64,000 bases of DNA from an uncultured Gammaproteobacteria bacterium (GTDB lineage Bacteria; Patescibacteriota; Patescibacteriia; Patescibacteriales; UBA12465), in NCBI GenBank assembly GCA_964570655.1, contig CAZMYU010000001.1, positions 1,454 through 65,453 of the forward strand. Direction: 5' to 3'. Shown here one piece after another: positions 1-64,000 of the stretch. The stretch's first letter is position 1; every line of letters starts with the position of its first letter. A program made the translations under genes and the position numbers. The notes beneath the pieces were generated by a model. That model worked only from the letters and a program-made list of their open reading frames with translations, searched no databases and was not told the origin of the DNA.

Positions 1-320
1 TTGACCTTATTACTGCCAGCCGAGAAAAAATTAATAAACACAAAAACCAAACCGGTAATCAAAGCTAGCCCAGCGATAATTATCAGCACGCCCATTTGCC
101 GACTACTCAAATTAAATTTAGAACCATTTTTGACTTTGATTTCCGAGCCATCGTCACCACGAAAATAACTATCAAAACTAAAAGTTCCGGAATGATAATT
201 TTTCGGCATTTGACGAACTATAATAGTTTTAGAAATAGCCTCTTTAGGATTGAACTGATCAAGCCCCTCTTCAGATAGTAGGCTCTCGTCAGTTTTTGGC
301 TTATTGTCTTTACCAAACAT
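1..320 (-). CDS. hypothetical membrane protein, N-terminal part only (ORF runs off the left edge)
   Basis: My own minus-strand translation from the ATG at 320..318 gives MFGKDNKPKTDESLLSEEGLDQFNPKEAISK...SRQMGVLIIIAGLALITGLVFVFINFF, open to position 1. It has one hydrophobic helix and starts 7 nt after the stop of gene 328..1089. It is absent from the ORF track because it has no in-window stop. Confidence 0.5.
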   Translation of the reverse strand, partial: MFGKDNKPKTDESLLSEEGLDQFNPKEAISKTIIVRQMPKNYHSGTFSFDSYFRGDDGSEIKVKNGSKFNLSSRQMGVLIIIAGLALITGLVFVFINFFSAGSNKV

Positions 321-327
321 AAATATT

Positions 328-1089
328 TTATCTTAAAGCCGGAGTAGAGGTGGTCAATTTACCAGCTCCTCTCGGATTATAACCACTCTTGACTTCAGCG
401 CCATCCAAATAACCATCCCCATCGGTATCGGCTTTATTAGGATCAGTGCCATAAGTTTTAATTTCAATAAAATCACTCAAATCATCATTATCCGTATCGG
501 CTAATTTAGCATTAGTATTATACAATTTCACTTCTTCATAATCACTGAGCCCATCAGCGTCAGTATCCATTTTGGCTGGATCAGTACCCAGAAGCCGTTC
601 CTCCTCGTTAGTCAATCCGTCATTATCAGTATCAGCACTTGGTGAAGAGGTTGCTAGCAAACTGGAAGTAGCCGTGGTGGAGCTAGCTACTAGATCATTA
701 GAATTGATAGGAGTAGTAACCGGTCGAACTGGTAACGGCAATGTTGAATCAACTGGTAGTGGAGTACTAAAAAATTTAATATACAAAAAATACGCGATGG
801 CTAAAATAACAATAGCTCCCACCAAAATTATAATTAATGGCCTAATTTTTTTGAATTTATTTTTGGGAGACATCTCGGCTTCAGTCGAGGCGCTAAGCGC
901 TGGCGCCGAAGTCGCCGGAGTTACTGGTCGAAAAGGACCATTAGGGGAAATGCCTCGAGCTGGAGCACTCATTCCCGCTGGTGGCGGAGGAGGAGTGGTC
1001 GGAGGAGTTGGAGGAGTTGCCGAATTCTTTTCGGTATCAGCAAAAATGTCATCTACTTTTTGATTTTTTAAATCCAAATCATTAAACAT
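328..1089 (-). CDS. membrane-anchored protein with Pro-rich linker and thrombospondin type-3-like Ca-binding repeats
   Basis: 253-aa ORF with a Pro-rich stretch (TPPTPPTTPPPPP) and a TM helix (IRPLIIILVGAIVILAIAYFLYI). Repeated DxDxDGLxDxxE motifs follow (DTDNDGLTNEEE, DTDADGLSDYEE, DTDNDDLSDFIE, DTDGDGYLDGAE). Confidence 0.75.
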   Translation of the reverse strand: MFNDLDLKNQKVDDIFADTEKNSATPPTPPTTPPPPPAGMSAPARGISPNGPFRPVTPATSAPALSASTEAEMSPKNKFKKIRPLIIILVGAIVILAIAYFLYIKFFSTPLPVDSTLPLPVRPVTTPINSNDLVASSTTATSSLLATSSPSADTDNDGLTNEEERLLGTDPAKMDTDADGLSDYEEVKLYNTNAKLADTDNDDLSDFIEIKTYGTDPNKADTDGDGYLDGAEVKSGYNPRGAGKLTTSTPALR

Positions 1090-1147
1090 AATTTTATAAA
1101 TTAATAGTGATATTATTAATTATAACACTTATAACTCATAAATAAAA

Positions 1148-3970
1148 TTAATGGGTCCGCACGCAACGCACATAGTATTTTTCGTCAGTCAAAGAGCTGC
1201 TAGTAGCTACTGGCTGGCCATCTTTGCATTCAGTCAAAAGTAGCTCGGTACTGGTACTGCCCCTTTGAATCATGGTCGTTAAATCAAAAGTTCTAAAAAA
1301 TATTTCTTTATTGGGCAAACAAACATCATCATGTCCAGGGACGCCGGCCACCGGAGTATATGACAAAAATTTAACCGACTTCATCAAGTTTACAAATCTA
1401 GTACTCTGACCTAGATAACCCTTTTCTACATAACCACCCAAAAGAGCATTAAAACCAGAATCACCAGTTCCCTTCAAAAATTGACCAGCCGGATCACAAT
1501 CCCAGGCATTTAAACGACTGGTATTACATTTAAAACATTTTTGGGTGTTACTGTCGCAAGTATAGCCATTTGGACAGCCACTCGCACAACTATAATTTTG
1601 GGATGAGCTTAACTTTTCTAGAGCTCCCCAATCACTATCCCGAGCAATTCGATAACCAACCGGACAAAGAATGGCATCGCTCACTTCTGATTCAGAATAT
1701 AATCGGCCATAAGCCTCGCAATAATCATTTTGATCTCCATAGCAAGCTCCCAGTGGAATAGTTTTTTTATTAATGACCATATTAGGAACATTAATACTGT
1801 CAGCCAACCAACATTGACTACCAATCTTCACGGTTTTGTAATAGCCGCCTTGAGTTCTAAAATCACCACCCTCATCCCAAGGACCACCAGTAAATTTAAC
1901 CGTACTTATTCCACACTGGTCAATAATTTTCAACTTAAAGCTAATCTCATTTTGAGCACCATAATCATCAAGCGCTTTAATTTTAATATTAAAATCTCCC
2001 AATTGAGATGGTGCACCAGTTATGACTCCAGTATTTACATTACCCGACAATCCCGGGGGCAAACCCTCAAAACTATAGCGAGTATTATAATTAGCCGGAT
2101 TCAAATTAGTTGGCGCGCAAGAGTAGGTTTCTGAAAAACCAGCCTGAGTGGGGCACTTAATGTCCAATTTAGGCGGATTGGGTTTTATATTTATTTTAAA
2201 ATCTCGAGACCCAGAAATAGCATTGAAACCATCACGCAAATTCAAATGATAATTAATTGTTTTGTTTCCATTAAACAAAGTAGTTGGTAATAAATTGCCA
2301 TAAATATGCAAACGGTACATGACATTAGAATTATTTTCCCGACTTATTTCCAATTTCAATCCATTATTAATATTAGCGCAAGGAGTATTAATACCAGGAA
2401 GCCAAGGATCAGCCGAAGTTCCCTTACCACTAATCGTCTGACAGGCACTATTATTAATTACCGCCGTCGAAATAGTCGAACCAACAGATAATTCGATCCG
2501 ACTCAAATCATCTTGGCGAAAATACAAATTATAATCCAAAGCCTTAGAAGGATCGGCGCTCAAATAATAAGTAGCATCACTAGCCGTTATCACTGATTGC
2601 GAGCCACTAATATTTATATTCAAAATAGTAGTATAGCTGGCTCCCAATGAATCAGTAATAATCAATTTGACTTGATAAGAACCAGCTGAACCAGCTTTAG
2701 AAAAATAAATTATTTTTTGATTGGGATCGCTGGTGTTCTTAAGAGTTGGTGCTCCACTAAAAGAATAAGAAGTCCAAGGAACACTAGAGGAATCCAGACT
2801 AACAGTCATGGCCTGCCCTTCGGGATCCTTAAATTTCACATAACCCTTAAACTCTTGGCCCTGATAACCCTGCAAATTAGCACTCACGAGGGTCGGCGCT
2901 TGATTACCAGAGGCCCCAATTTTTAGTCCCGTAGTTGGACAATTAGACAAACTCAAATCATAACGACTACCATCAGCATTAATAGCCTCAAAATTGCCCT
3001 CCATGTTGGCACATAAATTATAGGTTTTGCCATTAGCCTCCACGGTATAGGCCATCGCCAAACTACCAGCTGGCAAAGTCAGATTACGACTATTGGTGCC
3101 ATTATAAAAACTCTTAGAAGAAACCTGATAACAACTAGCTTCATCCCAGCCAACTTCATTTTTGATGACTTCTGGTTTATCTGAGCAGACTCCTAGCTTG
3201 TTAACCGGATCAGCCAGGGCCACACCTACTTCTTGATTGAAAACTGTCTGCCAAGAAGGCCAAGTCGAAATAACTGCTTGCGGCAAATAAGTGCCCGCGT
3301 TTAAAACCGGAAATTTTCCATAGCGATTACGATAATTATCTAAAGCAACTTTATAAGTATTGAGCGTTCCCAAGCGCTTAATATCTCTAATTAGTTTGGC
3401 TTTTTGACTGTCACAAAAATAATTTGGGCCACAATCTGAATCCAGCGTACATCCCACCGGACTCTGACAAACACCTACATGTTCGTCGTTAGATCCAAAA
3501 CAAGTATAGCCACTTAGACAATCAGAGTCACTTAGACATTTTTTTAGTGGCAAAGAACAATGCGGAGCACTAGTTTCTACCAAATTACTATTAAACTTCC
3601 AGGTGCTCAAAATTTTTCCAAAGATATCCGTGGTATTATTATCAGCATTCTCATTATAGGTAATAATATAAATATTAAAATAAACCTGAGGCACTGAGCC
3701 AGTCACCAAATTAGTAGCCGCCACATAGACCGTCCGGTTATCTCGAATAGCCTCATAACCATCCACTAGCATGGCCTGAGGTGAGCCTTTAAAATTTTGG
3801 GCTTGGTACCACTGGCTAATACTCAAAAAATCATAATTGGGCACAATCCGAATAGCCACCGCATCTTTACTAGAAGCATCCAAGGTATTGCTTTGGGCCG
3901 TAGCTTTAAAGATACCCAAAAACATCGCCCCTAGCATTAGCCCAGACAAAAATATAATTTTTATTTTCAT
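1148..3970 (-). CDS. secreted 940-aa Cys-rich protein with internal pilin-like domain, Ig-like repeat and C-terminal FISUMP (Fibrobacter succinogenes major paralogous) domain
   Basis: Signal peptide MKIKIIFLSGLMLGAMFLGIFKATA. Internal motif IRDIKRLGTLNTYKVALDNYRNRYGKFP resembles the globular-domain start of the two pilins in this window. LPPGLSGNVNTGVITGAP is a He_PIG-like Ig motif. The C-terminal FISUMP signature reads YKTVKIGSQCWLADSINV...YGRLYSESEV...CPVGYRIARDSDW...SGFNALLGG...YYVRCVR. Confidence 0.85.
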   Translation of the reverse strand: MKIKIIFLSGLMLGAMFLGIFKATAQSNTLDASSKDAVAIRIVPNYDFLSISQWYQAQNFKGSPQAMLVDGYEAIRDNRTVYVAATNLVTGSVPQVYFNIYIITYNENADNNTTDIFGKILSTWKFNSNLVETSAPHCSLPLKKCLSDSDCLSGYTCFGSNDEHVGVCQSPVGCTLDSDCGPNYFCDSQKAKLIRDIKRLGTLNTYKVALDNYRNRYGKFPVLNAGTYLPQAVISTWPSWQTVFNQEVGVALADPVNKLGVCSDKPEVIKNEVGWDEASCYQVSSKSFYNGTNSRNLTLPAGSLAMAYTVEANGKTYNLCANMEGNFEAINADGSRYDLSLSNCPTTGLKIGASGNQAPTLVSANLQGYQGQEFKGYVKFKDPEGQAMTVSLDSSSVPWTSYSFSGAPTLKNTSDPNQKIIYFSKAGSAGSYQVKLIITDSLGASYTTILNINISGSQSVITASDATYYLSADPSKALDYNLYFRQDDLSRIELSVGSTISTAVINNSACQTISGKGTSADPWLPGINTPCANINNGLKLEISRENNSNVMYRLHIYGNLLPTTLFNGNKTINYHLNLRDGFNAISGSRDFKINIKPNPPKLDIKCPTQAGFSETYSCAPTNLNPANYNTRYSFEGLPPGLSGNVNTGVITGAPSQLGDFNIKIKALDDYGAQNEISFKLKIIDQCGISTVKFTGGPWDEGGDFRTQGGYYKTVKIGSQCWLADSINVPNMVINKKTIPLGACYGDQNDYCEAYGRLYSESEVSDAILCPVGYRIARDSDWGALEKLSSSQNYSCASGCPNGYTCDSNTQKCFKCNTSRLNAWDCDPAGQFLKGTGDSGFNALLGGYVEKGYLGQSTRFVNLMKSVKFLSYTPVAGVPGHDDVCLPNKEIFFRTFDLTTMIQRGSTSTELLLTECKDGQPVATSSSLTDEKYYVRCVRTH

Positions 3971-3979
3971 ATTAGCAAA

Positions 3980-6900
3980 TTATTTTTTCTTAAATAGATA
4001 AGATTCTTTTAAGATATCCCACAAACAAACCGCCACAGCAGGGTTAGGACAATCCAAATTGCTTTTACATTCAATAGTTTTATCATTAGAGCAAACTTTG
4101 CGACTAGAGCGACCAATACTTATAATTTCTTGACCACTCGATAGCGGAGGCAGATCGTCCAAAGTCGAATTGGGATCACCAGCATCCCGACAATAATAAA
4201 ATTCGTAATTAAAATTATTACAAGCGCCGCCGCCAGCATTGCAAGCATCCGTATCTTTGGCTGGCTGCCAAAAATCATTATTAACTAGTGGTGGCCAAGG
4301 ATTGCTACAGACAAATACCTTAATTGGAATAGTCTTATCTTTGTCCGGAGTGCTAATAATATTAGTCTTAGTATCCATTTTTAGCGAAGCTGTTAAATAA
4401 GTCGCCTTATCACTGACCCCACCTTCAACTTTGACCAATTTTTTACTAGAATCAAAACCCGCCACATTTATAAAACTCAAATATTTCGGATCAGCAATGC
4501 TAAAATTCCAAGTCCAACTATAATTGCTAGTGGGCACAAGAATCTGACCATCTTTGGCCACAGCATGAGCACTAAACACTCTGTCTCGATCAGAAACGGT
4601 ATCAAAGGTTTTGTCGGCTGGTTCAATATCATTCTCGCTCAGATCGTTAGTATTTTTATTAAACAAATAAGTACTGGGAGAAATACTCACCCGATCAACC
4701 ACACATAAACCCGAATTAGCCGAAGAGCTTTTAAGAGTTTTGAAACGGAAAATATGAGAATTATAAAAACTCTGAGTATCAGTCAGACGCACCATTAGTC
4801 CCTGACCACTAGGGTCATAAAAATATTCTTTGTTTGGGTCAACCTGATAAAGTCCTAAACCTGACAAACTCACGCCCTCAAAACTCATCACCCCACTCTG
4901 ACCATTTTTGGTATTATTAATATCACTGGGTCCTCTGACCACCACAAAATATTCCGTATCGCCAGTTAATAATCTTCCGGGTACCAAACTAGCAATGGTT
5001 TGACCATTTAAAACCTCAGCATTAATACTGCCAGGAATCACACAATAAGTAGCGTTTTCACTAGGATCAATTTTAATAGCCCAAGCCGTTTGCACGCCCA
5101 CAAAACGAGCCAAAGTTTTAAACTGGGCATCTAAACTTTTTACTATTTTATTAATTATCCGTTTCCACCAATGATCAGTATAAACTAAATTGCTAGAATT
5201 ATTGGCATCGGTCAATTTATAAGATCCAGCTGGGCAAGTTGCGCCAGATTTATGTTTTTCTAATAAAATAATATTACTAGCCAGACTACGATTATCCATT
5301 TTAGAATCAAAAGGAATACTGATCGCGGCGTTACGACAAATATTTTCACTATCCGGCCGCGGAATAGTTTGATCAGCCAAAACTGTTGGCCGAGCATGAC
5401 AACAAGAATCAGTCGCACAACCACTAGCCAAATTATTTCCGCACTCTGAGTCCGCCTGGCATCCACAACAGAGTCCTCGACCACCGCCGGAGCAAGGAGT
5501 TTTATTGGCTTGACAAGATAATTTTAAATTTAGACCCCGACAGGCATCATAATTAGCCAAGTCTAGGGGATCACTACCTTTTTTACTAGGATCACAACAA
5601 CAAAAACCACAATCCGGAGTAGCCCCGCTGGCTCCGCTAGCTTGAAAACAACCAAACGGAGCTCCACAAGACGAAGCACTACAAGCGGCCTGGGGATCAA
5701 AAATATTAGTACTGCATAAACTACCTAGCTTAGGATTTTGACAGCCACTGGTGCACGAAGCTTGGGTTTTATAAAGACCCGTGGTTTGGGGATTGGCTAA
5801 ATCACATTTATCTTTGTTAACACCAGTCTGACAAGAATAATAAGCACATTTTCCTTTGTCCGGAGAATTAGGATCGCTAATCTTATCACCCGAACGACAA
5901 ACATTGGGCTTAGCCCCTTCGTCAAAACAACAGCCAGGAGTGGCCCGACAATCACCCTCATCAGTTTTGGTCGCACAAATATAATTGGTATTATTATTGC
6001 TCTTGCAACCCGAACTACAATCAGCTTCAGTTTTATAAATAAATCCTTGGTTTAAATTATAAATACTGGCCGCACTCGCGCTCGAATTACAAGAAGTAGT
6101 CGGAACACTCGTGCCATCACCACAACCCAAATAAGCACAATGACCATAATTGGGCTTGGTATTATCAGTAAATTTAATATTTCCTACTACTCCACGACAA
6201 AGACCGGTGCCATTATTTTCTTTATCGTCCCAACAACAGGTGCTAGCATGATCAGCGCAGTCCGTCGCATTTTTCAAAGTGGTACAATCCTGACAAACAC
6301 CATCACTATTATCAGCTTGGCAAAACTTGCCCGAACTAGTACTACAATTACAAGCTGCATCTCGAGTGCTCGAATTATTTCCAGCCGAAAAGCAACCACC
6401 GCATTTTCCAAATCCCGCCCCATCATCGGAGGTATCACTACCACAAGTTCCCTTGCATTTAAGCGGCGCACAACAATCCCGAGCATCTTGACCGATTTCA
6501 CAACAACAAGAACAACTAGCCTTGTCTTCAGCGAGACATTGGCTACCATCGCAAGTGGAGCCACTAGGACAAACCGCTGTGGGGGCCACACAAACTCCTC
6601 GACCCTCATTATTTAGACAGGTAAAACCGGTATCACAAATATCGCAAGTCTCATTATCCGAAACACAAACTCCGCCACCCAAGTTTTTCCAATTAGAGGG
6701 GCAAGAGCCACTGACTTTAATTTGCCATTTTTTCTGAGCATTACAAAATTTGGTCGTTTTATATTCTTTGGTCCCTAAAGTATAAGAAAAATCCGTGGCC
6801 AAATCACAAGTACCGCTGGCCACACAACGATTTAATTGTTTATCTAAAGTACATAAATCCTTATTACAAATCTTGATTGAATTACAAGAGGAATCACAGG

Positions 6901-9403
6901 TCCCCACCACTTTCTGGGCCCCGCCGGCATAAGGCGAACACTGACCGGGAGAATTCGGACAAAAACCAGTTGGGCAAGAACCACTAGTACTACCCTTTTG
7001 CTCACAACTATAAAAAGGTTGAGCACATTTGCAAGTGAGCGCGTCACAAGTTAGACCCGACTGACAGTCTTTATTGTTGGGCTGACATTTACCAGTTTGA
7101 GTGCTACCACAAGCCTGACCCAAGCCCCCGCAATTTACACCGCTACAAGGCACACAAGTACAACCCGCCGCAGCATCGCACTTCATTCCCTGGCCACAAC
7201 GTTGATTGTCGGCCTCACAAGCTGCGGTAGACGGATCGCTATCACAGCTGCTATAAATCGCGGTATCAAAACCCCACTGATAAACGGAATGAAAAATATT
7301 TAAGTAACAGCCATTTTGAGAATCGAATAAAGACGCGGCGCATTGACCAGCCTTAGGGCTGCCCTTCGGACAACATAAAGGTGAGGCTCCGCCACAATCA
7401 TTATTACTAGAACAAGAGCCCACCAAAAAATTCAAGCCATTACCAATTTGATTATTTTTGACCACAGCGACCGGCCCGGTTAAAGATTTTTGCGGAACGC
7501 GTACGGCTATTTTTTGAGCGCCATTTTCTAAGGCAATAGTACTGCCAATATCTTGAGTATTATAAAAACGAGCTATAGCTAATTGATTATTTTCACCAAA
7601 ATATTCTCCATACAAACTCACCAAAGAATTAGCCGGACCTTTGGCTGGTTCAACCTTGCACAAACTCGGAAGCAAAGCAGTAGCCGAGTTAAAAGCAAAA
7701 TAATCTTTAGAAATTATTTCGGCTTGTCCTTCAATTTTTATTTTCAAACTATAATTACCATTAGCTGTTAATTTTGGCACCTTCACAATAATTTGATTGT
7801 CTGTCCAAACATCTCGCAAGCAAGCGGCTGGGAAACTATAATCAGCTTCTAGATCACCACCTCCACCGGAAAAATAAACCGTACTCTGACCTTTTTGACT
7901 CTTAAAACCAGTGCCAGAAATAGTCACATACTGACTGGCTGGCCCGCTCTTGGGTTCAAAACTAGAAATAGCCGGCCCCTTGGCTGGCTCCTTATCTTTA
8001 TAAAAATCAAGGCTATTACTAAAAGTTTGAGCTCCAGAATTGAGAACAAACACACTAGTCCGGCCCGAATTAATGTTGGGGACTCTAAAATCACCACTGA
8101 GACCATTGCCGTTCAAACTGGTACTAGGGGCTAAAAATTTGTTATTTAGATTGCCAAAATAAACCTGACCAAGCAAATTGGTACCAAACAATAATATTTG
8201 GTCCCCCAATAATCCATGGCTAGGTTCTAGTCGACACACGCCCGGACGTTTGATACTAGAATATTTAAAATCATCAAATTTGGGACCGCTAGCATCATTA
8301 CTAATATCAAAATTATTATTAAGTAAATCGCCATTAATAACTTCGAGTGGACCACTAGGAGCATTATCAGGAATAGCGACAGTAATTTCATTGTTGGACC
8401 AAGAATTAACAGCTAGACATTGACCATTAACCACGCTCGGGTCGACTCCTTCTTTATCATCACTGGCATCACCAGCATCACCCAAAAAAATAAGCTTCTT
8501 ATTACCCCAAGAAGATGAACTGGTCGCTAAATTACCAAAATTATAACCACTAATCGTTAAAAAATTATTAGCCGTGCCATTAGGATTATTAATATTACAA
8601 GGACCACTACCAGCACAATCGCCATCACTTAGACAGGCCTTGTCTAAATCACCTTGGCAAAAATTACCTTGCGGAGAAATACCAGTGATCACCGGCTGTC
8701 CCAAACAGGTGCAAGAATCAGGGTCACACTTGAGCCCCTGAGAAGAATCACAGGCTTGATCATTGGGCTGACAAGTTGCCCCACTCACATCATTATTACA
8801 AGCCTCGCCAAAATCACCAGGACCTTGGCTGCAATTTGGCCCGGTACACGGCACACAAGTACAAGAAACTGGCGAGCAAGAAAGCCCAGCCTGACAAGCT
8901 CCAGCCTGACAACCAATAGTCAAACTATTATCATCGCAACTAGCACCAGCACAACCAGGACCACTGCAAGGAATAATCTGACAATTACCACCAGGACAAT
9001 TTATTGGATCATTAGCATCACCAGGATTAGCCACGGACTTATTTAGAAAGCCTAGAACAAACAGAGCAATACCCCAAGAAGCTAGGACAATCGCCAAACC
9101 AATTGCTCCGGCTCTCAACATATTTTTGGCTTCGGTAATTTTTTCTTCATTGCCGGCCGACGAAGTCCATTTGAAACCAGCGAGGACCATAATACCAACA
9201 GCCAAAACTCCCAAAAACATCATGGCAATATTTATAATCCGCGAGGCAATAGCCCGAGGATCACTGCCGGATAATTGAATAGCACCGTTTATCTCGTTGG
9301 TACCAGTATCAACAGCCAAAACAGTTTTAACAAAAGCCAAAACACCTATTACAAATAATAGGCTAAAAAACAATAAAAATTGCCGCTGTTTGGTCATGCT
9401 CAA
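3980..9403 (-). CDS. giant (1807 aa) Cys-rich surface protein: VirB2/TrbC-like pilin membrane module + IPT/TIG repeats + Cys-knot-like modules
   Basis: Signal/TM at the N-terminus, then a two-helix module: IINIAMMFLGVLAVGIMVLAGFKWTSSAGNEEKITEAKNMLRAGAIGLAIVLASWGIALFVLGFL. This matches the pattern of the small T4SS-pilin-like proteins common in CPR. About 130 Cys by my manual count. A duplicated module is present (CTCVPCTGPNC.. / CTCVPCSGVNC..). At least four IPT/TIG-like units are visible (e.g. GPAISSFEPKSGPASQYVTISGTGF). Confidence 0.85.
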   Translation of the reverse strand: MSMTKQRQFLLFFSLLFVIGVLAFVKTVLAVDTGTNEINGAIQLSGSDPRAIASRIINIAMMFLGVLAVGIMVLAGFKWTSSAGNEEKITEAKNMLRAGAIGLAIVLASWGIALFVLGFLNKSVANPGDANDPINCPGGNCQIIPCSGPGCAGASCDDNSLTIGCQAGACQAGLSCSPVSCTCVPCTGPNCSQGPGDFGEACNNDVSGATCQPNDQACDSSQGLKCDPDSCTCLGQPVITGISPQGNFCQGDLDKACLSDGDCAGSGPCNINNPNGTANNFLTISGYNFGNLATSSSSWGNKKLIFLGDAGDASDDKEGVDPSVVNGQCLAVNSWSNNEITVAIPDNAPSGPLEVINGDLLNNNFDISNDASGPKFDDFKYSSIKRPGVCRLEPSHGLLGDQILLFGTNLLGQVYFGNLNNKFLAPSTSLNGNGLSGDFRVPNINSGRTSVFVLNSGAQTFSNSLDFYKDKEPAKGPAISSFEPKSGPASQYVTISGTGFKSQKGQSTVYFSGGGGDLEADYSFPAACLRDVWTDNQIIVKVPKLTANGNYSLKIKIEGQAEIISKDYFAFNSATALLPSLCKVEPAKGPANSLVSLYGEYFGENNQLAIARFYNTQDIGSTIALENGAQKIAVRVPQKSLTGPVAVVKNNQIGNGLNFLVGSCSSNNDCGGASPLCCPKGSPKAGQCAASLFDSQNGCYLNIFHSVYQWGFDTAIYSSCDSDPSTAACEADNQRCGQGMKCDAAAGCTCVPCSGVNCGGLGQACGSTQTGKCQPNNKDCQSGLTCDALTCKCAQPFYSCEQKGSTSGSCPTGFCPNSPGQCSPYAGGAQKVVGTCDSSCNSIKICNKDLCTLDKQLNRCVASGTCDLATDFSYTLGTKEYKTTKFCNAQKKWQIKVSGSCPSNWKNLGGGVCVSDNETCDICDTGFTCLNNEGRGVCVAPTAVCPSGSTCDGSQCLAEDKASCSCCCEIGQDARDCCAPLKCKGTCGSDTSDDGAGFGKCGGCFSAGNNSSTRDAACNCSTSSGKFCQADNSDGVCQDCTTLKNATDCADHASTCCWDDKENNGTGLCRGVVGNIKFTDNTKPNYGHCAYLGCGDGTSVPTTSCNSSASAASIYNLNQGFIYKTEADCSSGCKSNNNTNYICATKTDEGDCRATPGCCFDEGAKPNVCRSGDKISDPNSPDKGKCAYYSCQTGVNKDKCDLANPQTTGLYKTQASCTSGCQNPKLGSLCSTNIFDPQAACSASSCGAPFGCFQASGASGATPDCGFCCCDPSKKGSDPLDLANYDACRGLNLKLSCQANKTPCSGGGRGLCCGCQADSECGNNLASGCATDSCCHARPTVLADQTIPRPDSENICRNAAISIPFDSKMDNRSLASNIILLEKHKSGATCPAGSYKLTDANNSSNLVYTDHWWKRIINKIVKSLDAQFKTLARFVGVQTAWAIKIDPSENATYCVIPGSINAEVLNGQTIASLVPGRLLTGDTEYFVVVRGPSDINNTKNGQSGVMSFEGVSLSGLGLYQVDPNKEYFYDPSGQGLMVRLTDTQSFYNSHIFRFKTLKSSSANSGLCVVDRVSISPSTYLFNKNTNDLSENDIEPADKTFDTVSDRDRVFSAHAVAKDGQILVPTSNYSWTWNFSIADPKYLSFINVAGFDSSKKLVKVEGGVSDKATYLTASLKMDTKTNIISTPDKDKTIPIKVFVCSNPWPPLVNNDFWQPAKDTDACNAGGGACNNFNYEFYYCRDAGDPNSTLDDLPPLSSGQEIISIGRSSRKVCSNDKTIECKSNLDCPNPAVAVCLWDILKESYLFKKK

Positions 9404-9480
9404 GGAAAAATATTATTATTTACTTTCTTCTCTTTTTGTATTAAAATTATACCACAAATGATGAATAAGCAAAAGGGTTT

Positions 9481-10941
9481 ATGACTATTGATAGAGTAAT
9501 AAAAAAATTTACCGACAATCATCCCGGCGCCAAGGCCGAACCTATCCGGCGGGCTTATGATTTTGCTGTTTTAGCCCACGCCAACCAAGCCAGAAAAAGC
9601 GGCGAACCCTATATTCAACACCCTCTCCACACGGCCTACGTCCTGGCCGAAATAAAATCTGACCTACCGACTATTGTCGCTGGGCTTCTTCATGATGTCC
9701 CCGAAGATACCAAATATACTATTAGTGATATTCAAGAAAATTTTGGCCAAGAAGTCGCCACTCTAGTTGAAGGAATCACTAAATTGGGAAAAATAAAATA
9801 TCGGGGTATTGAACGCTATCGAGAAAATTTGCGCAAAATGTTTATTGCCCTGGCTGATGATTTAAGAATTATTTTTATTAAATTTGCTGATCGTTTGCAT
9901 AATCTAAAAACTCTAGACAGTTTGCCAGAAAACAAAAGAGAACGGATCGCCAAAGAAACCTTAGAGATTTATGCCCCGATTGCCGGACTACTAGGAGCCT
10001 GGCGACTCAAGTGGCAATTAGAAGATATTTGTTTCAAATACTTATACCCAGAAGAATTCAAAGATTTGGAATACAAATATGAAGTAGAAAAACAAACCGA
10101 ACGAAATCAATTTTTTCAAAAAGTCAAAAAAACAATCGAACCAGAACTCGATCGTCACAAAATCAAAAACTATTTGATTGAATATCGCTTCAAACATCTC
10201 TATAGTATTTGGCAAAAGATGAATAATAAAGATCGAAAATTTGATGAGATTTATGATGTGTTTGCTCTTAGAATTATTGTGCCCACCGTTTCGGATTGCT
10301 ACAAAGTTTTGGGTATTTTGCATACTATCTGGAAACCTAAAATCAATCGTTTCAAAGATTATATTGCCGTACCCAAACCCAATGGCTATCGGTCACTCCA
10401 TACCACTGTGTTTGGGCCCGATGGTAAAGCTACCGAATTTCAAATTCGCACTCCCGAAATGAACGAAGAAGCTATTTATGGCCTCAGTGCTCATTTGCAT
10501 TATAAAAGCCAGGGATCTAGCGACCTCAAAAATCCCAAATGGATCCAAGATATTTTAGAAATCAAAAAAACCTTCAAAGACACTAGTCAATTTGTCAAAG
10601 AAATCAAATCGGCCAACGTCTTTAGAGATAGAATTTTTGTTTTTTCTCCCAAAGGTGATGTTCTGGAGCTCCCCGAAAAATCGACCCCTATAGATTTTGC
10701 TTATGCGATTCATAGTGCTATCGGCAATAAAACCATCGGGGCCCTAATCAATGATCAAGTCGCCCCGCTAGACCAAGAATTAAAAAATGGCGACTTAGTA
10801 GAAATAATCACTGACAAAAAACGACCAGGGCCCTCTAAAGAATGGCTCAAATTTGCCAAGACCAAACACGCTCGAGAACATATCAAAAAAAATTACCAAA
10901 ATCCTCTCTTCAACAAAATCAAAGGCTATTTTGCTAAATAA
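9481..10941 (+). CDS. relA: bifunctional (p)ppGpp synthetase/hydrolase, short RSH form (HD + synthetase + TGS only)
   Basis: HD hydrolase motifs (HPLHTAYVL, LLHDVPEDT), synthetase motifs (YRSLHTTV, EFQIRTPEM) and a TGS domain (IFVFSPKGDVLELPEKSTPIDFAYAIHSAIGNKTIGALINDQ). The protein ends about 25 aa after TGS, at 486 aa. Confidence 0.9.
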   Translation: MTIDRVIKKFTDNHPGAKAEPIRRAYDFAVLAHANQARKSGEPYIQHPLHTAYVLAEIKSDLPTIVAGLLHDVPEDTKYTISDIQENFGQEVATLVEGITKLGKIKYRGIERYRENLRKMFIALADDLRIIFIKFADRLHNLKTLDSLPENKRERIAKETLEIYAPIAGLLGAWRLKWQLEDICFKYLYPEEFKDLEYKYEVEKQTERNQFFQKVKKTIEPELDRHKIKNYLIEYRFKHLYSIWQKMNNKDRKFDEIYDVFALRIIVPTVSDCYKVLGILHTIWKPKINRFKDYIAVPKPNGYRSLHTTVFGPDGKATEFQIRTPEMNEEAIYGLSAHLHYKSQGSSDLKNPKWIQDILEIKKTFKDTSQFVKEIKSANVFRDRIFVFSPKGDVLELPEKSTPIDFAYAIHSAIGNKTIGALINDQVAPLDQELKNGDLVEIITDKKRPGPSKEWLKFAKTKHAREHIKKNYQNPLFNKIKGYFAK

Positions 10942-10950
10942 TACTAATAA

Positions 10951-11095
10951 AAGGCAGTGAAATACTTCCTTAAAAAGCACGCGGTCGCTCCGCCCAGCGG
11001 CTCCGCGCCGCTCACGGCTCCTTCGCTCGCCCCCTTCGGGGGACCATGCCTCACTCAGTCCGCCATGGCTTTTTAAGAAAATATTTCACTGCCTT
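10951..11095 (-). repeat. long compound hairpin: 28-bp AT-rich closing stem around an ~89-nt GC-rich multi-stem core
   Basis: 10951..10978 pairs with 11068..11095: 26 of 28 positions are Watson-Crick. The 2 C:A mismatches on the plus strand become G:U on a minus-strand RNA. The core contains sub-hairpins agcggc/gccgct, cccc-ttcg-gggg and ccatg..catgg. Confidence 0.6.
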
Positions 11096-11127
11096 GAAAT
11101 AAAAAATAAAACAGAATATTTAAAAAC

Positions 11128-11243
11128 TAGCGAGAGTGTGTTTTGGAGCGCATACGATTTCGTAGAGGAAATTAGAATTGGTGTCAGGCACCAATTCTAA
11201 TTTCCCACAGAAATCGTCTAAGCGGAAAAATACACTCTCGCTA
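11128..11243. repeat. second long imperfect hairpin (~115 nt) with a perfect 17-bp apical stem
   Basis: Outer stem tagcgagagtgt (11128..) pairs with acactctcgcta (..11243). The apical stem ggaaattagaattggtg (11167..11183) pairs with caccaattctaatttcc (11189..11205). Confidence 0.6.
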
Positions 11244-11249
11244 ATTTTT

Positions 11250-11286
11250 AAAACAACAAAAATCCCGCCGAGTAGACGGGATTTTT
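11250..11286 (-). terminator. rho-independent terminator downstream of rpsU
   Basis: Stem aaaatcccg/cgggatttt with a T-rich run on the minus strand (tttttgttgttt), 10 nt after the rpsU stop. Confidence 0.6.
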
Positions 11287-11295
11287 AGAAAATAT

Positions 11296-11538
11296 TTATC
11301 GACGACGAGTATTTTTGGTTTCTTTCTTAAGCTTACCAGTCTTGGTGAGATACTCTCTCTCTTTTTGGAGCTTCATACCAATGAGAGCTCTCTTTTTGAT
11401 TATCCGTTTGGTAGATTTGGGTTTCAAATGTTGTTTACTGCGCGAGACTTCCAAAATCTTATTATTTTTCAGCCCAGACTTAAAACGCCGCAAAAAGCTT
11501 TCAAAACTCTCTCCTGGTTTTCTAGTAAAATCGGCCAT
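11296..11538 (-). CDS. rpsU: 30S ribosomal protein S21
   Basis: 80 aa and basic. The ESFESFLRRFK motif and a KPK/KR-rich C-terminus match the S21 pattern (..E.ALRRFKR..). Confidence 0.8.
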   Translation of the reverse strand: MADFTRKPGESFESFLRRFKSGLKNNKILEVSRSKQHLKPKSTKRIIKKRALIGMKLQKEREYLTKTGKLKKETKNTRRR

Positions 11539-11598
11539 AGTTTCCTCCTTTCCCCATTTCGTCTCTGAAGACGAAAAAATTATTTAATTAAAAATCTT

Positions 11599-12936
11599 TT
11601 ATTTATTCCCTAATCTCTTATGCATTCTTTCTTTCAAATCTTTCTGATTAATAACTTCCTGCACACCAATTTCCACATCTCTAAAAATAATAGTTTCGGC
11701 GCTCACTTCTTTTTTGCCCAAAATCAAGATTATCTTGGCATTAAGTCTCTTAGCTTCTTCGAGTTGTTCCCGCAAATCATCAACTGAGAAAGACTGACGA
11801 ACATTAAAGCCACTTTTATTAAGTTCAGTGAACAGTTGCATCGATTTGACCCTGGCGGCCTCACTAAGTTGAGCGATAAAGATTATATTATCTTCTTTCT
11901 TAAAAGGCAAGTCCTTGTCTTTCATCTTGAGCACCGTTCTTTCCACTCCACCGGCAAATCCCAAGGCCGTACCACTCCGGCCACCAATATCATCCAAAAG
12001 CTTATTATAGCGACCACCTCGGCCTAGCGACCAACGTCTATCAACTTCCTTGTTATCACCCAGCGGCCAAACTTCAAAAATGGTCTCAGTATAATAATTA
12101 TAATTCTTCACCAAAAAGGGATCAAAATTATAATTAATATTCAATTCATCTAAATACTCTAAAACTCGAGTAAAATATTTGCTGCTCTCTTCCGACAAAA
12201 AGCTGGTAATTTGTGGAGCTTCTTTGCGGATTTCTCGACAAGCCTCGCTAGAACATTCTAGCAATTTGAGGGGTTCTTTGAGAAAAGCTTTTTTACAATC
12301 TGGACATAGTTTTGATTTATGACTTTTCTCTCGATAATATTTCAATAATTTTTGAAAATATTCTTTTTGACAATCATAATCACCCACACTATTAATTTGA
12401 ATCTGAACTTCAATTTGCAGTTCCTTAAAAATACTATAAATTATTTCCATGAGTAAGGCTTCTCCGGCCGGCCCTTCTTCGCCAAAAATTTCAAAAGCAA
12501 ATTGAGTAAATTGACGATAAGTTCCAGTCTGCACCTTGGGTTCTAGTCTAAACACCGGACCGAAAGAAAACAGTCTAACTGGCTGAGGCAAATTGTACAT
12601 GTCATTTTCCACATAAGCTCGAGCGAGGCCCCTGGTTAGATCTGAGCGCAAAGCAATCTTGTCTTTATGATTGGGCGACCAAACATAGAGATCTTTAAGT
12701 CGAGGTGATTTTTTGTAAAGAATAGCATCTTCAATCACCGGAGTCTCAGTACGACCGAAGCTATACAAATTAGCCACTTCATTGAGCTTATTAATAACCG
12801 ATTGCCACAATTTGTAGTCAGTGGACAAAATATCTTTCATGCCCAAAAGACGAGTGACTCCAATTTTTTTAGGACGAGTATCAACCTTGTTTTGGTTGGC
12901 TTGACGACGATTAAAAGTTTTTTTAGTTCTGGGCAT
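11599..12936 (-). CDS. hisS: histidine--tRNA ligase
   Basis: Class II aaRS HisRS motifs: GMKDIL..W, FRLEPKVQTGTYRQFTQFAFEIFG, the CPDC..C..C insertion motif, GGGRYNKLL and a C-terminal anticodon-binding domain. It has a basic ~30-aa N-terminal extension. Confidence 0.9.
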   Translation of the reverse strand: MPRTKKTFNRRQANQNKVDTRPKKIGVTRLLGMKDILSTDYKLWQSVINKLNEVANLYSFGRTETPVIEDAILYKKSPRLKDLYVWSPNHKDKIALRSDLTRGLARAYVENDMYNLPQPVRLFSFGPVFRLEPKVQTGTYRQFTQFAFEIFGEEGPAGEALLMEIIYSIFKELQIEVQIQINSVGDYDCQKEYFQKLLKYYREKSHKSKLCPDCKKAFLKEPLKLLECSSEACREIRKEAPQITSFLSEESSKYFTRVLEYLDELNINYNFDPFLVKNYNYYTETIFEVWPLGDNKEVDRRWSLGRGGRYNKLLDDIGGRSGTALGFAGGVERTVLKMKDKDLPFKKEDNIIFIAQLSEAARVKSMQLFTELNKSGFNVRQSFSVDDLREQLEEAKRLNAKIILILGKKEVSAETIIFRDVEIGVQEVINQKDLKERMHKRLGNK

Positions 12937-12942
12937 ATTTTA

Positions 12943-13500
12943 TTAATTGAATGAATAACTAGGGGTTTTAAAAACAGTCGCGGTTTTAAAGGGCCAACCT
13001 CTTAGCCAGACCCGACCAGTCAAAAAGCTACGATTGACTGCCCCAAAGCTCCGCGAATCCTTAGAGGCACTACGATTATCACCCAAGACATAATATTCAT
13101 CACTAGCGATACTAATAATATCTTCAGAGGAAGCAAAGGTTTTGATATTATTATCTAAATATTGACTTTCGTCCAGGACCTTTCCCTCGGGATGGTCAGT
13201 ATTATAAATGTAAATTTGCCCCTCACGGATTTGAATCTTTTCACCCGGTAGTCCAATAATCCTTTTAATAAAGTATTCCTGTGGATTATGCGGATAACGG
13301 AAGACCACAATATCACCCCGCACTGGCTGGTGAAAACGATAACCAATCTCATCAATAATTAGATATTGATGATCATGAAAAGTCGGCTCCATCGAAGCCC
13401 CTTTGACATAAAAAGGCTGAATTATAAAATATCTAATTGGCAAAACAATCACCGCGGCCAAAATAGCAATTTTCACAAACTCCCAAATAGCTTTGAGCAT
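12943..13500 (-). CDS. lepB: signal peptidase I
   Basis: N-terminal TM helix, catalytic Ser box GASMEPTF, Lys box KRIIGLPGE, and GDNRSASKDSR. Confidence 0.9.
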   Translation of the reverse strand: MLKAIWEFVKIAILAAVIVLPIRYFIIQPFYVKGASMEPTFHDHQYLIIDEIGYRFHQPVRGDIVVFRYPHNPQEYFIKRIIGLPGEKIQIREGQIYIYNTDHPEGKVLDESQYLDNNIKTFASSEDIISIASDEYYVLGDNRSASKDSRSFGAVNRSFLTGRVWLRGWPFKTATVFKTPSYSFN

Positions 13501-13514
13501 AAAAATTGGACTGA

Positions 13515-14348
13515 TTAAACTCGTTGTTTTCTTTTAGTAAAACGAAAAGATTTGTGCTGTTGGAATTTGTCAGAATTTTTAATAACTTCTGGTTTGACTG
13601 GTTGCTTCTCAACTTTATTTTTGTTTTGAATACTAGCTTTATAATCCAAATAATCTTGATACTCATTAGCCGCTTGAGCAATTTGAGCCTTGGTCATTTT
13701 AACACCACCAAACAAGACTGGCGCATTTTCTGGGCTAGCATTATCCTTGATATAATCATAACATTCTTTAAGCGACATCAGATCTTCTTTGGTATAAACC
13801 GGCAAAGGTCGGCCCTGTTCATTGGTAGCATTTTTAATGTCAGCTCGGGCTTTAGCTAAAGCTTCTAAGCGTTTTCTTTCGGCCTCAATTGTAGTCCGAT
13901 CCTTATTAATAGCCCGATCAATAGCATCTTGGCCTTTGACTCTCGGCTTATTCCTTTTGGCCTCTAATTTAGCCCGATACTTGGCCTGGTCAGCCTCTAA
14001 ACTTCTTTGAAGTCTTTCGTCAAAATCTTCAAAGTCACCATCGTCTCTCTCTCCTATCGGCTTTACAAACATAACTTCATCAGCTGGCAACTGGTCGTCA
14101 TGAACATCAACATAGCCATATCTTTTTTGGTGCTCTTCTCTTTTAGGATTATAATCATCGGTGTCGTAGTCATCAACCGGTCCCAATAATTCTTCTCTGT
14201 CGAGATCTTCATTGGCAATATCTAAATGTTCTTTTTTCCCGGGTTCTCTATCCCGATTAGAAAAAACATCCTCAGTCTTTCTAATGTCGTTAGTAATAAG
14301 ATTTTCTCTTTTTTCCTTACGCATTAAAAGATTGTCCCAAAGTGACAT
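13515..14348 (-). CDS. hypothetical highly charged protein
   Basis: 277-aa ORF in an operon between queA and lepB. It is rich in D/E/K/R and I recognise no motif. Confidence 0.6.
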   Translation of the reverse strand: MSLWDNLLMRKEKRENLITNDIRKTEDVFSNRDREPGKKEHLDIANEDLDREELLGPVDDYDTDDYNPKREEHQKRYGYVDVHDDQLPADEVMFVKPIGERDDGDFEDFDERLQRSLEADQAKYRAKLEAKRNKPRVKGQDAIDRAINKDRTTIEAERKRLEALAKARADIKNATNEQGRPLPVYTKEDLMSLKECYDYIKDNASPENAPVLFGGVKMTKAQIAQAANEYQDYLDYKASIQNKNKVEKQPVKPEVIKNSDKFQQHKSFRFTKRKQRV

Positions 14349-14403
14349 ATTGTTTTAAATTAAATTAATTATAAGCTTAGTTTATAGTTTTTTTGGAAAA
14401 AAA

Positions 14404-15441
14404 TCAAATAATGAGCATAGCATCCCCATAACTAAAAAAGCGATATTTCTTGGAAACTGCTAATTTATAGGCTTTTTTAATATTCCTCTCCCCCGCCAAG
14501 GCCATCACTAGCATAAGTAGCGACGATTTAGGCAGATGAAAATTGCTAATTAGGCCATAAGTAAGCTGAAATTTATAACCGGGATAGATATAGATGCTGG
14601 TCCAGCCCCGGGCCTTTTTGGTTTGAGCATAAGTCTCTAAAACTCGACAACTAGTGGTGCCAACAGCAATAATTCTTCTTTTGGATTGCCGAGCTCGCAG
14701 GATCTTGGCCAATTCATTTTTTTTGATATTTATAAACTCACTATGAATTTGATGTTCTCTAATATCGACAGTCTTAACTGGTTGAAAAGTTCCCAGGCCA
14801 ACATGCAAAGTGACTTTGGCAGTCTCGATGTCCTTTTTTTTCAAAACAGCTAAAAGTCGTGGGCTAAAATGCAGTCCAGCCGTTGGTGCCGCTACCGAAC
14901 CGACCTGACGATTATCGGCATAAACGGTTTGATAATTTTTTTGATCACTACTATTTTTTTTATCTCTTTTAATATAGGGTGGCAGTGGAGTCAGGCCGAT
15001 TTTAGAAACCAGCTTCATAAACTTGTCGCCACTTAAATTAAACCGAACCTGCCAAGTACTATCGCCATTATCCTTAATTAGCTCGGCTTGTAAATTATTT
15101 TTAAATTTAATCTGAAGCCCCACTTGAGACTTGCCTTTGACCAGGCAATTCCAAATATTATTTTTAATTTTATTTAATAAAAAAATTTCCACTCTCCCTT
15201 GGGTAATAATTTTAGTGCCAATTAACCTGGCCGGAAAAACCTTGGTATCATTAATCACCAGCAAGTCCCCGGCCCGCAAATAATTAGCCAAATTATAAAA
15301 ATGATCCTCTATTAAGTGACCAGTGTTTTTATCTAAAATTAAAAGCCGCGAGTGATCTCGCGGAGAAGCAGGGTGTTGAGCAATAAGCGATGTCGGAAGA
15401 TTATAATTGTAGTTTTCTAAATTAAATTTGTTGGGGAGCAT
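14404..15441 (-). CDS. queA: S-adenosylmethionine:tRNA ribosyltransferase-isomerase
   Basis: YNLPTSLIAQHPASPRDHSRLLIL, GTTSCRVLE, and a length of 345 aa. Confidence 0.9.
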   Translation of the reverse strand: MLPNKFNLENYNYNLPTSLIAQHPASPRDHSRLLILDKNTGHLIEDHFYNLANYLRAGDLLVINDTKVFPARLIGTKIITQGRVEIFLLNKIKNNIWNCLVKGKSQVGLQIKFKNNLQAELIKDNGDSTWQVRFNLSGDKFMKLVSKIGLTPLPPYIKRDKKNSSDQKNYQTVYADNRQVGSVAAPTAGLHFSPRLLAVLKKKDIETAKVTLHVGLGTFQPVKTVDIREHQIHSEFINIKKNELAKILRARQSKRRIIAVGTTSCRVLETYAQTKKARGWTSIYIYPGYKFQLTYGLISNFHLPKSSLLMLVMALAGERNIKKAYKLAVSKKYRFFSYGDAMLII

Positions 15442-15569
15442 AAAAATAATGTTAACTCAAAATGCAAAAGTCAAAACGCAAACCTACAACTAAAAACTCA
15501 AAAGTTTTGACATTTGCGTTGTGGCTTTGAGTTTTGACATTTAAGCTTTGAGCTTTGATCTAAGCATTT

Positions 15570-16601
15570 TTAAATCAACTTACTTTGCTCTTTGTCTTTA
15601 TTTTTCAATCCTAAGTGCTCATAGGCTAATTTGGTGGCCACGCGCCCGCGACTAGTGCGATCTAAAAATCCCAACTGGAGCAAAAATGGTTCATAAACAT
15701 TTTCAATAGTATCCATTTCTTCCCCAGTAGTCGCCGACAAAGTATTGAGGCCGACCGGACCACCAGCAAATTTATTAATTATCGCCTGCAAAATTTTGCG
15801 GTCCACCATGTCTAGCCCCAATTCATCAACTTCCAACATATTAAAAGAATCAAAACAAACATTTTTATCAATTTGCCCATTGCCTTTGACCTGGCAGTAA
15901 TCACGCACTCGTTTCAAAAGTCGATTAGCGATCCGTGGAGTTTTTCGCGACCGCTGAGAAATAGCCGCAGCGGATTCATCGTCAATTTTAATTCCCAAAA
16001 TTCCGGCACTCCGTTTGATGATTTGTTCAATATCACTGTTTTCATAAAATTCCAAATGATGAGTCAGGCCAAAACGATCCCGTAGTGGTGCTGACAGCAA
16101 ACTAGCTTGAGTAGTCGCGCCGATAATTGTAAATTTGGGCAAATCTAGTCGCAAAGTTCGCGCTGTCGGACCTTTACCCATAATAATATCTAGAGCGTAA
16201 TCTTCCATGGCTGGATACAGAATCTCCTCAACGGTTTTATTCAAACGATGAATCTCGTCAATAAACAAAATATCGCCTTCATTGAGATTGGTCAAAATAG
16301 CCGCTAAGTCTCCGGTCTTTTCAATGGCCGGACCAGAAGTAATTCTAATATTGGCCCCGCTCTCATTGGCGATCACATGAGCCAAAGTGGTTTTACCGAG
16401 CCCTGGCGCCCCATAAAGCAAAACATGCTCAATGGGCTCTTTGCGTCCCTTGGCCGCGGAGATGGCGATTTCCAAATTAGCCTTGATATTGTTTTGGCCA
16501 ATATATTCTTTGAGTGTTTTGGGCCGCAAATTAGCATCAAAGACCACCTCTTCGGTTTTGGCAATTGGGCTAATTAAGCGATCATCATTATCTTGTTTCA
16601 T
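15570..16601 (-). CDS. ruvB: Holliday junction branch migration helicase RuvB
   Basis: [12 protein letters not shown], Walker [12 protein letters not shown], Walker B FIDEIHRL, and the C-terminal winged-helix region. Confidence 0.95.
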
Positions 16602-16638
16602 ATCTTAAGATTGTAGGCTAATTATGATTTTTTTTCAA

Positions 16639-16672
16639 CCGCGTAAAGCCCTCGTAAACTCGGGCCACGCGG
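16639..16672. repeat. CGCGTAAAG..CCACGCG hairpin repeat (family also present twice in the 16S leader)
   Basis: ccgcgtaaagccctcgtaaactcgggccacgcgg. Compare 37973..38000 ccgcgtaaaggcctgacggcccacgcgg and 38038..38065. Confidence 0.6.
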
Positions 16673-16691
16673 CGCAGTCCCTTTCTAAAAG

Positions 16692-16728
16692 GTGCCACGC
16701 TCTGGTGCCTGGCACCAGAGCGTGGCAC
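16692..16728. repeat. perfect 18-1-18 palindrome
   Basis: gtgccacgctctggtgcc t ggcaccagagcgtggcac. Confidence 0.8.
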
Positions 16729-16792
16729 TTTAGAGTGGCACCAATCAAAAACCCCACTTTTTTAGCGGGGTTTTAAGACTGATAATTGGAAG

Positions 16793-17284
16793 TTAATAGA
16801 CAAAATAATTCCGTTTGAATCCAGGTCGGAGGGTCATCTCTATGTTTTTCAAACAAAGAATTTTGACCCGAGCCACTGGAGCTAGGGCATCGCTATTACT
16901 TACGCCCAATAATCTTTCCTCAAACTTCATTGAATCTTTTTTGAAATCAGATAGCGCAGCGATTTCATTGCCCTGCTCAAAATTTTGCAAAGCTAATTCA
17001 TCAATCTCGTGATTCATATAATCCCCGCTCAGTAAAGATAAGGGGAAAACCACAGAATTACGATTGGACCGCAGATACCAATGACCCAGCTTAATTGGCT
17101 CAGCATAAGCATCAACGAAGCGATTGGAATCACCCATAAATTCCAGGAATTTAACAGCGCACCAATCCTTTTGGATTTCACAGTCAGCGTTAAATCCGGG
17201 ACACACTGCCGTGGGCTTGGGTTTATTCGGCGTACAGGCTAACATCGAAATTAAAAGGAAAATAAAAAATACTAATTTTTTCAT
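16793..17284 (-). CDS. hypothetical lipoprotein
   Basis: 163 aa with a lipobox-like signal MKKLVFFIFLLISMLAC. A terminator hairpin (aaaccccgc..gtggggttt) lies downstream at ~16750..16785. Codon choice differs from neighbouring genes. Confidence 0.65.
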   Translation of the reverse strand: MKKLVFFIFLLISMLACTPNKPKPTAVCPGFNADCEIQKDWCAVKFLEFMGDSNRFVDAYAEPIKLGHWYLRSNRNSVVFPLSLLSGDYMNHEIDELALQNFEQGNEIAALSDFKKDSMKFEERLLGVSNSDALAPVARVKILCLKNIEMTLRPGFKRNYFVY

Positions 17285-17356
17285 TCTTTAACTTTTATAG
17301 GTTTAAACAATATTTTTAAGAACTGTAATGAAATACCCTATACTATTTTCAAAAAA

Positions 17357-18541
17357 TTGTCAAACTTCTCAATTATTGATATGATTAAACTAGGTCAAAA
17401 CCTAGCTTATATGAACAACAAAAAACATCACAAAATACTACATCCCAAACAAGCGTCAAAACTAGAACAAAAAACCAAGGCGCCAAAAATCAAAAAGAAA
17501 AAAAAGAAAATCACTCTTAGCTTTACTTTGATTGAATTAATTGTGGTGATCGCCATTATTGCTCTTTTGGCTACTATGGCGCTCATTGGTATCGGCAATG
17601 CGCGAATCAAATCTCGAGACGTCAAAAGAATAGCCGATATCAAACAAATAAATTCTGCCCTAGCTCTTTATTATAACGACAAAAATCAATACCCAATGGC
17701 CATTATTAGCGGCCAAGCCCTGTATTCCACATCACTAGATGTTAACGGAAATATTAGTACGACCACTTATTTAGGTTCGGTACCGACAGCCCCAGCTAAT
17801 TTCGACGGGGCCAATTGTAGTAGCGCCAATAACGCCTATATTTATAATTCTTCGTCTGATTTACAATCTTACACCTTGTCGACCTGTGTCGCTAGCAACA
17901 AAGATGGTTCAGCTATTTATATTTCTGACTCTACCCAAAATCAACCCTGTGGATCATATATTATTAATTATGGTGGCCAAACTTACCGGACTGTTCAAAT
18001 CGGCACCCAATGTTGGATGAAAGATAATTTAAATGTTGGTACCATGATTTTAGGAGCCAGCGACCAAAACAATAATGGCCTAATTGAAAAATATTGTTAT
18101 GATGATCTGGCAATCAATTGCGAAACCTATGGTGGTCTGTATACTTGGGATGAAGCCATGCAGTATTCAGATTTGGAAAAATCTCAAGGAATTTGTCCCC
18201 CGGGTTGGCATATCCCGGCCGACTTAGAACAAAACACCCTAGATCAATATCTAAAAAATTCTGGCCAAAGTTGTGACGCCACGCGTAATGGTCCTTGGGA
18301 CTGTTCAGCTGCTGGAACCAAATTGAAAGCTGGCGGATCTTCGGGTTTTGAAGCCCTAATGGCTGGCTCTCGACTCACTAATAAATCCTTTGGCGGACAA
18401 GACACCGAAACCTTTTTTTGGTCATCATCAAACCTAGGACAAGATGGTCGAAGTCGAAGCCTAAATGCTGGTCGCTCCACTGTCTATCGTCATCCTTACC
18501 CTAAAGATCGAGGATTTTCTCTGCGATGTTTAAAAAATTAA
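17357..18541 (+). CDS. type IV pilin-like protein fused to a C-terminal FISUMP domain (paralog of 53727..54917); start codon uncertain (alternatives at 17381, 17411)
   Basis: Class III signal-like motif ..KKKKKKITLS|FTLIELIVVIAIIALLA. Pilin globular start SRDVKRIADIKQINSALALYYNDKNQYP. FISUMP signature YRTVQIGTQCWMKDNLNVG..YGGLYTWDEAM..CPPGWHIPAD..GFSLRCLKN. Confidence 0.8.
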   Translation: MSNFSIIDMIKLGQNLAYMNNKKHHKILHPKQASKLEQKTKAPKIKKKKKKITLSFTLIELIVVIAIIALLATMALIGIGNARIKSRDVKRIADIKQINSALALYYNDKNQYPMAIISGQALYSTSLDVNGNISTTTYLGSVPTAPANFDGANCSSANNAYIYNSSSDLQSYTLSTCVASNKDGSAIYISDSTQNQPCGSYIINYGGQTYRTVQIGTQCWMKDNLNVGTMILGASDQNNNGLIEKYCYDDLAINCETYGGLYTWDEAMQYSDLEKSQGICPPGWHIPADLEQNTLDQYLKNSGQSCDATRNGPWDCSAAGTKLKAGGSSGFEALMAGSRLTNKSFGGQDTETFFWSSSNLGQDGRSRSLNAGRSTVYRHPYPKDRGFSLRCLKN

Positions 18542-18549
18542 AATAAAAC

Positions 18550-18582
18550 AAAAAAACACCCAAGTGATCTTGGGTGTTTTTT
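18550..18582. terminator. bidirectional rho-independent terminator (twin of 39971..40002)
   Basis: aaaaaaacacccaag tgat cttgggtgtttttt, with A/T runs on both sides, between a convergent gene pair. Confidence 0.65.
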
Positions 18583-21526
18583 AATTCTGACGAAATTCAC
18601 AAATAGAATTAAAATCGCAAAACTTACAAGATTCTCCAGGAGTCGGAGCAAAATTAAATTTAATTATTTCACTAATCTCATTAATAATTTGCTCGCGTAA
18701 TTTTTCTAATTCTTTGGGCTTGGCCCTAAAAGAAATTTTGGCCCCATTTTCTAAATAATAAAAACTAAGCTGAGCAACTTTTTCGCCCATCACTTCTTCC
18801 ATAAAAATCTGATATAAAAGTAATTGTTTTTTGTCTTTGAATTCTAATTTCTCTTTGGGATTACCAGTCTTATAATCAATAATCTCCAGAGTCCCGTCGG
18901 GCAATTTATCGATGCGGTCAATCTTGCCCTTGATAGCATAGCCACCAATTTTAAAATTATTAAATTCTTTTTCTAAAAACAAAATATTAGGCTGTTGGTT
19001 GGCTGCCAAATTTTTGACAAACAACTGCAAAACTTTTTGACCCTTTTTTTGATACTCATCCCGCTCGCTGGCACTACTATAACCATCATTTTGCCAATGC
19101 TGAGCATAAATTTCCAAAGCCCTCTTTTCACTCAAATCACTAGTTTGGGCCTGACCAAACAAATCAGCCTGTCGAATCGATTCAGGAAGGATCGGACTCA
19201 AAAATTCACGCAAGGTATCATGAATGACTCGGCCGAAAATGAGACTCGGTTTGTCAGTGGGCGCCGGAATTTTCAAAATAAAAGCTAATTTGTATTGCAA
19301 AGGACAACTATCATAAGCAGCAATCTGCGAAAAAGAAAATTTGTCCGGCAGGCCATGAGTAATTTTTGGTAAATTATCTAAATCTGGGGGGCTAATAATT
19401 TTTTCCAAATCTTGAAATAATTCTGGGGCCACCTGGGCTGCCTCTATCTCAGAATTTGGAGCCAAACCGACTTCAGCAATAAACCGCGATGGTTTCTTGG
19501 CTCGAGCTCCGCCAAAATCTTTGGCAGAAATCAGATACAATTCTTCTTTGGCTCGAGTTATGGCCACATAAAACAAACGTCGCTCTTCTTCGAGGTGAAA
19601 GTCGCCACTAACGGCTAATTGCTCTTTGACCAAGTCAACGGGAATCGGAATTTTGTCACCCCGATAAATCGTTGGAAAACGTTTGTCAACCAAATCGACC
19701 ACAAATACATATTTAAATTCGAGACCCTTGGCCCCATGAATAGTCATCACCTTGATAACTTCAGCGTCTTCCAGGTCTTTACTAAGCGATCCGGTTTCTC
19801 CAGCTTCCATTTCCAGGGTGAGCATGTCCATAAAATCATGGAGATGCAAATCGCCATCGGTTTCTTCAAATTCTTTAATTTTTTTGTAAAACTTATTGAG
19901 ATAAGAAAATTCTTCTTTATGAATATCGTGATCCAAATTTTTTAGTAAGCCACTTTCATAAATAAACTTCAAAAATATTTGGCTGGGTTTAGATTCTTTT
20001 ATCAGCGCCGAATGCTCGTCGATCAATTTTAATAATTTATTAGCACTCACCATGGCCTCCGGGCTAATATCCGAAATAGCACTTATATTTTTTAGCGCTT
20101 CATACAGCGACCAAGCCTTCAGCCTAGCCATCTTATTAAGATTTACCAAATCTTCATAAGCTACCTTGAAAACATCCATATTCAAAACCCGATAGAGGGC
20201 TGGTGATTCATGATAATTATCAAGCAACTTGAAATAAGCAATGATATCTAAAATAAGTGGTTTATAATACAGGCCCTTAAGCGACACAAACTGATACGGC
20301 AGTCCTTGGCGCTTGAATTCTTTGACGTATTTATCAGCACTATCATTAGCTCGAACCAAAATCGCAAAATCCGACCATAAAATATCCGGGCTAGATTTAT
20401 ATAACTCTTTGATTTTACCGACCACCCACAAAACACTTTCGCTATCGGTAGCAAAATTCAAAAAATTCGTAGCCGACCTTGTCGCCCCATTATTTTTATA
20501 AGCAATTAACTTTTTATTAATCTTTAATTTTTCTTCTAAACGATTGGGATTATTATTTTGAATGAATTGATAGGCTCGATCCAAAACTTCTTGCGGCGAA
20601 CGATAATTATTGATTAAAACTAGCTCTAAAGCCTGAGGATAATCATCCTTGAACTGCATAATATTACTAATTGAAGCCCCGCGAAATTTATAAATGGCCT
20701 GATCATCGTCTCCGACTACTACCAAATTATTATTTTTACTGGCCAATAATTTTACCAACTCATATTGAGCAAAATTGGTATCCTGAAATTCATCGACCAT
20801 GATATATTTAAATTGATCTTGATAAAACTTCAAAATATTCGCGCGCTCTTTAAATAGTTTGAGAGTATACACAATCAAATCCCCAAAATCCAAATAATTA
20901 TTTTCCAGGAGCAGTTGATTATAAATATGATAAGCATTAGCCAATTCTTTTAACCGTTTGATATCCAATTCTTCTGACTCATCATCAGAGCTTAGTTTTG
21001 CATCCGTATCTAGGCTCAACTCTTCCACATATTTCAAATACTGCTCGGGCCAAATATTTTCATCCTTTAGTCTAGAAAAATGTTTAATTAACTCTTGAAT
21101 AAACTTGGTCGGATGCCCCAGGGGTCGGAAATAATCCAAATTGAAGCGCGCCAAATTTTTTTTGATCAGAATCCATTGGCCAGTTTGACTCAGCAGTTTA
21201 AACTGCGGACTAAGTCCAATATCTAAGGCGTGCTCTCTTAGAATTCTTTCACCAAAAGAATGGAAGGTATTGATCCACAAATCAAAATAACCATAAGGCA
21301 AAATCTCATCAGCTCGACCAGTCATTTCCTCCGCCGCTTTTTCAGTAAAAGTTAACAGCAACAAATTTTCAGGTTTGTTTTTTTTCTCCAAAATTAGATA
21401 AGCCAGACGATTAATTAACACTGTGGTTTTGCCAGTGCCCGCGCCAGCGACAATTAACAAAGGGCCGTTTTCATGCAAAACCGCCTGCCGTTGTTCATTA
21501 TTTAATTTTTTGAGTAATTCGTCCAT
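18581..21526 (-). CDS. UvrD/PcrA-type superfamily 1 helicase fused to a C-terminal PD-(D/E)XK nuclease with Cas4/AddB-like Cys cluster
   Basis: Walker A GAGTGKTT, DEFQDTN and VGDDDQAIYKFRGA. The C-terminus has C..(CPLQY) + GKIDRID..IIDYKTG + CKFCDFNSIC. Confidence 0.85.
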   Translation of the reverse strand: MDELLKKLNNEQRQAVLHENGPLLIVAGAGTGKTTVLINRLAYLILEKKNKPENLLLLTFTEKAAEEMTGRADEILPYGYFDLWINTFHSFGERILREHALDIGLSPQFKLLSQTGQWILIKKNLARFNLDYFRPLGHPTKFIQELIKHFSRLKDENIWPEQYLKYVEELSLDTDAKLSSDDESEELDIKRLKELANAYHIYNQLLLENNYLDFGDLIVYTLKLFKERANILKFYQDQFKYIMVDEFQDTNFAQYELVKLLASKNNNLVVVGDDDQAIYKFRGASISNIMQFKDDYPQALELVLINNYRSPQEVLDRAYQFIQNNNPNRLEEKLKINKKLIAYKNNGATRSATNFLNFATDSESVLWVVGKIKELYKSSPDILWSDFAILVRANDSADKYVKEFKRQGLPYQFVSLKGLYYKPLILDIIAYFKLLDNYHESPALYRVLNMDVFKVAYEDLVNLNKMARLKAWSLYEALKNISAISDISPEAMVSANKLLKLIDEHSALIKESKPSQIFLKFIYESGLLKNLDHDIHKEEFSYLNKFYKKIKEFEETDGDLHLHDFMDMLTLEMEAGETGSLSKDLEDAEVIKVMTIHGAKGLEFKYVFVVDLVDKRFPTIYRGDKIPIPVDLVKEQLAVSGDFHLEEERRLFYVAITRAKEELYLISAKDFGGARAKKPSRFIAEVGLAPNSEIEAAQVAPELFQDLEKIISPPDLDNLPKITHGLPDKFSFSQIAAYDSCPLQYKLAFILKIPAPTDKPSLIFGRVIHDTLREFLSPILPESIRQADLFGQAQTSDLSEKRALEIYAQHWQNDGYSSASERDEYQKKGQKVLQLFVKNLAANQQPNILFLEKEFNNFKIGGYAIKGKIDRIDKLPDGTLEIIDYKTGNPKEKLEFKDKKQLLLYQIFMEEVMGEKVAQLSFYYLENGAKISFRAKPKELEKLREQIINEISEIIKFNFAPTPGESCKFCDFNSICEFRQN

Positions 21527-21571
21527 AAAATCATTCTAATCCAAATCTAAAATTAATCAAGCATTCAAAAT

Positions 21572-22654
21572 TTAGGGAATAACTATTTCAGATTTTCTAA
21601 TCTGAGCCTTAATACTATCATCAACTTGAGACCACGAAATATATTTTTCTAAAAATTTCTGGCGATTATTTTCGGACATTAAATTAACGGCGCTCATTTG
21701 AGACCTAAGAGGAAATAAAAATATTTTTGAAGAAGTACTGGAAATAGCCAGGCCAATGGCCAAGCTCTCTTGGGTGTCGCTAGAAAAATACTGATCAAAA
21801 ACAAAATTGCCTAGTGAATAAAAAATTGCTTTGTTTTTATAGACTTCCATACCCTGAACTACATGAGGATGATGACCAATAATTAGATCAGCTCCGCTAT
21901 CAATTAATTCATGGGCGATATTTTGTTGATGGGTATTAAACTGGTGCTGATATTCATTGCCCCAATGGATATTCACAATTATCAAACTAGATGAGGCGCG
22001 ATTATTAGCTATTAATTGCTTGGCAGCTTCTAAATCAAAATCATGATAGACCATCGATAAACCAATCAGAGTTATTTTTTGACCATCAAGCTCCATAGTG
22101 CTTAGCGAATCAGCATCGACCACTGCATCTGGAGAACCACTAAAATTAAAATTTAAATCACTTAGATTTTTCCTGGTTTCTAAAACTCCTTTGGTTCCTT
22201 GGTCACTAAAATGATTATTGGCCAAACTAAAATAATTAAAATTATATTTTTTTAAATCTGAAATTAATTTGGGATTAAAAGCAAAATCATAAGCATTGCT
22301 AGGCAAATAATGAGTTCCGCCATCAGTAAGCGCCCCCTCCAGATTAGCGCTCACTAAATCATAACCACCAAAAAAACTAGAACTGGATTTAATAAGAGGC
22401 GCAAATAGATAATCCAGGCCATTGGCTTTAATCTGATCACCGACATGTCTATCGAGCATCAGATCACCAAAAAACAAAAATTTTAATTCTCCAGAGTCCG
22501 ACGTTTTGATCACGGTCTGAGAGCTGGGCCAAAGCCTAGCTAGCCACGATTCGCCCGAACTATTACCTAAAAACTGCGGCCGCGAAACAAAGATAATCGC
22601 GGCCGCTATAATTAAAACGATAATTAATAATTGACTAATTTTTTTTGATTTCAT
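21572..22654 (-). CDS. CapA/PGA-synthesis-family metallophosphoesterase-like protein
   Basis: N-terminal TM helix, then FFGDLMLDR, ANLEGALT, SLANNHFSDQG, GHHPHVVQG and YSLGNFVFDQ. Confidence 0.75.
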   Translation of the reverse strand: MKSKKISQLLIIVLIIAAAIIFVSRPQFLGNSSGESWLARLWPSSQTVIKTSDSGELKFLFFGDLMLDRHVGDQIKANGLDYLFAPLIKSSSSFFGGYDLVSANLEGALTDGGTHYLPSNAYDFAFNPKLISDLKKYNFNYFSLANNHFSDQGTKGVLETRKNLSDLNFNFSGSPDAVVDADSLSTMELDGQKITLIGLSMVYHDFDLEAAKQLIANNRASSSLIIVNIHWGNEYQHQFNTHQQNIAHELIDSGADLIIGHHPHVVQGMEVYKNKAIFYSLGNFVFDQYFSSDTQESLAIGLAISSTSSKIFLFPLRSQMSAVNLMSENNRQKFLEKYISWSQVDDSIKAQIRKSEIVIP

Positions 22655-22659
22655 GAAAA

Positions 22660-23925
22660 TTAGATTTTGAGAGAGCGCTGAATTTTGGCTAAATTATTAA
22701 CCTGACCAATGATCGCCAAATTCAGATGACGACTAACAAAAATTCGTTTGGCTACTTTTTGCAAATCTCGAGCAGTCACTGCCTTGATTTTCCGTAAAAA
22801 TTCTTCTGGGGTAGAGTACTTAGATCGCAAAATAAATTGTTGCCCATACCAATTAGCTAAATTATCAGACCCCTCTAATTGCAAATTGAAGCGACCGACA
22901 ATCAAATCTTTGGCTCTTTTGAGCTCAGCCGGACTCACTAATTCTTTGCTTACTAATCGGTATTCATTCAAAATAATATCAATAGCCTGCTCTAACTTAT
23001 CATTAGGCACTCCCGCACTAGTCGTCAAATAGCCACTATCAGTATAAAACTCGGCTTGAGTCCGTACATAATAAGCCAAACCGTGTCGTTCCCTTAGCTT
23101 ACTAAAAAGCCGAGAGCTCATAGACCCACCCAAAACTACTGACAATAATTTGGCGGATATTTCTTCTGGGTCACCAGCGGCAAAAGTTCGAACACCCAGG
23201 GACAAATGCAATTGATCAGTTTTTTTAACTTTAATTTTAATATTTGGCTTGATCTGGCTGTCTTTCACCGCCACTTTTTTTTGGTATTTACTGGCCGGAT
23301 AAGCGGAAAAATATTTATCAGCCTCTTTCAGGGCTACTTTATAATTAACATTGCCGGCCACTATAATCGTGGTGCTAGTTCGTCCATACTGACTAGCTAA
23401 ATATTTTATAAAGTCATCTCGTTTAAAATTCTTGATATTCTCCTTGGTTCCAATAGTATCCCGACCAGCTGGCGTATCGCCATATAAACAATTTTCAAAC
23501 ACATCCTCCAGATGAAGTCTGGGATTATCCTCATACATATTAAGCTCTTCAATAATCACTCCCCGTTCCCGATCGATTTCTTCAGATTCAAATTTGGAAT
23601 TGAGCAACATATCGCTTAACAACTCCAAAGAAGCCGTCAATTTATTTTTGCTAGCTTTAATAAAATAACCAGTAAATTCCTTAGAAGTAAAAGCATTGTA
23701 TTCACCACCAATCGAATCTAGTTCGCTAGAAAGGGCTAGAGCGGTTGGACGTTTTTTGGTGCCCTTAAAAAACAAGTGCTCTAAAAAATGTGACAAGCCA
23801 CTTTGCTTCTCTGATTCATATTTGGAGCCAGTTTTCACCATGACTAAAGAAGTCACGGTTTGAGTTCCGCTCATCGGAGCAATGACCATTTTTAAACCAT
23901 TTTTTAGAACCTTTTGATAAATCAT
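22660..23925 (-). CDS. M16 family (pitrilysin-like) zinc peptidase
   Basis: Inverted zinc motif HFLEHLFFKGT, 421 aa, two-lobe M16 layout. Confidence 0.85.
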   Translation of the reverse strand: MIYQKVLKNGLKMVIAPMSGTQTVTSLVMVKTGSKYESEKQSGLSHFLEHLFFKGTKKRPTALALSSELDSIGGEYNAFTSKEFTGYFIKASKNKLTASLELLSDMLLNSKFESEEIDRERGVIIEELNMYEDNPRLHLEDVFENCLYGDTPAGRDTIGTKENIKNFKRDDFIKYLASQYGRTSTTIIVAGNVNYKVALKEADKYFSAYPASKYQKKVAVKDSQIKPNIKIKVKKTDQLHLSLGVRTFAAGDPEEISAKLLSVVLGGSMSSRLFSKLRERHGLAYYVRTQAEFYTDSGYLTTSAGVPNDKLEQAIDIILNEYRLVSKELVSPAELKRAKDLIVGRFNLQLEGSDNLANWYGQQFILRSKYSTPEEFLRKIKAVTARDLQKVAKRIFVSRHLNLAIIGQVNNLAKIQRSLKI

Positions 23926-23934
23926 AAATTTTTA

Positions 23935-25320
23935 TTAATTATGGCCATTTTCATTCTTAATTATTAATCCGGCGGCCAACCAAAGTAACATGATACCAAA
24001 ATGTAAAGAAAACAGCCAATGATCGAGCATCATAATAATAGTCAGGGCTACAAAAATAGCTAGACCTAAATAATTTTTCTTCAGGTTTTTAATAATAGTA
24101 ATTAGCAACCAAATCCAAAAAGCCAAAAATATAATAAAACCAATAAAACCCAGCTCGGCTAATATGAGCAAAAAGAAATTATGCACCGGTTGATACAAAT
24201 AGGCGGGGTAATAAGGCGTTCGCTCATAAAGCGCCGTAGCATAATTACCAATGCCCTGACCGACCAGCGGACTATCTTTGACTAGAGCCACCACATCTGG
24301 CCAGGAATTGATTCTTTCACTGGAAGAAATTTTTTCTAGTCGATTATAAAAATTAAAGCGAGTTTCAATAAAAGTAGAACACAAAGCAAAAACCAACAAA
24401 AATATTAGCCCGACAATAACAATCAATTTAGATTCTAGATAGCGCCACTCAAATTTCCTAAAAATCAAACGTCGATCTTTGACCAGGAAAATAATCAGGA
24501 CTCCCAAAAGTGCCGCCAGCCAAGCCGAGCGAGAAAAAGAAAAAAATAGCCCCAAACCGATAAAAAGCAGCAGGCCATAATTTAACATCATCATTAGGCG
24601 CTGTTTATGCCGAGCAAAATTTATCTGGCTTCTATTGATTATTAAATAAAAAGTCAAAATAAAAGCCAAAGCCAAAAATCCTCCCAAAATATTGGGATGA
24701 TCTAGTCCGCCATAAGATCTGAGCCACCGCCACAAGATTCCTTGCTGATCATAAAATTCGATCACTGATACTCCGCCCATAGTGGAATCGTGAAAAGCCA
24801 GCCCAAAAAATTTGTTGGCCCAGGTTCTTTGAGTTACGAATTGTGAGATGGCCAAAATTGATTGAAGAAAAGCTCCGGCCAAAAACCAATAAACCGCGGT
24901 GAGTTTAGAAAAATCTAAACGATACACTACAAAAAATAATCCCAAGCCTAAAAGTAACAAGGCATAATGATAAAGACCCAAAAGTTTATAAGGAGCAAAA
25001 TAAATAGAGATAAAAGCCAAAATCTCTAAAGCCGCCAACAAATAAATACCCAGACGTTTGTCTTCGGTGCCTAGCTTTATCTTTAACCAAGGCTCCTTCT
25101 TTGGCAAAAGATAAGAAAATATCCACAGACTCAAGATGGCCACGGCAATGATGTCGGTGAGATACAAGCTAATGGTTTGGTATTCCAAATAAGCACCGTT
25201 AATAATTCCCGGCCGAATAAACAGGCGAGTTTGTAAGGGCAATAAAAAGAGCAAGGCATAAAAAAGCCAATTAGTAATTTTGTTGATGATGGGCATATTT
25301 TTAAATAAATTAATAATCAT
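23935..25320 (-). CDS. O-antigen ligase/Wzy-like polytopic membrane protein (start may be M9 at 25296)
   Basis: About 10 or more hydrophobic helices, with a SRSAWLAALLGVLIIF-type Wzy_C region and a large loop. Confidence 0.7.
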   Translation of the reverse strand: MIINLFKNMPIINKITNWLFYALLFLLPLQTRLFIRPGIINGAYLEYQTISLYLTDIIAVAILSLWIFSYLLPKKEPWLKIKLGTEDKRLGIYLLAALEILAFISIYFAPYKLLGLYHYALLLLGLGLFFVVYRLDFSKLTAVYWFLAGAFLQSILAISQFVTQRTWANKFFGLAFHDSTMGGVSVIEFYDQQGILWRWLRSYGGLDHPNILGGFLALAFILTFYLIINRSQINFARHKQRLMMMLNYGLLLFIGLGLFFSFSRSAWLAALLGVLIIFLVKDRRLIFRKFEWRYLESKLIVIVGLIFLLVFALCSTFIETRFNFYNRLEKISSSERINSWPDVVALVKDSPLVGQGIGNYATALYERTPYYPAYLYQPVHNFFLLILAELGFIGFIIFLAFWIWLLITIIKNLKKNYLGLAIFVALTIIMMLDHWLFSLHFGIMLLWLAAGLIIKNENGHN

Positions 25321-26176
25321 TTAACTTGGCCATGAATTCTCGCCGTTTATCAATTAAAAATAATTTTAAAAGTTGATCGCTAATGACTACTCCTGCCTCG
25401 GGTCCGGGATTTTTCAGAGCCTTGGGCATAATCGCTAATTGCCAAGACTTGGCTAGTCTCTCAAAAAATTTAGCCCCGATCTGCAATTCGGGCAAATGTT
25501 TTTTGGATAGAGACTGCCTAGGATTAATAACCGGCTCAGACCAATTAGGCAAAATTTCTTTCAGCCAATTATTAAATTCCAGCAACTTAGGGAAAAAATT
25601 GGCGCTATCATAAATCGGTACTAGACTAGCCAACCAATAATCAAAATACCAATCATCTCCGGACAATTTTAAAGACTTCAAATCCAAAAAATCGGTACTA
25701 ATATAAAAACTCAGACAAATCTTGTCTTGTTTATTGCTATTCCTAGGACGCAATCTAAAAATTTTAGCCAGCCCTGTACACCACAATCTAGTAGTCCATA
25801 AACGACCAGAGGAACTAATAATTAGAAAATCAATATCGCTACCATCCCGCAAATTATGGGCCCCAATAAAATTAGAAACAGCAATCATCTTGACTCCCGG
25901 AAAAATTTTGAAATAACGGGCCACTTGTCGAGCAATTTTTAATTTCCGGTCAGTATAATTATAACGCTTTAAGCGTTCACTCACAATATCTTGGCGTCCT
26001 GATAAAAAATAAAAACCATTACTGGTTTCTATAATCTGATAATCTAAACTTGTCAAAACCTTATAAACTTCATCCAAAGTAGCTGAGACATGCAAATATT
26101 GCCAAAGCTCATAGGCCGTCAAAGGATAATCAAACAAGTCAAAAAATTTGATGATTTTATAAATTTCGGCGGTCAT
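25310..26176 (-). CDS. hypothetical protein, possible nucleotidyltransferase fold
   Basis: 288 aa. The G..x..GSDIDFLII motif is reminiscent of the pol-beta NTase hG[GS]..D.D motif. This is weak evidence. Confidence 0.5.
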   Translation of the reverse strand: MTAEIYKIIKFFDLFDYPLTAYELWQYLHVSATLDEVYKVLTSLDYQIIETSNGFYFLSGRQDIVSERLKRYNYTDRKLKIARQVARYFKIFPGVKMIAVSNFIGAHNLRDGSDIDFLIISSSGRLWTTRLWCTGLAKIFRLRPRNSNKQDKICLSFYISTDFLDLKSLKLSGDDWYFDYWLASLVPIYDSANFFPKLLEFNNWLKEILPNWSEPVINPRQSLSKKHLPELQIGAKFFERLAKSWQLAIMPKALKNPGPEAGVVISDQLLKLFLIDKRREFMAKLNDY

Positions 26177-26180
26177 GTAA

Positions 26181-27272
26181 TTATTCGCTTTTGGGGCGAT
26201 CTAAAACCAAAGGCTCCACTTGGCTTTCTCTTTCGGTTATCTTCATCACATCCTTGTCAATCTTTTTAAATTCCAAATAAGCATTATTATAATGATTAAC
26301 CGTGGTGGACATACTGGTTCCTAATTTTTTCAAAAAATCTTCGTAGCTCAAAATATGTTTGCTGAGCTTCTCAATATTGTGTTTGATCTCTTTGGCACTT
26401 TCTTCAATTTGCATCGCTCGCAGACCCTGCAAAACAGTTTGCAAATAAGCCAAAAAAGAAGTGGGCGAAACAATAATCACTTTGCGATCCTTGAAAGCGT
26501 ATTCAATCAGATCCCGAGTATTCACCGCTCCGGCCCCAATCTTGTTCACTAACAAATCGTAATAAATAGCTTCGGACGGGATAAACATAAAAGCAAAGTC
26601 CATAGTTTTTTCTCCGGGCTTGACGTATTTGGCGGTTTCATCAATTCTGTTTTTGAGGTCTTGTTTAAAAATCTTTTCCAACCTCTCCCGATCATCTTCG
26701 TTAGTGCAACTCAAAATTTTCTCATAATTTTCTAAAGAAAATTTAGCATCAATCGGAATAATCTTTTCTTTCACAAAAACCACAGCATCAACGATCGAAC
26801 CATCCTTGAAAGGATATTGCATTTGATAAGAATTAGGCGGCAAAACATTTTTGAGAGTTTCTTCCAAAAAATATTCTCCCAAGACTCCGCGTTGTTTAGG
26901 ATTTTTCAAAATATCTTGCAAATTTTGGAGTTGCGCCGAAAAATTAATAACCTGTTTATTAGTTTCATCAAGTTTGGTCAAGCGCTCACTCACATCAGCG
27001 ATTAATTTGGCTGACTGACCACTAATATTTTGGATGATTCTAGTGGTTTGGCTAAATTGTTCTTGATTGGTGCGATGAGTTTCGGATAATTTCTGATCTA
27101 GCTCTTTGCGCAGATCTTTGTTTTGATCAGCTAATTGCGCTAGCTTTTCCACCATCACAATTAATTTGTCGTTATGCTCCGAACCGGAAAACTTTTTGAG
27201 AACAATAAAAATTAGCGCTATCACGCCAATAATTAATAAAACTAGAAAAAAAATAATTACTCCACTAGTCAT
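26181..27272 (-). CDS. rmuC: DNA recombination protein RmuC
   Basis: N-terminal TM helix plus coiled coil, QRGVLGEYFLEETL motif, and a C-terminal nuclease-like region. Confidence 0.8.
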   Translation of the reverse strand: MTSGVIIFFLVLLIIGVIALIFIVLKKFSGSEHNDKLIVMVEKLAQLADQNKDLRKELDQKLSETHRTNQEQFSQTTRIIQNISGQSAKLIADVSERLTKLDETNKQVINFSAQLQNLQDILKNPKQRGVLGEYFLEETLKNVLPPNSYQMQYPFKDGSIVDAVVFVKEKIIPIDAKFSLENYEKILSCTNEDDRERLEKIFKQDLKNRIDETAKYVKPGEKTMDFAFMFIPSEAIYYDLLVNKIGAGAVNTRDLIEYAFKDRKVIIVSPTSFLAYLQTVLQGLRAMQIEESAKEIKHNIEKLSKHILSYEDFLKKLGTSMSTTVNHYNNAYLEFKKIDKDVMKITERESQVEPLVLDRPKSE

Positions 27273-27283
27273 ATAATAAAATT

Positions 27284-29845
27284 TTAAACCCAGGTGACGC
27301 TAGCCACACTGTCTTTGTCTTCTTTAAAACGCATAATGCGCACCCCTTGAGTATCGCGACCTAGTTCATTAATCGATTTAAAAGGTAGTCTGATCACCTG
27401 GCCGGTTTCAGAAATAATCACCAAATCGCGATCTTTCATCGCCTCTGAATTAACCACAAACGCATTAATAATTTTGCCAGTCTTGTCGGTCACCTTGGCA
27501 GTTCTAATACCAGAGCCACCACGACCCTGCACCTTATAATATTTCAAATCAGTTCGTTTACCATAACCCTGACCCATAATAGTCAAAACCTGATAATTTT
27601 TGATTTTTTCTTTATCATTTTTGATAACTCCCATGCCCACAATAATATCCTTGCCTTTCATGCGCATGCCCTTGACTCCACTAGCTCCTCGACCCATATC
27701 CCGGACTTCTTTTTCTTTGAATCTAATGGCTTGACCACCAGCAGTAATGAGTTGAATTTCATCTTGTCCGCTAGTTGGTTTGGCCCAAATAAGTTTGTCG
27801 TCATTTTTAATTTTAATGGCAATCAATCCAGAACGTCGAACATTAGCAAAAGCACCAATTTCTACTTTTTTGACTAGTCCTTGTTCGGTGGCAAAGAACA
27901 AATATTTAGCCGAGCTAATTTTATCGAGTGGCAAACTTGAGGTCACTTTTTCGCCAGACAGTAATTGTAAGAAATTCACAATCGGTGTGCCCTTGGCAAT
28001 TCGAGAAGCTACTGGGACCTCGTAGGCTTTCAATTGAAAGACTCGACCCTTGGTAGTAAAAAACAAAATATCACTATGAGTGAGAGTGGTAAACATAAAT
28101 TCTACCGAATCCTCTTCTTTGGTAGTGAGGCCAATAACGCCCTTACCTCCTCGAGCTTGAACTTTGAAAGTATCTGGAGACATTCTCTTGATATAACCAT
28201 CGCGAGTAATCATAATAATGGCCTCTTCATTGGGCACCAAGTCTTCCATATTGAAATCTTTGACTCCATGGCTCACCACCTGAGTCCGACGCGGATCAGC
28301 AAATTTTTCTTTGAGATCACCAATTTCGGTTTTAATAATTCCCCGAATCTTTTGGGTGGATTTCAAAATAGCTTCTAATTCTTTGATCAATTTCAATTTT
28401 TCTTTGAGCTCGTCTTCAATCTTGACTCTTTCTAAATTGGCCAAATTTTGCAGACGCATTTCCAAAATAGCCACGGCCTGACGTTCGGATAATTTAAATT
28501 TTTTGATCAAATTGATTTTGGCCTGTTCTTTGTCTTTGGAAGCCTTAATGGTTTTGATAACCTCATCAATCTTATTAAGAGCAATCATCAGACCCTCCAA
28601 AATATGGGCGCGATCTTTGGCCTTGTTTAATTCAAATTGAGTGCGTCGACGGATTACTTCTTCACGATGCTTGATATATTCTTCCAAAATCATTTTGAGC
28701 GTCAAAACTTTGGGCTGGATACCATCAACTAGCGCCAACATATTCACATGAAAAGCAGATTGAAGTTGAGTATGTTTGTACAAACTATTTAAAATTTTCT
28801 TGGGGTAAGAATCCTTTTTTAAATCGAGTACCACCCGCATTCCATCGCGATCTGATTCATCGCGCAGATTTTTGACCCCATCAATCTTTTTGTCTTTGAC
28901 GAGCTCCGCAATTTTTTCGACAAAAGTCGATTTATTAACCTGATAAGGAAGCTCAGTAATAATTATTTGAAAATTATTGTGTTTATCTTCACGAATATCA
29001 GCCACCCCGCGCATCACAATACCGCCTTTGCCAGTCGCATAGGCCGTTAAAATATCTTGACGATCATAAATAATACCACCAGTCGGAAAATCCGGACCCT
29101 TCACAAATTGCATCAAATCCTCAATGGTCGCTTCAGGATTTTCTATTAAATGTTCGATAGCTCCGATAAGCTCGCCCAAATTATGAGGAGGAATTTCGGT
29201 GGCCATACCGACCGCAATACCGCTTGTACCATTTAATAATAAATTGGGTAATTTAGCCGGCATTACTTTGGGCTCCAAATGAGAGCCATCATAGTTGGGC
29301 ACAAAATCAACCGTATCTTTATCAATATCAAATAATAATTCTTCACTAATGGCCGATAGTTTGGCTTCGGTATATCTCATGGCCGCCGCACTGTCACCAT
29401 CCATAGAACCGAAGTTTCCCTGACCTCTAATCAGTGGGTAGCGCAAAGAAAAATCTTGAACCATCCGAACCATAGAATCATAAACAGCCACATCACCATG
29501 GGGATGATATTTACCCAAGACTTCACCGACCACCGTAGCTGATTTTCTAAATTTGACATTGGCTCGTAAACCGATATCCCACATCGCATACAAGATCCGA
29601 CGATGCACTGGCTTGAGACCATCACGAACATCCGGCAAGGCTCGAGAAACAATTACAGTCATAGCGTAATCCAAATAAGCCCGACGCATTTCATCAACGA
29701 TCGGTTGATCTTCAATCATCCCGTAGTCCGTCTGCGAGCGACTATTAACTCCGGCCTCCGGGCCAAAACTGACCTGAGAATTTTCTTTCGACAAATCTTC
29801 TTTAGGAGAGTCTTCTTTTGGAGATTTAGATTTTTGTTTTGGCAT
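27284..29845 (-). CDS. gyrA: DNA gyrase subunit A
   Basis: [12 protein letters not shown], the active-site region [10 protein letters not shown], and C-terminal beta-pinwheel repeats. 853 aa. Confidence 0.95.
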
Positions 29846-29847
29846 AA

Positions 29848-30198
29848 TTATCGTAAAAGGTTAGTGCTAGTTGCTATTTCCAAACTAGAAGTGGCCAGGC
29901 CACTGGTGCTGGAAGCCTTCTCTTTAAGGGAGGCAGCAATCAAATCTAATTTTTGCGTAGCTTCAGCGGCTGTTTGGTCTTTTTGTTTTTTATCCAGGGC
30001 CGACAACTCATTGCCGATATCATCAATATTTTTGTTCATTTGAGTTTTGAAATCAGTCCAATCAAAACTACTTTTATTTTTCGACTGATTAGCAGAAATT
30101 ATAGACCGCAGATTAAAAAACCAAAAAAATAACACCAAAAACATGACGATCCCAATAGACCAAATCATTAAAGTTTTTTTCTGCTCATGATTATCCAT
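29848..30198 (-). CDS. hypothetical small membrane protein
   Basis: 116 aa with one TM helix ([19 protein letters not shown]), tightly packed between ndk and gyrA. Confidence 0.55.
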
Positions 30199-30205
30199 AA
30201 AAATA

Positions 30206-30808
30206 TTATTCTAAATAACCATCCAAATTAACATCGTATAAAATCTGTTCGGCAATCAAACGATAGCTCAAAATTTCATCGTCATTAAACCACAACTTGA
30301 TTTCTCTTTCGGCTTCAGCCACTTGATCCGAACAATGAATCAAGTTTCGAACTGCTCGATCATCTAGATTAGAAACCTCATAAGAATCTAGGGTAAAATC
30401 ACCGCGCAAGGTTCCGACATCAGAAGTGAGGGGTTCAGTGCCACCAACAATTTTGCGCACCAAATCAACCGCTCGATTACCTTCAATAATCATGGGAATT
30501 ACCGGGCCACAAGTCATAAACTTTACTAAATGGCCAATAATGGCCTGACCATACTCTTTGGCTTCTTTCTCTATTGGTAAGCCTTTTTCTTGACGATTTT
30601 TTATTAAAGCCTCGCCCTTGGAAATAAACCAAGCATCATCTTTGTTGTAATGCTTCCAACATTGTTCATCTTTGGCAATAATCATTTTCATGGCAATAAT
30701 CTTGAGACCCACCTTTTCTAGTCGATTAATAACTTCACCGACCAAAGATCTTTGAATAGCATCTGGTTTTAAAATCACCAGGGTTCTTTCTTTTTTAGGA
30801 TGTAACAT
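30206..30808 (-). CDS. ndk: nucleoside diphosphate kinase (with internal insertion); start moved to M7 of the track ORF
   Basis: ERTLVILKPDAIQR, GTLRGDF and the active-site NLIHCSD. The track ATG at 30826 lies inside the 31-bp repeat, so I prefer MLHPKKERT.. at 30808. Confidence 0.8.
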   Translation of the reverse strand: MLHPKKERTLVILKPDAIQRSLVGEVINRLEKVGLKIIAMKMIIAKDEQCWKHYNKDDAWFISKGEALIKNRQEKGLPIEKEAKEYGQAIIGHLVKFMTCGPVIPMIIEGNRAVDLVRKIVGGTEPLTSDVGTLRGDFTLDSYEVSNLDDRAVRNLIHCSDQVAEAEREIKLWFNDDEILSYRLIAEQILYDVNLDGYLE

Positions 30809-30820
30809 AAAGAATTTATT

Positions 30821-30851
30821 TGTCATCCTGGCGAAGGCCAGGATCCAGGTT
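30821..30851. repeat. 31-bp hairpin repeat, copy 1 of 3
   Basis: tgtcatcctggcgaaggccaggatccaggtt is identical at 50594..50624 and 53474..53504. It contains the 8-bp stem atcctggc/gccaggat with loop gaag. Confidence 0.9.
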
Positions 30852-30862
30852 TTATTAATAAT

Positions 30863-31519
30863 TTATTTATTTAAATTTAACACGACTAACTCCATCTCAT
30901 CACTCGGCAAATCTTTTTTGCTAATTTTTAATTTTTCTTCATTAGTGACTTTTATTCCTAGTTCTTTAATAAATTTATCAACTCCATCTATGTCTTTGAT
31001 CTTGAGTCCTGGAGTCGCATAATGCATGGGGATCACAATTCGTGGTTCAATCTGCGAAATTACTTCCACAGCTTTTTTGGCATCAATAGTATATTTGCCG
31101 CCCACGGGAATAAATAGAATATCAATGCCCGCTAGTCGTTCTAATTGTTTGTTGTCCAAAATATGACCCAGGTCTCCCAAATGACAAAGGGTAATATCAT
31201 CCATTTCAATCCGATAAATAATATTGAGAGGTTTGTCGCTTTTTTCACCGGCCGTATCATGAAAAGACCGGATGCCTTCGATGAGGACATCTTTAATATC
31301 AAATTCGCCGGCACTACTAACGACATAAGGTTTACCTCGAAAAGCCGAAGAATTATTATGATCAAAATGATCATGTGAAATAGTGACAATGTCCGCTTCA
31401 AAATTTGGCAACTTCAAACCGACTTCCGAGCTATACGGATCAGTCACGAGAGTCAACCCATCAGAGTTAGCTTTGTCTTGAATTTTAAAACAAGAATGTC
31501 CTAGCCAAGTAATTATCAT
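30863..31519 (-). CDS. MBL-fold metallo-hydrolase (UPF0173-like)
   Basis: MIITWLGHSCFKIQ, the HDHFDH metal motif, and a length of 218 aa. Confidence 0.8.
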   Translation of the reverse strand: MIITWLGHSCFKIQDKANSDGLTLVTDPYSSEVGLKLPNFEADIVTISHDHFDHNNSSAFRGKPYVVSSAGEFDIKDVLIEGIRSFHDTAGEKSDKPLNIIYRIEMDDITLCHLGDLGHILDNKQLERLAGIDILFIPVGGKYTIDAKKAVEVISQIEPRIVIPMHYATPGLKIKDIDGVDKFIKELGIKVTNEEKLKISKKDLPSDEMELVVLNLNK

Positions 31520-31523
31520 ATAT

Positions 31524-31613
31524 TAAAAGATTGAATAATTGAAAAATTGAATGATTGAAAGATTAATTTAATTAAAAAATTTTTCAATCTTTTAATTTTC
31601 AATCTTTCAATTG
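31524..31613. repeat. AT-rich imperfect hairpin of attgaaa/tttcaat words
   Basis: aaaagattgaataattgaaaaattgaatgattgaaagattaa ... ttttcaatcttttaattttcaatctttcaattg. Confidence 0.6.
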
Positions 31614-31687
31614 CCAACTAAAAAGGCCAAATATTGGCTTTTTATATTAACATTATAACAAAATAAATAGCCCCAGTCAATCAAAGA

Positions 31688-31713
31688 GGAGCCAGGCTCT
31701 AGAGCCTGGCTCC
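31688..31713. repeat. perfect 26-bp palindrome
   Basis: ggagccaggctct|agagcctggctcc. Confidence 0.8.
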
Positions 31714-31786
31714 AGAGCAAAATTAAAAGAGCATCATTCAATTATTATGAATAATGCTCTGTTTGCTTAAGCCGTAGACTAAGTGG

Positions 31787-32875
31787 TTAAAGGATTACCT
31801 TTACCTGTTTTTCCCTTTCGGAATAAAACATTTTCAGGCAACCCCTGCGATCACCAATCAATACCACTGTTTGCACGTGTTGTTTTCCTTTTTTGTCCCA
31901 ATACTTAATGGTAATAGGATTTTCTCCATATTTCAGGAATATTTCCTGCCCATAATTAGAATTGGAACCACCTCTCATTGTGTAAATTGTCGGTTGACCA
32001 TTACGGTCATAAGCTCCGTCAATAATACAATCAAAAGGTGAAAAGAATTTTACATTATGCGTGTAAACTTTATTATCACTCCTGTTGGTTGGCGCAAAGT
32101 AATCGTCAGTGATGACTACCACTTTTGCGTTTTCGTAAACAGCAATGGTCATAAAGAGTTCTTCAGCAGCATTGCCTGGACCACTTAATTTTTTAACCCT
32201 GGTCACCGAAATCCCGGTGTTGATCAACTTGATCTTTTGGGACTCCGATAGGGTTAAGGAATCACTAGGGCCAAGTGTTAGGCCGTACAATGGAAAACCG
32301 GGATCAATAAACTGAAACCCGTAGCTGGAAGCGTTTCTAATCCGGCATGAAGTAGCATTGTCTACTGCTTCATTGGTTTTCGATAACACTATAATTCTTT
32401 CCTTCTTAGCATCAAAGTTTTGAGGCGTTACATCCTTCGAAGCAACAATCCTAATTCTTTTTTTGCCAACCTTGTTTGGAGTAAAGCTCAAAATTCTGGG
32501 TTCCAGTTTGTCTGGACTGAATCCAATGGCTAAATACACCCTGGGCCAAAGCACAGTGGTGTAGATTTCCTCATCGGTTTCTTCATCATATTCCAGAAAT
32601 TCCTGAACGAAAGTGTCAACAGCCACCTGAAAGACCCGCTGATTTCCGACTTTGATCGAAGTAACGCCGCTAATACCGGCAGTTGGATAGTTAGGATTCG
32701 CACCCAAGAATATTTCCTGGTCCTCATCGTTTTGGAATGCGATGGTTATGGCATTTTCCATACTACCCCTCAGATAATACTGATTGATAGGGACAAGCTG
32801 TTCCTGGCAAAATGTTTTATTGGCTACAAAAGCCAAGCCCAAAACTGCCAATAAGATACAAAATAACTTTTTCAT
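31787..32875 (-). CDS. hypothetical secreted protein (atypical codon usage)
   Basis: 362 aa with signal peptide MKKLFCILLAVLGLAFVANKTFC. By eye, CAG/CTG/AGG/GTC codons are frequent, unlike neighbouring genes. Confidence 0.65.
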   Translation of the reverse strand: MKKLFCILLAVLGLAFVANKTFCQEQLVPINQYYLRGSMENAITIAFQNDEDQEIFLGANPNYPTAGISGVTSIKVGNQRVFQVAVDTFVQEFLEYDEETDEEIYTTVLWPRVYLAIGFSPDKLEPRILSFTPNKVGKKRIRIVASKDVTPQNFDAKKERIIVLSKTNEAVDNATSCRIRNASSYGFQFIDPGFPLYGLTLGPSDSLTLSESQKIKLINTGISVTRVKKLSGPGNAAEELFMTIAVYENAKVVVITDDYFAPTNRSDNKVYTHNVKFFSPFDCIIDGAYDRNGQPTIYTMRGGSNSNYGQEIFLKYGENPITIKYWDKKGKQHVQTVVLIGDRRGCLKMFYSEREKQVKVIL

Positions 32876-33043
32876 TTTCTTACCTTTTTTATGGTTATCA
32901 AATTGTTTATGAACTTATAAAAGCTCCTTTTCAGGAATAGTATATAGTAGCATAATAAAAAATATTTGTCAACAATAAAAAAAGAGCAATTTTCAAGGGT
33001 TTTTCCTCGAAATACTGCTCTTTTATGCCAAGGATCCTTTGAC

Positions 33044-33574
33044 TTAATCGCCATCAGGATCATTACCAAAGCTCCTGGTGGAGCGTGGTTTCTTCTTTTT
33101 AACCGGCGGAGGGTTGTTGGTGGTCACCGTGTTGTTGGTGGTAGTTGTAATGGTTGTTTTCTGAATAACCAGTCTCTGCCGTAAAGCTTCAACTGAATCG
33201 TTTAACCTTTTGGTTTCGGCTTTTTGAGCATTTAACTGCCCGGCCAACCAACCCTGGTTACCTTCAACTTTTTTAACCCGGCCTTCAACTTTTGTTACCC
33301 GATCTTCAAGTTTGACGATCCTGCCATCATGGTCTTTCACCACCTTGGCAAGGTCGTTGATAGCCACAACACAAGTATCGATCCTGAGGTTGGCTGTATC
33401 AGCCTTTTTCTCAGCCCTTCTGCCGGTAGTTAACGCAACGATGCCCACTATTAGGGCGACCAGGAGGACGATGACTCCTATAATTCCGAGAACGGTCATA
33501 AGCCCACTGCCACGACCTTCTTCTTGTTCCTGATTTCTGTTCTGATCCATTATTAGTAATTTTATAGGTTTCAA
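33044..33574 (-). CDS. hypothetical membrane-anchored coiled-coil protein (start possibly 33550)
   Basis: TM helix LMTVLGIIGVIVLLVALIVGIVAL, then a repetitive coiled coil (LEDRVTKVEGRVKKVEGNQ) and a Thr/Asn/Pro-rich tail. Same atypical codon style as 31787..32875. Confidence 0.6.
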   Translation of the reverse strand: MKPIKLLIMDQNRNQEQEEGRGSGLMTVLGIIGVIVLLVALIVGIVALTTGRRAEKKADTANLRIDTCVVAINDLAKVVKDHDGRIVKLEDRVTKVEGRVKKVEGNQGWLAGQLNAQKAETKRLNDSVEALRQRLVIQKTTITTTTNNTVTTNNPPPVKKKKPRSTRSFGNDPDGD

Positions 33575-33643
33575 AAAAATTTAAATTTACTTTAAAAGAT
33601 ATATTAATATACCACGTAAAAAATTTTATGTCAAGACTTTAAC

Positions 33644-33679
33644 AAAATCAGCTAATTCCCTAGGAAATTAGCTGATTTT
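33644..33679 (-). terminator. 14-bp stem hairpin downstream of the 1157-aa gene
   Basis: aaaatcagctaatt (33644..33657) pairs with aattagctgatttt (33666..33679). Confidence 0.5.
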
Positions 33680-33703
33680 AAGATATCTGGTTATAAATTA
33701 TTA

Positions 33704-36700
33704 TTAGGACCGAGGCTCGGGAGTTCCGGCTGGTTTAGACTCATCTTTTTTGTTTCTTCTAAATAAATTAGTGATCCTTTCTAGAGGGCGACGTTTTCTA
33801 ATCGGAGCAAAGTATGGCAATTCAGTATTATTACTGCCAGTAATATTAGACTTAACGGCATCGACTACTCCTTTGATAGTGATGTCAGTGGAATCAACCC
33901 CATCACCTTCAAAGGTGGCCAAAATTTGCAAAGCATCATTACCGCTAGGAGTTTCGCCAACCACTTTTACCACCTCAACAAAACGAGCTTCGCAATGAGG
34001 AACGTTTCCTTCGTGCGTAAACATAATTTGACCGAACTCACTGTCATGAGGAATAGTAGCATTGCCACTAGCATCAAGAACAAACCCAAAGGGATGTCCC
34101 TGGGTTCCTTCGCTAATAGACATCTCAATTTTGAGCTGACCATCGGCTAGGGCCTGCCAAGGATTAACATGGGTCGTATCATGAAATGACCAATTTTCCA
34201 ACATTCTTTTCATGCTAATCACATAATCACCATTTTCATTCATAGACAAATCTTCACGTAATTCATTCAAATCAAACTTGGGAGCCGGGGTATTTTCATC
34301 TAGCCACAAAACTCTAGCTACCTGGTCAGGATCCTGACCAAATATTTCTTGGCTATGATCAATCATATCGTGATCGGTCACATGAGTAGTAACTAGATGC
34401 TCAACTGGGGCCGATTTCTCCCCCAAAGACAGGCCGGCTTTTTCCAAAATATCCCGACTAGCATCAGAGAAGGCGCCAGTCTCTGGATCAATATGTAATT
34501 TATCAACGACCAAGTGACCATTGTCCATCAAATTATAAGATCCATCACCCTGCAAAACTAGTTCTGCTCCTTTAGGCAAAGTAACTGCCCCATGACCAAC
34601 TTCAAAAACATGAGTCAGGGCTCCAGTTCCAAATTTGCCGTCCAAGAAATTGGCTAGACCAGCCAGCATAGTGTGATGATGAACACCTAAAGTATGCATC
34701 TGGTGTTTGAAGAGTTCTTCAGCAAAGCCACTAACTCTATCTTGGAAAAAAGCACCGATTTCTTGCGCTACGATACCAATAGTAGTACCGACCAACATAG
34801 TCATTTTGGCGCTTTTCCAAGATCTCTTTTTTCTAAGTTTTTCAAAAATCTCATCCCGCTTTTCCATATTGCCCAAAAGCTCTCGAGTCTTAGTAGCAAT
34901 CAAATTATTTAAAATCTGCTCATAATCAACATTGGACATCTGCTCTTCAAATTCGGGGCTAGGCTCGGCCACTGGTTCTGAGACTGGTTCAGATACCGGC
35001 TCTTCTGGTAAAGCTGCCTCCACAACTGGTTCTCCTGGCACGTCATCTTCCAAGGATTTCTGCAGATCACGTTTTTGATTTTCTAATTCTCGCAATTTAG
35101 CTTCGTTTTCCAAAACTAATTGCTCATCATAACGACCAGTAAAAGCATTTTTGGTTTCACCAACCTTGATATTGTTGCGACAAATAACTATCAAACGATT
35201 TAAACGACGAATTTCTAGAGCGATTTTTTTATGGGCCGCTTCTTTTTCTTGTCGAGCCACCACCAAATTTCTAATTTTTTCTAGATCCCTCAAACGATCT
35301 TCCGAACTCAAAACCATTGGTTCGTCATAGCGATTAGTAAAGGAATTTTTGGTTTCACCCTTTTTAATATTGGCGCGCATCTCGGCTATTTCGGCATCTA
35401 CCTCTTCCAAACTCTTTCCTTGAGCTTCGGCAATTAATTCAGGAGATAAGGCCTCGGGTTTAGCTGTGGATTGTTCTGGGGTCTGAGCCTCAGGAACTTC
35501 GGGTGTGGCCGGAACCTCTGGCACTTCGGCCTTGGGCTTGGGCACCAAAGTAATCTTCAAGTTATTCAAATTACTCTTAATACCGCTAATGAGTTTTAAA
35601 AGCTCAGTGCGCTCAGCCTCTACCTTGGCGATATCTGAAAAGGCAATCAAGTCAATACGTTTTTCATTACTGATATTAGTACGAGCAATAGCTTCAGATA
35701 AGGCTTGGAGGATAGCGGTTTTTTCATTATCACTCAAATCTTTTCTAAAATTACCTTGATCATCATAAGCTTTCTTGAGCTCGCCAACCAAAGCTGAGGC
35801 CAAAATAGTTTCATGGCGACTGGGTTCTATTTCTAAGCGTCGACGATATTCTTTTTCCCATTTCCTGGAATCTTTTCGATATTGTTTTCGATCTTGATTA
35901 TATTTTTCTTTTTCCGCTGGAGAAGCATTCCTGTCTGGCTTGACCGGCTCCTTGGGCTGACTTTCTATTTCCATTTTTCCACCTTTTTCAGCCAGCTCCT
36001 GACTATGAGTTTCCCGGTCACGCCGAGTTCGATAGCTTTCTCTTTTATAAGAATAAGCTGAAGCTAGGCCCATACCAGCAAAAAAGGTCACGCCTTTGGC
36101 CAGCATTGAAGAACCCATTTTGGCAAACACGGCTGAGCCAACTAAATGACCAGCAATAACTGAACCAGCCAAAGTGGTTTCATTCATTAATAAGGCCCCC
36201 AATTTGGTTTTGCCCATCTTGGCGATTATTCTCTCAGTATCGGAATAACTAGTCTCGGTTTTGATTCCGCCCATAGCCCGACCAATATTGAGATCAATAT
36301 CAAATTGTAAATTGGCCAAACCACTCTGATGACCAGCTATTTTTTTTATTTCTTCAGCGGATGCTAGGATATTATCAACCCGCAAATTGCTTTTTAAAAT
36401 TTCTTTATTATTATTGCGCACATTGCCAATAATCCGATCCTTGCTGGCAATAAAATCTTCCTTGCTAATCTCATCATTGGCATAACTAATAATTAATGAC
36501 TTAATAGAATTTTTGACGTCTTCTCTGTCTACTTTGGATTTGACCTCGCCAATGCTTTTCTCGATCAGGTCATCATTTTCGGTGGCAAAACGTTCGGTAA
36601 TATTTTTGGAAAATTCTTCTTGGTTTTTTATTTTTTCATCAGCCAACATTTGGTCCTCACTAGCAAAAACATTTTTTTGTTCGGCGATTTTGCGCAAATT

Positions 36701-37177
36701 TTCTCGAGTCTTTTTTTCATGATAAGCCTCGGACATGATATTGTGTTTCCAAATCTCCTTGAAAAAACCACCAAAACTTTTGAGGGTGCGAATCTCTTCG
36801 GTCATTTCTTTGCGAGCCCGCAAAGTAGCCATGGACTTGGCCTTGGCCTCTACATCAACTATCGCAATATTAATTTTTTTAATCTCATTAATAGCCTCAG
36901 TTTTGGCCTCCTCTAATTTCTCTTCAGCTTCTTGAATAATGGGCTCGGCCTCTTTTTTTTCAGCGGGTGATAAATTATTAACTAGCTCGGGTTCGGACAA
37001 CTGGGTGTCTTCCACATTTTTAATAATTTCCGAAGACTTGTCGGCACCGCCTTCTTGTTCTAATTTTAATAATCTAGTGGCCTCTTCATCCACGGCGAGA
37101 TTACCAGCGCTATCAAATTTCAAAACTTTGTCTGGCCGTTGGGGTTCCCCGGGTATTATCAATTTTTTTTCAGCCAT
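33704..37177 (-). CDS. hypothetical 1157-aa coiled-coil protein with Gly-zipper hydrophobic segments and His-rich C-terminal domain
   Basis: No signal peptide. Long charged helical regions. Gly/Ala-rich hydrophobic hairpin LGALLMNETTLAGSVIAGHLVGSAVFAKMGSSMLAKGVTFFAGMGLASAY. Internal duplication GETKNSFTNRYDEPMVLSSEDRLRDLE / GETKNAFTGRYDEQLVLENEAKLRELE. PE-rich linkers. Confidence 0.75.
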   Translation of the reverse strand: MAEKKLIIPGEPQRPDKVLKFDSAGNLAVDEEATRLLKLEQEGGADKSSEIIKNVEDTQLSEPELVNNLSPAEKKEAEPIIQEAEEKLEEAKTEAINEIKKINIAIVDVEAKAKSMATLRARKEMTEEIRTLKSFGGFFKEIWKHNIMSEAYHEKKTRENLRKIAEQKNVFASEDQMLADEKIKNQEEFSKNITERFATENDDLIEKSIGEVKSKVDREDVKNSIKSLIISYANDEISKEDFIASKDRIIGNVRNNNKEILKSNLRVDNILASAEEIKKIAGHQSGLANLQFDIDLNIGRAMGGIKTETSYSDTERIIAKMGKTKLGALLMNETTLAGSVIAGHLVGSAVFAKMGSSMLAKGVTFFAGMGLASAYSYKRESYRTRRDRETHSQELAEKGGKMEIESQPKEPVKPDRNASPAEKEKYNQDRKQYRKDSRKWEKEYRRRLEIEPSRHETILASALVGELKKAYDDQGNFRKDLSDNEKTAILQALSEAIARTNISNEKRIDLIAFSDIAKVEAERTELLKLISGIKSNLNNLKITLVPKPKAEVPEVPATPEVPEAQTPEQSTAKPEALSPELIAEAQGKSLEEVDAEIAEMRANIKKGETKNSFTNRYDEPMVLSSEDRLRDLEKIRNLVVARQEKEAAHKKIALEIRRLNRLIVICRNNIKVGETKNAFTGRYDEQLVLENEAKLRELENQKRDLQKSLEDDVPGEPVVEAALPEEPVSEPVSEPVAEPSPEFEEQMSNVDYEQILNNLIATKTRELLGNMEKRDEIFEKLRKKRSWKSAKMTMLVGTTIGIVAQEIGAFFQDRVSGFAEELFKHQMHTLGVHHHTMLAGLANFLDGKFGTGALTHVFEVGHGAVTLPKGAELVLQGDGSYNLMDNGHLVVDKLHIDPETGAFSDASRDILEKAGLSLGEKSAPVEHLVTTHVTDHDMIDHSQEIFGQDPDQVARVLWLDENTPAPKFDLNELREDLSMNENGDYVISMKRMLENWSFHDTTHVNPWQALADGQLKIEMSISEGTQGHPFGFVLDASGNATIPHDSEFGQIMFTHEGNVPHCEARFVEVVKVVGETPSGNDALQILATFEGDGVDSTDITIKGVVDAVKSNITGSNNTELPYFAPIRKRRPLERITNLFRRNKKDESKPAGTPEPRS

Positions 37178-37181
37178 ATGT

Positions 37182-37382
37182 TTATTTTTTATTTTTAATA
37201 TTTTTAATATCCAAAGAAATTTGGCTGGCCTTGGTATTTTCTAATTTTTTGATGAGCTGTCTGAGCTGACGATTTCTGTCGGTTTCAATTTTCTTAACCG
37301 CCCGCAAAAAGTCCTGATAAATTTTAACCAGTTTTTGATTCTGATTTTTGAAATCTTTTTTGATTATTTTAGTTTTGGCCAT
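37182..37382 (-). CDS. hypothetical small basic helical protein
   Basis: 66 aa. Its stop lies 4 nt before the start of the 1157-aa gene. Confidence 0.45.
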   Translation of the reverse strand: MAKTKIIKKDFKNQNQKLVKIYQDFLRAVKKIETDRNRQLRQLIKKLENTKASQISLDIKNIKNKK

Positions 37383-37408
37383 ACAAAATATAAATTAAAA
37401 GCCTATTT

Positions 37409-37720
37409 TTATAAATAGGCATTTCTAAATTCCCATAAACCGGTCGTAATAACTTCGTCCAAGTTAGGGATATTTTGACTTACAAAGTTTTTGAGTTTTT
37501 CGGCATCGTCTTCGTCAATAATCTTCTCGAATTCCTCCAGTTTATCCTCGGGCATGTTTTCCAAAATAACTGCATCGATTTTGCGATTGAGCATTTCCTC
37601 TAAATCGGCCTTGATTTTGGCGGTCATTTCCGGATCGCTCTCGTCAGCCAAACCTTTGGCCTCCATGAGTCGATCAATAAAATCGCCCATAAATTGATTG
37701 TAAAATTCTTGGTTGTTCAT
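37409..37720 (-). CDS. hypothetical small acidic protein
   Basis: 103 aa, D/E-rich (MPEDKLEEFEKIIDEDDAEKL), first gene of the minus-strand block. Confidence 0.6.
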   Translation of the reverse strand: MNNQEFYNQFMGDFIDRLMEAKGLADESDPEMTAKIKADLEEMLNRKIDAVILENMPEDKLEEFEKIIDEDDAEKLKNFVSQNIPNLDEVITTGLWEFRNAYL

Positions 37721-37815
37721 AAATTTAATGAGATATTAAATTAGTCAAATATATAAATATTTAATACCCTTATTTTACAACCAAAATCCCAAAATAACAA
37801 GGGGAGATTGGGCTC

Positions 37816-37844
37816 TTGACAAGCCCTAGGCAATGCTTTATTAT
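37816..37844 (+). promoter_or_regulatory. candidate sigma70-type promoter for the 16S rRNA gene
   Basis: TTGACA (37816..37821), a 17-nt spacer, then TATTAT (37839..37844), about 290 nt upstream of the mature 16S 5' end. Confidence 0.45.
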
Positions 37845-37972
37845 ATAGATATCAAAAATTCAAAATTTAATAGAATTTATCGAAAACAAGATAAAGGATT
37901 TATCTTTGTTTTTTTCTTACTAAATTTTTTTGATGAACATTGAAAACTAAATCATCATTTGTGCGATCCTAA

Positions 37973-38092
37973 CCGCGTAAAGGCCTGACGGCCCACGCGG
38001 TGAGTCTCATAAAGGGCTACGGTCCGTGAGACTAACTTCGCGTAAAGGCCTAACGGCCCACGCGACTAACGTTTTTGATGCTAACAGGCATC
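37973..38092 (+). promoter_or_regulatory. 16S leader hairpins; candidate 5' half of the leader-trailer processing stem
   Basis: Two CGCGTAAAGGCC..GGCCCACGCG hairpins lie at 37973..38000 and 38038..38065. gctaacaggcatc (38080..38092) is the exact reverse complement of 39902..39914 in the trailer. Confidence 0.55.
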
Positions 38093-38137
38093 GATTCAAA
38101 ATATAGTTTTTTACTTGGGAAACCAAGATCTTATACT

Positions 38138-39742
<1,605 letters not shown>

Positions 39743-39901
39743 CTAGGGAGATATTACGTTTTGGATCATTGATTTAAATCGTATGGTCGCCCTGACAACA
39801 CACTATATTTGATATAGTCGGTCAGGTGCAAGCTTGATTGCAAAATTAAGCTGGGTCCCGTCATTCGACGGGACTGCGCCTCGCTTCGCGAGGCTTGAAT
39901 T

Positions 39902-39960
39902 GATGCCTGTTAGCCTTGAAAATTTATACCCGGCCACGTGAGCCAACGGCTTTTACGTGG
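39902..39960 (+). promoter_or_regulatory. 16S trailer segments complementary to the leader (candidate 3' half of the processing stem)
   Basis: gatgcctgttagc (39902..39914) is the reverse complement of 38080..38092. ccacgtgagccaacggcttttacgtgg (39934..39960) is an imperfect reverse complement of the leader CGCGTAAAGG..CCACGCG hairpins. Confidence 0.5.
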
Positions 39961-39970
39961 CTCGAAATAA

Positions 39971-40002
39971 AAAAACACTCAAGTAATTCTTGGGTGTTTT
40001 TT
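39971..40002. terminator. bidirectional rho-independent terminator after 16S / after the minus-strand surface operon
   Basis: aaaaaacactcaag taatt cttgggtgtttttt. The single T:G pair favours folding on the plus-strand RNA. Confidence 0.65.
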
Positions 40003-40025
40003 GATACTAAAAAATTAGGCTATTA

Positions 40026-40529
40026 TTATAAACGCTCCCGTAATCTTTTGAGCTCTTCAATATCTTGACTGGCCTGATGACTTTTAGCAGCCAAATGACC
40101 AAGCTCATCAATAAAATCATTTAAACTAATAGGCGGTACAGAAGAATGCTGGTTATTTTTAATTTCGGCTACCATATCATCCTTTTCCTCCCAATACTCA
40201 GATTTGTCACCTTTTAAATTATAGATCCGCTGTTCAACTTTTTTATAAAGCATAGACTTCTCATCTTCTTTGTCCTGCTCATCATTGCCGACGGTTGCCC
40301 TAATCTTTTCTAATTTTTCTAAAATAGCTTCTATAAAAGCCTGGGTTTTTTCAGAAACCTTAGGCGCCACAAATGAATTCCAAATTCGCTCAGCTAATTC
40401 TGGGCTCGGCTGGGTATCCTTGATATCTTGTTTAATTTTTTCTAAAATCGCTAGCACCTCCGGACTCTCTTGGTGATGTTTTTTGGGGGATTCATTTTTC
40501 GGTCTAAGAAAATTTAAAAAACCCATCAT
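40026..40529 (-). CDS. hypothetical cytoplasmic protein, last gene of the surface operon (start moved to M46 of the track ORF)
   Basis: MMGFLNFLRPKNESPKKHHQ... is helical and charged, with no signal peptide. The track ORF start at 40664 would overlap the upstream gene by 131 nt. Confidence 0.55.
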   Translation of the reverse strand: MMGFLNFLRPKNESPKKHHQESPEVLAILEKIKQDIKDTQPSPELAERIWNSFVAPKVSEKTQAFIEAILEKLEKIRATVGNDEQDKEDEKSMLYKKVEQRIYNLKGDKSEYWEEKDDMVAEIKNNQHSSVPPISLNDFIDELGHLAAKSHQASQDIEELKRLRERL

Positions 40530-40533
40530 AGAA

Positions 40534-41919
40534 TTATTTTTTATTAATTTTATTAATAGCTCCTCGACTCTGCCGATTAATCCTAGCCACAGTCGAACTA
40601 GCTCGGCGAGATTTAGTATTTTTTTGTTGCATAATTGCCAAATACCAACGCCGATTATACACAATGAAAACCAGCAAAACTAGCACCAGTAAAGCAAACA
40701 GTACAATAATATAGAAATTAAAACTATGCAAAAATGATAAGTTAAGCGCTCGGGCCCTAGTCCCCTCGCTTTGACTTACCCCTGAAACTGGTCGATTAAT
40801 TTCAAATTCAGTAGAAGCTGACACAAAATTTCCGGCCACATCAAAGGCTTTGACGAGCATTTGATGTTTGCCGGTTTTTAGGGCTGGGGTTTGATAAACA
40901 GCCAAACCAATGCTTTTGATCTCCTCAGGCTCTCCGCCATCGATTCTGACCTCAAAATGGTCCAAGCCAGACAAAAGATCACAAGCTCCAAAAGCAAAAT
41001 CTCGTTTATAAGCCACAGCTGTTGAACCAGGGCTTTCTTTGATTTCTAAATTAGAAGGCAAGGTGGCATCAATCTTAATAGGATAATAACTGGCCGGCCC
41101 CCAACCTTTTTTGTTTTTAAAACGCAAATGGAAATACCACAAACCATCATCCACCAAAGTAAATTGCTTGCCAGTCCCCGGACTAGTAAACTCACTGCTC
41201 GGGACAGATGAAGGATCATGATCGAGCGACCAAGAAATGCTAGAAACCCCAGCTGGCAAATCCCAAGTGAATTCTGGGTTGTTATTGTTGTACCACAAAT
41301 TCTGATTACCATGACTTGGCGAAGAAATTTCTGGTGCTCTAGGAATAGAATTGATAGCAATTGTCTCATCAACACTAGTTTCGACAATTTTAGGAGCCTC
41401 GGCCTTAATCCCGGTATCAGGAATAATAATAGTCGAGCCACTCAAGCCCTTGAGCACGTTAGTTCCTTGACCATCATTAGCCAAAACCGCCGCTGAATAA
41501 AAACTAATGTTGGCAGATCCAGCGGCAATCACCTTGAATTTGACACTCAAAACTTTGCCGGCCGAACCCTTATAGCCAGGATTAAAAATTATACCTTCAA
41601 AAGTTACGCGACCCGTCTCATTAGAAAAGGATGGATCCTTGACCCACAATTTTATAATACTCCCGGAATTACTAACACTTACTGCTTGCAATTTATCACT
41701 GGAAAAACTAATTTGGCCAGACACGGCATTGATGGCCGTGTCTCCACTATCCACAATCGCATTTACCGTAAAAGTATCACCAATTTTATAAGAAGCCTTG
41801 CCTGGCGATAAATACAAATCAGCCGCCAAAACTTTAGAAGCTGAAAAAACAAAAAAACCAAAAATTAAACTAGTTAATATTAATAATCCTCTTATTTTTG
41901 TCGTTTTTTCTGACGCCAT
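40534..41919 (-). CDS. cohesin-like domain surface protein with Ig-like 'NNNNPxFxW' domain and C-terminal TM anchor
   Basis: Signal MASEKTTKIRGLLILTSLIFGFFVFSASKVLA. Cohesin-type pattern LYLSPGKASYKIGDTFTVNAIV..AINAVSGQISFSSDKLQAVSV..GRVTFEGIIFNPGYKGSAGKVLSVKFKVIAAGSANISF..VLANDGQGTNVL. Then HGNQNLWYNNNNPEFTW..DGLWYFHLRF, and a C-terminal TM helix IIVLFALLVLVLLVFIV plus a basic tail. Confidence 0.75.
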   Translation of the reverse strand: MASEKTTKIRGLLILTSLIFGFFVFSASKVLAADLYLSPGKASYKIGDTFTVNAIVDSGDTAINAVSGQISFSSDKLQAVSVSNSGSIIKLWVKDPSFSNETGRVTFEGIIFNPGYKGSAGKVLSVKFKVIAAGSANISFYSAAVLANDGQGTNVLKGLSGSTIIIPDTGIKAEAPKIVETSVDETIAINSIPRAPEISSPSHGNQNLWYNNNNPEFTWDLPAGVSSISWSLDHDPSSVPSSEFTSPGTGKQFTLVDDGLWYFHLRFKNKKGWGPASYYPIKIDATLPSNLEIKESPGSTAVAYKRDFAFGACDLLSGLDHFEVRIDGGEPEEIKSIGLAVYQTPALKTGKHQMLVKAFDVAGNFVSASTEFEINRPVSGVSQSEGTRARALNLSFLHSFNFYIIVLFALLVLVLLVFIVYNRRWYLAIMQQKNTKSRRASSTVARINRQSRGAINKINKK

Positions 41920-42818
41920 TTTAATAATAAAATTAATAAAACAAATAAAACTCCTCCTAATATTATACACCAAATAAGCACTTTTTTATAATCCACTAAT
42001 TGTCTCTGATTTTCAGTCGGAGCTAGGTAAGCCAAACGCAAATTGCCAGCCCGGTCAATGGCTCGAACATAAACATAACTGCTTAGAGATTGATCAGTTA
42101 AGACATAAGGGCTAGTAACCGGCTCCCAACCTCGAATAGGCATATCCGCTTCTTGAGCAAAAAAATTTTTAGTTTCCAGTATCTCATAAGTAGCCAGACC
42201 CGATCCCTTATCTTGGGTAGCAAAAGCCACAAACCATTTACCCTGATTGACTCCGTCTTCTTTAACCAACTCCAAAGAAAAAGCTTCGGGTCGATCAATA
42301 TCTTTGATGGCTAGTTGCATTGGAGCTCGATTACCCTGATTCTCTTTAGCTATTAAACTCAAGTTAGCGTTTTTGACCAAGACTTCTTGTCCTTGTCCGT
42401 CATTTTTTAAAATTTGCCAATTTTTGGTTTGGCAAAAAATAGCACCGGACTTGATAACAGTAAAATTCAGAGTCAGAACCAGGCCCTGCGAACCGCTATA
42501 ACCGCCGGGAATAATTCCAGAAAGTTTTAGTAGCCCAGAATTATCAAGGCTCGGGCGTTCCAACCATAAATTGATAATTGACGAAGCATCACTAAAATTA
42601 TCCAAACGCAAAGTTTCTTTAGAATATTCCAAACTGCCAGCCAAAGCGTTGATACTTTCATTATTGGTATCCACCAAAACCCGAAACTCCACTTGATCGC
42701 CAACTATTAAATCCGGAGAACTACTTTTGATATTAAATGTCGCGGCCCAGCTTGAACCCGGCCAAACGATTAGAGCTGCTGAGATTATTAATATTAATAA
42801 AAAATTAATTTTCTTCAT
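41892..42818 (-). CDS. cohesin-like domain surface protein with C-terminal TM anchor (start moved to M8)
   Basis: Signal MKKINFLLILIISAALIVWPGSSWA. Cohesin-type pattern FNIKSSSPDLIVGDQVEFRVLV..INALAGSLEYSKETLRL..LKLSGIIPGGYSGSQGLVLTLNFTVIKSGA..ILKNDGQGQEVL. C-terminal TM helix LIWCIILGGVLFVLLILLL followed by KWRQKKRQK. Confidence 0.75.
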   Translation of the reverse strand: MKKINFLLILIISAALIVWPGSSWAATFNIKSSSPDLIVGDQVEFRVLVDTNNESINALAGSLEYSKETLRLDNFSDASSIINLWLERPSLDNSGLLKLSGIIPGGYSGSQGLVLTLNFTVIKSGAIFCQTKNWQILKNDGQGQEVLVKNANLSLIAKENQGNRAPMQLAIKDIDRPEAFSLELVKEDGVNQGKWFVAFATQDKGSGLATYEILETKNFFAQEADMPIRGWEPVTSPYVLTDQSLSSYVYVRAIDRAGNLRLAYLAPTENQRQLVDYKKVLIWCIILGGVLFVLLILLLKWRQKKRQK

Positions 42819-42826
42819 AAATAAAA

Positions 42827-43879
42827 TTAGCCCCGCCAATAAAAGGCCAAAATACTAAAATCTACCAAATCCACCCGACCGTCGCCATTAAAATCATATT
42901 TGACTGGTGGATTTTCTTTTTTATACCAATAAGCTTCAATGGAAAAATCTACCAAATTGACTCGACCATCACCATTCAAATCCGATTTTAATTCGTTGCT
43001 AGGTTTAGCTTCTTTATTTTGACTACCGACCGCAAAAACCATCGATTCACTATACGGACTAATCTCGCCACTGGCCAAAGTCTTAGATTTGGCCTGATGA
43101 TCGCCTACTTCCAAACTAGCCGTATCTAGGTTATAAAAATAAGCCCCATTTTTGTCCGCCGTAGTTTTCAAAAACAATTGCTGATTAGAATTGACTTGAA
43201 TCTCCACTTGAGCCCCTGGAGTACTTTGACCAAAAATTGCCAAATTATCACCCTGTTTAACTTCCGACTTATCTAATTGAATAGTCGGCGGAATAAAAAT
43301 TCCCGTAATATTAACCGTGGCCCCCGAACTAACAAAAACTGGAAAAGTAAAAAGATTAGAGCGTCGATTGGCTGAGTCTTGGCCATAGACCGCAAAATTA
43401 TAACTACCAGTACTGAGATTACCCAAATTAACACTAAAATTAGCGTCTGGGCCAGCCACAGTAGTGACCGCCATTTGACCATCTTTTAAAACCACCACTT
43501 GGCTGAGTGGATAAGCTCGACCCGAAAAAGAAGCATTGGCCATAACTGGCTGAACATAAATTTGATCACCGCCACCGCCACCACCTCCTCCACCACCACT
43601 AACTGGCGGAGTTACTGGAGGAGTCACAACATCAGATTCATTATTGTCCAAAAAAGAAGCGCAACCTGGGTCGGCCGGATAATCCACCAAAGTATCGCCA
43701 TCGTTATCCAAACCATCATGACAAGCTGGAGCCGGAATAATTTCTATTTTAAATCTGGAACCACTAGCCGCCAGCGCATAAGGTCCAGCCAAAATCAAAA
43801 TACCTAAAACCAAAAAAACGAAGAGATTTTTTATAAATTTCCTATTAATGTTTTTAAAATTTATTTGAAAGCTAAACAT
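42827..43879 (-). CDS. secreted protein with DNDGD/Cys N-terminal motif, poly-Gly linker, Ig-like domains and a C-terminal type-I-like dockerin
   Basis: CHDGLDNDGDTLVDYPADPGC and a GGGGGGGGGG linker. The duplicated dockerin EF-hand-like segment reads DLNGDGRVNLVDFSIEAYW ... DFNGDGRVDLVDFSILAFYW. Confidence 0.75.
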   Translation of the reverse strand: MFSFQINFKNINRKFIKNLFVFLVLGILILAGPYALAASGSRFKIEIIPAPACHDGLDNDGDTLVDYPADPGCASFLDNNESDVVTPPVTPPVSGGGGGGGGGGDQIYVQPVMANASFSGRAYPLSQVVVLKDGQMAVTTVAGPDANFSVNLGNLSTGSYNFAVYGQDSANRRSNLFTFPVFVSSGATVNITGIFIPPTIQLDKSEVKQGDNLAIFGQSTPGAQVEIQVNSNQQLFLKTTADKNGAYFYNLDTASLEVGDHQAKSKTLASGEISPYSESMVFAVGSQNKEAKPSNELKSDLNGDGRVNLVDFSIEAYWYKKENPPVKYDFNGDGRVDLVDFSILAFYWRG

Positions 43880-43884
43880 GAAAA

Positions 43885-44907
43885 TTAATTAGCCACTACG
43901 CTAAGAATCATATTAATAGCATAATTAGTTGGCACTTGCTCTTTGGGAATAGTCTGAGAGACACCAATATTTATCAAATCCCAATAACAACTAGTGCCAG
44001 CCGAACTCCCGGCTGTGATTAGAGTAATATCATTGGTAATGCCTTGAGAAAATCCAGTGGCCGAGCCTTTACTGAGCCCGGTGTTATTGCAACCTGATTT
44101 AGCAATTAGCGTAGCTCCCGATGGATCAATAGTCATTTGGCCACCCCAAGAATCAGGGTCGCTGCCATCATTAGCGTTAGCCGTAGGATCATTAAAATCA
44201 TAATCACCCAAACTAGCGTGCCAAGAGGCCGTGCTAGTTGAAGCGGCCAGACTCAAGGTCCAACGAGAATTACCAGTTGGATTATCAACTCTAATTTTTT
44301 GACTAGCTATACCCAGCACTCCGGTCACAGTTTGATAACTCAAACTAATAGTGGAAGTATTCATAGTGATCGAGGGGCTAGTTACCGCCAGTCCACCAGC
44401 ATCAACAATATCGACCGATAAAGCTCCGGAGGAAGCAGTAGCACAAACCTTGGTACTATAAGTAGCCGGAGCACCGACATGCGAGTTGGTGGTATTATTA
44501 ATAGAAGCCAAGGTAGTATCATAACCGCTACAATTAGAAGACTGATAAGCCACAGTCACACTTCCGGCGCTCACCGACAAACAAGAACTGGTTGAATAAT
44601 TAGAATTGGTATTGGTTTCCACATGGGCATTAGTCGAAGAAGATAAACCCAAAACTTCTTGATAACTACCGCTGCAAGAATTACTTAAACCCAAAACACC
44701 AGTGCAGCACACTAGCTGAGAATAATTGCTTTGGTTGGGAAGTTCGGCATGGGCATTAGTGGAAGAAGACATTTTTAAAACCACCGTGCTGGTGCAGGTG
44801 GTTGAAAGGGTGCAACTGAGAGTTCCGGCTACAGCGATTTTAATAAAAACCGCTACTAAAAACCAAGCCAAAAAACCTAAAAAGAATGTAAAATTTTTGG
44901 GCCGCAT
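43885..44907 (-). CDS. secreted protein: three S-x-T-N-[AS]-H repeats + C-terminal WxL-like domain
   Basis: Repeats SSSTNAHAELPNQSNYSQLVC / SSSTNAHVETNTNSNYSTSSC / NNTTNSHVGAPATYSTKVC. The C-terminal 190 aa are homologous to 47236..47934 (GALSVDIVDAGG.., NSRWTLSLAAS, CYWDLINIGVSQTIPKEQVPTNYAINMILSV). Confidence 0.65.
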   Translation of the reverse strand: MRPKNFTFFLGFLAWFLVAVFIKIAVAGTLSCTLSTTCTSTVVLKMSSSTNAHAELPNQSNYSQLVCCTGVLGLSNSCSGSYQEVLGLSSSTNAHVETNTNSNYSTSSCLSVSAGSVTVAYQSSNCSGYDTTLASINNTTNSHVGAPATYSTKVCATASSGALSVDIVDAGGLAVTSPSITMNTSTISLSYQTVTGVLGIASQKIRVDNPTGNSRWTLSLAASTSTASWHASLGDYDFNDPTANANDGSDPDSWGGQMTIDPSGATLIAKSGCNNTGLSKGSATGFSQGITNDITLITAGSSAGTSCYWDLINIGVSQTIPKEQVPTNYAINMILSVVAN

Positions 44908-44916
44908 ATACTTAAA

Positions 44917-45327
44917 TTACTGTTCTAAAATAGTTAAAATCGGCACCACCTCAACTGTTTTCTCAGCAACAAAATAATCAGAATTTTTAGCATCACTATA
45001 ACTAGAATGCAATGGTTCTTTTAATTCCAAAATACTAAAAACTCCGGGATCATTTACAAAACAAGTGCCATAATGCTGCAAATTATTATCAACTATTAAT
45101 TCCTCGCCACTCATAGCCGCACAAGGGTCGCCATTGGCTGGATAATCTTTTGGCAGAAAAACAGCGAAATAATGATTAGGATTAACATTATCCAAATAAA
45201 CAGGTGCTCCCACATCAACCACTTCAGCTGGCAAATCAAGAGCCTGGACTCTAATTTGTACTCCAAAACCAAAAACAATTACTAGAGCAACTAACCATAA
45301 TGATTTTAAAATATTTTTTGTAGACAT
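44917..45327 (-). CDS. hypothetical small secreted/anchored protein
   Basis: 136 aa. The N-terminus MSTKNILKSLWLVALVIVFGFG resembles the N-terminus of 47236..47934 (MSTKNSLKLASFLAIS). Confidence 0.55.
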   Translation of the reverse strand: MSTKNILKSLWLVALVIVFGFGVQIRVQALDLPAEVVDVGAPVYLDNVNPNHYFAVFLPKDYPANGDPCAAMSGEELIVDNNLQHYGTCFVNDPGVFSILELKEPLHSSYSDAKNSDYFVAEKTVEVVPILTILEQ

Positions 45328-45333
45328 AATATT

Positions 45334-46062
45334 TTAATGCCAGGCCAAATCAAAAGCCCAAGTAATCAGCCCCGAACAGGTACCGGTTTCATTATAAAAT
45401 ATTTGCAAACACTCCCCAGCACTAATATTGACAGCATTAGTGGAATCATCACAAGTCCTCAAGGAACCATTACCCACCACTGAACAAGTTAAGTTCGTAG
45501 CTGTATAAGCACTGGCGCAATCGGTTGATTCCCGTACGGTAAAAGCGCAAGTTGAGCCCGCTGCCGGTGCTGTTGCCAAAAAAGCCCTTAAATTTTTAAT
45601 AGTTACATTAGTTGGGACAATAAACCCATGTTTAGTTGTTACAGTCGTATTACAAGTTACAAAACCAGACGGCATACACACCGCATCAGCCGTAATTGAG
45701 GCGCTCGATTGCCCAGCCCAAATACTCTTGGTTTCAGCTCCGCTAGTCCAGGTACTCCCATTAGAAATCAAAACGGCGCCAGCTGAACCAGCAGAAGTTA
45801 GCCCGGTTCCACCCTCAGCAGTGGTTACGGCTGAATTAGAAGTGAGTACCGTGGCATCGGCATCGGGAAAACTAAAAGTACGACCAGTGCTGGGGCCAGT
45901 GACCAAAAAAGTCCCATCGCCCACCTCCGCCCAACCGTGTCCAGGATTTGGAGTAGTGGCTCCCACAATATTCATTAGAGAAAACGAAATAGCCAAGAGC
46001 AGCAAAATACTTAAAACCAAATTGAAACGACGCGATTTAATTGTCTTGGCGATATTAAACAT
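45334..46062 (-). CDS. hypothetical secreted protein with tail-fibre-like motifs
   Basis: Signal anchor, then PNPGHGWAEVGDGTF, RTFSFPDADATVLT, EGGTGLTS and AVLISNGSTWTSG. Confidence 0.6.
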   Translation of the reverse strand: MFNIAKTIKSRRFNLVLSILLLLAISFSLMNIVGATTPNPGHGWAEVGDGTFLVTGPSTGRTFSFPDADATVLTSNSAVTTAEGGTGLTSAGSAGAVLISNGSTWTSGAETKSIWAGQSSASITADAVCMPSGFVTCNTTVTTKHGFIVPTNVTIKNLRAFLATAPAAGSTCAFTVRESTDCASAYTATNLTCSVVGNGSLRTCDDSTNAVNISAGECLQIFYNETGTCSGLITWAFDLAWH

Positions 46063-46074
46063 AATAAAAATAAT

Positions 46075-47205
46075 TTATTTTTTGGGTGGCACCTTGATCT
46101 CATGACCGGGTCGCAAAATATAGGGAGCTGACAACTTGTTTACCTTGGCCAACAAACTCCACTTTACTCCCAATTCTTTAGCTAGATTCTGGATATCATC
46201 GCCCTCTTTAATATGATAAGTAATCCAGGTTTTATTGATTTGTTTTTTGACCTTCCGCGCCTGACAAATAAGGCGACAGCCATAGATAATCAAAAGTAGA
46301 ATTACTAGTTCAATAAGCCCAGCCCACCATTTTGGACAAACCAGCAGAAAATGATTGGCCGACTTTAGCGAGCTTAGACCTTCACCGCTGTCTTTACCAA
46401 CTACTGACGAAGCGTGTTCATCATATTTAACCACTAATTGAGAATAATACAAGCCCCCCCAGACTGGCTTCTTCAATTCAAAATTCCAATCCGAAGTTTC
46501 ACCCCGCAAAATTGGGAATTGGCCACCACTAGTCGCATATTTCTTACCGAAAAAATAACGAGTCACCACACTCACATCAGTATCAATAGAAACATTGCCA
46601 GTATTTTTAACTTGCGGTTTTAAGATTAATAACTTGGCCTGACGCTCAACCTTGAAACCCAAAATTTCTAACTTTCTAATTAGCTCCCCAGGGATAGTGA
46701 TAACCATCCGGAGTCCAGTGCGCACTGACAAATTGACTCCAGCTTCTTGACCAGCGGCGGCCTTCTTTTCTTGAAACAAAATACAACCATTATGCTCGCC
46801 CACACTAGCATTGCCTGGGACCTTGATCGCAAAAGGCACGAGCACCTTGGAATTAGCCTCGAGGATTACTTCGCTTTTTTCTAGAGCTACCCAAGCGCCC
46901 ACATCGGTCTTGCTATCACCCATTTGTTTGCAAGCAAAAGCCCCACCAGTGGAAGGAGTTGAATCAGTGCTATAGATAAAAACGGTCTTTTTTTCGGAAG
47001 TATTATTAATTACATAAACCCCATCTTTTTTGACTTCACCAGGGTTTAGAGTATGGACAAAAATCGATTGAGTCCGAGAATTATCAGCTTGCGGATAAGC
47101 CGGCCGACCACCTAGCCCACCGTACTCAATAGCTGACGCCTGACTAGCTACCAAAAACAAACCTAAAGCCAGAAAAGCCAAACCAGCCTTATTAATTTTT
47201 TTCAT
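46075..47205 (-). CDS. DUF916/WxL-interacting-protein-like surface protein with TM helix and C-terminal LysM domain
   Basis: Signal MKKINKAGLAFLALGLFLVASQASA. GRPAYPQADNSRTQSIFVHTLNPGEVKKDGVYVINNTSEKKTVFIYSTDSTPSTGGAF matches the DUF916 pattern as I remember it. TM helix WWAGLIELVILLLIIYGCRLI. LysM ITYHIKEGDDIQNLAKELGVKWSLLAKVNKLSAPYILRPGHEIKVP. Confidence 0.7.
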   Translation of the reverse strand: MKKINKAGLAFLALGLFLVASQASAIEYGGLGGRPAYPQADNSRTQSIFVHTLNPGEVKKDGVYVINNTSEKKTVFIYSTDSTPSTGGAFACKQMGDSKTDVGAWVALEKSEVILEANSKVLVPFAIKVPGNASVGEHNGCILFQEKKAAAGQEAGVNLSVRTGLRMVITIPGELIRKLEILGFKVERQAKLLILKPQVKNTGNVSIDTDVSVVTRYFFGKKYATSGGQFPILRGETSDWNFELKKPVWGGLYYSQLVVKYDEHASSVVGKDSGEGLSSLKSANHFLLVCPKWWAGLIELVILLLIIYGCRLICQARKVKKQINKTWITYHIKEGDDIQNLAKELGVKWSLLAKVNKLSAPYILRPGHEIKVPPKK

Positions 47206-47235
47206 AATTTTAAAGGTAATTAAAAATTACTTTTT

Positions 47236-47934
47236 TTATAAAGCAATAACCGACAAGGTCAGGCTTATGCTATAATCGCTAGCCGCAGCTTGTTCGGCAG
47301 GGATTTTTTGACCAACTGATACACCCCGCAAGGTCCAGTCGCCAATATCACTAGAACCAGCTGCTGCTGATAGCAAAGTAATGCTATCAACCGTACCCTC
47401 ATTAAAGCCAGCCGAAGATCCTTTGGAAACATTAGTGGTAGCACAATTAACCGTGCAAGCACCATTGGCCAAAGTAGAAACCGACGGGTCAACAGTTAAT
47501 TGTCCCTTCAAACTATCGGCATCAGCTCCATCAGCACAACCAGAGGTCGTAGGATCATTAAAATCAAAATCACTATTAGCGGAAGCACTATGCCAATAAG
47601 CCGTGGTCGAAGAAGCAGCCAAGCTCAGGGTCCAGCCATTATTAGCGGCTCCTAAGTTTTTGACATAAATCTGCTGAGTGCTAGAACCAAAGGTGCCAGT
47701 AGAATTCTGACAAGAAAAACTAGTGGCTACCGCCGACATATTAATTGATGGACTAGTCACTGGAGCGTAACTACCATCAACAATGTCCACCGACAAAGTT
47801 CCGGCATTAATAGTTTGGGCAAACTGGGAAGTGGCCGAGGCCAAGGCGTAGCTAACGCCGCCTAAGGCAAAACCAAAAACCAGAGTGCTAATCGCTAGAA
47901 AACTAGCAAGTTTTAGACTGTTTTTTGTGCTCAT
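47236..47934 (-). CDS. WxL-like domain secreted protein, first gene of the operon
   Basis: Signal ..FALGGVSYALA. Motifs INAGTLSVDIV, YVKNLGAANNGWTLSLAAS, LKGQLTVDPS and DWTLRGVSVGQKIPAEQAAASDYSISLTLSV give two W-x-L motifs in a WxL-type layout. Confidence 0.65.
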   Translation of the reverse strand: MSTKNSLKLASFLAISTLVFGFALGGVSYALASATSQFAQTINAGTLSVDIVDGSYAPVTSPSINMSAVATSFSCQNSTGTFGSSTQQIYVKNLGAANNGWTLSLAASSTTAYWHSASANSDFDFNDPTTSGCADGADADSLKGQLTVDPSVSTLANGACTVNCATTNVSKGSSAGFNEGTVDSITLLSAAAGSSDIGDWTLRGVSVGQKIPAEQAAASDYSISLTLSVIAL

Positions 47935-48072
47935 AATTTTAAAGTTATTAGAATTTTAATAATTAATCTCTACCTAAATTATAACATAGGCCCTAGGAAA
48001 CGTAAAACCGACCAAAATAATTTGTAAAAATTGTAAAGGTGGTTTATAATAAGCTTAATACTATCAATTAAC

Positions 48073-50094
48073 ATGAAATTACTTCATAAATTTTTTATTT
48101 TTTCAAAAAAAGAAAGAGGGCCGCTAATCATGGCTGGAATTTTTATTTTCCTATCAGTAATTTTATCAATGTCCGCTGGTCAAATAATTTTAAATATCGA
48201 AAAAAATTGGTCAGACCTCAGTCTCAAACAAGCTCAAAATGGTTTGAAACAAGAATTGAATTATGCCTCAGCCAAAATCAAGGAGACTGCCAACTCAGAA
48301 AACATTAAAAACTTTATAATTAGCAAAGATCTATTCAATTTACTAGCCATAGCCAGGGATATAAAAGAACAATCCGAATTAGAAAGAATTTTAATTACCG
48401 ATGACCAGGGTCTAGTACTCACTAGATCAGCTTCTATTTCTAGTCGGGGTGACTACGTTTTTCAATCTACCGCCTGGGGTCGAAAACTGTCCAACCAAGA
48501 AAGTTTTGCCTCGATCGAAGCCGGAGCCATTATTCACCTCGCCCTCATTGCTGGCGAACCAATTAAATCCGGTGACAAAATCATCGGGGCTATAGTTGGT
48601 GGTTTTGAGCCAAACAATGATTACGCCAAAAAATTTAAAAATAAATATCTGCCACCCAAACATGAGGTCGCTTTTTATTCTCGCAATACCGGGCTCACTG
48701 GCACTAGCTTCGCCGATCCCAAAACTATCGAAATTTTAAACACCAATTATCTTAACCCTGGATCGGACTGGATCCAAAAAGGCGTTACTAATCAAAGAAT
48801 TATAATCAACAAGCAAAGATTTTTGGTAAAAAATCTAGAGTTTAACGGACTCGAAGACAGTCCGGGGGGAATGCTTATTTTCTATCCCGAACCTTACCAG
48901 CTCTTACTCTGGGGAGCTTCCAGTCTAATCGCCCTGCTCTTTATTATTCTAATAATCCTAATTTGTCCGTCAAAATCCAAAAAATGTTTAAAAAAGAAAT
49001 ACCTACTTTTGGGCATCTGCATAGTTATTGTTTTTATAATTTCTTTGCTCACCAACAAACATAACCTAGATGAGCAATCCATCAACATCCCCAGCCCTCA
49101 ATATACTATTTATAATTCAACCCTGAATCTGGACCCGGCTTATGGTATTTTTAATAAAAATTTTGACTATCGCATCGGCATCAAACTATCAACTGGCGGA
49201 GAAAATATTAATACTGCCCAAACTGTTTTGAAATATGACCCTAAAAAAATAAAAGTAAAAGAAATCCTAACTATCAATTCTTTTTGCTCTAACAACTTGT
49301 TTTTGGAAAAAGAAATTGACAACCAAAATGGCATCATCAAAATAGCTTGCCTTGTTCCCAATCCAGGGTTTTCCGAAAAATCCGGCCTAGTCGCCGAACT
49401 CCTTATTGAACCCCTAGAAAATGGCTCATTCAATTTGCAATTCACCTCTGATTCGCAGGTCTTAGCCAATGACGGTCTCGGAACTGATGTTTTGAGAGCT
49501 TCTATTGGTGGAAGTTATCAAATTGTTAATTCCAAAAATCTGGACGATCCTAATTCTTCTGAGTTTTTATTGTCTTCACCAAGTAATCCTAATTCTGAAA
49601 TTTGGTCCAATAATAATAACCCGAGGTTTATTTGGCGCAATATTTCTGGCTATCGCTATCTATACGAGATTAATCAATCCCCTGATCAAATATCTTTCGA
49701 AAATCTCAAAATGGCTAGTACCAACTCAGTCATCTTTAGAAACTTAAAGGATGGTGTCTATTACTTTCATTTGGCTGGCGAAAAAAATAAAGTAGTTGGA
49801 ACTGTTTCTAGTTTTAAAATAAAGATTGACCAAACCCCACCGGCCCCACCAAATATCTTAAGCTCCGATATTAGAGTCCCGGCCGGTCAAATTGTTCGCC
49901 TCAAATTTGAAAGCAGCGATAATCTCAGTGGCTTAGAGCGAGGTTTTTATATCAAAATTGATGATGGTCTGTTTTTTCCCACTGGCTCCTCACTCTTCAC
50001 TGCCTTTTCTAGGGGATCACATGAAATCACTGTCCGAGTTTTTGATCTGGCTGGAAACTATGCCGATAATAGCTTGAGCTTGGAGGTTTATTAA
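48073..50094 (+). CDS. polytopic membrane protein: extracytoplasmic sensor-like domain + cohesin-like domain + 'NNNNPxFxW' Ig-like domain
   Basis: TM1 LIMAGIFIFLSVILSMSAG, then a ~250-aa extracytoplasmic domain (Cache-like? weak), then TM2 and TM3. Cohesin-type pattern LNLDPAYGIFNKNFDYRIGIKL..INTAQTVLKYDPKKIKV..GIIKIACLVPNPGFSEKSGLVAELLIEPLENGSFNLQF..VLANDGLGTDVL. Then WSNNNNPRFIW..DGVYYFHLAG. Confidence 0.75.
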   Translation: MKLLHKFFIFSKKERGPLIMAGIFIFLSVILSMSAGQIILNIEKNWSDLSLKQAQNGLKQELNYASAKIKETANSENIKNFIISKDLFNLLAIARDIKEQSELERILITDDQGLVLTRSASISSRGDYVFQSTAWGRKLSNQESFASIEAGAIIHLALIAGEPIKSGDKIIGAIVGGFEPNNDYAKKFKNKYLPPKHEVAFYSRNTGLTGTSFADPKTIEILNTNYLNPGSDWIQKGVTNQRIIINKQRFLVKNLEFNGLEDSPGGMLIFYPEPYQLLLWGASSLIALLFIILIILICPSKSKKCLKKKYLLLGICIVIVFIISLLTNKHNLDEQSINIPSPQYTIYNSTLNLDPAYGIFNKNFDYRIGIKLSTGGENINTAQTVLKYDPKKIKVKEILTINSFCSNNLFLEKEIDNQNGIIKIACLVPNPGFSEKSGLVAELLIEPLENGSFNLQFTSDSQVLANDGLGTDVLRASIGGSYQIVNSKNLDDPNSSEFLLSSPSNPNSEIWSNNNNPRFIWRNISGYRYLYEINQSPDQISFENLKMASTNSVIFRNLKDGVYYFHLAGEKNKVVGTVSSFKIKIDQTPPAPPNILSSDIRVPAGQIVRLKFESSDNLSGLERGFYIKIDDGLFFPTGSSLFTAFSRGSHEITVRVFDLAGNYADNSLSLEVY

Positions 50095-50121
50095 AATTTA
50101 AATTTTTATCATTCCTAAAAT

Positions 50122-50157
50122 AAAAGCACTTATCTAATTAGATAAGTGCTTTTATTT
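50122..50157. terminator. bidirectional terminator between 48073..50094 and tRNA-Pro
   Basis: aaaagcacttatc taatta gataagtgctttt, flanked by A/T runs. Confidence 0.6.
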
Positions 50158-50161
50158 TATG

Positions 50162-50232
50162 TCGGGCCGCCGGGAATTGAACCCGGATTACGCACTCCCG
50201 AAGCGCGCGTAATACCGTTATACCACGGCCCG
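50162..50232 (-). tRNA. tRNA-Pro (anticodon CGG)
   Basis: Manual fold: acceptor CGGGCCG/CGGCCCG, anticodon arm CGCGC-TTCGGGA-GTGCG, T arm CCGGG-TTCAATT-CCCGG, discriminator A, no encoded CCA. Confidence 0.9.
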
Positions 50233-50357
50233 TCCTTTGGTCACTTAAATTAGCAACCAAAGAATTAACAATTAAAAATGAAAAATTAAAAATTATTTCC
50301 TAAATCTTTAATTATTAATTATTAATTTTTAACTCCACCGCTTATAGCGGTGGAAAG

Positions 50358-50430
50358 TGGACTTGAGGGGACTCGAACCCCTTACCTCTACAATGCGAAT
50401 GTAGCGCTCTACCAGATGAGCTACAAGCCC
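50358..50430 (-). tRNA. tRNA-Ala (anticodon CGC)
   Basis: Manual fold: acceptor GGGCTTG/CAAGTCC with the G3:U70 Ala identity pair, D arm GCTC..GAGC, anticodon arm CTACA-TTCGCAT-TGTAG, T arm AGGGG-TTCGAGT-CCCCT, no CCA. Confidence 0.92.
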
Positions 50431-50593
50431 TTCATTTCGCGAAGCGAAATAATTAAAAATTAGTAATTAAAGATTGAAAATATCTAAAAACTCTCTAATT
50501 TTTAATTGCTACACTAAACTTATAATAAAAGCTCAGAAAAATCAACCCCGCAGAAGCCGCTTCGCGTCTCGCGGGGCAGGGCCCCCGTCCAAC

Positions 50594-50624
50594 TGTCATC
50601 CTGGCGAAGGCCAGGATCCAGGTT
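50594..50624. repeat. 31-bp hairpin repeat, copy 2 of 3 (intergenic)
   Basis: Identical to 30821..30851 and 53474..53504. Confidence 0.9.
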
Positions 50625-51001
50625 AAAAATTAAAAAGCCTCGAGAATCGTGAGACTCTTGAGGCTTTGAGGGTTTTATAGAATGAACTTTGAAATAAAGT
50701 AATTTTATTTATTTTCGTTTAGTCGAAAATGTTTGTAAATAAAATTATTTTATTTTATTAAGTTTTTTTCGTAATGAACAAATTTCCAAAAAAGTCGACC
50801 ATCTTCGGTAAAAAAATTAACCTTTACCTGCACCATTCCGAGATCCAAAGAAAAACCTCTAATGGTCGACTCTTTGCTGTTTTTACTGGTTTTAATAACC
50901 AACGGCAAGTGCCGTTACAATGATTGTTGTTGAACTTATGTCAAAGTAATTATATTATAGCAATTTGCCCTTAGGCTGTAAAGCCCGCTCAGTGGAAAAC
51001 T

Positions 51002-52060
51002 CTAGGCAACCAAAAAATTGCAGACATCCCCATCCCTGACCACATATTCCCGCCCTTCGGTCCGAACCAGGCCTAATTCCTTGGCTTTTACTTCGCTTCC
51101 GGCGCTTACAAAATCCTGCCAATTGATAACTTCAGCCCGAATAAAGCCCTTGATAAAATCAGTATGGATAACCCCGGCCGCCACCGGCGCTTTATCCCCA
51201 GCATGAATTGTCCAAGCCCGAGTCTCATCTGGCCCGGTGGTAAAGAAAGTTTCTAGTCCCAACAGCTTATAAGCGGCTCTAATTAATTTGTCCAAGCCAC
51301 TTTCATCCAATCCTAATTCTTTTATATACTCAGCCTGATCAGCCTCATCTAAATTAGCAATCTCTTCTTCTAGTTTGATATTAAGTGGCAAAATATCGCC
51401 AGCCCATTTAAAATTTAAAGTCTCTTTGGGTTCGTCAGTATTTAAAACATACAAAAGTGGTTTGATGGTCAACAAATTTAAATCCTTAATCAGTTCTTTG
51501 TCGTCCAAACTAAAATCTAGAGTCCGAACTGCCAAACCTTTTTCTAAAACCTCTTTAATTTTTAGCATTAACTCTTTTTTTCTAGACGCCTCCTTATCGC
51601 CACCCTTGATTTCTTTGTCGATTTTTTCCAAACGCTTGCTAACAGTCGACAAATCAGCCAAGGCTAATTCCAAACCAATGGTTTCCTCATCACTCTCAGG
51701 ATCAATTTTGCCATCGACATGAATAATATCATCGTTTTTAAAGTTTCTCACTACTTCACAAATCGCATCGCAATTTCTAATATGGGCCAAAAATTGGTTG
51801 CCTAGTCCTTGACCCTCCGAAGCACCCTTAACTAGGCCGGCCACATCAATAAATTCGATAACGGTATTAATTATTTTTTTGGGTTGAGAAACTTCGGCTA
51901 ATTTTTCCAAACGTTCATCAGGCACCTTAACTACACCCACGTTGGGCTCAATGGTACAAAAAGGATAATTAGCCGCCTCCACGCCCTTTTTAGTAAGAGT
52001 ATTAAATAATGTTGATTTGCCGACATTAGGTAAACCAACAATTGCAATAGATAAAGACAT
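51002..52060 (-). CDS. ychF: redox-regulated ATPase YchF
   Basis: IVGLPNVGKSTLFN, DVAGLVKGASEGQGLGNQFL, and the C-terminal TGS-like REGREYVVRDGDVCNF. Confidence 0.95.
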   Translation of the reverse strand: MSLSIAIVGLPNVGKSTLFNTLTKKGVEAANYPFCTIEPNVGVVKVPDERLEKLAEVSQPKKIINTVIEFIDVAGLVKGASEGQGLGNQFLAHIRNCDAICEVVRNFKNDDIIHVDGKIDPESDEETIGLELALADLSTVSKRLEKIDKEIKGGDKEASRKKELMLKIKEVLEKGLAVRTLDFSLDDKELIKDLNLLTIKPLLYVLNTDEPKETLNFKWAGDILPLNIKLEEEIANLDEADQAEYIKELGLDESGLDKLIRAAYKLLGLETFFTTGPDETRAWTIHAGDKAPVAAGVIHTDFIKGFIRAEVINWQDFVSAGSEVKAKELGLVRTEGREYVVRDGDVCNFLVA

Positions 52061-52073
52061 AAGTATCTAAAAA

Positions 52074-52164
52074 AATTAAAAATTAATAATTAAGAATTAA
52101 AAATTTAAGGAGCCTATTTATTTTACAAAAATAATTTTTAATCTTTCATTTTTAATTATTAATT
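52074..52164. repeat. AT-rich hairpin module directly upstream of ychF
   Basis: aattaaaaattaataattaagaattaaaaattt ... aatttttaatctttcatttttaattattaatt, followed by small hairpins ttgtgc-gaat-gcacaa (52163..52178) and ggcccc-ttaa-ggggcc (52183..52198). Confidence 0.65.
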
Positions 52165-52355
52165 GTGCGAATGCACAACTAAGGCCCCTTAAGGGGCCCA
52201 AGTTGCTTGATGCTCGCAGATTAGTAATTTAGTTTTGCCTAAAAATTCATCTCCGAGCGTTTTACTGACCACTACCTACTAGCCAGCCACCTTATTTTTA
52301 TAAGAAGCCTTTTTGAACCCAAGTCAGTATCGAGCAAAAGCTAGTAAATAGCTTG

Positions 52356-52429
52356 AGGTCCGAGTGGGAGTCGAACCCACGAATAACAGTTTTGCAAACT
52401 GCCGCGTTAGACCACTTCGCCATCGGACC
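52356..52429 (-). tRNA. tRNA-Cys (anticodon GCA)
   Basis: Manual fold: acceptor GGTCCGA/TCGGACC, anticodon arm GCAGT-TTGCAAA-ACTGT, T arm GTGGG-TTCGACT-CCCAC, discriminator U (a Cys identity element), no CCA. Confidence 0.9.
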
Positions 52430-52523
52430 CATCCTCCCGTCGATGACGGAAGAATTAAAAATTAATAATTAAAAATTAAAAATTTGATGGTCAGAAATAC
52501 TAATTAAAATTATCAGTTAAACT

Positions 52524-53564
52524 CTAATGAGTCAAGGTGAGATTAGAATTGGCCCGCAGTTTGGCCACCGAAACAAAACCCTTCTTTTTAAATTGAAAAT
52601 ACCCGGCTAGGGCAATCATGGCCGCATTGTCAGTAGTATAGGGCAGAGCTGTCAAATACAAATGACCACCCCTAATTTGATCATGCACCGCGATTTCTAA
52701 ACCTTGACGCAAACTACTATTAGCCGATACTCCACCAGAAAGCAAAATATTTTTGATCTTATATTTTTTAGCTGCCGCAATTGTTTTATAAACCAGAGTC
52801 TCCACAATCGCCGTTTGCAGTTCATAAGCATAATTGCCCAAACGTTTCTGATAATCTTTGTCTTTTTTCAAAGTATAGAGCAAAGCGGTTTTAAGACCCG
52901 AAAAGGAAAAATCAAAATTACCACTCCCAATCATGGGGCGAGGTAATTTTAAACCTGGAAGCCACTCGGTGGCTGTTTTAGAAATCGCTGGACCACCGGG
53001 ATATCCCAAGCCCAACATCTTGGCCCCTTTGTCAAAGCATTCCCCAGCCGCGTCATCTAAGGTCTCGCCAATAATTTTGTAATTAAAATAATCTTTAAGC
53101 AATACGAGATTGGTATGTCCGCCCGAAACCGTGAGGGCTAGCGCCGGAAATTTAATATTGTTTGTTAGAAATGGCGCGGCTAAGTGGCCAGCAATATGAT
53201 TGACTCCCACCACTGGTTTGTTTAGAGCAAAGGCTAAGGCTCGAGCAGTTTCTACTCCACAAATCAGCGAAGTAATAAGTCCGGGGCCAACAGTCACGGC
53301 AATCAAATCAATCTTGGTCATTTTAATTTTGGCAACTTCCAAAGCCTCGTTTAAAACCGGCACCATGTTTAACACATGCTCCCGCGCTGCCACTTCTGGC
53401 ACCACTCCGCCATATTTTTGATGAATACTAATTTGTGATGAGATGACATTAGATAAAACCTTAGGAGGTTTAATGTCATCCTGGCGAAGGCCAGGATCCA
53501 GGTTCAATTTAATTACGGCCACCGCCGTTTCATCACAACTAGTCTCAATACCTAAAATAATCAT
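52524..53564 (-). CDS. tsaD: tRNA N6-adenosine threonylcarbamoyltransferase TsaD (carries an in-frame copy of the 31-bp repeat)
   Basis: GIETSCDETAVAV, YGGVVPEVAAREH, GVNHIAGH, SGGHT, and a length of 346 aa. Confidence 0.95.
   Translation of the reverse strand: MIILGIETSCDETAVAVIKLNLDPGLRQDDIKPPKVLSNVISSQISIHQKYGGVVPEVAAREHVLNMVPVLNEALEVAKIKMTKIDLIAVTVGPGLITSLICGVETARALAFALNKPVVGVNHIAGHLAAPFLTNNIKFPALALTVSGGHTNLVLLKDYFNYKIIGETLDDAAGECFDKGAKMLGLGYPGGPAISKTATEWLPGLKLPRPMIGSGNFDFSFSGLKTALLYTLKKDKDYQKRLGNYAYELQTAIVETLVYKTIAAAKKYKIKNILLSGGVSANSSLRQGLEIAVHDQIRGGHLYLTALPYTTDNAAMIALAGYFQFKKKGFVSVAKLRANSNLTLTH
53474..53504. repeat. 31-bp hairpin repeat, copy 3 of 3, inside the tsaD coding sequence
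   Basis: The reverse complement aac ctg gat cct ggc ctt cgc cag gat gac a is read in the tsaD frame as NLDPGLRQDD. Confidence 0.9.
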
Positions 53565-53602
53565 ACCCTTATTGTACCTGTTTATGGGTTAAAATCAAAG
53601 AA

Positions 53603-53684
53603 CCTGGGGTCAGACCCCAATTTCTAACAAGCATCTAAAAATGCCAACAAAATAGTGAAAAAATACCTGGGGTCTGACCCCATT
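53603..53684. repeat. pair of GGGGTC-N-GACCCC palindromes 63 bp apart
   Basis: cctggggtcagaccccaa (core 53606..53618) and cctggggtctgaccccat (core 53669..53681). Confidence 0.85.
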
Positions 53685-53726
53685 TAATAACTATAATTTA
53701 ATCTCCTTTTTTGTTATAATAATAGT

Positions 53727-54917
53727 ATGAATAATCAAAGCTCTTTTTGGAACAAGCCCCAAAAAAGAGGTTTTACACTTATAGAACTCTTAGTAGTCAT
53801 TGCCATTATCGGCATTTTGGCGACTGTTAGTATTGTGGCTCTAAATAATGCCCGAGCCAAATCTCGTGACAGCAAAAGAGTTTCTGATGTTAGACAACTC
53901 TCTACAGCTCTGGCTATGTATTATAACGACAAAGGACAATATCCCATGACTCTAGTTTCTGGCCAACCACTTTATTCGACCTCATTAGACGGCAGTGGTA
54001 ATATTGTTACGACCACCTACATGTCTCTAGTTTCCACGACACCCACTCCAGCCGATGGGGCTAATTGTAATACTGCTAATAACACCCTAACTTACGCTAC
54101 TTCTTCAGATTTGCAATCCTATACTCTCTCAACTTGCGTTGGTAATACTCCGCAGAATAATCAAAACGCTATCTATATTGCTGACCCAGTTCAAATCCAA
54201 CCTTGTGGTGCTTATATGGTTGATTATGCCGGACAAAAATATCAGACTGTTCAAATCGGAACTCAATGTTGGATGAAAAGCAACCTCAATGTGGGGACGA
54301 TGGTCACCTCCTACAACACCGCTCCCTGTACTGATGTGAACAGTAGTGGCAATTGGGCCTGCCAAACCAATAATAGCAGCGTCGAAAAATATTGTCTCAA
54401 TAATGACTCCTCTACTTGCCCCACCTATGGCGGTCTTTACGAATGGGCTGAGGCCATGGGCTTTGCCTATCAATGCGGTGATAATTCTGATTTTTCTTCG
54501 GGCTCAGCTACTTGTGGCACAGCCACTACCTATACAATTGCCACTAATCACCAGGGTATTTGTCCTCCGGGCTGGCATATTCCCACTGATACTCAGTGGA
54601 ACACTTTAGAACAATATCTAACCGATGCTGGCAAGACCTGTAATGCTGCGCGAGCCGGAGCCTGGGATTGCGAAGCTGCCGGTACCAAACTACAATTAAC
54701 CGGAACTAATAATTTTGGCGGCCAATTAACCGGTCGACGTTATCCTAATTGGGGAACTTTCAATGATCAAAATAGCAACGGCGATTTTTGGGCCTCCACG
54801 CCCAATAGTACCGGCTATGCTTATGTTCGAGTTTTGGGCACTGGAATGGCCGGAGTTGTTCGTGATGGAACTCTAGGCCGAATCAATGGAGTTTCAGTCC
54901 GTTGCCTAAAAAATTAA
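53727..54917 (+). CDS. type IV pilin (canonical class III signal) fused to a C-terminal FISUMP domain
   Basis: MNNQSSFWNKPQKRG|FTLIELLVVIAIIGILA, SRDSKRVSDVRQLSTALAMYYNDKGQYP, and the FISUMP signature YQTVQIGTQCWMKSNLNVG..YGGLYEWAEAM..CPPGWHIPTDTQW..GVSVRCLKN. Confidence 0.85.
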   Translation: MNNQSSFWNKPQKRGFTLIELLVVIAIIGILATVSIVALNNARAKSRDSKRVSDVRQLSTALAMYYNDKGQYPMTLVSGQPLYSTSLDGSGNIVTTTYMSLVSTTPTPADGANCNTANNTLTYATSSDLQSYTLSTCVGNTPQNNQNAIYIADPVQIQPCGAYMVDYAGQKYQTVQIGTQCWMKSNLNVGTMVTSYNTAPCTDVNSSGNWACQTNNSSVEKYCLNNDSSTCPTYGGLYEWAEAMGFAYQCGDNSDFSSGSATCGTATTYTIATNHQGICPPGWHIPTDTQWNTLEQYLTDAGKTCNAARAGAWDCEAAGTKLQLTGTNNFGGQLTGRRYPNWGTFNDQNSNGDFWASTPNSTGYAYVRVLGTGMAGVVRDGTLGRINGVSVRCLKN

Positions 54918-54940
54918 ATGGGGTCTGACCCCATTTTTTG
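54918..54940 (+). terminator. rho-independent terminator formed by a third GGGGTCTGACCCC palindrome
   Basis: atggggtctgaccccat followed by tttttg, starting 1 nt after the pilin stop codon. Confidence 0.75.
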
Positions 54941-54996
54941 TTTAACAAAAAATATAGTAATTTAAAATCTAATCAATAATAAACCGGAGGTGAGAA

Positions 54997-55314
54997 ATGA
55001 ATAACTTGCAAGAAGTTTTGGAAAACACCTGCGGTAAAAAATATCCGCAGGTAAAAAATTTTATGGACCTGATGGATCTGCAAAGCTTTACAGCTAAATC
55101 CCTATTGGCCAGCATCTTTATCAATGCCGCTGACAAAAACGAATTGGTCCGCGCGCTAAATGTTTGCCAAAGATGTTACGATAATCATTGGAAATATCAG
55201 ATACCCCAGATTAGAACTGCTAGATTTATCACCGACAAAGAGTATCTCCGAATCTTGTGCCAAGAAATCGGCATCCCTATCCCCCAAATAATTTCCAACC
55301 CCATCAAGTCTTGA
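54997..55314 (+). CDS. hypothetical protein
   Basis: 105 aa. A GGAGGTG Shine-Dalgarno sequence lies 6 nt upstream of the ATG. Confidence 0.6.
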   Translation: MNNLQEVLENTCGKKYPQVKNFMDLMDLQSFTAKSLLASIFINAADKNELVRALNVCQRCYDNHWKYQIPQIRTARFITDKEYLRILCQEIGIPIPQIISNPIKS

Positions 55315-55324
55315 GATTTTTTCT

Positions 55325-55353
55325 AACCCGTTATCTCCAAATAACGGGTTTTT
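55325..55353. terminator. bidirectional terminator between 54997..55314 and dcd
   Basis: aacccgttat ctccaa ataacgggtt followed by ttt. Confidence 0.65.
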
Positions 55354-55900
55354 ATTTTTTTGCTTTTAATATTTCCTCATCAGCAAAAATTTTACTCCCC
55401 ATGGATTTGGTCTGACCCTGATATTTCCCTTGATAAGGACTTTGCGCCGACTGATCCATTAAACAAAAAACTAGTTGGCAAATCCGTCGTCCCGATTTTA
55501 GTTCAATTGGCAAAGAATTAGCATTATACAATTCCAAGGTAATTTTGCCTTTAAATCCTGGGTCGACCCAACCGGCATTTTGAATAAAGAGTCCCATCCG
55601 CCCAATAGAACTGCGCCCCTCCACAAAAGCTGTAATATTACTAGGTAGTTCAATATATTCTTCGGTCGTGGCCAGCAAAAAAGTATGTGGGGGAATAATA
55701 ATGGAATCACTCTCAATTTCCTGATATTTAATCGGAGTGTCCAAAGTAATAGCACTCATCTCTTTATCGGCAATGACCAAATAATGAGTGCCCAAATGAC
55801 AATCAATCGAAGCTGGCTGAATAGAATTATCCCGAATCGGCTTAATAATTAATTCCCCGCTAGAAATCATTTTTTGTAATGTTGTGTCAGATAGAATCAT
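55352..55900 (-). CDS. dcd: dCTP deaminase
   Basis: MILSDTTLQKMISSGELIIKP, IQPASIDCHLG, AFVEGRSSIGRMGL, and a length of 182 aa. Confidence 0.9.
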   Translation of the reverse strand: MILSDTTLQKMISSGELIIKPIRDNSIQPASIDCHLGTHYLVIADKEMSAITLDTPIKYQEIESDSIIIPPHTFLLATTEEYIELPSNITAFVEGRSSIGRMGLFIQNAGWVDPGFKGKITLELYNANSLPIELKSGRRICQLVFCLMDQSAQSPYQGKYQGQTKSMGSKIFADEEILKAKK

Positions 55901-55980
55901 AAAATTAATAGAGTTAGTTTAAAAATGGTAATACTAATAATAGCATGAAGTTATAGGAAAGTTAAGCGCTTAGACAAACT

Positions 55981-56009
55981 AAAAGACTCTCGCAAAACGA
56001 GAGTCTTTT
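55981..56009 (-). terminator. hairpin closing the tRNA-Glu transcription unit
   Basis: aaagactctcg caaaa cgagagtcttt. Confidence 0.5.
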
Positions 56010-56014
56010 AGTTT

Positions 56015-56031
56015 GTAGCCCCTACGGGAGT
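56015..56031 (-). repeat. 17-nt exact duplicate of the tRNA-Glu 3' end
   Basis: gtagcccctacgggagt is identical to 56226..56242 (tRNA-Glu T-arm/acceptor 3' half), 211 bp away. Confidence 0.85.
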
Positions 56032-56226
56032 TCCGCCTCACTCACTCGCCGTCGCTCGTTCGTTCGTTGTCCTGGGCGGCGTCAAAAGCTACGCCCGCTC
56101 GCTTTTGTCGGCGCTCGTTGCGAAATTTGTCTGCTGACAAATTTCTAACTCGCTTCCACCCGTCCGACTCCCGAGGCCTTCGGCCTAACAAAAACAACCA
56201 CGTAAACGTGGTTGTTTTTGTTAGCG

Positions 56227-56298
56227 TAGCCCCTACGGGAGTCGGACCCGTGTTATCAGGTTGAAAACCTGGTGTCCTAACCATTAGACGAAGGGGCC
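56227..56298 (-). tRNA. tRNA-Glu (anticodon UUC), slightly aberrant
   Basis: Manual fold: acceptor GGCCCCT/AGGGGCT (G1:U72), D arm GTCT..GGAC, anticodon arm CCAGG-TTTTCAA-CCTGA (C27:A43 mismatch), T arm ACGGG-TCCGACT-CCCGT (C at position 55), no CCA. Confidence 0.8.
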
Positions 56299-56748
56299 TT
56301 TATTTTGCTTCGCAAAATAATGAAAAATTAATAATTAAGAATTAATTTATCAAAAAATGCCGGTTAGTGGCAATAATCACATTGTATATTAAATTGATAA
56401 TTTGTCAACCAATAAAAAAGGCTCTTCTGGAGAGAATAAGAGCCCTTAACTTACGAGCCTCTTAGTTTCTATCGAGGCTTATTGGTGAAGGTTTAGGCGA
56501 TGAGCTTAATTGTTTAAGACTCATAGAATTCGGGAGTCAACGAGCTTCTCCAGTAACTATCATTTTAGTTGATCCCACAACCTTTGCCAGATTTAAAGTA
56601 CGAAACTTTGGCCTGGAAAATTTGGCCTGCTCCCTTGGGGGGAATCACTTGTGTTTTATTCCTTCTAATTAAATTATAGCACCAAAATTCAAAAAATAAA
56701 AACCCCTGCTTATTTGACTAAGCAGGGTGCTAAATTTAAAAATAACTG

Positions 56749-57348
56749 TTACAAAAGGCTCATTAAATACTTCACCTTTTTGACGTAACGGTTTTGGCCT
56801 GGCTTGACCCCTTTTCTCACGTCCTTAACAGTCCGAGTGGGACCGTTGTTGTAAGCGTAAAGGGAATAACTAAGGTTATTATGAAACCTGTCCAACAAAT
56901 GATCCATGTACTTCGCCCCGCCACAGACATTGTCGAGCGGATTATAGATGTTCTTGACCCCCACCATCTTGGCTGTCGGTGGCGCCAACTGCATCAAACC
57001 TGAAGCACCGGAATATTTATTAACGGAACCGGAAACGCCACTGGACTCTACCGTACTAATAGCGGCGAGGAGCTTCGGATCAACACCATACTTCTTACCG
57101 GCAAAAAGGAAGTAATATTTGTAATTGCCCCAAACAGTTTTCAACTGTTTTACTTTGCCATTTTTTTTGGCCCAACTGACGGCGTTAAAAGGCTTAACTG
57201 TTTTTTTCTTTTTAGCCGATTTTTTAAGCGTTACCGCTTTGTGCGTTTTATGAGTTTTGTGAGCCGATGTCTTAGACTTGGCCTGACCACCAAAAGCAGT
57301 CGAAAAAACAAATAAAAATGCGAAAACAACTAATAATAATTTTTTCAT
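56749..57348 (-). CDS. secreted lytic transglycosylase (SLT domain) with Lys-rich N-terminal region
   Basis: Signal MKKLLLVVFAFLFVFSTAFG. Catalytic-region pattern AISTVESSG...GASGLMQLAPPTAKMVG...YAYNNGP. A terminator hairpin lies at ~56700..56735. Codon usage is atypical (AAG/GTC/CAG). Confidence 0.8.
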   Translation of the reverse strand: MKKLLLVVFAFLFVFSTAFGGQAKSKTSAHKTHKTHKAVTLKKSAKKKKTVKPFNAVSWAKKNGKVKQLKTVWGNYKYYFLFAGKKYGVDPKLLAAISTVESSGVSGSVNKYSGASGLMQLAPPTAKMVGVKNIYNPLDNVCGGAKYMDHLLDRFHNNLSYSLYAYNNGPTRTVKDVRKGVKPGQNRYVKKVKYLMSLL

Positions 57349-57412
57349 TATACTGGGTTTTTGTTAAAGAATATTCCATATTAACACTATTTAATAAAAA
57401 TGTCAACCCCTT

Positions 57413-57490
57413 CTGGGGTCAGACCCCAGGGAAATTTTATTAAAAAGTAAGGCGTTTTTTAATAGCGCCAAAAATCTGGGGTCAGACCCC
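57413..57490. repeat. second pair of GGGGTCAGACCCC palindromes, again 63 bp apart
   Basis: ctggggtcagaccccag (core 57415..57427) and ctggggtcagacccc (core 57478..57490), in a divergent intergenic region. Confidence 0.85.
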
Positions 57491-57566
57491 AAATCCGTTT
57501 TGGCAAAAAGGCCAAAATGTGCTATTCTGATAATACATATTAACTAATAAACTAATTTTAAAATCT

Positions 57567-58277
57567 ATGAAAAAAATCATCATCTTGATTTTAATGGCCG
57601 TCTTCCTAATGCCCATCGTAGCCTTAGCTGAAGGCCAAAGCCTAGAAAGAATTCCGTCGCCAGAGCATCTTAAGTATTACAAAGTAATGAGAAATGAAAA
57701 TGGCGTTTTGTATGGCACTAGGATAAACAACGAAAAAGCTAGTTCCACCGTCTCCCAAACGAATGCTAGCACCACAAAAATGGAAAAAATTGCTGGACCT
57801 TGGGAAACCAAACTATTTGAAAAAATCAAACAGGTCGGTAATGCTTTATGGGGATTCCGTTTGAACAAAAAAGAAAACAAAGAACACCTAGGTGTCTCGA
57901 CTCTCAACACGGCTATGACTGATTGCCTAAAAACCGCGATAGACAAAAAAGATGCCGCCACCAAAGTCGTGGCCGAAACCGCTAAGACCGACGCTAATCT
58001 CGCGGTTGATGCTCGCGGAACTTGTCAAAAAAATATTCTTTCCGCCACTTCTACTCCCGCTACTCCCAAAGCTTTTAACGAATGCAAAAATGCTTTTAAC
58101 CAAGCCATGAAAGATACCAGAATAAAAGCCAAAAATTCTTTAAACAGCTCTTGGCAAACTTATAAAACCGAAATCAAGGCTTGTTATCAAAACAATAAAG
58201 AAGCCAGCACTACCGTGGAAGTTTCCGATGAAGGCAACGCCCTCTTAAACGATGGTGGAGCCGAGCTCGGACTATAA
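57567..58277 (+). CDS. hypothetical secreted protein
   Basis: 236 aa with signal MKKIIILILMAVFLMPIVALA. Helical and Lys/Ala/Thr-rich. Confidence 0.6.
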   Translation: MKKIIILILMAVFLMPIVALAEGQSLERIPSPEHLKYYKVMRNENGVLYGTRINNEKASSTVSQTNASTTKMEKIAGPWETKLFEKIKQVGNALWGFRLNKKENKEHLGVSTLNTAMTDCLKTAIDKKDAATKVVAETAKTDANLAVDARGTCQKNILSATSTPATPKAFNECKNAFNQAMKDTRIKAKNSLNSSWQTYKTEIKACYQNNKEASTTVEVSDEGNALLNDGGAELGL

Positions 58278-58297
58278 ACAAATAAACCTTTCAAAAA

Positions 58298-58324
58298 ACC
58301 CAGTCTCTCGCGACTGGGTTTTTG
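58298..58324 (+). terminator. rho-independent terminator
   Basis: acccagtc tctcgc gactgggt followed by ttttt. Confidence 0.7.
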
Positions 58325-58384
58325 GTATTAAAAAAGCCTATCCTGTTATTAAGAATAGGCTGTATGTCTATGAAAGGTTCGCGC

Positions 58385-59272
58385 TTATCTTCGGGACAAA
58401 TAAATGTACATGTACCCGTTAATACTCCTGGTTTCGTACCTATAGGACACGGCTATCAGTCCTCCGATATATGGAACTGAAAAATTTTTCAATGCACCAA
58501 TTTCGCATCTGACAATTTTTTTGAGTTTATAGTTATACCCAAAATCGCAGAATCCATCTATCTTCTTTTTTTCAGAGATGGTGACATTTAAAAAATCTCC
58601 AACCACTTCATTGGTGAAAACAGTTAGGTTAAAAACCCGGCCATATTTGTTCTCAATCATCCCACCAAAGGTAGAATCATTTTGAGCATAAAGACCGACC
58701 GAAGTCCATTCTTTTTCGTTTTTAACGAAACGACCCTTAAGATGGTATTCGGGGTTGTCGCCAACCATAATTACCCCGGTAGTGAGGGTAAACTTCTTAA
58801 AGGTATAGCCAACCTTGCCACCAACTCCCAGACCAGAACCATGGGCATGATTCCAAGTCTCAAATTGTCCATCACCGCTTGGTGGAAGTGGACGAATTTC
58901 AGTGGTCGGACCAGGAATTTTACCAAATTCAAAAAATAAATTATCTGATTTGGTGTGAAGCCTGATAGAAAACTGGGACAAAGCAAGATGTCTGATGGTG
59001 TCCTGATTGGTTTCAGTTTTGCCATAAGAAGCATCAAAGATGCCGAAAGTTTTAAACTGGACAAAGGGGAATAGATCGTAAGACAGGTTTCCGCCAATAC
59101 GACCGTTCATCGGCGTTTCTGTTACCTTCAACGAATGGAAGTCAGCGCTTCCTAAGACTCCGATATAAGCTCCGCCTTTCAGGGTGCTGTCTTTAGTGGC
59201 GAATTCATACTGTCCGAATGATACTGTGACAAAAGTCACCAGGAAAACAACGATAGCGGTAATTTTTTTCAT
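58385..59272 (-). CDS. hypothetical secreted beta-rich protein (possible beta-barrel), atypical codon usage
   Basis: 295 aa with signal MKKITAIVVFLVTFVTVSFG. Many short alternating hydrophobic/polar segments (GAYIGVLGS, NLSYDLF, LALSQFSIRLH, KVGYTFKKFTLTTGVIMV, GLIAVSYRY). Confidence 0.6.
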   Translation of the reverse strand: MKKITAIVVFLVTFVTVSFGQYEFATKDSTLKGGAYIGVLGSADFHSLKVTETPMNGRIGGNLSYDLFPFVQFKTFGIFDASYGKTETNQDTIRHLALSQFSIRLHTKSDNLFFEFGKIPGPTTEIRPLPPSGDGQFETWNHAHGSGLGVGGKVGYTFKKFTLTTGVIMVGDNPEYHLKGRFVKNEKEWTSVGLYAQNDSTFGGMIENKYGRVFNLTVFTNEVVGDFLNVTISEKKKIDGFCDFGYNYKLKKIVRCEIGALKNFSVPYIGGLIAVSYRYETRSINGYMYIYLSRR

Positions 59273-59780
59273 CTGTTATTTGTTTTTTTGAGGTTTTTCA
59301 ATTGTTAAAGAATCTAGTATTATACACCTTATTTCACATTTTGTCAAGTATTTAGGCCTATTAAAAAGGGCATCACGCAGGATGCCCCGAAAAAGCTTCT
59401 TCGGTTAATAACAAAACATCATTCAGGCTGATCCAATTCGCCGATTGCAACTGGTCTTCAAAATAGGATCAGGTCTTTTAACATAAATCCGGTTGCCCAT
59501 TAATTGCCGATGAACACCTCTTGCAAGTCGAAAACAAGACCCGAAAACAATTTTCATAGGAGGAACCAGATGAACTGACTGAGCCAAACGAATAAGTTTA
59601 TTCATAACTAATAATATTTGGAGGTTAAAAAAACTATTATTAAAGAACCGATACTAATTAGATTACAATCAAAATCTGGCCCTGTCAATTATAATTACCC
59701 CCACCCCAGGGTCTTCAATTTTTTAAAGATGTGTGCTATAATTTTTTAAATTAATATCCTACAAATCCTAAAAATAAATT

Positions 59781-62204
59781 ATGCCTTATATAAAAATTCG
59801 TGGAGCTCGAGTTAACAATCTAAAAAATATTGATCTAGATATCCCGCGAGATAAATTGATTGTTATTACTGGACTGTCTGGGTCAGGAAAATCTTCGCTA
59901 GCCTTTGATGCTCTTTATGCCGAAGGGCAACGTCGCTACGTAGAATCACTCTCAGCTTATGCTCGGCAATTTATTGATCTCCTGGACAAACCAGACTTAG
60001 ATCTAATAGAGGGATTACCACCGGCCATTGCTATTGACCAAAGACCTATTGGACATAATCCTCGCTCCACAGTCGGCACTATTAGCGAAATCTATGATTA
60101 CCTCCGACTTCTGTATTCTAAAATCGGCACGCCTCATTGCCCTCATGATCACAGCAAGTTAAAAAGCGACAAAGAAAAATTGTTTTGTTCTCAATGTGAT
60201 TTCAAAAGAGACCTGCTTCGCCCCACTGATTTTTCTTTCAATTCCGCCGTCGGCGCCTGTCCGGATTGCGGAGGACTAGGAGTTAGATTAAAAATTGATC
60301 CAGAATTAATCTTTAATCATAAATTGACTATCAATCAAGGCGCTATCAAACCTTTTACTCATTATAATTCTAGCAACCAAAAAGCTATTTTTGATGAATT
60401 GACCCGCCTGGGTGGTCGTCAAAATTTTGATCTAAATACTCCGCTCAAAGATTTGAGCCAAAGCCAGATTCACAGCATCTTACAAGGTGATCATTTTTTT
60501 AATGGCATCATTGAACTGCTAGAAAAACGCTACGGCGAAACCGAATCCTCGTTTATTCGCCAAAAAATCAGCCAATACATGCAAGCTCTAAATTGCGAAA
60601 AATGCCAGGGCCAAAGACTGAAACCCGAAATTTTGGCAGTCAAGATTGCTGAGCTATCCATTTTTGATCTCGGAGAAAAAGATATTGACTCTTTGGGCAA
60701 ATTTTTGAAAACTATCCAAAAAGAAAAAATCACCAAAACCCAAAAATTAATTGCTGAACCAATTATTAAAGAAATCAGCACTCGCTTAGAGTTTATTAAA
60801 AATGTTGGCCTTAATTATTTATCACTCAATCGCCCAGCCACGACACTCTCGGGTGGAGAATCTCAACGACTACGACTCGCCAACCAAATCAATGCTGGTC
60901 TGGTAGGAGTTTTGTATGTTTTAGATGAACCTTCTATTGGACTACACCAAAGAGACAACGAAAAATTAATCGAAACCCTCAGAGCCCTCAAAGACAAAGG
61001 CAATACCGTCATTGTGGTGGAACACGATGCTCAAACCATGCTCTCAGCTGATTGGCTAATCGATATTGGTCCCGGAGCCGGATCTTATGGTGGCCAAATT
61101 ATATTTAGCGGTACTCCCGAAAATATCAAAAAAGACAAAAAATCTTTGACTGGTGCTTATTTGTCCGGTCGAGAAAATATTGCTCCACCTAGCAAATATA
61201 GAAATGGCAACAAACAATTTTTAAAAATTCTAGGAGCCACCGAACATAATCTCAAAAATATTGACGTCGAAATTCCCCTAGGAAAACTCGTCGCTATTAC
61301 TGGCGTCTCCGGTAGTGGTAAATCGACTTTAATAAATGATATTTTGGCCAAAACCCTCAACCGTCATTTTTATCGAGCCAAAGCTACGCCCGGAAAATAT
61401 CAAGCGATCACTGGCCTAGAGCTTATCAATAAAGTAATCGATATTGATCAATCACCAATTGGTCGCACCCCCCGTTCTAACCCGGCGACTTATACCGAGG
61501 TCTTTATGCCGATTCGAGATCTATTTGCCAACCTTAAGGATTCCAAAGTTCGTGGCTACAAACCCAACCATTTTTCTTTTAATACTATCGGCGGACGCTG
61601 CGAACATTGCTCGGGCGATGGATTACTGAGAATCGAAATGCAATTTTTGCCTGATCTTTATGTCAAATGCGAAGAATGCCAAGGCCGACGTTACAAAAAA
61701 GAAATTTTAGACATTAAGTATCAAGGCAAAAGCATTTATGATGTTTTGGAAATGACTGTTATCAATGCTCTTAGTTTTTTCAAAGAAGAAAAAGCAATTT
61801 ACACCAAATTGCAAACTCTCCAAGAAGTTGGCTTGGGTTATATCAAGCTTGGCCAATCGGCTACCACCCTCTCAGGCGGTGAAGCCCAAAGAGTCAAGCT
61901 GGCCGCTGAACTAGCTCGCCCAGCCTCCAAGCATACCCTCTATATATTAGACGAGCCAACTACTGGACTTCATTTTGACGATATCAAAAAACTTTTAGTC
62001 ATTTTAAACCGCTTGGCCGACAAAGGCCATACAGTTTTGGTAATTGAACATAATCTTGATATAATTAAATCAGCCGACTGGATTATTGACCTGGGCCCCG
62101 AAGGTGGAAACCAGGGTGGGCAAATAGTCGCCCAAGGAACCCCACTGGATATTATCAAAGTCAAAAACAGTTGGACCGGAAAATATCTAAAAGAATTAAT
62201 TTAA
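59781..62204 (+). CDS. uvrA: UvrA-family ABC ATPase, short form lacking the UvrB-binding domain (class II / UvrA2-like)
   Basis: Two ABC modules ([13 protein letters not shown]; [13 protein letters not shown]; two LSGGE signatures; DEPSIGLH / DEPTTGLH). Zn modules [14 protein letters not shown] and [14 protein letters not shown]. Only ~17 aa separate CPHDH and CSQC, where canonical UvrA carries the ~110-aa UvrB-binding domain. 807 aa. Confidence 0.9.
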
Positions 62205-62208
62205 AACT

Positions 62209-63000
62209 ATGAATAAAATTGGTTTGGCCTTAGGTAGCGGCGGATTTCGAGGACCAGCCCATGTGGGGGTCTTAAAAGTTTTGCTAGCCAATAATATTCC
62301 GATTGATTTTTTGACTGGAACTTCTTTTGGAGCCATTGTCGCCGCTCACTATGCTCTCTATAAAGATATTGAAAAATTAGAAATCGACATCTTTGGTTAC
62401 AAAAAAGAAAAGACTTATTTTATTTTTGACATTTCTCGACGAGGTGGCATTCTCACTGGAGAAAGAGTTGAAAAACTTTTCCGTCAAATTTTTAATAATG
62501 CCCAATTTAAAGATTTAAAAATCCCCTTAAAAATTGTAGCTACTGACCTGATCACTGGCGAGCCAACTATTTTCGACAAAGGCGATCTAACCACTGCCAT
62601 TCGTGCTAGTATGTCGGTGCCCCCTACCTTTAAACCACTCAAATGGAAAAACAAGTTGCTAGTTGATGGTGCCCTGACTATTGCCGTGCCTGACAAAATA
62701 GTCAAAGACATGGGAGCCGATAAAGTTATTAGCGTTAACCTATACAATAAATATAATTACAATGTTGAATCTCCTTCAGCCATTGCCGTAACCATGCGAA
62801 GCATGGAAATAATTTTGTACAACCTAACGGCTGAAAGAATCAAACATACCGATCTGCTCATCCAACCTGATACTACAATTTCCTACAAAAAATCTCGCCT
62901 AAAAAAATACTTTGACGAAGAAACCATGAAAGACTTACTACTATCTGGTGAAAAAGCGACTCAAGCTAAAATTCCCGAAATTTTAAAATTGTTAAATTAA
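62209..63000 (+). CDS. patatin-like phospholipase (RssA/YlbK-like)
   Basis: Oxyanion GSGGFRG, nucleophile GTSFG (GxSxG), catalytic Asp in VDGAL. The start lies 4 nt after the uvrA-like stop. Confidence 0.85.
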   Translation: MNKIGLALGSGGFRGPAHVGVLKVLLANNIPIDFLTGTSFGAIVAAHYALYKDIEKLEIDIFGYKKEKTYFIFDISRRGGILTGERVEKLFRQIFNNAQFKDLKIPLKIVATDLITGEPTIFDKGDLTTAIRASMSVPPTFKPLKWKNKLLVDGALTIAVPDKIVKDMGADKVISVNLYNKYNYNVESPSAIAVTMRSMEIILYNLTAERIKHTDLLIQPDTTISYKKSRLKKYFDEETMKDLLLSGEKATQAKIPEILKLLN

Positions 63001-63027
63001 AAATAAAAAAATTAAAGGAGGTACGTA

Positions 63028-63474
63028 ATGAAAAATTTATTGTATTTTTTCAATATTGGCCCTTACCATCAAGGAGCGCCACTAAATGACGATCAGTACA
63101 ACCAAATTCTAAAAAGTGGTTTAAAAACAGAACCAGGAGAACCAATCCTAAGACCCGAAAATATTCGCTACATTATGACCGGAGGCAATACCGCTACTGC
63201 CCAAGCAGTTGAAGCCCTGGAAAACTATTTGGTCTTCTCCGAACACTTAAAACCACAATTCATTATCAATGATGACCGGCTAATAGTTCATGAGCGAATA
63301 CCAAACGCCTTGGAAATACAAGAGGCTATTAGGCAAATAGGCAATCAAGACCTAATTGGGCCGACCCTCATTTTTGTAAATGAAGAAATTTTCTTACAAT
63401 TGATAGCCGAAGACCCTCCTAATCCCAAGTTTCTCAGCTGGATAATTGTCAGCCCCATGAGCCACAACAAATAG
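63028..63474 (+). CDS. hypothetical protein
   Basis: 148 aa. An AAAGGAGG Shine-Dalgarno sequence lies 6 nt upstream. Confidence 0.55.
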   Translation: MKNLLYFFNIGPYHQGAPLNDDQYNQILKSGLKTEPGEPILRPENIRYIMTGGNTATAQAVEALENYLVFSEHLKPQFIINDDRLIVHERIPNALEIQEAIRQIGNQDLIGPTLIFVNEEIFLQLIAEDPPNPKFLSWIIVSPMSHNK

Positions 63475-63620
63475 AGCGAACCGTTCTAAAAAATCCCAAC
63501 TCCAAAAAGTTTTGGGATTTTTAATTATAAAAAATTAATAATTGACTTTTAATAAAATCTCTAGTAAACTGGGGATATCAAAATAACAAATTAAACAACC
63601 CGATAAAACAGGAGGCATAA

Positions 63621-64000
63621 ATGTCAGAACAAGGACAAAAAAAGACGATTACGATCGTCAACGCAAAAAGTAAAAGTTGCGACGCTATCGTCAAGACCCT
63701 AAAAACCTTAGGGGGAAATGGAGCCGGCAAAGTCAACCAAATACTGGTGGAGCTGAAAAAAACCGATAAATCCATTACCAAAATCGAAGAACAGACCCAA
63801 ATCAGGGTAATCAAGGGAGAATTCTTTTCTAAAACAAAAATCGGTTCTCCCAAGGCCGGTCAAAAATTCCGGGAAACAATCAAAGCAGAAGCAGCCAATT
63901 TGTTTTCGACTCTCCAAAAAGGAGACCATCTGGTCATTCTGGCTGACCCCACATTTATAAACGCATACCATTGGGGCCAAATGACTCAATGTAACGGCTA
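63621..64000 (+). CDS. hypothetical protein, N-terminal part (runs off the right edge)
   Basis: My own translation from the ATG at 63621, preceded by AGGAGG at 63611: MSEQGQKKTITIVNAKSKSCDAIVKTLKTLGGNGAGKVNQILVELKK..., open to the end of the window. Not in the ORF track because it has no stop. Confidence 0.5.
   Translation, partial: MSEQGQKKTITIVNAKSKSCDAIVKTLKTLGGNGAGKVNQILVELKKTDKSITKIEEQTQIRVIKGEFFSKTKIGSPKAGQKFRETIKAEAANLFSTLQKGDHLVILADPTFINAYHWGQMTQCNG

Follow-up and report, generated by a model that had tools for sequence, protein, structure and literature searches.

Three copies of a probable CGTC-1 REP element, one of them translated within tsaD, in an apparent CPR bacterium

Introduction

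The tsaD gene of an apparent CPR bacterium contains 31 bp that recur without a single change at two other places in the same 64-kb stretch of DNA (the window, positions 1-64000). The question raised by this locus is what kind of sequence the 31 bp represent and how they came to be translated inside a core tRNA-modification enzyme. The initial annotation had described a 31-bp hairpin inserted in frame, had likened it to the palindromic elements of Rickettsia and knew of no such element in CPR genomes.

Short tagged hairpins of the CGTC type were catalogued by Di Nocera, De Gregorio and Rocco in 2013 (BMC Genomics 14:522, PMC3733652). CGTC-1 REPs carry a CGTC tag (often TGTC, with CCTC also accepted), a 4-nt loop and a tail close to CCA, and the stems of CGTC families 1 and 2 are 8 bp long and nearly always start with A-T (PMC3733652). 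The published families consist mostly of head-to-head dimers and range from fewer than 20 units to thousands (PMC3733652). The catalogue covers five phyla, namely Proteobacteria, Chlorobi, Bacteroidetes, Spirochaetes and Thermotogae, and holds no CPR (PMC3733652). CGTC-1 takes in Rickettsia RPE-6 and Neisseria dRS3, and RPE-4 (Ogata et al.) belongs to CGTC-4 (PMC3733652). Intragenic units occur in several species, and the peptides encoded by intragenic CGTC-1 units include LDSRFRGND, LDPRLRGG, MDPSLRWGD, VIPAKAGI, SFPRKRES and RHPGLDPGSR (supplementary table, PMC3733652). CGTC elements "apparently lack a dedicated transposase", and the mobilising agent is explicitly named there as an open question (PMC3733652).

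Results

Three identical copies with sharp borders

As claimed in the initial annotation, TGTCATCCTGGCGAAGGCCAGGATCCAGGTT has three exact matches in the 64-kb window, all on the + strand (Table 1). The chance expectation is 0, with no match in any of 100 dinucleotide-preserving shuffles. No fourth match was found in the window when up to 3 mismatches were permitted, and neither a Hamming scan of up to 11 mismatches nor a relaxed tag/stem scan found degenerate copies there. When the three sites were aligned together with 100 bp of flanking sequence, the borders of the 31-mer were the exact limits of identity: on both sides the directly adjacent bases of the three sites all differ, and the flanks are mutually unrelated. 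Distances of about 20 kb and 2.9 kb, with intervening genes, separate the copies, and all three are oriented alike with respect to local transcription, which is on the minus strand. The GC content of the 31-mer is 58%, compared with 39.5% for the window.

The 31-mer forms a perfectly paired 8-bp stem closed by a 4-nt loop, with a folding energy of -14.6 kcal/mol for the + strand and -13.9 kcal/mol for the - strand. A hairpin is thus present as described, but the hairpin proper is this stem and loop and not the full 31 bp. Five of the six reading frames are open, and translation by frame gives NLDPGLRQDD, VILAKARIQV, SSWRRPGSR and CHPGEGQDPG.

A weak match at 39848-39878 was rejected as a degenerate copy, being a different, terminator-like hairpin; the 14-mer that it shares with position 17083 lies there in coding DNA without a hairpin. 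No Rfam family covers the 31-mer, whether the whole window is scanned at gathering thresholds or the surroundings of copy 2 are searched by E-value. Of the 16 4-kb bins of the window, 15 have a negative GC skew, and the majority of genes run on the minus strand, which makes the + strand the C-rich one; the TGTC-tag strand of all three copies lies on it, a number of copies too small to interpret.

Table 1. Positions of the REP copies, their parts and neighbours, and other features in the window
Feature	Position	Strand	Remarks
ndk	30206-30826	-	neighbour of copy 1
REP copy 1	30821-30851	+	fills most of the short spacer between ndk and the MBL-fold gene, which are co-directional
MBL-fold gene	30863-31519	-	neighbour of copy 1
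16S rRNA	38138-39742		1605 nt; model 1533 nt
AT-rich segment in 16S	38231-38318		about 88 nt
AT-rich repeat, further site	52074-52157
AT-rich repeat, further site	52453-52478
AT-rich repeat, further site	56323-56345
Three overlapping ORFs	40026-42839	-	TTG starts; 212, 479 and 315 aa; directly downstream of 16S
tRNA-Ala	50357-50430	-	copy 2 upstream of it and of tRNA-Pro
GC-rich hairpin with T-run	about 50543-50590	-	second hairpin, on the other side of copy 2
REP copy 2	50594-50624	+	intergenic
Terminator-like hairpin with T-run	50632-50665	-	copy 2 directly after it
Candidate ncRNA	50626-50982	-	unannotated; copy 2 just 3' of its terminator
tsaD	52524-53564	-	intact, 346 aa
REP copy 3	53474-53504	+	inside tsaD; exact match, hairpin, strict CGTC-pattern scan and translation
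Copy 3, tag TGTC	53474-53477	+	same relative position in the other two copies
Copy 3, first stem arm ATCCTGGC	53478-53485	+
Copy 3, loop GAAG	53486-53489	+
Copy 3, second stem arm GCCAGGAT	53490-53497	+
Copy 3, tail CCA	53498-53500	+
Copy 3, additional GGTT	53501-53504	+	common to all three copies
Palindrome TGGGGTCWGACCCCA, first copy	53605-53619
Palindrome TGGGGTCWGACCCCA, second copy	53668-53682
Palindrome TGGGGTCWGACCCCA, third copy	54919-54933
Palindrome TGGGGTCWGACCCCA, fourth copy	57414-57428
Palindrome TGGGGTCWGACCCCA, fifth copy	57477-57491

The tsaD gene remains intact with a lengthened loop

The reading frame that holds copy 3 encodes TsaD: it carries the Pfam TsaD domain, and its top PDB matches are TsaD chains (E = 3e-86). 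Read on the minus strand, copy 3 is AAC CTG GAT CCT GGC CTT CGC CAG GAT GAC A, corresponding to nt 61-91 of the coding sequence; it encodes residues N21-D30, the peptide NLDPGLRQDD that had been predicted, and the first base of the I31 codon. The closest TsaD proteins are at most 63% identical, and most of the top matches belong to MAGs with a Candidatus or Patescibacteria label. The apparent CPR origin of the window is drawn from these labels and from synteny with such genomes. The peptide is missing in all of the 119 closest homologues, so that no orthologue among them shares it, and the extra loop is lineage-specific. The stretch from SCDET to SSQI is 28 aa long here and 19-23 aa long in 108 measured close homologues, and at the position of the insert the solved TsaD chains 8iey and 6nak (Aquifex and Thermotoga) have a gap of 12 residues. 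The excess is therefore 5-9 aa relative to close homologues and 12 aa relative to solved structures.

An AlphaFold2 model of TsaD, built from a 60-sequence alignment, had a mean pLDDT of 92.1 and superposed on TsaD and TsaD-TsaB structures with TM scores of 0.87-0.92. In this model residues 20-34 connect strands 12-19 and 35-43, and the REP-encoded residues 21-30 are predicted to lie within this loop; the block 21-30 has the lowest internal confidence of the model (average pLDDT 73). All 77 columns that are invariant among the 60 homologues are kept, including H123, H127 and D312, which we take to be the metal-binding His-His-Asp. The tsaD gene, which is of an essential type, is intact and, according to the model, the extra residues lengthen a beta-hairpin turn.

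The initial annotation had the 31 bp themselves inserted in frame. The frame is indeed intact, but 31 is not a multiple of 3, which counts against a simple insertion: insertion of the shared 31-mer alone cannot give the in-frame state. Deletion of the 31-mer from tsaD breaks the frame, so that either 2 (or 5, 8 and so on) further bases were gained in the event or one was lost. Direct repeats were found at two sites, with TTATT flanking copy 1 and ATTAAA flanking a 33-nt stretch in tsaD. Copy 2 has no comparable direct repeat, and since the three sites show no consistent target duplication, none is claimed.

The surroundings of copies 1 and 2

Copy 1 provides the CAT from which the first in-frame ATG of the ndk reading frame is read, and the true ndk start may be Met7 instead. 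Beside copy 2, the minus-strand region of the candidate ncRNA contains a strong promoter-like site, TTTACA-17-TATAAT with TG (11 of 12 matches), after which about 300 nt have an unusually stable predicted structure (z = -6.6), followed by a terminator hairpin and T-run. Rfam has no match for this candidate.

The repeat has the anatomy of a CGTC-1 REP

All three copies have an unpaired 5' TGTC, the stem ATCCTGGC / GCCAGGAT is perfectly paired over 8 bp with an A-T start, the loop is the 4-nt GAAG, and an unpaired CCA forms the tail. Three copies were counted, a number that covers the 64-kb window out of a contig of 131.6 kb. The listed CGTC-1 peptides have their equivalents, frame by frame, in the translations of the element. 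The likeness to Rickettsia palindromic elements that had been proposed holds at the level of the family, with a fit to CGTC-1, which includes RPE-6, on all four structural features. Head-to-head dimers, which are typical and not strictly defining of CGTC-1, were not found: the three copies are singletons on one strand. No transposase domain was detected in the 40 window ORFs scanned against Pfam, an assessment that covers the ORFs with a Pfam hit; the result is consistent with a CGTC family that lacks a dedicated transposase. The element thus belongs to the same superfamily as Rickettsia RPE-6 and is not a new kind of element, and the novelty lies in the host lineage, an apparent CPR bacterium, and in the target gene.

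Relatives in other genomes

The 20-nt core ATCCTGGCGAAGGCCAGGAT was scanned against genome contigs, with one genome per species and with the tag and tail excluded from the query. The core was found in at least 98 genome loci, mostly from Alpha-, Beta- and Gammaproteobacteria, and the repeat is accordingly not without relatives. Among the matches listed there were a few Bacteroidota and Thermodesulfobacteriota and one Parcubacteria MAG (L039); the source genome of the window is absent from them. Among the same matches, 103 copies have readable flanks: CGTC or TGTC stands directly 5' of the core in 89 and CCA directly 3' of it in 88, and a GTC-ending tag and a CCA tail occur together in 85. The exact 29-mer had no hits in JGI metagenome contigs, which weighs against the reading proposed below. 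The 20-nt core had none in viral contigs.

A longer repeat of about 75 bp with the same hairpin as the core (...CACCCAGGTTGTC-hairpin-CCACGTTTGTTGTTTTTCAACAGGT) was seen in two Alphaproteobacteria MAGs, at L002, L013, L025 and other loci of PL25a_bin.159 and at L003 and L056 of CBDDPY010000002.1. The copies of this longer repeat number in the dozens, and many stand at the ends of contigs. In Alphaproteobacteria MAGs, 19 copies are one position off the window 31-mer.

About 21 kb around tsaD of each of eight homologues (158.6 kb in total) were scanned with a strict pattern consisting of the tag, an AT-initial stem of 8 or 9 bp and a loop of 4 or 5 nt. Four perfect CGTC REPs were found, in three of the eight loci; by our own arithmetic the strict pattern is expected by chance at the order of 1e-5 per 21 kb. 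L099 contains TGTC-ATTCCCGC-GCAG-GCGGGAAT-CCA and CGTC-ATCCCGGG-CTTGA-CCCGGGAT-CCA, L100 contains TGTC-ATTCCGGG-CTTGA-CCCGGAAT-CCA, and the element of L101 is identical to the first one of L099. These two identical REPs lie in the same trpS-gdh spacer of two CPR genomes (L099 17245-17330, L101 12675-12755). There this REP, read as TGG-ATTCCCGC-CTGC-GCGGGAAT-GACA, is nested in an outer inverted repeat, TGTCATTGCGAG...CTCGCAATGACA. Either the site is a conserved one or the REP has entered a different tagged palindrome. The tsaD-ychF-uvrA-like synteny of the window is shared by four loci (L103-L106), and the strict scan found no CGTC REP near tsaD in any of them.

These scans show that CGTC REPs occur sporadically in CPR genomes (L039, L099, L100 and L101). 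A full-text literature search found no description of REPs in Patescibacteria/CPR, and the RepRanger survey (2025) covers major phyla only. As the initial annotation had supposed, the occurrence of CGTC REPs in CPR appears to be undescribed.

Other repeats and reading frames in the window

Intergenic DNA upstream of ychF contains a near-identical counterpart of the AT-rich segment in the 16S rRNA gene, and the motif AATTAAAAATTAATAATTAAGAATTAA is found both in this segment and in the regions upstream of tRNA-Cys and tRNA-Glu. The segment has the look of an intergenic AT-rich repeat that was inserted into a variable helix of 16S. A second palindrome, TGGGGTCWGACCCCA, unrelated to the REP, has five copies within 4 kb (0 expected), placed in the divergent region that separates tsaD from a pilin-like gene, past the stop codon of the pilin-like gene and in one more divergent spacer; it may act as a terminator in both directions or as an operator-like site. 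The three overlapping ORFs downstream of the 16S gene have no Pfam match; they may be spurious, or may represent a large gene that is either novel or frameshifted.

Discussion

Comparison with known systems

The 31-mer is very probably a CGTC-1 REP that was copied to at least three places here and whose tsaD copy is tolerated in frame at a hairpin turn. It resembles CGTC-1 REPs in tag, stem, loop and tail, in the lack of a flanking transposase gene and in having an in-frame intragenic copy, and its peptides are of the LDxRxRxxD, VIPAKAGI and SFPRKRES type known from intragenic units (PMC3733652). Its own features are the stem ATCCTGGC, the loop GAAG and the four additional shared bases GGTT. 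Unlike the published CGTC-1 hosts, its host appears to belong to CPR/Patescibacteria, and unlike the published families, which are mostly head-to-head dimers, it occurs as three singletons in one orientation, which counts against the assignment.

As with the Rickettsia RPEs, of which RPE-6 is also CGTC-1, a short palindrome sits in frame in a gene that probably stays functional; the reading frame of tsaD is intact, and the model places the palindrome in a loop. In Rickettsia, obligate intracellular Alphaproteobacteria, dozens of genes are affected, as against one gene in 64 kb in the window. Classical RPE-1 elements are much longer than the window element. The tag-stem-loop-stem-tail layout is also that of the Neisseria dRS3/NIME repeats (ATTCCC-N8-GGGAAT), likewise of the CGTC-1 class, but the stem sequence of dRS3 differs and dRS3 clusters in mosaic intergenic arrays. 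dRS3 repeats are integration targets of filamentous prophages. Neither repeat arrays nor a prophage were found in the window, unlike in the case of dRS3.

GTAG REPs and REPINs are also short tagged hairpins of similar size that are mostly extragenic and presumed to move as single-stranded hairpins. They differ from the window element in their association with RAYTs, which are Y1 HUH transposases, and in their tag. A GTAG REP or REPIN was ruled out by the TGTC tag and by the lack of a Y1 transposase in the window, where no RAYT or Y1_Tnp domain was detected among the 40 ORFs scanned against Pfam; no RAYT association is reported in the literature for CGTC elements. A MITE (70-300 bp, with terminal inverted repeats and a target-site duplication) was ruled out, the shared unit being exactly 31 bp without a consistent direct repeat. 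A CRISPR repeat was excluded by the distances between the copies, the genes that separate them and the absence of a regular array, and an att site was considered and rejected.

Proposed origin of the tsaD copy

Copies 1 and 2 lie at places usual for REPs, between co-transcribed genes and just 3' of a terminator, respectively, and copy 3 would have landed in the 5' part of tsaD. The tsaD copy probably arose by insertion, as judged against relatives whose best TsaD identity is 63% and whose DNA around the loop does not align base by base. It would be tolerated because translation stays in register across the final junctions and five of the six frames of the element are open, and the core of the enzyme would be undisturbed because the added residues extend a beta-hairpin turn of already variable length; the insert is therefore likely to be neutral for TsaD function. 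The insertion was probably recent, because all 31 positions are identical even in a loop that is probably unconstrained, and because the element is GC-rich in an AT-richer genome. By analogy with the GTAG REPs mobilised by RAYTs, the CGTC element may be copied through a single-stranded DNA hairpin that would be recognised by an enzyme acting in trans.

Alternative explanations

A functional cis element, as opposed to a selfish or neutral repeat, has several of these observations in its favour. The hairpin could be a binding site or an RNA structure for a conserved host protein, or a stabiliser or attenuator at mRNA 3' ends, with the tsaD copy kept for the modulation of expression; it is stable at about -14 kcal/mol, the three copies share one orientation relative to transcription, its sequence as well as its structure is conserved across phyla, two CPR genomes hold the same REP in the trpS-gdh spacer, and REPs are reported to influence termination and mRNA stability (PMC3733652). 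However, one orientation for three copies is expected in 1 of 4 cases by chance, and a regulatory hairpin need not be translated in frame within a protein loop. Moreover, the syntenic relatives do without such an element near tsaD, and the survey itself argues against a common general function from family sizes that vary 50-fold and from the many species without elements (PMC3733652). We regard a regulatory role as unlikely, and a translated copy can be explained without one.

It is also improbable that the 31-mer was acquired horizontally as a fragment of the approximately 75-bp alphaproteobacterial composite repeat, of which it would be the core, and then spread in this genome. The repeats of PL25a_bin.159 (TGTC...CCACGTT) and CBDDPY (CGTC...CCAGGTT) each agree with the 31-mer at 30 of 31 positions, including GTT past the tail. 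However, identity in the core follows from the design of the search, for which the 20-nt core was the key, and the three extra bases that agree do so in one or two of about 25 independent lineages, which is compatible with chance. No alphaproteobacterial flanking sequence was found in the window.

An artefact of assembly or binning, in which a proteobacterial sequence of k-mer size was wrongly threaded into a CPR contig, is very improbable. The length of 31 is a common de Bruijn k, and the 19 alphaproteobacterial copies noted above differ from the 31-mer at a single position. However, the two flanks of each copy are contiguous, AT-rich and from the same genes, and the tsaD frame continues across the element with conserved residues on either side. 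A chimeric join would alter the flanking genome and not insert 31 bp, and CGTC REPs are also found in CPR assemblies from independent projects.

That the TsaD loop is ancestral or an ordinary expansion, its identity with the intergenic copies being secondary (for example by gene conversion from the gene), is scarcely credible: the loop does vary between 19 and 23 aa among homologues, but the homologue alignment, in which the peptide is found nowhere, and the family anatomy contradict it, since a perfect palindrome with the tag and tail of a widespread family occurs in unrelated phyla and in non-coding DNA and has a GC content far from that of the window.

Implications

The assignment of the 31-mer to CGTC-1 extends the CGTC REP superfamily to CPR/Patescibacteria and adds a clear case in which a core tRNA-modification enzyme contains an in-frame, translated REP, a situation that resembles Rickettsia, which also has a reduced genome. 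For annotation, short GC-rich hairpin insertions are to be expected in CPR proteins and should not be taken for frameshifts or lineage-specific functional loops.

A further step, which we consider unlikely, would be that CGTC REPs are now or were recently mobile in a CPR bacterium whose gene set is very small and includes no recognisable transposase. If this were true, the spread of CGTC REPs would rely on a housekeeping enzyme or on an enzyme from a host or phage, such a genome would offer a very short list of candidates for the mobilising agent, and the match of 30 of 31 positions with an alphaproteobacterial repeat might reflect DNA exchange between symbiont and host. For a search for the agent that mobilises CGTC REPs, a genome with identical copies and roughly a thousand genes would be favourable. 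The finding is valuable mainly for drawing attention to CGTC REPs in minimal genomes, in which it might be less difficult to identify what mobilises them.
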